Positions 1 to 64,000 of a stretch of 64,000 nt of DNA are shown one piece after another; position 1 is the first letter of the stretch, and each line of letters begins with the position of its first letter. Under the pieces are notes generated by a model. It had not been told where the DNA came from. It did not search any database and saw nothing but the letters and a program-made list of their open reading frames with translations. Position numbers and translations under genes: made by a program. The DNA is from Hormiphora californensis (lineage: Eukaryota > Animalia > Ctenophora): the NCBI GenBank assembly GCA_020137815.1, contig CM035353.1, positions 620,001 to 684,000 of the forward strand, given 5' to 3'.

Positions 1-119
1 GATTTATTTATACTTAACTTATTACACCCGTAAGAGTAAATTTTATTTTTATATCTATTCATGTAAATAATATTGTACTGACATATTTTCTATTTGAACC
101 GGTACCCCGGCCTTCGCAA

Positions 120-1834
120 AAAAATTTTTACGGCCCCGGGAAAAAAATTCGACTTTTTTAACATAACATGGCATGTAAAATGTGAGTGAACGCGCCGCGC
201 ACCATTCGCGTTGTACTTCCCGCAAAACAGCTCGATACTGCCATGTCACATGCGCGGGCGAAGGGCGGCCATTTTGACGGGTCACCTTGACATGTTCCTT
301 GTCTGTCAGCTCTCACACCGGGCCGAAGGCCCGGTGCGAGCTTACGCGAGCCCGAAGGGCGAGCGTAAGCGATAGATAGACAGACTGCGTAGCATGGCAA
401 GGGTCACCACTGTGACTCCTCAGAATTTTACCAGTACAACAAAATACAAATAAATTGTATTACACGATATTTAGCTTAAGGGCCATGCCTAAACTGCCAT
501 AAAACTATTAATTAGAGTACAGAAATACATGGGTTAGTCTTACAAGTTATAATAAGTCTTTGAAACGGCTCTTCTCTGAGTGTCTCTATAGTAGTTCGTA
601 TCTATCTCTCACAAATATTATATCTACTGGCGAAGGGTGTTGCGATAAGCTCTAAGATAAAATCCGAAATATATGACTTGATTGTCCCAACAGTTTCATA
701 GTCGACAACTTCTAACGCACCAATCTTCCCAATTCAAAAGTATAATCCGTATTATAGGACACAATCTGTCTCTCTATCTCTCCCTCATTTGATAATGAAG
801 AGTCCCTTTTATAATGTCGTTTCGTGTTGTTAACTCGTTCGATGTTGGGCTTGAAAATGTTCGTCCTCTCTCTTTTCATCTCTCATCCAGGCTGTCTGTT
901 GTGGTTGTTCCTACGAAAATTAAAACTCAGGGGATTGATTAGATTATAGAGCGTCGGGTTAGGGTTGTATGGCACCGGTATTTGATGGATTAATGAAAGA
1001 AATGTAAAATTACCTTTTTTGGTTCCCCTTTTTTTGTTTTTGTTGTTTTCCCAGGATTCTCTCCCTGTCGGGGAAAAAAGTTTTAGAACTTATGTAAATA
1101 ACACTTGACGATTATTATATCAAGATTATCAAGATTTCCAATAACTAGTTCAACATGGTCGGACCCCCAGCCTGCTTGGGGGAAATGGGTAATAACATGT
1201 TATTTGAGTACGCGGTGACATAGGGTTAAAGACTGACACCGGGGGACGTCTATCCGTCTAGGAAATGGACATCGGGGTCCAACAGTTGATAGTTGTACGG
1301 AAGAAAAGCATGTTTTTGTGCAGTAAGAATCTCCGTGACTGAGTGAAAATCGACAAATCGTACCTAACCCGATAAAAGACTCAGGGATTTGTTCAGACTG
1401 TCCCACGATAAAAAGAGAGAGTAAGAACAGCTGTTCAAGTAAACATAAACATTAAAATACATGATTTTAAAATAAATAATAGGTAAGGGGTCAACTCCTT
1501 TTCGTCGGTCGAGTGACAGGGTGTGATGAGTCGCGCGCGGAGTGGTACACTTTTCACACGGTTGAGCCACGCGCGCACTCGTGGGGTCTACCAAAAAGGG
1601 TCTACCGCAACCGAGGAGGGAGGGTGAAGGGCCGATCTGCGATGCAGTGGGGTACTGAGTCTGACTTTCACACCTTGTCCATCATAATCAATAATGGAAT
1701 GAAAGCGTCCATCTACTTTCGAAAGTAGATCACAGTTGATGCAACACAATGAGCCAAATAAATAAAAGATGTATGTAAACTTCAGACGAGATTCACCTTG
1801 CAACTGCGTAGCTTTTTTCTCGTTCTGCGACGCT
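120..1834 (-). repeat. Partial tandem duplicate of the SZRD1 3' half (matches about 2660-4200); contains exon copies 1832-1797, 1064-1014 and 910-883
   Basis: Direct sequence match with substitutions and block indels. The duplicated exons and their splice sites are intact. Confidence 0.85.
287..400. mobile_element. 114-bp insertion with 8-bp TSD (GGGTCACC), imperfect terminal inverted repeats and two internal hairpins
   Basis: GGGTCACC at 279-286 and 401-408. The paralogous copy has a single GGAGCACC at 2801-2808. Ends are TTGACATG / CATGGCAA. Confidence 0.75.
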
Positions 1835-3278
1835 AAGTAATTAGTTAATGGTTAAAGTAACTGTAACAGGATAACCGATAAGGTAATACACACTAACCAT
1901 ATTAATTGCTATATAAGGTTATGATCTAATAAATGGCCTATGGAAAATTCTAAAAAAGCTGGTAATAAATTAATGAATAACGAGGTAGAAAAATAAAAAG
2001 CAAGAGACCAGAGGTCAGTCAGATAGATTAAATACAAAGCTGTTAATAAATTAATTAATTGGAGCAGTAAAAAATAAAAAGGCAGGAGACCAGTGCAATG
2101 GCCAGTCAGAATAAGTTAATTAATGCGGTTGGGTTTAAAATTTAATGTACGATAAAAACGTTAAGCTAATTATAGTAAGCTGTAAGATAGATAACTGTAC
2201 TAGACGTAAGTATTTAGGTTCTAATTTAAAGTAATTTTAAGGTAACTAGGATAGAGAAGATATAAAATTAAGAGCTGCCCAACTTAGAAACTCTAGAGTC
2301 TATTCTCCAAACACACTCGTATAAAGTCCATGTATGTTTATCGTCTTGATGTCTTCGAGAACGTAATACCCAGGGGTGGCCCCAGCACGGATATTTTGGG
2401 GGGGTGGTCAATCCCGAAACCAAGTGACCGAGGTGCCGCGAAGCGGCGCCGAGGGAGCTGCGGCGGGGGGTTTGGGGGCGCAGCCCCCAACGGGGTCCAG
2501 GGGCAGAGCCCCATGCGTCGTTCCCAGCGTGGTTCACAGCGTTCAAAATGCGTGAAAAAGCATACATTGTTAGTTTTGGACGCATGGGCTGTGGCCAATA
2601 TGACGGAGCACCGCAGTCAGAACCCAGTTGGCATTTTGGGCAAAAAACGAAGTCGAAGTTTTTCCGGCCCCGGGAAAAAATTCTACTTTTTTTAACATGA
2701 CATGTGAGTGCACGCGCCGCGCACCATGCGCGTTGCACTTCCCGCAAAATAGCTCGATACTACAATGTCAAATGCGCGGTCGAAGGGCGGCCATTTTGAC
2801 GGAGCACCACTGTGAATCCTCAGAATTTCACCAGTACAACAAAATACAAACCAATTGTATTACACGATATTTAGCTTAAGGGCCATGCCTAAACTGCCAT
2901 AAAACTATTAATTAGAGTACAGAAATGGGTTAGTCTTACAAGTTTATAATAAGTCTTTGAAACGGCTCTTCTCTGAGTGTCTCTATAGTAGTTCGTATCT
3001 ATCTCTCACAAATATTATATCTACTGGCAAAGTGCGTTGCGATAAGCTCTAAGATAAAATCCGAAATGTATGACTTGATTGTCCCAACAGTTTCATAGTC
3101 GACAACTTCTAATGCACCTATCTTCCCAATTCAAAAGTATAATCCGTATTATAGAAACACAATCTGCCTCTCTCTCTATCTCATTTGATAATGAAGAGTC
3201 CCTTTTATAATGTCGTTTCGTGTTGTTAACTCGTTCGATGTTGGGCTTGAAAATGTTCGTCCTCTCTCTTTTCATCTC

Positions 3279-4999
<1,721 letters not shown>

Positions 5000-5027
5000 T
5001 CCATAGCTAGAGAGAGAGGAAAGTAGA

Positions 5028-5130
<103 letters not shown>

Positions 5131-6134
5131 ATAAAGAAGAGGGAGCGGGAGAGAGAATCAAGAAGAGGGAGAGAGAGAGAGAGTGGGACTGGGGTCTGGG
5201 AATGGGTTTCTCGGGAGTGGGACTGGGTTTCTCGGGAGAGAGGGGGGTGCTTTCAAAAACGATTTCTAGGGTATAACACAAGAAAGGATCGTTATATTGT
5301 TGGTACCAGTAGACAAAGCAAATCTTGAGATATTACAGGGTGGGCCAAAAACACAATAATACACTACTTCTTCACCTCCTTGTTATAGGTCAAATACACC
5401 CAGTTTGTTACGTCCCTTTTATCAGCTCGATTTCCCACTCTCTTGAAACATAATAGTTTATTGACCTTTCCAATCTCTTTTTCCATACATCTCAAGACTT
5501 CTCTAGCCAGTTAGAAGGGGTAGGAGTACAGCCTTAAAACTTTTCATTGTTTGTTTTTTAGGAATGTCAAATAAGTAGGAATGAAAGAATGAAGAGCTCA
5601 AAAATTCATAAAGTAAAAATAAACTTCGGCATTCAAACGGGCAGGGAAACAATAATTCAAAACATATAAAAGTAAGAAAATGGGAGAATGAGAACCATAA
5701 AAGATAGAACGTATAAAGAGCGACTTTGTCAAATTTGTCAAAAAGTTTTTTATAAACTGTACTCCCCACTCCCCCTCCCCTCTCTCGAACTACTGAAATT
5801 CATTTGATCATCTCCAAACGCATTTTGTAAAAAATAAGTTAAAGTTGTTGGAGTAGAAAAAACATTTTACCCGTAGTTCTTCCGTTCAACTACAGAAATA
5901 ACCCGGGTCCTTCCACTGTAAACAAAATCGCCAAGGTGATTATCAATGTGATATTGACAATGTCATAATAAAATAACTATCATTTTCTAAGATCGCTCAA
6001 CATTCACCCCTTTCTCTCCCTAGCTCTCTCCCTCTCCCTAGCTCTCTGATAACGGATATAATATTGATAAAAACGTTCACACACACACGCAATACACATC
6101 TCTTTCCTCCACATTATCTCCCTCCCTCGTTGCT

Positions 6135-12794
<6,660 letters not shown>

Positions 12795-13058
12795 GACAAG
12801 GTGGAATCTACATCATATCTACATCCTATATGATGGGAATTTAGGTTAGCCGTGAAATGAGGGTCCTCATTGGGGTGCTGGAAAGGTCTTTATAGCACAA
12901 CCGGGGAGAAGTCTTTATTTCAATAGGATGTATCTCAAAAATACAATCCGTAAAATCAAAAAGGAAGGGGACATGGACAGTTGGCACAGTACAGGGTGGG
13001 CTATGGTATGTCTCTCGGCCTGATTACAGGTACACACTGCACGCTATCAAAAAGAGTA

Positions 13059-13267
13059 GGGTAGCGACTGGTTATTTGAAATGGCGGCTAATTTGAAACA
13101 CCCCTCTACAGGCTAGCAGGTGCACCAGATTTTGATTTTTAATCAATGGGCTAATCAGAACTCATGTCAAGCCCACTGATGTCTAAAAATCCAAATCTGG
13201 TGCACCTGCTGGCCTGTAGAGGGGGTGTTTCAAATTAGCGGCCATTTCGAAAAGCCAGTCGCTACCC
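13059..13267. mobile_element. TA-flanked palindromic MITE (second copy at ~17344-17553)
   Basis: TA|GGGTAGCGACTGG...CCAGTCGCTACCC|TA with ~85-bp arms. Confidence 0.88.
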
Positions 13268-13765
13268 TACTAGGAGACTTCTTCAAATTGGCTAAAGCTA
13301 TGCAACTATACCGCCAATCAATAGCACTAATAATAACTCGAAACTTCATAGCCAGATCGCAAAAATCGATAAAGTCCATTTTTTTTCAACTGTTCACCCA
13401 AAAGCTGAAATTTAATAAAAATTAGAATTTGGGTGGCGCGCGCTACACGTTAACATGTGATAAACGCGCAAAACAATTCCGTGCACGACTTTGGGGGGTG
13501 AACAGTTGAAAAAAATGGAGTATACTGCTAACACTTCATCGATTTTGGGCACACCCCTACCAGTCAACCTGAAACGCAGCAACTCTGCCTCTAATGGAAG
13601 TGTAGTTGATGAGGGGAATCTTGATTGTGAGAAGGATGTAGAACAGAACGGAGAGACAGGTATAACTAAGGGGAATTATAGAGGCTGATACAGTGGTTGA
13701 GAAGAGTTGTTGGGTACACAATAAGTGCTAAGGCTGCCAGCTAGGATTTTATTGGGGATATCAGT

Positions 13766-16407
13766 TAAATCAAATCAAATCAAATCAAATCAAATTAAAT
13801 TTACACTCTAAACGCGTGCGGATTTCCAGCGAGTGGGTCCTCCTTGTCAAGTCTAACTCAAAATATTAAAATCGAATCGCCCCGTCATGTGGTCAGTCAT
13901 CAGCAAAATCACACACAGCAAAATCACACACAGCAAATCACACACAGCTAAGATTTCGCCGCCTGACTGAAGTCATTCGGGACCGTGGGGTACCCTCTCA
14001 CTGGAGGCCTGTCCTTGTACTCCTTCATGAAAGAACCCAGGCTAGCCTTAAACCCTGCCAATGTTTCCACAAGGGTCACCTCTCGGGGCAGTTTTATTCC
14101 ACAACTGAGGAGCCCTGTAACTGAACGAGTTTGAACAGCTGGGTAGCTCGCCTCCTATCAGCCCAATAAGGATACTTCTGCGTTTGACCTGTATCCCCAG
14201 CGGCCTGTCTGGAATTCCATTCCTACACAGTTAGGTACTAGTCCATGATAGATTTTCCAGACATGTATAAGCTCGTACCTCTGGCGTCGCCTCTGAAGGG
14301 ACATGATTTTCAGAGTCTCCAACCGCTCCCAGTAAGTCAGCTCATTCATCCCATAGATCTTTCTTAAGAAAGCTCGCTGACGTTCTCCAGGCGCCTGGAT
14401 GTCAGCTACCTTGGACGGTGACCAAACCAAGCAGCAGTACTCTAGAATGGGACGAACCAAGGCCTTGTATAGAGTCAGTAATACCTGTAGATCTACATCT
14501 GAACACGCTCAGAATCCATCCCGCAATCCGGTTGGCCCTCCTAACGATGTCATATGTGTAAGTCCATGTACCATCCGCCGACAACCATACACCGAGGTCC
14601 TTTACGTGCTGTTCAGGTCCACAGTCGTACCTGCTTCCGTAACATAGCTCAGGGTTTCAGACGTGAAAGGTAGCTCCCTAGCAACTGGGACTTGCCTAGG
14701 GGGTATATCATTAGCTGAAACTTCTTCTCGTGAAGCCTCATGTTGTTTTTGGACGACCACTGACTAACATTTTTGATGTCCTCTTGAAGTTCCACTTGGT
14801 CAAGAAGGGTCTGGATAGCCTGGATCAGCTTAGTGTCTCGGCAAAAGACATCGAGTCTGCACTTGGAGCATTCTTTCAGGTCGAGTACATAAAATATGAA
14901 AAAGGACTGGCCCCAGTACCTGCCCTGGATTACACTACTGACCACGAGTTCCCAAAATGATTGCCCCCGTCCACAAGTACCGTCTGCTTCCGGTTGGTGA
15001 GGAACTCTTTATCCAAGCCAACAGTTTGCCGCGGAACACCATAACGATGAAGCTTTTTGAGTAAGACACGTGTATCAACTCTATCAAATGCTTTTTGAAA
15101 GTCCAGATACAACACGTCCCCTTCATTCCCTTCAGTGAGATGTTTTAATACTCTATCTATATGGCGAGGAGATGAGTCATCGTACTTCGCCCCTTTCGAA
15201 AGCCGTGCTGCCTATCGCAATGAAGCTCTGCTCTCTCCAAGAAGTTCGTCAGTGGTCTCGCAGCACCTCTCAAATGTTTTGGAGATATGTGACGTGATAG
15301 CCACCGGTCGGTAATTCTCAGGCAGCGAGCGATCCCCTTTCTTAAAGATTGGACAGATAAACTGTTCTTTCATTGCTGCTGGTATGGTACTTGTATTGAA
15401 AGACTCCTTCCAGAGAACCAAATCGGGTACGCTAATCTCCTGCAACAGCTTTTTAGAATGACAGCTGGAATTCTCCGGTGGGGCTGCTGAGTTGGGTTTA
15501 AGCTCCTTTAATGCTTTCAATATCCTCCTGGAAACTCTATATCCAGATTTCCACATTGTTCTCAGGGATGTTTCTCGATTGCCTTCTCTGGATCCACATC
15601 CGCTGGGTTACTGAAGACTTCACGTATTGCCGCTGCAGCAGGTCTGCCTTTTCCCTAGAATCTGTTGTAAGAGAACCATCTTCCCTCGCGAGTGGAGAGA
15701 CCGAGGACTTCACCTTGGAGAAGGATTTGGCGTGGGTGAAGAAGTACTTAGGGTTCAACTTAACCGCCGCTGCAACTTTTTCTTCTCTAGCTTGCTGTTG
15801 ATCTTCACGTGGTCTTTAATGTCCATCGTTATTCTGTCCACCTTTTCCTCCAGCCGCTGTTTCAGCTTACCAGATGCCCTGACCATCCGCCGGTTGAGTT
15901 TCCTCCGCCGGCTCCGCAGGTGTCTCAACTTCTTATCTCTCCACTTCTTGCCAACCCGTTTAGGTGGGGCACACATAGTGGATTATCTGTAGAACTGTAA
16001 GCCCTATCAGTTCCAAAAAATCACTGCAACCTTCAGAACAGAGGAGGTGCAGGAGGTCCCAGTCCACCTCCTCAAACAACGCGTTTTGCTTCAAATCCAT
16101 GTCCAATAAGCTGAGCCTGCAAACCTGTTTTTCTCCGTAGGTCTCTCTCCACCTTTCCGTACAGTTGAATGCCAGAGTGCATGTCACCATGGAATGGTCG
16201 ATATTCCGAGGTCGTCCAGTTCACCGCCAGGACATAATCTGGCCTGTTGGTGAACACTAGATCAAGAACATTATCTCCCCTGGTTGGTGATGATACCAAC
16301 TGCGTTAGAAGGTTGGTGTCCATGAAATCCCGGAGTGTGTTGTATAGAGGCTGGTCAACAAATTCCGGAACACCGCCTTCCCATTTCAAGAGGGGAAGGT
16401 TGAAGTT
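13766..16407 (-). mobile_element. 5'-truncated CR1-clade LINE (endonuclease end plus RT), frameshifted
   Basis: LYLDFQKAFDRVD, PIFKKGDRSLPENYRPVAITS, LDLVFTN and LVRPILEYCCLVWSP, with an (ATTTG)n 3' tail at 13766-13800. Confidence 0.93.
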
Positions 16408-16815
16408 GCTGTAATCTTCCAGATGCCGTTTAGTTTACCCTAGTTGGCCAGCGACCCCTGACCTGAACGCTGAACGTGGGTGGTCCGTGGTCTTTTGAAA
16501 ATTCGACTTTTAAAAAAACCTGAAAGGGAAATCTGAGCTGAGCTGAATTTTGAATTGATAGAAAAAATATCGCGCGCACGAACAATTATGCGTCGCGATT
16601 ATTGTAACGCGCGAACTTTGTCTGAACACGTTGCCGCGCGCTGAAATCTTGACACGCGATCCGATAAATTTTTTTCGGAATCGCCCAATTTTTTTTTCTC
16701 AAAATTCTCGCTTTTTTAATTATTTTTCAAAATTCTCGCTTTTCACTCGACAGTCGCGTAAGCAATCTTTGATGTTGAGTCCTAACTCCTGAAAGTTCTC
16801 AGCAACAAAAATTCC

Positions 16816-17260
16816 ATGGCACCTATGGTTGAGCCTGATAATGTGCCAGCGTCTTGTCCCGGTCCGGCGTCGGAGGAAGCGGGAAAAATGGACGGTTGTG
16901 CCGGATGTCCCAACAAACAAGCATGCTCCACCGGCCAATTCAAAACAGACACCTCACCATCAGATGTAGCGGCTGCGCTGAGCAAAGTTAAACATAAAAT
17001 CCTTGTCTTATCGGGAAAGGGAGGCGTTGGTAAGAGCACAGTTACGGCCCAAATTGCTCGAAATCTTGCAGCTCGTGATTACTCAGTTGGCGTGGTAGAT
17101 GTGGACGTGTGTGGTCCATCTCTCGCTCGGATATTAGGTGTCAACGGTCAGAGTGTCCACAAGAGCTCAAATGGTTGGAGTCCAGTGTACACATTAGACG
17201 ACATTGCCGTCATGTCCATTGATTTTCTTGCTCGGTCTCAGAGAGATGCTGTGATCTGGC
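16816..17260 (+). pseudogene. NUBP1: 5' half of NUBP1, truncated at the duplication junction (probably artefactual)
   Basis: CPG...[11 protein letters not shown] Fe-S motif and [10 protein letters not shown]-loop. The match ends at DAVIW. Confidence 0.8.
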
Positions 17261-18045
17261 CGGTTGGCAAGTACAGTGTGGGCTATGGTCTTGTCTATCG
17301 GCATGATACAGGTACCACACGCCACCGCTATCCAAAAGAAGTAGGGTAGGCGACTGGTTATTTGAAAGGCGGCTAATTTGAAACACCCCTAGCAGGCTAG
17401 CAGGTGCCACAGATTTTGTTTTTAATAAATGGAGATAATCTAGAAACTCATGTCAAGACCACTGAGTCTAAAAATCCAAATTTGGTGCACCTGCTGGCCT
17501 GTAGAGGGGGTGTTTCAAATTAGCGGCCATTTCGAAAAGCCAGTCGCTACCCTACTAGGAGACTTCTTCAAATTGGCTAAAGCTATGCAACTATACCGCC
17601 AATCAATAGCACTAATAATAACTCGAAACTTCATAGCCAGATCGCAAAAATCGATAAAGTCCATTTTTTTTCAACTGTTCACCCAAAAGCTGAAATTTAA
17701 TAAAAATTAGAATTTGGGTGGCGCGCGCTACACGTTTAACATGTGATAACGCGCAAAACAATTCCGTGCACGACTTTGGGGGGTGAACAGTTGAAAAAAA
17801 TGGGTATACTGCTAACACTCACGATTTTGGGCACACCCCTACCAGTCAACTGAAACGCAGCAACTCTGCCTCTAATGGAAGTGTAGTTGAGTGGGGAATC
17901 TTGATTGTGAGAAGGATGTAGAACAGAACGGAGAGACAGGATAAACTAAGGGGAATTATAGAGGCTGATACAGTGGTTGAGAAGAGTTGTTGGGTACACA
18001 ATAAGTGCTAAGGCTGCCAGCTAGGATTTTATTGGGGATATCAGT

Positions 18046-20682
18046 TAAATCAAATCAAATCAAATCAAATCAAATTAAATTTACACAATCTAAACGCGTG
18101 CGGATTTCCCAGCGAGTGGGTCCTCCTTGTCAAGTCTTAACTCAAAATATTAAAATCGAATCGCCCCGTCATGTGGTCAGTCATCAGCAAAATCACACAC
18201 AGCAAAATCACACCACAGCAAAATCACACACAGTAAGATTTCGCCGCCTGACTGAAGTCATTCGGGACCGTGGGGTACCCTCTCACTGGAGGCCTGTCCT
18301 TGTACCCTTCATGAAAGAACCCAGGCTAGCCTTAAACCCTGCCAAGTTTCACAAAGGGTCACTCTCGGGGCAGTTTATTCCACAACTGAGGAGCCCTGTA
18401 ACTGAACGAGTTTGAACAGCTGGGTAGCTCGCCTCCTATCAGCCCAATAAGGATACTTCTGCGTTTGACCTGTATCCCCAAGCGGCCTGTCTGAATTCCA
18501 TTCCTACACAGTTAGGTACTAGTCCATGATAGATTTTCCAGACATGTATAAGCTCGTACCTCTGGCGTCGCCTTGAAGGGACATGATTTTCAGAGTCTCC
18601 AACCGCTCCCAGTAAGTCAGCTCATATTCCCATAGATCTTTCTTAAGAAAGCTCGCTGAACGTTCTCCAGCGCCTGGATGTCAGCTACCTTGGACGGTGA
18701 CCAAACCAAGCAGCAGTACTCTAGAATGGGACGAACCAAGGCCTTGTATAGAGTCAGTAATACCTCCTGAGATCTACATCTGAACACGCTCAGAATCCAT
18801 CCCGCAATCCGGTTGGCCCTCCTAACGATGTCATTGATGTGATAAGTCCATGTACATCCGCCGACAACCATACACCGAGGTCCTTTACGTGCTGTTCAGG
18901 TTCCACAGTCGTACCTGCTTCCGTAACATAGCTCAGGGTTTCAGACGTGAAAGGTAGCTCCCTAAGCAACTGGGACTTGCCTAGGGGGTATATCATTAGC
19001 TGAAACTTCTCTGTGAAGCCTCATGTTGTTATTGGACGACCACTGACTAACATTTTTGATGTCCTCTGAAGTTCCACTTGGTCAAGAAGGGTCTGGATAG
19101 CCTGGATCAGTTAGTGTCATCGGCAAAAGACATCGGTCTGCACTTGAGAGGCATTCTTTCAGGTCGAGTACTAAAATATGAAAAGGACTGGCCCAGTACG
19201 CTGCCCTGGATTACACTACTGACCCACGAGTCCCAAAATGATTGCTCCCCGTCCACAAGTACCGTCTGCTCGGTTGGTGAGGAACTCCTTATCCAAGCCA
19301 ACAGTTTGCCGCGGACACCAAACGATGAAGCTTTTTGAGTAAGACACGTGTATCAACTCTTCAAATGCTTTTTGAAAGTCAGATACAACACGTCCACTTA
19401 TCCTTCAGTGGATGTTTTAATACTCTATCTATATGGCGAGGAGATGAGTCATCGTACTTCGCCCCTTTCGAAAGCCGTGCTGCCTATCGCAATGAAGCTC
19501 TGCTCTCTCCAAGAAGTTCGTCAGGTGGTTCGCAGCACCCTCTCAAATGTTTTGGAGATATTGGACGTGATAGCCACGGTCGGTAATTTCCAGGCAGCGA
19601 GCGATCCTTTCTTAAAGATTGGACAGATAAACTGTTCTTCATTGCTGCTGGTATGGTACTTGTATTGAAAGACTCCTTCCAGAGAAGCCAAATCGGGTAC
19701 GCTAATCTGCTGCAACAGCTTTTTAGAATGACAGCTGGAATATCTCCGGTGGGGCTGCTGAGTTGGGTTTAAGCTCCTTTAATGCCTTTTCAATATCCTC
19801 CTGGAAAAACTCTAATCCAAGATTTCACCATTGTTTCTAGGGATGTTCTCGATTGCCTTCTCTGGATCCAACATCCGCTGGGTTATGAAGACTTCACGTA
19901 TTGCCGCTGCAGCAGGTCTGCCTTTCCCTAGAATCTGTTGTAAGAGAACCATCTTCCCGCCGGAGTGGAGAGACCGAGGACTCACCTTGGAGAAGGATTT
20001 GGCGTGGGTGAAGAAGTACTTAGGTTCAAACTTAACCGCCGCTGCAACTTTTTCTTCTCTAGCTTGCTGTTGATCTTTCACGTGGTCTTTAATGTCCATC
20101 GTTATTCTGTCCACCTTTTCCTCCAGCCGCTGTTTCAGCTTACCAGATGCCCTGACCATCCGCGTTGAGTTTCCTCCGCCGGCTCCGCAGGTGTCTCAAC
20201 TTCTTATCTCTCCACTTCTTGCCAACCCGTTTAGGTGGGGCACACATAGTGGATATCTGTAGAACTGTACCTCATCAGTTCCAAAAAATCACATGCAACC
20301 TTCAGAACAGAGGAGGTGCAGGAGGTCCCAGTCCACCTCCTCAAACAACGCGTTTGCCCTCTCAAAATCCATGTCCAATAAGCTGAGCGCTGCAAACCCT
20401 GTTTTCTCCCGTAGGTTCTCTCCACCCTTTCCGTACAGTTGAATGCCAGAGGCATGTCACCATGGAATGGTCGGATATTCCGAGGTCGTCGCAGTTCACC
20501 GCCAGGACATAATCTGGCCTGTTGGTGAACACTAGATCAAGAACATTATTTCTCCTGGTTGGTGATGATACCAACTGCGTTAGAAGGTTGGTGTCCATGA
20601 AATCCCGGAGTGTGTTGTATAGAGGCTGGTCAACAATTCCGGAACACCGCCTTCCCATTTCAAGAGGGGAAGGTTGAAGTTG
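18046..20682 (-). mobile_element. Second copy of the CR1-clade LINE within the duplication
   Basis: Colinear with 13766-16407; contains SFADDT. Confidence 0.92.
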
Positions 20683-21082
20683 TGTAATCTTCCAGATGCC
20701 GTTAGTTTACCCTAGTTGGCCAGCGACCCCTGACCTGAACGCTGAACGTGGGTGGTCCGTGGTCTTTTGAAAATTGACTTTTAAAAAACCTGAAAGGGAA
20801 ATCTGAGCTGAGCTGAATTTTGAATTGATAGAAAAAATATCGCGCGCACGAACAATTATGCGTCGCGATTATTGTAACGCGGAACTTTGTCTGAACACGT
20901 TTGCCGGCGCTGAAATCTTGACACGGATCCGATATAAATTTTTTCGGAATCGCCCAATTTTTTTTTCTCAAAATCTCGCTTTTTTAATATTTTTCAAAAT
21001 TCTCGCTTTTCACTCGACAGTCGCGTAAGCAATCTTTGATGTGAGTCCTAACTCCTGAAAGTTCTCAGCAACAAAAAATTCC

Positions 21083-22001
21083 ATGGCAACTAGGTTGAGC
21101 CTGATAATGTGCCAGCGTCTTGTCCCGGTCCGGGTCGGAGGAAGGGGAAAAATGGACGGTTGTGCCGGATGTCCCAACAAACAAGCATGCTCCACCGGCC
21201 AATTCAAAACAGACACCTCACCATCAGATGTAGCGGCTGCGCTGAGCAAAGTTAAACATAAAATCTTGTTTATCGGGAAAGGGAGGCGTTGGTAAGAGCA
21301 CAGTTACGGCCCAAATTGCTCGAAATCTTGCAGCTCGTGATTACTCAGTTGGCGTGGTAGATGTGGACGTGTGTGGTCCATCTCTCGCTCGGATATTAGG
21401 TGTCAACGGTCAGAGTGTCCACAAGAGCTCAAATGGTTGGAGTCCAGTGTACACATTAGACGACATTGCCGTCATGTCCATTGATTTCTTGCTCGGTTCA
21501 GAGGAGGATGCTGTGATCTGGCGGGGTGCCAAGAAAAATGGCATGATCAAGGAATTCCTGACATCTGTGGATTGGGGTGAGTTGGATTACCTCTTGATGG
21601 ACACACCCCCGGGCACCAGCGACGAGCACCTCGCAATTGTGTCCCTTCTCAAACAGAGCAAGGTATCTGGTTGTGTGCTGGTGACAACACCACAGGAGGT
21701 TTCCCTCGGTGATGTCCGGAAAGAGGTGAACTTCTGCCGGAAACTGAAACTCCCAATTGTTGGAGTGGTTGAGAATATGGCGTGGTATGATTGTCCAAAG
21801 TGTCAGACTAAATCAGAGATTTTCCCGGCTACCACGGGCGGGGCTGCAGCCATGTGTCATCGGGAGGGGCTTGATTTGTTGTGCTCTGTCCCACTGAGTC
21901 CAAAAGTTGGTCAGAGTTGTGACTCGGGCATAGAGGGAGATGGTCTGCCACTCGAGTATGGGGTTTTAGTTGATAAAATTACACGCTATTGTGAGGGTTG
22001 A
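21083..22001 (+). CDS. NUBP1: Cytosolic Fe-S cluster assembly factor NUBP1/Nbp35, intronless; 5' part carries indels
   Basis: [47 protein letters not shown] and VVENM...CPKC. The N-terminal four-Cys motif distinguishes it from NUBP2. Confidence 0.92.
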
Positions 22002-22184
22002 AATTGATTAATTGTTACACGTGTTTGTCAGTTCTTTTAACCGTTTTTCAAGCTTCGTCATTCTTATCTGTCCTTTCCTCATATAATATACCCACCCCAA
22101 CCCTTATATCAACCCTACCGATTTATCTTCACTTTGAGATGCTCTAATTTACCCTTGCTAGAGCGTCATGGTGTTAGTAACGTC

Positions 22185-23812
22185 ATGCAGTCAGTGAAGA
22201 AGAACATACGAAATGTCCGGATTCCGGATTCCCTGACAACCCTCTCCCAAGACGCTGCCTCTCACTTGTGCGGCAAACGACATCAGGTAACAGATCATAT
22301 TGTGTAGTTCATCAATTCGTCAGTTATTTCCTCCCGCTACCATCATCTACTACGCCCAGTGTCCCGATCTCTGGAATATGAAGGAAAGATAAATGCAAAA
22401 ATTCTGCAGCAAAACAAAATCCTTGCAGCAAAATGAAAAAATATTGGGGACTGCAGCAGCAGCTGCTGCAGCAGCAGAAGATATTTCCCATACTTACACA
22501 CAGAGCAGTGCTGAGTGCTGCAGCAGCAGTGTGTAACATATTCTATCTCTCTGTTATAACAGAGAGATAGAATATGTTGGGGCATGCCCCAGTTGTGCGT
22601 AATGCACCGACAACAGTCGAGTAAGGGGGAAGGGGAAAGAAAAGAGAGATTCATACTTTAACATAGCTCTCTTTTTTCCCCATAGCTTAACAAAGGGGTG
22701 AGATCGTTATAGTCACTGCGGTCACTGTTGCAGTACCTGAGTGGAATTTTCTCGGAATTTTCCATCTCTGCAGTCGCTGCAGCACTGCAGCAGGGAAGGG
22801 GAAGAAAAGAGAGATTCATACTTTAACATAGCTCTCTTTTTTCCCCATAGCTTTACAAAGGGGTGAGATCGTTATAGTCACTGTTGCAGTCCCTGAGTGG
22901 AATATTCCAAGAAATTTCCACTGCTGCAGCAGCACTGCAGCAGGCACTGCAGAGATGGAATATTCCAAGGAATTTCCACTACTGCAGCAGCACTGCAGCA
23001 GGCACTGCAAAGATGGAATATTCCAAGGAATTTCCACTACTGCAGCAGCACTGCAGCAGGCACTGCAAAGATGGAATATTCCAAGGAATTTCCACTACTG
23101 CAGCAGCACTGCAGCAGGCACTGCAAAGATGGAATATTCCAAGGAATTTCCACTACTGCAGCAGCACTGCAGCAGGCACTGCAAAGATGGAATATTCCAA
23201 GGAATATTCCAACCTTATAGGGACTGCAGAAGGGAAATATTCCAATGTTAGGGGTACTGGGACTGCCGGGGTATTTTAGGACGGTAAAACCCCTATCCAT
23301 GACGGCATGACTGCAGCAAATAGTAAAATTCCTGCAGCAAAACGAGCTCCCAAAATGAAAATTCCAGGCGTGAAAAAAAAATCGGGACACCGGGCTACTA
23401 CGTTCAATATTTTCACAGTTTTCCAAATCATTATTATATCAAAATGACCATCTCCCATTGGCATGATAATGACATTATTTGTTTTACCTATTTAGGTGTA
23501 TAAAGATGTTGTAGTGGCATTTGATTCTCGCAAGATATGCTACAAAGTAAAACAGTGCTCTGCCATTCCCTCTCGTCTACACTGGGTAAGTACTGGCTAA
23601 TGTGAAATATATTCCACACCCAAATATAATGGTAATATATGCCCCGAGGCCCGGCTGGGTACTTATTGTCAACCAAGGCCCAATTAAAAACAACAACCCG
23701 CTCCTTCTTCCAGGTAGAGTTAACAGATATCGAGAGCATGCTAGATGAGAGTGGATCTATCAACTGTGTTACCCTTATCAGGTATGAGATAGAGAGAGAG
23801 GGGGAAGTGTGC

Positions 23813-23858
<46 letters not shown>

Positions 23859-26800
23859 GAGGGGAAGTGTGAGTGAGAATGAATGGGAGAGTGAGACAGA
23901 GTGTGTGAAAGAAGAGGGTGGAGAAACTGAGAGACACGTCACCTAGAGAGAGAGAGAAAGAGGCACAAACACTGTTTATAGTTTGTTACGATGGCATTGC
24001 TTACATTTGAAACATTTTCTTTCAGGCACGACAGCAGAAAGTACATAGTTGTGGGTGGAGCTATTTCTGAAGATAAAGGCGCAGTTTGGGTCGTTTCAAT
24101 TAAATCAGGTAATTTCTCTCCCTGTTCTCATTTACTGTTTTGTAGTCCCGTCTTTATTTAGCCAGGGCGGGGCCGGGGGCGAGAGAGAAACGTGTTATAC
24201 CTATACCCCGGTGAATCCCTGCATAATAAGTAACAACCAATTTCTAACTCAACTTTATATTCCTAGGTCGACTGGTCCGCAATTGTTTCACAACAACCCG
24301 TCCAGTCACCACGATCGCGGCTTACTCATCACCTTCCATTCTATCTGATCCTGGCATCGTAATCCTCCTTGGCACCAGGGACTGCTTTATCTACCTAACC
24401 CATGTGAATCCTCTCACCGGACCTAACTCTAAGCAGAAGTCTCTCACACCGACAACCTTCCTGGATGATATCTCGGATACCAAGATAAACAACAGCTCCC
24501 ATCCGTGCTTTGAGGTGGGGGCCAAGACCCACTCGGCCAGGGGGACATGGAGTTACATGGTGCCGGGTATGCGTCCCCAGACCTCCTATCAAGCGGGCGA
24601 GGCGGAAATAACAGCAATGGAGCTCTTTGACAACACTGGAACAGTGGTAGTAGGTTACAATAACGGCGGCTGGCAGATATGGTCGGTGGCGGGCTCTAAA
24701 GCAACCCTGAACTTCACGAGCGCCCTGTCCGAGGGAACGGTAGGGACACCCGGTAACGCGATTCTCCCTGCTCATACCAGAGGATGATCCACACAATATG
24801 TTGTACATGTGGGTCCTACACAGCCACCTCACACATGCCTTTGTGGACATGTTCCAGATGCGATTCAGGAACAAGATACCAGGCTCCGTGCCAGGGCGTG
24901 AATGATCAGTACCGTAAGATCGAGTCCCTGATACAGAGCTTTCCATTTCCCACTTTCAGAGCAGTTCTTCTTTAGTACGAGCAGTGGGGAGTTTCTGGGG
25001 TTGGTTGATTTTGAGGGTGTCCAAAAGATGAACCATCTCCACGGATGTAATGATTTCAATGGGATTATTGTTACCCTTGAGACTACTAAGTTCATCGTAA
25101 CCATCCTTTTTGACCTCAATGCTTGGTATTTCGCCCAGATGCCCGGCATGCCAAATCAAATTGCCCGACACTCACCCTACATATCATATCTTCCGGTGGA
25201 GAAAAGCACAATTTCCAAATTTTGCTGTATACAGAGTGTCAAAGTACAACCGGAGAGTTTGTTCCGGGGTAAACAGAGCTCCTCGGAGGCGTGTAACATC
25301 TTCCCGTGCTCCCTCAATACCAGCATCCTTTACAACGTTGGTAAATCCACTCTCCGTGGATTATTCTTTCCGGCCTAGCGACCTCGAGGAGGCTGGATTG
25401 GATCAGTCTGGGGTGTCCCTTACCGCCCTTGCGCTCCGGGGAGTGTTTAGTAAACACAACAATCTGTTACATGGTAAAAGGGGCAGGGCTCGGCTCCTTG
25501 AGTTCCTGAATTCCTTCCTCCCAGAGGCTGAAGGGATCCCTCAACAATTGCCATGTCGCCCATGCTCAGTGGGTTACCCATTGCCGAGGGAGAGGTGAAG
25601 AAGCTACACAGTTTGGTGAACATCACAACACACTGTACGTTCCTGTGTAGGAAGCTCGCTACTCATCATCCCTACCACCACTCCCACCACTCTGTACACC
25701 CATACAGAGTGTTACGCCAGGCTGGTGTTGGCACTCACAGACATGGCCCTGTTGCCCGGATCACACGAGCACCTCCGAGCTGCCAAGGGCAGTAGATCCC
25801 TCATCACGTTACGTAATACCGTCATTGGATCCCTCCTGGACCGTGTGGAGGGGGTTAGTGATCTTTGGCAAGGTGATACTGAGTTTCCTCCGCAAACAAT
25901 CCGTGACCTGTTAAACATACTCTATACAAGGCCCATGGACTTGCCCTTACAGTTACTTGTTATCAGTTACACTCTTCTCTACCTGGGCGAGGATCATGTG
26001 AATCTTACAAAGCTGGATGTCCTCTCCCGGGTTGACTGTGATGCTGTTAGGGCGCTGTTCTGTTTGGATCAACAGAATTATGAGGATTTCATCCGGTACC
26101 TACCCGCCAAATCCAAGGTGTTCGATTACGTTAACGTGAATCAAATTGTTGAGATCTTACTGAAGAGAAGAGAACGGAGGGTTGCCGTTCAGATGTTACT
26201 CGTTCTGGATCGAAGTATCGCGGAACAGTACACCACGAAAACTCTTGCTCTCCTTTCATCAACCCTCCCATCTGAACAGCGGATAGACCTCATCCTGACT
26301 GCGGGGAAAGAAGATCACCTAACATTTGATGCCTTACTCGATGAAAACCTGACTCATCCTCAGTTTAGTGGGATTATCCGGTCCCTGAACGAGCAGCAGC
26401 GGTTCGAATGTCTGTTTTGTGTTGTCATGAAACACAGCAAACTCTGTGACCTGCTCTCCGTGTATGGTGAGGCACAGAAGGCCCACAACTCAGAATTCCT
26501 AAGGTTCATGTTCCTGTATACGATTAAAAGGTTCTCTGACATAGAGCTAAAGGCATGCGTAACGGGACAAACTAACCCAAACACAAGCCTGGCAGACACT
26601 CCTAAATCGCAGTTAGATTTCAACAAATCCTTGCCGCTGAGTGCCCAAAAATGCCAAAACGATATTTCCGTACTGGCAAGTTTCTGTATGAACAGTGACT
26701 TGAGGACTGCTAAAGCGGACGACACCGCCTTGACTCCGATCAAGTGTAGAAGAAAGCCACCCTCCCGGGAGGATAGTATTGCCAGAACTCCGCCCCCGAA

Positions 26801-29800
26801 ATCCCTGGATATATCTGATGATATGCTTCTCCAACTTCGCACACCAATGCCGACGCCCTTAAAGACAAAGATCCTCAGTGCGCTGGAGGCACCCCGCTCC
26901 ATCCTTCGTTCCAGTAAGACAGAACGAAAGACACGGAAGCGAATAAGGTTTGATGATCCGTCTGATGTTATGCCTGCCAAAACAGCCATATCTCCAATGC
27001 GAGGTGCACTGCGATTTGACATTGCTGATGACGATGACCTAACGTCACACAAGGGAGTTTCACTTGCTGACATCTCCCCTCCTAAACAGATCATTGAATC
27101 TGTTGCTGAGTATGAAGGTGTAGAAGATATTCCCGGGCCATCGTCGAGTGCCACCTTCATTGCTCCCCCGCCCCCGATAAACGAGGATAGCAATGATAGC
27201 ATATCGTTTGAGATTGTCTCGCCCTTCACTGCAGTCCCTCCTACCATACAAGAGGAAGACTCGTCCCCACCAGCGGAGGAGGAGGGTGATTCCTCGTTCC
27301 AAATTGAACCTATTCTCATCAATGAAGACACACTAGCGTCGTCCTCACCGGTCCGCGACATCACATTCGATGAACGGGAGGAGAAGGAAGAAGTTTCAGT
27401 TTGTGTGTCTGATGTTACTTTTGAGATAGCAGAGGAGACTCAGCGACATGATGTGAGCCTTGATGAGGAGACTCAGCGACAACAACATGATGTGAGCCTC
27501 GAGCAACATGACTTTGACGAGGAAGATGAATCGTTTGTATCAGCCGAGAATTCATCCTCAATTCTTCTAGATGAGTCTGTTGGTAAGAGGGTGATGTTTG
27601 AGGAACCTGCTCCATCCGTCCACGAGATTGTGTCAGATGACGATGAAGATGAGCCGGTAGTCAAGAGGAAAGTTATGTTCCTGGAACCAGAACGACCTTC
27701 CTCCCCTCCCTCTGTTTGTGATGTTGCGGAGGAGGAATCCCCAATCATATCTCCGGGGGAAGGAAGAAGTTCCCCCGCTGAAACATCATCTCCCGACAGA
27801 ATTCCAGGATCATCTCCCGACAGAGTTCCAGGATCTTCGCCTGAAAGAAGTTCCCCAATAACCTCACCAAGTTCGCCCTCGCCACCGCGACATGAGGCCC
27901 CAGTTGAATCATCCCCCATACCCCCAGCGGAGGTCTCGCCAGTTCGAGAAGCTATAGAGATACCCTCAACACCTGATTCTCCAGATGAAGAAAAGGAAGT
28001 ACATGATTCTGCATCAGCTGAGGTGGTGGAAATTGGAAGTGATGATAGTCATAGTGCAGAGGAGATAGAAAGCGTTTCATCTGGCGAAGAGGAGGAGGGA
28101 GAAAGTGGTGAAGATGAGAGTGAGGAACTCTCGGACGATGAAGAAAAAGAAGACGAGGTTTATGAAGTTGCTCCTGAGGGAGAGGCTCCTGAGCAGGATG
28201 AATCGGAGGACGACTCACTGTTGGAGGGAGCTGGTGGTCCGGAGGGAGGGTTTAGTCCTTCGTCAAGCATCGAGCTCCTTCAAGTACCAGATTCTCCACT
28301 CGCCGGCTCTGCCCCCGGTTCTCCACTCGCCGGCTCTGCCCCCGGATCTCCACTCGCCGACTCTGCCCCCGGTTCTCCTCTTGCCGACTCTGCCCCGGGA
28401 TCTCCACTCACCGGCTCTGCCCCCGATTCTCCACTCGCCGGCTCTACCACGGGTTCTCCACTAGCCGGCTCTGCCCCGGGTTCTCCACTCGCCGGCTCTG
28501 CCCCGGGTTCTCCACTCGCCGGCTCTGCCCCGGGTTCTCCACTTGCCGGCTCTGCCCCGGGTTCTCCACTTGCCGGCTCTGCCCCGGGTTCTCCACTCGC
28601 CGGCTCTGCCCCGGGTTCTCCACTCGCCGGCTCTGCCCCGGGTTCTCCACTCGCCGGCTCTGCCCCCGGTTCTCCACTCGCCGGCTCTGCCCCGGGTTCT
28701 CCACTTGCCGGCTCTGCCCCGGGTTCTCCACTCGCCGGCTCTGCCCCGGTCTCTCCATCTGCTACTCGTGAGAGTGATACTGACACCTCTTCATTGAGTG
28801 AAGGAGACAGTGAAGATCAAAGCGATGGGTCATCCATTCATGTGATAACATGCATGGAGGATGATCAAAGAGGGGGGTCGCCTATCCAAAGTATCACCAG
28901 TATCGGTTCGTCCTCTCCCTCATTGGTGGATTCCCGGCCCATATCGCCTTCCCAGGAAGATCCGATTGATCCTTCAGAAATGGAAACATCACCAAGAGAC
29001 CCAGCTACAGAAACAGCATCAAGAGACTCGACCGGAGATCCAGTGGCATCACCTCCAGTACGAAAAGTACGTACAGTATGTTTCTCGGATGACCTAGAGG
29101 AATCGTTTGTATCAGCCCCGGGCGACATAGAACCATCAACATCACCACACCCTGAGGAGGAGGAGAATATAGAGCCCGATGAGAAGGCTCCACAGGAGAC
29201 TGAGGAGGCTGGGGAACTACTTTCTGAATCGGAAGATGATGAGGAAGTGGAGAAGTTTGAGTTTGCTGATCCACAACCAGCTACCACATCATCATCATGG
29301 TTTAGGGATACCTTCCCCTCCCACGATACCATGACATTCACTTTCGGTGTACCCTCGGTAGCTGCCACTCCACAGAGAATGACGCGGTCACGTGCTGCTA
29401 AAGCCAAGGCACTGGGGACAACAGAGGATGGTCCCTCGTCATCCTCCCTTTCTAGTGGAATTATGAGTGGGTTTTCTTCTTCTTCCTCTGTACCATCTAG
29501 TGGGATTATGAGTGGGTTTAGTTTTATCTCCGGTCCAACTTCTGTTATCTCCATGGAGGAAAACAAAGAGGTACCCCCACTAACGACAGAGTTATCATCT
29601 GTACCTGCAGCTCCCTCTACACCAGTTATAACTGAGGAGACAAAGGAAACCCCAACGTCTCAACACATCTCTCCATCCTCTCCTGCAACACCACCCTCTA
29701 CTGCCTCCCCATCATCTTCTGCTACCCCTCCTGCCTCCCCACCATCTCCTAAAACACCGCCCCGGACAGTGACGTCATCAATCAGAGACAGCATCTTATC

Positions 29801-31514
29801 TCTATTTTCACCCGCATCTGTCCAAACTCCACCACGATACGAACTAAAGGCACCATCCTCTGGTGGGGGTCCCTTCCGTCTCTCTCGGACTAGTGGACAG
29901 GACTGTGAGGGGACTAAGGAGGAGGTTATGGTAACTGACCCTGCTGCTACCACTACTACCCTTCCTTCATTCCGTGTCCTACATCGAACCACCTCACCAC
30001 CCCGACCTGCAGTTGTAGAGGAAGAGGTTACACCACCCCGACCTGCAGTTGTAGATGAAGAGGTTACACCACCCCGACCTGCAGTTGTAGAGGAAGAGGT
30101 TACACCACCCCGACCTGCAGCTGTAGAGGAAGAGGTTACACCACCCCGACCTGCAGCTGTAGAGGAAGAGGTTACACCACCCCGACCTGCAGCTGTAGAG
30201 GAAGAGGTTACACCTCCCCGACCTGCAGTTGGAGAGGAAGAGGTTACACCACCCCGACCTGCAGTTGGAGAGGACGATGAAGAAGAGGTTACACCGCCAT
30301 CAGATGACATTTCTGAGGACCGCCCTGATGAAATGGATATTGGATCGCCTGATAGAGGATCGGATGATTCCTCGATCCCCCCTCCCTCATTACCAGTCCA
30401 TGTTTCACCACCCTCCTCCCCGTTCCACCCTGCAGCTCCTGTGGCACCCCGTTCACCACTAACCGTCTCATCTCCAATCAGACCACCTTCTGAGGCTGTA
30501 TCACCCATTTCCTCGCAGCAAACCACAGGAATGGTATCGTCTCAGGAAACTGGGTTCATCTCCATTTACTCCTCTCCAGAGATCGTCCCCTCCTCACAGG
30601 AGAGTGAACCTATTTCTCAAAGTGAGGATCCTTCCCCAACACCCGCTCTCCCTTCTCCAACACCCGCTCTCCCTTCTCCACCCGCAGCCACAACAGCAGG
30701 ACGAAGGAAGACAAGGAAGAACACTCGGAGTGTTGAGGTTAAACCCCCCGAGGAGGAACCTGCCACTACCACTCCGTCTCCTCCAAGAAAGATTCTCCGT
30801 GCAAGGAGAGCCCGGACAACAAGTGTTGAATCAACAACATCATCCAACACACGAAATGTCCGCTCTACTAAAGTCTTGAAAAAGAGTAAAGTGGAGATAT
30901 CTGATTCTGATGATATGGTCATTGTCTCGTCTCAAGAATTGTCTTCTCTCCCCTCGACCCCAACCAAAGAGGAAGACTCAGCAACCCCAACACCTGGATC
31001 CCCCGTCACCCCTCCCACAACAAAAAGAAGGGGTACCAGGGCCACACCAGGGAGGACCCGGAAAGCAGCAGCAACGGCAGCTCCCCCTGGTAAAATGCCA
31101 CGTGAAGCCACCACACCCAGCAGACGAATGACGAGGCAGACAAGTGCCACTTCAAGCGTCACATCTGAGGTATCGGATATTAGCAGTATAGCTACAACTG
31201 CCTCGGGTCGTGTGACTCGCAGTCGGTCCCGTCAAACTTCAAACGCTGATCTCCCTCTCTCTCAGTCATCATCAGTAGCAACCCTCCCTCTCTCTCAGTC
31301 GTCATCAGTAGCTCCAGAGGAGCCGGTTACACCGTCTAGAAGGAGAACTAGGAAGGCAAAAACAGGGGAGGAGGAGGCTGGGACGAGGGCTAAAAGGACA
31401 CTAGGATCTGTGGGCGAAGAAGAGGGGACATCATCGCCACCGAAACGATCCCGAACTAAAACACCTCAGACTGTCGAGAAGCGGGTTACCCGGTCAGCAA
31501 AGAAAAAGAAATGA
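22185..31514 (+). CDS. AHCTF1: Nucleoporin ELYS/AHCTF1; exons 22185-22286, 23496-23585, 23714-23781, 24026-24108 and 24267-31514 (several frameshifts between 24770 and 25730)
   Basis: Phase-consistent exons. EDDPHNMLYMW and FDLNAWYFAQMP match the ELYS beta-propeller signatures. Also SILR plus RIRF PP1-docking motifs and a long acidic S/P-rich region with a basic C-terminus. Confidence 0.85.
22355..23394. mobile_element. Non-autonomous DNA transposon with 8-bp TSD and internal CTGCAG-rich 58-bp tandem repeats (~22890-23210)
   Basis: TSD CTACTACG at 22347-22354 and 23395-23402. TIR CCCAGTGTCCCGAT / ATCGGGACACCGGG. Confidence 0.88.
28290..28748 (+). repeat. Coding 27-bp minisatellite, ~17 x GSPLAGSAP, in ELYS
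   Basis: Seen directly. Confidence 0.95.
29991..30296 (+). repeat. Coding 36-bp minisatellite, ~8 x TPPRPAxVEEEV, in ELYS
   Basis: Seen directly. Confidence 0.95.
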
Positions 31515-32162
31515 GCAGGATGATTGGGACTTTTATTTATTACTTTATAGAGTTTTGATTTGTTTGAGATATGTGATACATCAATTTCTTAAACGCTTGG
31601 CTGACACACGATCACTATTTGAATAGAGCCGAGAGTTTTTTAACGGGGAACAAAAAAGAGCGATTCGAAATATGACGAAGTGTATGATAGTAGTTTTTAA
31701 CATGGCCCCTCTCAAAATCAAGCAAGTGTGTAATTCGTTTTTATGAGTTCGTCTATTCTCGCTTCTATTCCTGGTAAATTTTGTGTTTCAATTTATGGCT
31801 CTATATTTTGCGGTATGGACCGGGGTTACCGCCAAAACGCACCAGCAACTAGCCGCCATACGACATAGATCAATGAAAGCACACTATCTTAGTGCGCACA
31901 ATGCGGCGCGCACTAGCCAAGGGCTTGAACCACTCTACCGGACATTTCGTCATCGGTTTCAGTTTGTGAGTTCTCTCCGGACCAATAGCAGGGCCGAGCA
32001 AGGCAAGTTTCAGTTACGTCATTGGTTACGGTTGTCAGTTATACCTGTCTCTGGTATCACTCATTAGAAGATGATTAACAGTAGAATCATGATGATATGA
32101 TATCTACTATGATATCTACTATGATATCTACTATGATATCTATACAACCGAATCTATTATAG

Positions 32163-32299
32163 TATAGAGGAAATAAGCACACTCACCTCCTCTGATTTCT
32201 GCGAAACTTCTCTCTCCTCAGTGTTCTCCATTACCACCCTTTGGCATGGGAGAAGTTTCACAGAAATCAGAGGATGTTAGTGTGCTTATTGTCTCTATA
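32163..32299. mobile_element. Short hairpin MITE
   Basis: TAGAGGAAATAAGCACACT...CTCTGATTTCTGCGAAACTTCTC is inverted against GAGAAGTTTCACAGAAATCAGAGG...AGTGTGCTTATT.TCTCTA. Confidence 0.75.
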
Positions 32300-32905
32300 G
32301 CTAGACTCAGGGTTGAAATTCTCCGTTTTGTGCCCACGGATCGACACATGCACTAATCATAACGTGCCCTAAAATGTAGAAAGCATTGGAAAAAGCGTCA
32401 GAATACCCATTACCCGCTCTTCTCTGTCTGTGCGATGGCTGACCACAAGTCATCCGGTACATCTCTGACTTCAATCAAAGTATTACCCATACTTTGTGGT
32501 CCCCAATAGATTGAAACTCAGTAACTAGGGACCGGTAACTAGGGACCGAAGACAGTTTGATTCTGCAATCATCTTTACTTAAAAACATATCAATTTACAG
32601 CAAGAAAGGGTAACTCAGAAACCATAATATAACTCAGAACCCACAGCCTAATTGTTCACCATCCACCCTTTTGTCTATTTTCACTACACTGTAAACGTAA
32701 TTAACGCAGCAAAAAGTTCGGTTTCTGGCGAGAGTCCAGGTATCGGTCATCGGTGTGTCGATCATTTCGGTCTTCCTGGTGCCCATGGCTTCATCATCAT
32801 GGTGTACTGGTGCGTGGGAGGTGGTGTTCTTGACGTTAGGTGGTGGCCGGGTTGCCGTGTACACTGTACAGTCGTTCTGTAGGTGGACTCATGCTGTTTA
32901 GTCAA

Positions 32906-35900
32906 CTAGTCCTGGATATTGGGTGCTCGGCGGTGGGCCCTTGGTGGATTTAGGGTGGATTTAGTCCAGGCCGTGATATACGATTGTACATCACTGTACA
33001 AAATGGGATTAAGTACGGAATTCAATGGTAGAATTATAAGCGAGAAGACCTGGTACCATGGTGACATATCCACAACCTCGGCCGTGTGGAGGGCACAGCA
33101 AATCAAACAGGGCATCCAGCAGCAGAAATCAGTGATACAGATCAATGTAACTTTCTTGCTAAGGACGGTGTTGCTCCTACTTCCCTCCATCTTCGTCATC
33201 CTAGCAAACACATAGATGGCGATGTGACAAAAGGCCACAACTAGAAAGGAGCACGAGTGCATGGCGATGTTTATCCATACGTAGGCAACTTGAGGATCAT
33301 CCAGCCGCACGAAATACTTGAAGAGACACACGGGGTCATTACCGTAGAATGACAGATCATGGCCGTGAACCCCGCCATACTCTTTTGTGAACATTCCCCC
33401 TAGGATATCTTTCAGTCGAGCCCAGGAGAGTTGGTTAGCCATGTGTTTCATACCCATAACCCTGGCGTCGTAGTGCTGTCGTACGTGGCCGACTAGCTGT
33501 TGCTTTGTGAGAGCTCCCCTGAAATACTGGGATATCGTTATCAAATCGAACTCCGTTCACAAACCAATCCTCAAGACCAGGAGTTATCGGGACCACCCCT
33601 GATACAACCGAGATTCCAACTATACCAACTACCACTAATGTGGTTTTGATCCTCATTCTTGGGGTTACCTCCGTAGATTGGCGATATTGGGTGGCATTAA
33701 CAGCCCCTCGGAACCTTACCCCACTAATTATTGCCATGGATAGAGATGAAATGGAGGCCCCGGTAGTACCAATAACACCAGTTATCTTGCAGTACCCGCT
33801 GGACAACCACTCCAGTTGCTGGGTACAAAACTGCCTCGATTGGACAAAGTGCTGGACAGTAACCAGTAGAAGGTACAGTCCAGTCAGGGTATCTCCAAAC
33901 GAGATGGTCAATACAAAGACTTGGTTGAGGTAAGCTCCACTTTTCTTAGCTGGATCAGTCCACAATGTTTTACCCTGATAAAGGAGACCCAAACATACCC
34001 CAAACACACCCATGACTAGAGCCACAACAGCTATACCATCTCCTTTTACGAGGCCCCTCTTACAGTTATCGTTACACTCGTCTGACAAGTCGTTACAGTC
34101 TATCTGTCCATTACAGTGCTTGTCCAAGGAGAGGAATGTTGAGTTATCATTGCATCTAAAGTTGTTCGTACAGCCCCGTTCATCGGAATGATCCCCACAG
34201 TCATTGACAGTGTCACAAACCTTCTCAAAGGCTACACACACACTATTTTCACAGACAAAGATATCGTTGTGATATGTCCCTCTCTCCCGTAGGATCGCAG
34301 TAACTGCCCCTGAGGCCAGGTTGAAGGAGTGAGCTTTGTTTCCTAGATTTCCACACGATGTGTGCAGGACAGGCCTTGTTAGAGGACACGTCGTGTTCTT
34401 ACATAGTCCAAGACAGCTATAAAAGACGTAAGCCTCCCCGAACAAATATCGACAGTCTTGCTTCTTTTTTGAAAGTACGATTGATTTTTCCTGGTTTCTG
34501 CCGAAGAACTGGTTAACAGGAAGATTAAACTCAGTTTCGCTGCAATGAGTTTGGTGTTGTAGATTCAGGTGTTTTAGTCCCTTGAAACATAACGCCACAG
34601 TATACATCTTCTTCGGTCCCCCACGAAATGCCACCACACGGCCGAGCATTGTTTGGACGTTAGGTCTGGGTCTTCGACATCCGGCAATCTCGATTTCACT
34701 TGATCCGCACATTCCTGCTATCTCTAAAACGTCTCCCTCTCGACTGATAAGGGCGTCTCTGCAGATCGTATTGTTGGTCCGTTTGATTTTCCGTGCCAGT
34801 CCGCATACCTCCCATTGAGACATGTCCTCATCTAGTCCATTCACACAATCCTGCTCTCCGTCTCCAACCCAATTAAGTGGAATCCTAAGGTCTGGTCTGC
34901 CCAATCGAAACCGCCGTTCACATATTTTATCCGTTAGCTGTTCACACGATCCCGTGGTCTCGTCAGTTGCTAGGTTGCAGTCGGAGATACCGTCACAAAG
35001 GGCATGTTTGTGGATGTTACAGTACCTACAAAGGGCATGTTTGTGGATGTTACAGTACCTACAAAGGGCATGTTTGTGGATGTTACAGTACCTACAAAGG
35101 GCATGTTTGTGGATGTTACAGTACCTACAAAGGGCATGTTTGTGGATATTACAGTATCTACAAAGGGCATGTTTGTGGATGTTACAGTACCTACAAAGGG
35201 CATGTTTGTGGATGTTACAGTACCTACAAAGGGCATGTTTGTGGATGTTACAGTACCTACAAAGAGCATGTTTGTGGATGTTACAGTACCTACAAAGGGC
35301 ATGTTTGTGGATGTTACAGTACCTACAAAGGGCATGTTTGTGGATGTTACAGTACCTACAAAGGGCATGTTTGTGGATGTTACAGTACCTACAAAGGGCA
35401 TGTTTGTGGATGTTACAGTACCTACAAAGGGCATGTTTGTGGATGTTACAGTACCTACAAAGGGCATGTTTGTGGATGTTACAGTACCTACAAAGGGCAT
35501 GTTTGTGGATGTTACAGTACCTACAAAGGGCATGCTTGTGGATGTTACAGTACCTACAAAGGGCATGTTTGTCGATGTTACAGTACCTACAAAGGGTATG
35601 TTTGTGGATGTTACAGTACCTACAGCCTACAGGAATATATAGACTTAGTTTGCGGATGGTACACTTTATAGATTATGTGATATTGATAGGCCATGAAATA
35701 CTTCATTATATATGTGCCCCTGTATCATGAAATGTAGGAATTCCCTCACAGATGTGAAACTAAAACTCACCGGTTTGGTTGGTGACAATTCTGCTCCATT
35801 TTATCATCACAGATCTGCGGGGCGATCGTCTTGCAAATGATAAATTTGGAGATAGTTGCCGGGTACCCTCCAACCTGACACCGTCCAGCAATCCTTCCCG

Positions 35901-36742
35901 GGTCCGTGCAGTTCGTCTGATCGTATCCGTTTTTGCAATAAGAAAATGTTGAAGGAACTTGATGTGCGGGATACGGGGTTGGTACGAAGCATCGTGTTCT
36001 GTTGTTGAGGGGAAACTGCGTACTGAAAAACAGACCAGATCCTCGGAAAGTGCAAAATTGTGACTGGTCATCATCGTTCTGGTGTATCGTCGTCGTGAGT
36101 TCAAAATCGAAGACAAAAAACGGTCCCACGGCTGATGAAGTTAGATACCCGTATGTGAAGCCGTTACACATGGTTTCCTCCAGACAATTCCAATCACCAG
36201 AAACATCACTAGGTCCGTCCAATATCTCGATATCATCACAAATTTTGTTACAGATAGATGCTGGTGTTGTTGCTATGGTAACACCCTGAATTACATACTC
36301 CTTCATTTCTCCGTTTGATGTAGTATTGCAGACGTTCTCCAAGTCGTGTTTAAATGTCCCACCTTTCTCCCGACAGATACTTCCGCAAACAGGATCTTCA
36401 TTTCTTAACTCCCATGGTTCATTCACGTTCTCATTTCTATAGTATTTTGCGATTCCTTTTTGCAAACGGCTCAGTCCACACGCCTGATAATTGGCTTCTT
36501 TGTCAGAACAGATGGATATCAACCGTAATGACGGCAGTCTTTGACAGCGGTTGGAAGTAGATGGATGCAGGTGTAGTTTTGGCTAGATATTGGACATTGG
36601 AAGGTGACAGTTGTACTAAGTTCAGATCGATTCCAAACAGACTCGGATCAGGAAATTGTTGAATTCCTGTGATTGGACAGCTGTTGCTGGTTACAAAAGG
36701 GATCATCAAAGCATACAGCCATGCCGTAGAAGTAATGATCAT
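32906..36742 (-). CDS. LDL-receptor class A repeat-containing rhodopsin-class GPCR (GRL101-like); one intron starting at 35770; apparent frameshifts near 36520 and 33520
   Basis: Signal peptide, LDLa motifs (CDTVNDCGDHSDE, CNGQIDCNDLSDE) and a 7TM region with GDTLTGLYL, ITDFCCWMP and LPLNSVLNPILY. Confidence 0.88.
34995..35621. repeat. 33-bp minisatellite x19 spanning the GPCR splice acceptor
   Basis: Unit ACAAAGGGCATGTTTGTGGATGTTACAGTACCT; 627 bp divided by 33 is 19. Confidence 0.97.
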
Positions 36743-36883
36743 CAACTCTACTGATCAAGTTAAAACCTGGAAGGTAAACTAGGGAAATAGGAAAATCAAA
36801 TATTGTCCAAATATATATTACAGTACACAAGTAACGTTTAACAAAGCCCAAGAGGGTACTGGCATGGTTATATCATAATGGTT

Positions 36884-37043
36884 AGCGGTAAAATCACCCA
36901 ATTTTTGGCACCGAATTCAGACGTTTTTGGCTCGATGCCCTCTTTCCAACGAGCCGAAGGGGCAGCGGTTTAACCAAGAAATGGTTGAGTTATGGTAAAA
37001 AACGTCTAAATTTGGTGCCAAAAAGTGGGTGATTTCAACGCTT
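36884..37043. mobile_element. Short TIR MITE
   Basis: AGCGGTAAAATCACCCAATTTTTGGCACC is inverted against GGTGCCAAAAAGTGGGTGATTTCAACGCT. Confidence 0.7.
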
Positions 37044-37901
37044 ACAGTGTAGTAGAATATCGATCCTTGAATGAAAGACAAAAGTATGAAAAGTTGTGAG
37101 TGCCTGGCACAGTCTGTGCCAAAGGTTGATTCTCTCGATCTCACATATTATGCGAAGCGAGAGCCGAGAATAGGTAGCAATGGTACCACCCTCTGTGTCT
37201 CTGTCTCTGTCACTGTCTCTGTCTCATGTCTCTGTCTCTGTTTATCATGTGCTACCGTAACACGTGATAAAAATTATCACTTGACTTACGGGAGCTCACC
37301 CCATCTGAGCGCCCAGCTGTTTTGAGAATTAAAAAATTCAAAATTTTCAAAAATATTCAAACTTGTTTCAAAAATTTTCCGAAATTTAGTCGATTTAGTA
37401 TAGGGTACCCCCAAGGACGAAACCAGTATGAGTAAGGGTAGAGTAATTAAGGGTAGACTAATTTTTTTAAGACCCCTAACTGGTAATTGTTTTAGGTGGG
37501 TGGGTACCTACTACCTAGTGGGTCTCTGAGCAATAACCAAACATTTGCATTTTGGCATGGCGTGAGGCGTCCAACCAACAAAGTCATACCATAGCATTTT
37601 AAAATACGTTAAAAAATGTGGAGAAACTTACTTCTCACCCAAAAAAACAAAAGCTTACGTCAATAGCATTAAAACATCTTCTTGGTATATGTATGTACTA
37701 CTATTTTTAAAACTTTTAATAAAAGTAAAACTTTTAATAAAGCTAAAACATCGCCCCCTGGTTTTCGCAAGTTTGTGCCTGCCATATTTCTGGTTCCTGA
37801 TAAGTGACTTCATCCCGAGTGCATTGGAAATATAATTTCAAGACCGGCACTGTTAGGAAAGCCCGAGCACTAACGAAATTGAAAGCACTCTCTCCCTTTA
37901 A

Positions 37902-39291
37902 GGGTACGCTAACCAAAAATTTTTTTCGAGTGCAGGGAAATCTCTCACCGTAGGGTTGTAGGCCATGACAAGGAGACCTCAAATATGCAATTTGAGCTCT
38001 CAAGTCGAATTCATATTTTTGCTACAGCTATTTAAAAAATGTCCTGTAAATACGTTTTTGGCATCTCAAAAATTTTTTTTAAAAGATAGGAGCATGAAAA
38101 TTTGGGGATTTGAAGAGGACATGAAGGGGAATAACCACAAAAAAAATTTTTGCAATCCGAGCTGATTTCCGGTCCTGAGATGGATTTCTTTTTTTCCACT
38201 TTAACGCCCTATTTGGCAAAGTTCCGAAAACATGTGAAAGCAGTAAATTGGTGAAAAGTTGCGTCTAACGATTATCTAAGTGGCCATAAATTTTGGGCGT
38301 GTCCTTATTTGAAATAAGATGTACAGAGTTTTTTTTGTGAAAGCCGTCATTTCAGAAATAAATAAATTCCCTGTATCTCAAAAACGGCTGATCGTAGAGA
38401 CCTGAGACTATGCTTAAACGATTCAGAAGGTCCGATTTTGGGGGGGTCTTCTGAGAGACATTTTGCTCCTACTTCAACCGTTTTTGCTGTAATTGCGAAA
38501 AACAAATTCTATGGAAAGGGCAAGAGCTAAACTCCAATATCCTGTAATTAGGGAATTTTGGCTAAGAAAGGACCGAAACTATGGAAAAATGTGTAACAAG
38601 CTAATTCCTTCACTATTTGGTCCATATGGGTCCCTATAATCACCAAAAACAAAATCACAAAAAATCCACGATGGCGAAGATGGGTTTTTGTTTTTCGCAA
38701 TTACAGCAAAAACGGTTGAAGTAGGAGCAAAATGTCTCTCAGAAGACCCCCCCAAAATCGGACCTTCTGAATCGTTTAAGCATAGTCTCAGGTCTCTACG
38801 ATCAGCCGTTTTTGAGATACAGGGAATTTATTTGTTTCTGAAATGACGGCTTTCACAAAAAAAACTCTGTACATCTTATTTCAAATAAGGACACGCCCAA
38901 AATTTATGGCCACTTAGATAATCGTTAGACGCAACTTTTCACCAATTTACAGCTTTCACATGTTTTCGGAACTTTGCCAAATAGGGCGTTAAAGTGGAAA
39001 AAAAGAAATCCATCTCAGGACCGGAAATCAGCTCGGATTGCAAAAATTTTTTTTGTGGTTATTCCCCTTCATGTCCTCTTCAAATCCCCAAATTTTCATG
39101 CTCCTATCTTTTAAAAAAAATTTTTGAGATGCCAAAAACGTATTTACAGGACATTTTTTAAATAGCTGTAGCAAAAATATGAATTCGACTTGAGAGCTCA
39201 AATTGCATATTTGAGGTCTCCTTGTCATGGCCTACAACCCTACGGTGAGAGATTTCCCTGCACTCGAAAAAAATTTTTGGTTAGCGTACCC
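37902..39291. mobile_element. Foldback non-autonomous element with ~605-bp arms and TTAA TSD (Kolobok-like RR..YY ends)
   Basis: TTAA|GGGTACGCTAACC...GGTTAGCGTACCC|TTAA. The same 66-aa spurious ORF appears on both strands. Confidence 0.92.
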
Positions 39292-40131
39292 TTAAAGAGA
39301 GAATGTGTTTGAGATAGAGAGAGTTTTGAGAATTGGCCTTTCTCAGTTCTCACATATGATATAAAGTAGTCTATTCTATCAGTTGTCACGTAAACAACCC
39401 ATTTTGAGCCGAAAAAAGTTGCTGGATTGAACTTCAATTTGAAGTAGGGGGCTAAAAATCGCCCGAAAAATTTTCGGAAAAGTGGCACAAAATGTGATTT
39501 TAAATCGCCACGGGCAACGTTTTTGAACTTCAATTTTAGGCCTTCTATGAAATCTAAAACCGCCGGTCCGCCAAATATTATAGCTTTAGGATCTATATAG
39601 AACTGAGTTTAATTTACAATTTGAGTATTCAATCTTAGCAAAAGACCTTAACCAGGTCCGTGGATTTTTGACAAATTTCTAAAAATAGCCCACAAAATGA
39701 AATGTGAGAGTGGGATTTAGATTTAATTTTTACACAAATGTCCCAAAAAGATGTTATTCTTTCCCTATAAAAAGTCCTGGATCCATTGGAATGGATCCAT
39801 TACGACCTCTTCGACTTCAGGGCTAAAACCAAGGACTGAATTTTGGGTAGGGAGACCGGTCAACTTATGTCATTGGATTTGAAAACTTCAATCATGGTCT
39901 TAGGGTTGTCAAATTGTCCAAATTAAAATTTGCATATTCATGCACCGATTCATGATTTAATGAATATTCTGAATATTTCCACTTTTATGAACATATTTCG
40001 ACGCAAAAGAGTCGATCTATGGGGGGTCGTCCTCCGGACAAAAAGTCGTATCTCGCACCGTTTAGCCGTTATTTGCATATTTATGATACTTGTTTACAAA
40101 AATCCTGAGAAACTAGACCAAAAAACAAAGT

Positions 40132-40380
40132 AAATTTGTTTGGAACACCCGTGGCCTTTTGTCGATATTTGACGCTGCGGGAAATGCACCCTTCTTCAGA
40201 GCAAGACGCGAGGAAGAGTGAGAGAGAGTGTGGGTGTATTACTATTAGAACTTGGAGAGAGATGGCACAACGATACCCATAAGTAGCTCGAGCTATCTGA
40301 TCAGATTACCTATGTGTGCATTTCCCGCAGCGTCAAATATCGACAAATCACAAAAGGCCACGGGTGTTCCAAACAAATTT
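40132..40380. repeat. Inverted repeat / MITE-like hairpin
   Basis: AAATTTGTTTGGAACACCCGTGGCC...GCGGGAAATGCAC recurs inverted at 40315-40380. Confidence 0.8.
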
Positions 40381-40552
40381 CCTTTGTTTTTTGAAGTTAC
40401 TGCAAGGCCAAGGCTGGCCCTAATTTCTAATCTAGAGTTCAATCTATTAATCATTAAAATGAGGACTAGAGACTGAAGACACAGGAATGAAATGAATATG
40501 CAACCTTATTTTAATTTTAATTTTAACTTTGGTGTGTGGTGACCCTAAGTTA

Positions 40553-40946
40553 GGGTCACCACACACCAAAGTTAAAATTAAAATTAAAATTTGACGTTTT
40601 TGGTCATAACTCTGCCATTTCTTGGCAAAATTGCCTCATTTTGGGCTCATTTGAAAGAGGGCATCGAGCCCGTTCTGAATAGCTCAAGAAACTTGAAATC
40701 TGCGCAAAGTGCGCGGCGTTACAGTGCAAAATGTGTGCGTTAAAATTTTAAAATTTTAACGCGCGCATTATGCGCCTTAACGCCGCGCACTCTGCACCGA
40801 TTTTAAGTTTCTTGAGCTCTTCAGAACGGGCTCGATGCCCTCTTTCAAATGAGCCCAAAAAGAAGCAATTTTGCCAAGAAATGGCAGAGTTATGACCAAA
40901 AACGTCAAATTTTAATTTTAATTTTAACTTTGGTGTGTGGTGACCC
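40553..40946. mobile_element. Palindromic MITE with TTA TSD (PIF/Harbinger-type); an extra orphan TIR lies immediately to its left
   Basis: TTA|GGGTCACCACACACC...GGTGTGTGGTGACCC|TTA. Confidence 0.88.
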
Positions 40947-41439
40947 TTATTGAATTTGAATAAAGACAAAAGATAGTGACCAATGACAATATGAGTAGCT
41001 CACAACCACTAACCATACAGCAACCACTAACATACTCTGACACAGACATGACAAACAATGGCACAGACAAACTGACTGTTAGTAGAGGGGTTGTAGCACC
41101 GGGAGGTAATGAGTAAACACACACACACGCATTGAGCAAGCTCAATGTTTAGCTATTCTCCGGCTGGGTATAGGGCTGAGGTACTGGCAAGATATAGTAG
41201 GATCGCTACAACAGTCAACAAACAGACAACCTGACAGACGAACAAACAAACGACATGACAAACGAACAAACAAACGATCATACAGACAAGGAGGCTGCTT
41301 TTGACAAGCACCACAAGTGCACAATCAAGGGTGTTGCTCATGATACAGACAAGTTTTAGACAAGTTTTAGACAAGTTTTAAAAATGATTCAGGTCGGTGT
41401 TACCCGACCCAAGAAAATACAATAATAATTTAATTAATA

Positions 41440-42690
41440 ATTTAAAACACACTCAAAAAATAAATATAGTTAAAAAGAGGAAATCTGGAGAAGTGGGGAG
41501 GGAGATGGGGGAGGGAGAAGGGATCAAGGTATCTGTGTATGGGGGGGTGCATAGTGATAGAGTTGGTGGTAAGTGGAGAAGAGAACAGTGTGGTTAAGGG
41601 AGTGGGAATGACCGGGTGGAAGGGTGAGAGAGAGAAACACGATGCTAAGAGAGAGGTGAACAGCAGTGAGGTGGAGAGGGAGCACTTAAACAGGGGGAAA
41701 GGAAGAAGGGAATAGAGGTAGTAAGACAACGTGCGGGAGGCGGGGGACCGGAGGTAAAGGAGGACTGAGGCTGACGAAGAGCACTGAGAGCAGCTAGGGA
41801 TGGGTTCCTGGGAAAGGGCAGCGAGGTCTGGAGAAAAGGGTGAGATGAAGGAGGGCCAGAGGTGAGGAATGGAAAAGGTGAGAGTACCAGAAGAGCAAGA
41901 GGCGAGACGATGATCCGGATCAAAAAGGGGGGGCTGGAACGAGGAGGGAGATGGAGGAGTCCAGACCAGCGGTGGAGACGACGAGAAGGAAGCGGAGTGT
42001 CGGTGGAGCCTGGCTGTCGGGGACAGGGGACTGACGGAGAGATGCAACTCAGAGAGAGGAAGTAGATGGAAACCACGGACAGGAAAAAGGGCGGTGAGGG
42101 CTGGAAACGGTGAAGGAGGGCCAGAGATGGAGGTGAGGAAGGAGAGGGGAGCACCCAGTGAGCAGAAGAGGCGATGACCTGGATCAGAGGGACGGTAGCC
42201 TGGAACAGAGGGTAACAGAGGAGAGCTGGAACGAGGAATACGAGGAGGTCTGACAGAGCGGTAGAGAGGGAAGGGGTGGAAAGGGTTGGAGTCAGCAGTC
42301 GAGAAGAAGTGGAGGCGGTGACCTGAATCAAAGGGACGGTAGCCTGGAACAGAGGGTATCAGAGGAGAGCTGGAACGAGGAGTATGAGGAGGAGGTCTGA
42401 CAGGGCGGTAGAGACGAAGAGCAGGAAGGGACTGTCGGAGGGCTCCAGGGAGGGGGTGGAAAGGGTTGGAGTCAGCAGGCGAGAAGAAGTAGGGCAGGAA
42501 ATAAGGGTTGAGGAAGGGAGGAGTGGGAGCCGGTGTACAAAAGACGCGGGAAACCAGACAAAGGAAGAGAGGAAGAGATGACGTAGCACAGGTGTACCCC
42601 GCGCGATACATAGTCCCCGTAGAGTGGAGGTAGCGGTGTGTTTTTCCGAAGTCCTAGCAGCCATCTCAGAAAGCTGGTTTGACATTTTTC
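41440..42690 (-). mobile_element. Probable degenerate 3' fragment of a non-LTR retrotransposon with an internal ~150-bp duplication
   Basis: QTSFLRWLLGLRKNTP...LYGD resembles a post-RT segment, and CSQC...LRSP resembles a decayed zinc knuckle. Strong strand purine bias. Confidence 0.35.
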
Positions 42691-42965
42691 TGTTTGCAGT
42701 GATTTGCGAAAATTTGTGAATGTGTGCGATAGATTTCGATAACTACTTGCGCGGCGCAATAATAGCGCGTGACAGTTGCGCGCACGAAAAACAGGTATAT
42801 TCGATTAATAAAAATACGATGCGCACACGATTTCCAAAGTTTTCAAGCGTGTTTTTTCAAGCGTGTTTTTTATCGATCAAAGTTTTGGAATGCGCTGCAG
42901 CCCCCTCATGCGCGCACCCCCGCAATATTATATTATAAGGGGCCTGCAACGTATGCCAAATCAAA

Positions 42966-43560
42966 GTTAAAATCTGGGTGCCTTCCATTGCTAACAATAG
43001 GGATCCCTAATAAAGTTGTGACTTGTCACTGTAGTCTTGCGGAGGCGCAGTTGTGACTTGTCACCGCGTGTGCGCGTACCAAAACGCACGTGGTTCCCAC
43101 TGCGCGTAGCTGCGGCGCGGCGTAAACCATGCGGTGACAAGTTACAATCGCGCATTTTGAAGCCGCGCCGCCACGGGAACCACATGTTTGGTGACAAGTC
43201 ACAACTTTATTAGGGATCCCTATGAGGAAGCTCGGAAATGTTCATGTCATGCACATTCAAGTCACGCCCTCCAATCACTGCTCAGAACGCGCGGATCGCA
43301 AGAGCCGTTCTGAGCTGTGATTGGTGGGCGTGACTTGAATGTGCATGACATGAACATTTCCGGGCCTCCTCATTCATCGATTTTGGCGCTCGAAACGGGT
43401 TAGGGCTGTTGTTAGGGTCGGGTTAGGGTTTTGTTGGAAAACGTTAAAATCTGGGTGCCTTTCATTGCTAACAATGCGTAGTTTTGGCGTGCGCAACGGG
43501 TTAGGGCTATCCGTTAGGGTCTGGTTAGGGTTTGGTTTGGGGTTATCGGTTAGGGCTATC
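42966..43560. mobile_element. Nested repeat cluster: two abutting palindromic MITEs (~42998-43222 and ~43222-43374) inside an element with 33-bp direct repeats and GGGTTAGGG-like motifs
   Basis: TAGGGATCCCTAATAAAGTTGTGACTTGTCAC TIRs, ATGAGG..CGGAAATGTTCATGTCATGC arms, and GTTAAAATCTGGGTGCCTT at 42966 and 43444. Confidence 0.8.
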
Positions 43561-43646
43561 GATTCTCTATCAGTTACCGTTTAGTTTACTCAAATTGGCG
43601 ATGTGGTTGCGTGGCTATAGCCGTTTGGAAAAAGTCTGTCTAAGTG

Positions 43647-43682
43647 AACTTTTCAACACTATTTTAAAAAAATTAATTTGAG
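43647..43682 (+). other. Relict (retroposed) spliced-leader sequence, copy 2
   Basis: AACTTTTCAACACTATTTTAAAAAAATTAATTTGAG is followed by CGATG, with no GT donor. Confidence 0.8.
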
Positions 43683-43799
43683 CGATGTCGCAAAAGAAGA
43701 CGGTGAACTGCTTATTATGGAAGACAGCGAAAAGAGAATTTCCTGCGAACGTGGATATCGCCCGGGGATATCGCCCGTGGATTGACATGGTTGTGTAGC

Positions 43800-44146
43800 A
43801 TAAACAGTTTAATACACAGCAGACTGGACTACTGTAACAGCCTCCTTGCTGGTTCTTCTGCCAAAGACATAGGTCGTTTACAGAAGATTCAAAACTCTGC
43901 GGCCCGTTTCGTCTTTGGACAACGCCTCTACCAAGGCACCACAAACCTTCGCAAACAGCTTCATTTCCTACCCGTTCGAGAAAGAGTGCAGTACAAGTTG
44001 TGTCTACTGACATACAAAACACTGATTAGTATAGCCCCACCTTACCTCTCGAAGATGATATCACTCCGTCAACCGAAGTTAAAAAGTCTACGAAGGGATG
44101 CTGACAAAACCTTACTTGACAAGAACTATGCCAGATATTGTTCGAG
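43800..44146 (+). mobile_element. L2/Crack-type LINE ORF2 post-RT fragment
   Basis: SLIHSRLDYCNSLLAG...RLQKIQNSAARFVFG...LHFLPVRERVQYKLCLLTYK...APPYL. Confidence 0.88.
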
Positions 44147-44842
44147 TTTAGTGTCGCTGCTCCGGTAACTGGGTAATATGAAATAGCCAAGCGGCGTGCA
44201 CGATATTACAGTTAGTGGCTGACAATCGGGTTAAAAAAGAGATGCTGTAAAGTACAAACCCCCTTTTAACAGCACCAGACGATGGATGTGTACACACTCT
44301 TACACTCTTACACACAACAATCATAACCAGTAAACGACCGGACAGGCATTCACCCGGATGCCTTTTTACTTTGTAAAAAGGCATAGCAGGGTTAGAATTC
44401 GAAAACGACATTTTGGTATACTAACTAATCGGTAGAGGGACCTTTTTGGTCACACTTTCGTTGCGAGGGGCAACCTCGCGGCGCGCGATCTGAGTAAAAT
44501 GTGCGCACACAAACAATTGAAATTTTATGAGGGGCGCGCAGCTATAAACTGTAACATGCGGCAAAATTTGTTTTATATCGGCCGCACGTTTTGATTGGGG
44601 AAAATGGAGAAATTGAAAAATCTGTTCTGCGTTTTGTTCAAAAATTCGAAAAACACAAATCCCCATTTTGCGGACAGCTTACTCGTTGGGCGAGTTGAAT
44701 GGCAAATCGAAGAGGGCAGGGAAACGTAGCATTATGGATACATAATGCAAATAATTATTTTCCGGTGCCGTCGACGCCGGCCCGGCGTTGAAAGCAAATC
44801 AATTCAAATGGCATGTATTGGGTTGTATTGTAAACCCTTTAA

Positions 44843-53349
<8,507 letters not shown>

Positions 53350-54017
53350 CCTGAAAAAAGAAGATCTACCTTAGAAGGAGAAGAGAAAGAGAAAAGAGAT
53401 CGGACAATCTATGTGCCACCTTTTTTGTTATTTTCAACTGCCATGAATCCAGGTCCAGGAAGGAGGGAGCGAGAGACACTATTTTTTGGGAGTGTGTACC
53501 AGTTGATCTGGGATAGGGCGTGAAAGAAAATATTTTAAACAGCGAGCTATTTTGAATAAACTAATGTTGATACAAATCGCGGTTCTTTTTTCAACATGTT
53601 TCCCCTTTTTTGGCCTGTGAAGATGGCTATTTTTCTGCGAATTTAACCGCCGTGATTTCAAAGTTTCCCTACTAAGCATAGTGCTCCACCACACTGCGTA
53701 TTACCCGGTCCATTATTATATACGGTGTTTCGTTTTGTGCCAATATTATACATAAAATATATAATGTATCTGTGTCTATGATGAATGATGTTTGAAGTAC
53801 TATGTATTGAATCTACCAACTTTAAATCGTGTGTTTTTTGGAATTTCAATATCTTTGGAATGGCCCATCCGACCCTATATTTTTATTACTTTCCCCCAAA
53901 TCAATTCAAATATAGATTGCTTCATAAACCATGCAGTACCTCTCTCTGACTCTCTCTCTTCCTGTCAGACCATTGGCCTGTCAGCCCCCCCCCCAGAGAG
54001 AGAGGGAGAGAGAAATA

Positions 54018-54477
54018 CAAATTTGGGCGGGATATGGCCGATGGTAGTTGGTGCATGGTTTGATAGACGATATCGACCAGGATTTCTTGCAATATAAAAC
54101 TATTAAACCAACTACCATCGCCCATTGGGGGGGGGTGACACGTAACACTTTGTAACACTTTGTAACATGTAACGTGCACAAAATATTTTCTGCACATGTT
54201 ACAAAGTGTTACAAGCGTTACAAAGTGTTACAAAGTGTTACAAAGTGTTACAAAATGTTGCAAAATGTTGCAAAATGTTGCAAAAAATGCCCATTTTGTA
54301 ACACTTTGTAACATTTTGTAACACTTTGTAACATTTTGTAACACTTTGTAACACTTTGTAACACTTTGTAACATGTAACGTGCACAAAGAGTTTTCTGCA
54401 CATGTTACAAAGTGTTACAAAGTGTTACGTGTCACCCCCCCCCCCCCCCCCCCCCATTGTATCCCGCCCAAATTGCA
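54018..54477. mobile_element. Palindromic element with internal 10-bp GTTACAAAGT repeats
   Basis: AATTTGGGCGGGATA / TATCCCGCCCAAATT and GGGGTGACACGTAACAC / GTGTTACGTGTCACCCC. Confidence 0.75.
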
Positions 54478-54498
54478 ATCTCTTTCTCTCTCTCTCTC

Positions 54499-54543
<45 letters not shown>

Positions 54544-54620
54544 GGCCCCTCTCTCTCTCTCCCCCTCTCTCGTCATGTTTCTAACCCACCCTCTTGCCCC
54601 TGTCTAGGAAGCATTGAATC

Positions 54621-55292
54621 ATGGTCAGGTGGGTCCCAATGGAAAGTAACCCAGAAGTCTGGAATGCCTTTCTCCAATCCCTTGGTCTACCCCTGAACAT
54701 CCAATTCACAGATGTGTTTGGCCTGGACCCGGAACTTCTAGCAATGGTCCCAGGTAGACCCCTCGCTGCCCTCCTTCTCTTCCCGATCTCTGAGAACACA
54801 GAGAAGCTAAGTGCGGAGAAACAAGCGGAGACGAAATCAGTTTCTGAGGAGGTCTTTTTCATGAAACAAACTGTGGGAAATGCCTGTGGAACCGTGGGTA
54901 TTCTACATGCCGTACTGAACAACCCCTCAATACCAGTTGGAGGAGAGGTGGAGGTGTTTCGGGCAGCGTGCCAAGGTAAAACACCCGGGGAACGAGCCCT
55001 GTTGTTGGAGGAAAATGCAGGGATTGCAGAGCGACATTCAACAGCCGCGTCTACCGGTCAAACTGCCGCCCCGTCCGCTGACGAGAAAGTGAACCTACAT
55101 TTCGTTACATTTGTTGAGGTGGCAGGGAGATTGTGGGAGTTGGATGGAAGGAAGGAGAAGGCGTGTGATTGGGGACTTGTTGCGGGAGGGGATGTGTTAG
55201 GGGCGGCTGCTGGGGCTGTAAAGAGATACATGGCCTGTGATCCGGAGGAGATGCGATTCACAGTGGTAGCTCTAACTGATATGAACCAGTAG
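54621..55292 (+). CDS. UCHL3: Ubiquitin C-terminal hydrolase (peptidase C12, UCHL1/UCHL3-like), intronless
   Basis: WVPMESNPEV, MKQTVGNACGTVGILHAV (catalytic Q/C), LHFVTF (H) and ELDGRK (D). Confidence 0.93.
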   Translation: MVRWVPMESNPEVWNAFLQSLGLPLNIQFTDVFGLDPELLAMVPGRPLAALLLFPISENTEKLSAEKQAETKSVSEEVFFMKQTVGNACGTVGILHAVLNNPSIPVGGEVEVFRAACQGKTPGERALLLEENAGIAERHSTAASTGQTAAPSADEKVNLHFVTFVEVAGRLWELDGRKEKACDWGLVAGGDVLGAAAGAVKRYMACDPEEMRFTVVALTDMNQ

Positions 55293-55404
55293 CTGTGTGC
55301 ATCACTGTGTGTGACTCACTCTGTGACACGAGGGAGAGAGAGACTGAACAGAACTAGTAGCTGTGTGAGTAGAGGGAGTCGGATGGAATATTGGGGGACT
55401 GGGG

Positions 55405-55760
55405 AGGGATGGTTTGAACAGTGAGAGGGACTGGGAGGGATGGTTTGAACAGTGAGAGAGACTGGGAGGGGTGGTTTGAACAGTGAGAGAGACTGGGAGG
55501 GGTGGTTTGAACAGTGAGAGACTGGGAGGGTGGTTTGAACAGTGAGAGACTGGGGAGGGGTGGTTTGAACAGTGAGAGACTGGGAGGGTGGTTTGAACAG
55601 TGAGAGACTGGGGATGGGTGGTTTGAACAGTGAGAGACTGGGGAGGGTGGTTTGAACAGTGAGAGAGACTGGGAGAGGTGGTTTGAACAGTGAGACTGGG
55701 AGGGGTGGTTTGAACAGTGAGAGACTGGGGAGGGGTGGTTTGAACTGTGAGAGACCGGGG
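55405..55760. repeat. ~29-31-bp minisatellite, ~12 copies
   Basis: GGTTTGAACAGTGAGAGACTGGGAGGG units. Confidence 0.93.
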
Positions 55761-56005
55761 TAGTATTTGTGTACCTTTTGTATCCAATTGCACTTGATGC
55801 TTTTCCTCAGAGAAGAAATATCTTCTCAGAGAAAGAGAGAGAAAGAGGGGGAAAGCATCATTTGCGTTTTTCATTTGTTACAAATTCGTTAAACACGGTG
55901 TTTTATTGGCAGGAAATATTTACAAAATGAATCTGAATAATAAACAAATAAATACAAATCTATCTGATGGCGTTCTAGAATTGTCCACGCGTGTTCGTCC
56001 CCTCT

Positions 56006-56371
56006 TCAAGCCTCCACAGCCTCAGCCTTCTTGATTTCTTCACTGCTTTCAACAGTTTTCACGGCAGCGGGTTCCTCTTTCTTCTCTTCTTCTTTTGTTT
56101 CTTCTTCCTTAGTTTCCTCTTCTTTAGTTTCCTCTGCTTCATCAGTCTTGGCCTTCTTCATTTCAGGCTCATCTTCGCTCGCCTCAGCAGGTCGTTTCGT
56201 CTCTTCCTCTTCTTTCTTCTCGACCTCCTCAGTCACGCCGTTCTCCTCAGTAGCAGCTCCATTCTCAGCGGGGGTTTCCTCCTTGGTAACCTCGGGGGTC
56301 TCCTCAGCGGGTTTTGTCTCCTCGATGGTCTTGGTCTCCTCAACAGTGTTAACGGGGGTATCGGCAGACAT
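56006..56371 (-). CDS. Small acidic intrinsically disordered nuclear protein, prothymosin/parathymosin-like (121 aa)
   Basis: ATG in CACAACATG context 18 nt after an acceptor. Very E/K/T-rich, no aromatic or Cys residues. ENG/EENG motifs and bipartite NLS KRPAE...KKAKTDE. Confidence 0.7.
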   Translation of the reverse strand: MSADTPVNTVEETKTIEETKPAEETPEVTKEETPAENGAATEENGVTEEVEKKEEEETKRPAEASEDEPEMKKAKTDEAEETKEEETKEEETKEEEKKEEPAAVKTVESSEEIKKAEAVEA

Positions 56372-56857
56372 GTTGTGAAACAAAGAAAACTGGGAGGTTC
56401 AACGATAGTTTGCTGGCAGATAGTTCAAGTGATTACCGCTAGCGTGAGACAAAGCCAAGACGCGGTAACACCTCCGCAAACAACCCAGCTCTTGAACATC
56501 TCGACATTTTAAGGCGCGCGCATTGACGCGCAAATCCAGTAGTAGTGCCGCGCAATAAAATAAATAAAACCGAGGCGAACTTCAAATTCGAAATTTTTGG
56601 CTTGCCTTTTTGAGATTTTTGTTTTTGTGACTTTTCAATTTTCATCACCCAAACCGTTAGTTGAAGCTCTGCTGTCAGTGATCAGTGGATTGTCAGCATG
56701 CTGCAGCATTGTGTTCTTTTTATTCTTGTACCAATGTTTAGAAAAATCAATTGTATTTGAGCTTGGGCCGAATGCCGACAAATTCGTCCCAAAAAACCTA
56801 GTGTGTCAGATATCTGAAAAGATAAAAACCATTAACACATTGTAGGAAAGGCCCGGT
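56372..56857. promoter_or_regulatory. Probable bidirectional promoter between the prothymosin-like gene and FAR
   Basis: Head-to-head ATGs 486 bp apart with a central GCGCGCGC/CpG-rich segment. Confidence 0.5.
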
Positions 56858-59800
56858 ATGGATCTGTCAGAGAACTCTCAGGTTTCCCAGTTTTACAACG
56901 GAAAGAACATCTTTCTAACTGGTGGTACTGGCTTCCTCGGAAAATGCTTCATGGAAAAGGTCCTCCGGTCATGCCCGGGTGTCGGCAATATCTACATGTT
57001 GTGCCGAGGAAAACGGGGCAAGACCCCACAGGAACGAATGGATAAGCTCTTTTCGGAGATGCTCTTTGATAATGTCCGCGAGAATTTCCCCGGACAACTC
57101 AAGAAGGTCATTCCTGTGGTGGGGGATGTGTTAGAAAAGGGGCTGGGGCTGTGTGAGGAAGATGAGAAACTCGTCACAGATAATTGCCATGTGATAATTC
57201 ATAGCGCTGCCACCATCCGTTTTGATGATCACATCAAGTGAGTACGAGATCTGAAAATGAAACAACCGGATCTAATTCTGCTAAATAGAAAGAGTTATTG
57301 TGAATTACAGATTTCAATAGTGTGATCATCTTCTAGGTTGTCTCTACAGTTGAATGTGGGAGGAACAGTGAAAATGGTGGAAATCGCCAGAAAAACCAAA
57401 AATCTGATCGTAAGTAACTAGTAGGCCCGTTCGCCCTACGGGCGAATTTCGGGGAAATGGTAGCTGGATTAGGGAACGCTGACATCACCTGCACCATCCG
57501 TTCCTAGCCTATCTCTCACTTTCTCCCTATACTACGTTGTTTTACGCTATGTTGTTGTACGCTCTGGGCTTCCTGACAATGTCAAGGTGCGAATTTAAAA
57601 AATCAATGTCAGGGAGTTTCAGTGCTGTTACAGAAACTCATCACGTGAAAACTTGGCCACTATGTAGCCAATTCAGAGATTTCTATATTCGATTGGAGTA
57701 ATCACCCTTGGGCGACGTTGGGTAAAGCTATCAGTAGTCGTTGATTGGCTCGCTTGAACACGTTGGCGTAATCTGTCATATTCTCTAGCCTGCTCTCTGA
57801 CAGCAGCAGATCTTCCGGACCCAGATGACCGTTGCCGAATAGCGCTTGGGGTTGAAGAGTTAGACATCAGGACAAAAGTAAAAGAATGCACGTGCAGAAT
57901 TGAATTTCCCTTAGTACCCAAAACTGCAACTGGGAGTGAGGTTTCTAAGTTGCTCTAATAATTGCACGTGCAGGTGTAGTTGCTAGGTGATGTAGCACTG
58001 ACAATTTGAATAGTAAGTAGTATGATGTAACTTCAAACGGTTATTATTCCCACTCTCATGAGAGGTCATTTCCTTAGTTCTATGACTTAGTTCTCTTCAA
58101 ATTTGTAAAAGAAGGGAACCCCTACTACCAAAGATGGGGTGATTTGAGGATGACATTTGATTCCATAACTCCCGCAACACATAATATAATATATGCATGT
58201 TACCCACTCATATATAATCCAGTCCTGATGGAAACATCCTCTTTGACATATTACCCTCTTTCTCCTCCAGTCATTTGTCCACATATCTACTGCGTATGCC
58301 AACTGCAATCTAAACAACATTGAGGAGCGGTACTATGAAATGGGACCTGAGTATGATCCCCTGAAGCTCCTTGAGCTGTGCGAGTAAGTGCATCACCCAC
58401 CTTGTTCTACCCTCTCTTTAGCTCTCTCCGCGTGCCGCTAGAGTGAGGAGGGTTAGAACATTCCTAGCCATCACACTGGTTCAATACCCCCCCCCCCCCC
58501 CCCATTGAATTATCACTCCCCTCCCAGGTGGATGGATGAGGATGTAATGGCTGCCATGACGGAGCCCCTTCTGAGGGACAGGCCCAACACGTACTGTCTC
58601 ACCAAGGCCCTCACCGAGGCGTATCTCTTCCAGTATGCCGCCGATCTTCCGTTGGGCATTTTCAGGTGAGATGATCTCATTCATCCTAGACCCGTCACAT
58701 ACAGGTTGGTCCATGAATTACGTGTACGGCTCGTTCCCCGGCCTCATAATTTATGGACCACCCGTCATATATTCAGGAAGTTATCAGCCCAACTCCCCCC
58801 AACAGGCCTAGTATTGTTGGTGCTAGTTGGAAAGAACCATCTCCAGGATGGATAGACAACTACAACGGGCCAAGTGGACTCTTTGTTGCGGTAATATATG
58901 CCACGTTTTGAAACTTATCTCATATTATTAGAGCTTCCAAAACTGCTTTCTTGCTCTCCCTCTCTCTCTCTCTATCTCTCTCTGCTGTTTCTTGCAACCG
59001 GCGTTATCAGTGTTTTATTTATACGAGTGTGTCACCTGATAAATGAGGCGGGACCGGTTCCTCCTTTTTGAAACTTGATAGTACAAGTTTTCCAATTTTA
59101 CTTAGGCCACGCCACTGTACATACATATTTTATCTATTTCAAAATTCAAGACACGTCAGCAACAATATATTTTCTCTCTGTCTCCCCCTCTCTCTCCCTC
59201 TCTCTCTCTCTTTCTCTCTTTCCCCTCTATCTCTCACTCTCTCTCTCTGTCACTTACTACAAAAACATAATGTTCGCAAGAAACATATGGGGAGGCCAAA
59301 GGGTTATGTTATTTTAACACCGTCCGACTCATTGAAAACTGCACATTTCAACTTTAGTCTGGAAGAAGGGCTCTTTAATTTAGGTCTTTGGTTTGTTTAA
59401 CATAACAAAGTGCTGATCTCAACTACTATTTTCAGATTGGCAAGGGCGTGCTGAGGATCCTGGAGGGGGATGTTAATAAAGTAGCAGATATTATTCCTAT
59501 TGATTATTGTGTTAATATGCTTATAGCTGTAGGGTGGTACACATCAACCTTACCGTGAGTAGTAAAACAACGTATATTGTTCAGTAGTACAGGGTGTTCA
59601 TTTTGGATCTTTACAAGCGTTGGGCTTCACCCAGAAAAAAGTTGACAAGATTAGGTCATGAAACTTCATACTTGGACTATTCTATACCCTCATTCAAGGT
59701 TCCTGGGGGTTTTGGAGCTTTAGGACCCTGGGAAGTGTGTTTTTGGCATCAAAACTACCAGAAGGAATTTTTTGCTGGTGCTGAGACTTTGCTAAAATGT

Positions 59801-61335
59801 TTTTTTGGTATATTCTATGTTGATCCTAAAGTTTCATAGAGATTGGATGTGTTTTTCAGACTCAAAATTTCTTAAAAAGTGGCTGGAAAGACTCAATTTT
59901 AGCCGTTTTTGAGCTGTTTTCGAGCCTTTCCAGCCACTTTTATCGAAATTTTGAGTCCGAAAAACACCTCCAATCTCTATGAAACTTTAGGATTGACATA
60001 GAAAATACCAAAAAAAACATTTTAGCAAAGTCTCAGCACCAGCAAAAAATTCCTTCTGGTAGTTTTGATGCCAAAAAAACACTTCCCGGGGTGCTAGAGC
60101 TCCAAAACCCCCAGGAACCTTGAATGAGGGTATAGAATGGTCCAAGTATGAAGTTTCATGACCTGATCTTGTCAACTTTTTTCTGGGTGAAGGCAAACGC
60201 TTGTAAAGATCCAAAATGAACACCCAGTATTTAAGTAGGACATCTATACTAATACTGCCCAATGTGTTGTTTTGTGCGGGGTGCAGGGAAACAGCATCGA
60301 GCAAGGCAACCAATGTGCCCATACACACACCACGGGCAAGATAGTCTAAACTCTGAATAAGTTGATATGATGTAGATCACCCATTATATTGCAGCGCTGA
60401 TTAACACTTTCCTTCCCAGTGTAGAAGACAAGCCTCTGATATACCACTGTACCTCCGGAACCAAACACCCATATACATGGTTTCAACTAGGTTAGTATTA
60501 AATCGTACAAAGCCGGAAACTGGAGAGGAGCTAAGGGCTACCCCATTATTTTCCTCGCTCAAGTCCAATTAGACAACCTATCAGTGCAGCTGTACCGGCT
60601 CACGTATCAGTGCCCAATTAGAAGCAGATTTGGCAACTGGCGCATGCCAGATCACATGCTTGGCGGGGAAATCAGGCAGTATGGCATTATATCGCAATTA
60701 TTCTTGTTTCTTTGTTTTTCTAATTTAGTTTTCTTAATTCTTACTATCCTCATCATTCTATCTCTCTTCCACTATTTCTTACCATCCCTCTCCTTCTATC
60801 TCTCTTCCACTGTTTCTTACCATCCCTCTCCTTGTATCTCTCCAGGAACGTTGATGTTGGAGTTTTTCAGCCAGCAAGAGCCCTACAATGAGGTGTTTAG
60901 GAGGCCTGCAGTTAACTTTGCTACCTCCAAGATGGAGCTGGCCTATTGGAAGCTCATATCTCATACGATACCCGCATATCTGGCTGATGGTGCCGCTAAA
61001 GTATCAGGTAATAGACACACTAGATAGACACACTAGATGTGTGTGTGTGTGTAACCAGTAACAAACAGGATGACCAATAAACCAGAACCTAATAAACATA
61101 AAAAACGAATAGTAATGAAGCTTGAGATGATATATCCGTAGACAAGATTGAATCCATGAAAGATCAGTATTTTTTATAGACTCAGATCCCCCATCAAGTA
61201 TCAAACCTATTATATTTTTTATTGACTCCTAATTTCTCTCCCCCATCAGGTAGTAAACCTGTAATGAGACGAGCCTATGACAAAGTACACAAAGCAAGCT
61301 CAACCTTCACATTCTTTACTAAAAGGGAATGGACG
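56858..61335 (+). CDS. FAR1: Fatty acyl-CoA reductase, exons 56858-57237, 57337-57409, 58271-58383, 58528-58665, 58806-58890, 59436-59554, 60420-60490, 60846-61007, 61250-61335; continues beyond the window
   Basis: [35 protein letters not shown] (YxxxK), RPSIV...PGWIDN.NGP.G and DIIPID. Confidence 0.93.
57418..58025 (-). mobile_element. Non-autonomous Helitron, ~608 bp
   Basis: Minus strand reads A|TCATACTACTTACT ... GCCCGTAGGGCGAACGGGC hairpin then CTACTAG|T. Confidence 0.75.
59590..60227. mobile_element. Tc1/mariner-type foldback MITE, almost entirely palindromic, TA TSD
   Basis: TA|CAGGGTGTTCATTTTGGATCTTTACAAGCG...CGCTTGTAAAGATCCAAAATGAACACCCAG|TA. Confidence 0.92.
60243..60344 (+). mobile_element. 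Possible ~100-bp mini-Helitron
   Basis: A|TCTATACTAATA start, TGCCC...GGGCA hairpin and a degenerate ATAG|T end. Confidence 0.45.
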
Positions 61336-61434
61336 GTAAGTGCTTATGTACAGTCGAACCTCGATTTACTGGGATGCTCGGGGGTAGGGTTTTACGCGGT
61401 AAATAAGGGTTCCTAGTAAATCGGTGTCTGAGTA

Positions 61435-64000
61435 GGGGAGATTCGCCTCAAATGGGATACTTGGTCAAATGGGATATTGGGGTTCAGGGATTACTGTGGG
61501 ATGTGAGTGATTTTCTGACACAGGATGCTGTTCTGATATAATCTTACACCATTCTTATCACGTTCCACAACTCATCTGAGAATTACTGTACAAATTATAC
61601 AGGGGTCCCCTTTGAAAAAAACGGAACTAGAAAGTTCAGTCGAGCTCAGCTCGCTTTCTTATCTTTGTTGTGACTTGTATGCTAGATTTGACCGATCAAT
61701 AGGTTAGTTTAAACAATTTTCATTCCACTCCTGCTATGAATTTAGTGATAAATAACTATCTCATGACTTGATAACTTGATTTTACTTCATGCCTTGTTTT
61801 TGTTTAATGGGATGGTTTGTTGTTCGGCCAAATGGGGTATCCCATTTGACCAAATTTTTGGTATCTCATTTGACCAAAAATTTACTTTTCTTTAATTAGA
61901 TTCGTAATGGCAGCGGTTTCACGTCTCAAAAGAACTCGGAAAACCACTAGACAAAGCTGGGACAAAGCTGGGATGAGGAAGGCCATCAAAGCTGTCAAGA
62001 CCGGGGAATGTGGGTACCTCATGGCCTCGAAATTGTACAACGTACCCAAGAGCACCCTGGAACGGAGGGTGAAAGGACAAAACAAATTTGCAGAGGGGGC
62101 GATGAAAATTATGGGGAGTGGAACTACCATTTTGTCTGCAGATCTTGAACAGGAGTTGTGTGATCACATCCTGCTACTGGAGGCGCATTTATTTGGTTTG
62201 ACGATAACGGAGATCCGTCGACTGGCCTACGAGCTCGCAGAGCGAAATAATATCAAGCACAACTTCAGTAAGACAGAAATGGCAGCAGGCTACCACTGGT
62301 ACTACTCCTTTATGGGCCGATTTCCACAGCTATCTCTACGAAAGCCTGAAAACGTCTCTATCGCCCGGTCATTTTCGTTTAGCGAGAGCAAGGTCAAAGA
62401 TTTCTTCAGTTTATACGTCGAGCTTATGGAGAAGCATAGCTTCGGGCCCTCCAGAGTTTTTAATGCAGACGAAAAAGGACTGAGTACAGTTCCTAATTAC
62501 CCACCACGGATTGTTGGGAAAAGAGGAAAGAAGCAGGTCGGAAGTATAGCCAGTGCCGAAAGAGGCACCAACACTACTGTGGTGATGTGTGGAAATGCTG
62601 CCGGGGAGTATGTGCCGCCATTCTTTGTTTTCCCAAGGAAGAAGATGAATCCAGAACTGCTGAGGGGAGCTCCAATGGATAGCAAGTGTTTTATGCAGCC
62701 CACAGGTTGGATAACAACTGAAGGTTTTCTGAAATGGATGAGCCACTTCATTGAGTATGTGGGCTGTACAATGGAAAGGAGAGCGATCCTCATCCTCGAT
62801 GGCCATGTCACCCACGTGAAGAGTCTGGCTGTGGTTGAACTAGCAAGAGCAAATGGCTTGACCATGATAGCCCTACCCCCGCACACAACGCACAGGATGC
62901 AGCCATTGGATGTTACTGTGATGGGACCTTTGGAGACCGGATTTTCTGTAGCTTGCAAGGATTGGATGAGGGCACATCCGGGTGAAGCGATAACGATCTA
63001 CCGCATTGCAGAACTCTTTGGAAAGGGGTACGAAAAAGTCGTCAAATCGGACAGCTTAACCTCTGGGTTTGCCAAATGTGGGTTGTGGCCGGTGCAACCG
63101 ACCGTTTTTGATGGCATGTTTACTACTGCTCATCAACAGCCCTCTACAGAAGGTGGACCAGACCAGTCTGATTCTGAACTACCTCCATCAACACCACCAC
63201 AACAGCAAGCAGATGACTACGCGGAGCAGAATCCCAGCAGCACCAAGCCAAGTGACATCATCCCGGTGCCAGTCATCACCGAGAAGGCCAAGAATCCCAG
63301 GAGAGGTGGTAGGTGTGGGAAAGCAGCAGTCCTAACCGCAACCCCGTACGTTCAGGAGCTGAAGACAGAGGAAGAGAACCGTCAGCTGAAAGAATTGGTC
63401 AAGGAGCTGAAGAGAGAGAACAGAGATTTGAAGCGGACTGTGAAAGAGACAAAGAAGTCGCAAAAATCGAAGAAAAAGTCAACGAAAAAGAAGAGTCGTG
63501 ATACAGAATCTGCCGATTCTGATGAGGAACAGGGTACCCCAGGAAATCCAGAAAACATACGCATTGTCAACAACTATGTTAGATCCCGACCGACCCGTGA
63601 GAAGAAACTTAAGGCGAAGAAGGAGTTGTTTTCATCTGCCGGACCAACTGACGATAAAATTAAAGAGGAACCGAGCTGCTCAACTGGCGATGTCACTGGA
63701 ACAGAAGTAGCTGATGCAGTCTGTGGAGATTTCGTTCTGGTGCGATTTGATGACGTATACTATGCTGGCTACATCATCAACATAACTTCCGACCAGGTAT
63801 TAAATTTATTTTAAAACGCTTGCCATGCTAAATTTTCGTATTAACTGCACAAGGCCATCTGTTTAATATGTCTTTTCCTGTCACAGGAACGGGAGATTAA
63901 GTTTCTGAGGAAGGTTGCTGTGAGATCCCCTTCTAAGACGAAGATAAAGTTTGTATACCCAACAGCTGATGACGTGAAAGTGGTTGAACTCGATGACGTC
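61435..64000 (+). mobile_element. pogo-superfamily DNA transposon (right end outside the window), inserted into a Tigger-like MITE that starts at ~61351
   Basis: TA|GGGGAGATTCGCCTCAAATGGGATAC with repeated CAAATGGGATA motifs, followed by a transposase. Confidence 0.85.
61907..64000 (+). CDS. pogo-type transposase (HTH-psq, CENP-B HTH, DDE_1; DD36D); exon 61907-63796, intron, exon 63887->64000
   Basis: YNVPKSTL, FNADEKG, LILDGHVTH and QPLD, with 36 residues between D2 and D3. The phase-0 GT-AG intron restores an open frame. Confidence 0.92.

Follow-up and report, generated by a model that had tools for sequence, protein, structure and literature searches.

A spliced leader at the head of a dead LINE relic in the ctenophore genome of Hormiphora californensis

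Introduction

How does the DNA copy of a spliced leader (SL) come to stand directly in front of a start codon and, a short distance further, of the remains of a LINE in the same orientation? This question is raised by a locus in the window, which is the whole stretch of 64,000 nucleotides that was analysed here. Known joints of this kind fall into different classes. The U6-L1 chimeras join the intact 5' end of one RNA to the 3' part of a LINE in one orientation. The NeSL and SLACS/CRE elements, in contrast, target SL genes and possess a restriction-like endonuclease.

In the published genome of Hormiphora, 718 copies of the leader have been reported and were treated as leader loci, the leader exons being 35-48 nt long (PMC8527503). 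The locus described here suggests that such copies may have more than one origin.

Architecture of the relic

The relic is dead and single-copy. It consists of an SL, a multi-copy piece (the 5' piece) and post-RT sequence of a LINE ORF2, which follow each other in one orientation (Table 1). This dead LINE fragment comprises ~540 bases, and its 5' end is a DNA copy of the spliced leader. An earlier, sequence-only reading had named an SL-like 36-mer followed by CGATG, which is indeed present at 43647-43682 and 43683 and opens a frame of 37 codons (MSQKKTVNCLLWKTAKREF...). It had also placed a post-RT LINE region within ~120 nt on the same strand, and the homology begins at 43803, exactly 120 nt past the SL. 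The end that it gave, 44146, falls short, as the LINE homology passes a 10-nt gap at 44145 and reaches ~44187. The loss of the LINE 3' end was overlooked in that reading. By contig depth, the next high-copy repeat begins at 44344.

Table 1. Features of the relic, its flanks and the second SL copy in the window
Feature	Position	Strand	Basis
High-copy host repeat, GGGTTA-like units	43381..43646	+	contig depth; start from repeats D4/D1
SL relic, last 36/44 letters, 2 substitutions, without GT donor	43647..43682	+	
Multi-copy 5' piece: CG, ATG at 43685; 13-nt tandem duplication 43750-43775	43683..43796	+	
Six letters in neither part; internal join	43797..43802	+	contig alignment ends
Post-RT part of LINE ORF2, ~residues 795-925 of ~950; 3' end and tail missing	43803..44187	+	
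Near single-copy flank without LINE homology	44188..44343		contig depth, records 8, 24
Second SL relic, 43/44 letters, without GT donor, then AAAGCC ATG	10180..10223	+	
Open frame behind the second SL, with AlkB-type 2OG-Fe(II) oxygenase domain	10259..11383	+	

The join in raw sequencing data

Contigs of four public runs (of 22 listed, X8, X9 and X11-X20 having small shares) were aligned on 43500-44400, namely X1, X5 and X10 (DNA) and X7 (RNA). X1 and X5 represent organism A and stem from different samples and studies, one of the two runs being possibly related to the source of the assembly, and X10 represents organism B, which carries a second species label. In X1, record 5 covers 43592-43832 with 0 differences at a depth of 25. 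Record 20 of X5, at a depth of 253, extends over 43618-43831 and shows 2 differences plus 9 gap letters. The single-copy flanking contigs have depths of 24 (X1) and 334 (X5), contig depth being a rough measure of copy number only. Since the join of SL, 5' piece and LINE lies inside single contigs of two DNA runs, it is genomic, single-copy in organism A and no artefact of the assembly. It was absent from the contigs of X10 (organism B) and X7 (RNA).

Relative to the X1 allele of the locus, the window has a 10-nt gap at 44145 and 8-nt extras at 44164 and 44294, which represent either haplotype differences or assembly errors. Due to these small indels near 44145-44300, X1 is probably another haplotype.

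The two spliced leader copies

The 36-mers at 43647-43682 and 10188-10223 are identical at 34/36 positions and differ at 43662 and 43669, where ~8e-13 chance matches of such a pair are expected in 2 x 64 kb. Compared by eye, 10180-10223 agrees in 43/44 letters with the 44-letter leader consensus of Hormiphora californensis as printed in PMC8527503, which shows that the copy at 43647 lacks the first 8 letters. The latter lies above 90% identity (34/36, 94%) to the 35-48 nt ctenophore leader ending in AATTTGAG.

A GT donor follows neither copy, the letters directly 3' of the SL being CG at 43683 and AA at 10224. In the relic, an mRNA-like 5' end follows the SL immediately, its ATG lying 2 nt behind the SL, as seen in contigs of X1 and X5. 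In the 120 nt behind this SL, no Sm-like motif was detected with a Hydra/SLIDR-type pattern, which may not be the motif used by ctenophores. An Rfam search gave 0 matches, as did the search for the SL motif in viral contigs, and the flanks of the copies at 43647 and 10180 share nothing beyond an 11-letter inverted chance match. Both SL copies in the 64 kb (2/2) look like the heads of retrocopies, that is, they lack the GT and lie just before an ATG.

Behind the second SL, the ATG of AAAGCC ATG is separated by a break from the AlkB frame, which has 375 codons (PF13532, E 4.9e-18; Atlas 0.96). Together they may be a host mRNA that was retro-copied or else another element's ORF1. With respect to a LINE ORF1, neither a homologue nor a downstream ORF2 remnant was found: the frame gave no homologues of near or longer lengths, and the plus strand behind it contains no match to an ORF2 profile. 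An open stretch that looks coding (9742-10179) directly precedes this SL at 10180.

The LINE part and its family

The LINE part is 84% identical to P0001 over 114 aa and 58-65% identical to P0002, P0005 and P0012, which are ORF2s with an APE endonuclease and an RT (PF03372, PF14529, PF00078). It begins at ~residue 795 of 950, which is ~125 residues past the YADD motif. Judged by these homologies, it is the post-RT part of the ORF2 of an APE-type LINE, and the relic itself holds this post-RT part alone. P0002 (64% to the LINE part) clusters with a protein of Pleurobrachia bachei, which, taken with the match to the Hormiphora leader, makes a pleurobrachiid ctenophore very likely as origin of the window. 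A motif makes the L2/Crack clade, named in the sequence-only reading, a candidate placement of the LINE.

Contigs of the family reach depths of 437 (X1), 3581-4623 (X5), 429 (X10) and 27 (X7, RNA) and carry 10 extra letters at 44145 relative to the window. Record 30 of X7 extends 317 letters past 44165, and the likeness of the window to the family stops near 44187. The relic has lost ~30 codons on its 3' side, together with the 3' UTR and the tail. At the internal join, the alignment of record 6 of X1 ends at 43796, and the family ORF2 contigs diverge before 43803 (X1, X7) or 43801 (X10). Cis-splicing was considered as cause of the internal deletion and rejected, since TT and not AG precedes 43803 in the family.

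In the oligo-dT metatranscriptome X7, a 786-nt contig of the majority form of the LINE spans 43803-44165 at a depth of 27. This contig may represent RNA of active copies or DNA.

The 5' piece as a probable start of ORF1

Record 6 of X1, a contig of 231 nt with a depth of 171 versus 24-25 for single-copy contigs, can be aligned on 43677-43796. It lacks the 13-nt tandem duplication at 43750-43775, which is private to the window copy, and differs from the window in 7 other letters. In X5, the 5' piece reaches a depth of 2095 in 3 contigs versus 253-334 for single-copy sequence, and in X10 it is partly covered (depth 48-118), so that the 5' piece and the LINE part are both covered in organism B. 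Relative to the single-copy depth of X1 and X5, the 5' piece is present at 6.3-8.3x and the LINE part at 10.7-18.4x. By this measure, both samples of organism A agree that the 5' piece is a small repeat family, less frequent than the 3' part of the LINE. As a rule, 5' truncation of LINEs makes their 5' ends rarer than their 3' parts.

The family contigs of X1, X5 and X10 read C at 43720, which gives a Cys codon and thereby a C-x-x-C near the start of the 5' piece, with a W-x-C at its end; this is no more than half a PHD pattern. N-terminal Cys domains of the PHD type are described as common in the ORF1 of L2/CR1 elements (PMC4120745). If the private 13-nt duplication is set aside, the ATG frame of the 5' piece is in register with the ORF2 frame, for which the chance is 1 in 3. 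The 5' piece is likely the start of the LINE ORF1.

Homology searches gave no support to this assignment. Pfam gave 0 matches on the 5' piece, an Atlas search no usable match, and a search of metagenome contigs with its pattern 0 matches. Among 80 of 509 related loci (all 31-50% to P0002), neither the 5' piece nor the SL was found, the best local matches to the SL being 18-33 nt long with E 0.02 or worse. The 37-aa frame had only two matches among 1.84 billion entries, P0121 (FG-GAP repeats) and P0122 (a repeated 27-mer), which were both rejected as chance inflated by repeats. A link between the 5' piece and ORF2 in an intact element was seen in none of the contigs, metagenome contigs or related loci searched. 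In X7, the middle of the 5' piece (43717-43778) has a depth of 0, so that a trans-splice of this RNA is not seen directly in these contigs; in an oligo-dT library, this says nothing against its expression.

Upstream of the 5' piece

The alignment of record 6 starts at 43677, six letters inside the 3' end of the SL, and 50 unaligned letters precede it. Here, the alignment threshold was 80%, and the SL of the window is 94% like the consensus. Judged by its alignment limits rather than its letters, record 6 would carry, at exactly the place taken by the SL in the window, an outron with an acceptor AG at its end. Such an outron-like start would support trans-splicing of the parent RNA. The SL-headed form of the 5' piece was seen only in the window's own copy, and most copies (~7 in X1) appear to keep an upstream sequence other than the SL. 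The SL-headed copy would accordingly be a by-product and not the normal form of the family. The sequence-only reading had proposed SL-headed full-length copies that are deprived of their promoter in each cycle. The 50 letters upstream in the ~7x contig of X1, which gave no alignment with the SL, speak against this proposal.

Insertion site and ends

Upstream of the relic, the repeat reaches a summed contig depth of 5e4-1.4e6 over 43500-43654 in the three DNA runs. One contig of X7 tracks the window in 13/14 letters up to 43646 and then diverges, which indicates that the SL begins at the insertion point, without the 8 letters at its 5' end. The insertion site lies, therefore, likely directly after 43646. 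The usual continuation of the upstream repeat has 0 matches in the window at up to 3 mismatches. As a candidate for a target-site duplication, no repeat of the flank with at least 7 letters was found downstream within 3 kb, except for one inside the piece.

With the LINE 3' end gone, the target-site test for a single insertion event is lost, and with neither tail nor target duplication an insertion in a single event cannot be shown. LINE insertion starts from the 3' end. Given this, the missing tail points to a later deletion on the 3' side.

A contig of X10 runs from the high-copy repeat at 43582 through two extra letters into the SL, with 22 letters on its short side. This joint (43582/43647) is possibly an independent SL-headed insertion into the same repeat family.

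Origin of the relic

With slightly better than even confidence, we regard the relic as the cDNA of an SL-trans-spliced LINE RNA that was internally deleted and later cut at its 3' end. The family would have a splice acceptor two letters before the ATG of ORF1, behind a 5' UTR of its own, and some of its transcripts would receive the SL at this acceptor. The RT of the family would then copy the SL-capped RNA to within 8 letters of the cap and insert the copy into a high-copy repeat. Either the RT would have jumped within this one RNA or a deletion would have followed later, with the loss of ~4 kb from ORF1 codon ~33 to ORF2 residue ~795. A further, later deletion would remove the tail of the LINE together with the target duplication and what was left of the host repeat.

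The sequence-only reading had offered a deleted trans-spliced LINE and a template-switch chimera side by side. Both stay alive, and the 5' piece, which is multi-copy, rarer than the LINE part and shared with organism B, makes us lean to the former. In the chimera, which we consider unlikely although it is a serious candidate, the LINE RT would have started on its own RNA and then moved over to the 5' end of an SL-capped RNA of unrelated origin, derived from another multi-copy element, the ORF1 of another LINE family or a small host gene family. Such partners abound, as at least 56% of the Hormiphora Iso-Seq reads carry the SL according to PMC8527503. The six letters at the join that belong to neither part and the fact that no record links the 5' piece to ORF2 also fit a switch of template. 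Furthermore, the two parts diverge unequally from their family contigs, with 7/107 differences in the 5' piece versus 6/336 in the LINE part (Fisher p = 0.019). However, at 2 of the 4 differing sites listed for the 5' piece (3 further sites come without such a listing), window and organism B have the same letter, and part of the excess therefore reflects change in the main family of organism A; with 2-5 private changes in the 5' piece, p becomes 0.68-0.07. An mRNA picked at random from the host would in most cases be single-copy. The partner at this locus, in contrast, is multi-copy, at a level that in each of two samples lies just below the 3' part of the LINE, and occurs alongside the LINE part in organism B.

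Two separate events are improbable. Here, an SL-headed retrocopy would have been hit by a 5'-truncated LINE 120 nt inside and in the same orientation, followed by a deletion 3' of 44187. This deletion is required anyway, since the LINE tail and the continuation of the repeat are both missing, the shared orientation has odds of 1 in 2, and the region is crowded with repeats. Nevertheless, a second insertion into a target of 120 nt is needed, and the in-frame join as well as the matching copy gradient would have to be coincidences.

It would also be conceivable that promoter-less, SL-headed master copies are re-trans-spliced from host read-through RNA at the terminal AG of the relic. The SL does end in AG, both SL copies of the window (2/2) are GT-less heads of open reading frames, and repeated cycles are documented for dinoflagellate retrogenes (PMC5585692). 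On the other side, the ~7x contig of X1 runs unbroken through the join point with 50 non-SL letters upstream, which might at most be a very divergent leader, and the SL is seen on the window's own copy only. This makes such a cycle very improbable. An SL RNA gene, or an insertion targeted to one as in NeSL or SLACS/CRE, would place an SL exon directly upstream of element sequence as observed, but is largely refuted and extremely improbable, since GT, Sm-like motif and Rfam match are missing, the upstream sequence is a high-copy repeat whose other copies continue without SL, the two SL copies share no flank and the relatives carry an APE endonuclease.

Irrespective of whether a trans-spliced LINE, a chimera, a nested insertion or a cycle of master copies is assumed, the SL of the relic is a retro-copied one. 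A more far-reaching combination, in which the acceptor of ctenophore LINEs lies right before ORF1 and their RNAs are SL-capped, a large share of the 718 Hormiphora 'leader' copies are heads of full-length retro-insertions and some promoter-less copies stay mobile via re-trans-splicing at their own AG, seems doubtful to us as a whole.

Relation to known systems

In dinoflagellates, relict SLs tag retrogenes, as stated in PMC5585692, where Slamovits and Keeling (2008) are cited. The relic resembles these retrocopies in that a donor-less genomic SL fused to a coding 5' end marks a trans-spliced RNA that was retro-copied. Unlike them, with their host genes and tandem relics, it stems from a ctenophore, contains LINE sequence and is a single dead relic. 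Also known are six genomic SL exons of Schistosoma mansoni merged with transposons, which were read as trans-spliced and retro-transcribed elements and are given without clade in the portion of PMC5832876 concerned. For these cases, the authors mention a chimeric assembly as possible, whereas the join in the window was seen in raw-read contigs of two samples. In Hydra, ~30% of the TE Iso-Seq reads carry an SL according to PMC12220107; this concerns the RNA level, the passage describing no SL-headed insertions in the genome, in contrast to the relic described here.

Compared with the U6-L1 chimeras, the 5' partner in the window is multi-copy and maybe the LINE's own start, and the 3' tail and the target duplication are missing. 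In NeSL and SLACS/CRE an SL exon adjoins the element as well, but the LINE of the window has APE-type relatives and no SL-gene context. The contrast to these elements drawn in the sequence-only reading thus holds, as the relatives are of the APE type and the upstream flank is a high-copy repeat and not an SL gene.

For ctenophores, the literature covered yielded no description of LINEs headed by an SL or of relict SLs; Derelle 2010 (PMC2844618) and the supplements of PMC8527503, which may bear on this, lay outside its scope. The portions covered of PMC11067881, PMC7986045 and PMC9289625 contain no further SL-headed case. Apparently, an SL-headed LINE relic is new for ctenophores, while the mechanism is not new.

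Of the hundreds of leader copies reported from ctenophore genomes, many may have arisen by retro-insertion and not be leader genes. If the pattern of the window holds genome-wide, most leader copies would be tags of retro-insertions that reached the 5' end of the RNA. They would then provide a census of ctenophore retrotransposition and retrogene birth, as used in dinoflagellates, and retro-copied leaders would also lead to errors in annotation, where first exons would falsely seem to be shared. Furthermore, SL-headed and outron-headed copies of one family raise the question whether SL capping cuts LINEs off from internal promoters.

Neighbouring features

The surroundings of the relic contain further repeats. 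A 4.3-kb tandem duplication (12974-17271 / 17257-21533, 95% identical) carries in each unit decayed RT fragments of a LINE of another family on the minus strand, and no SL was found at the ends of these units. Two adjoining MITE-like elements (42997-43223 and 43222-43373) have inverted ends of 33 nt and 68 nt, and the pair is flanked by copies of a 36-nt direct repeat at 42963 and 43440.

An Arf-like small GTPase, by a motif presumably Arl1-like, has its first coding exon (44918-45026, plus strand) 730 nt downstream of the relic. Behind this exon, a membrane-protein frame of 334 aa (45365-46366) is present, perhaps nested in an intron.
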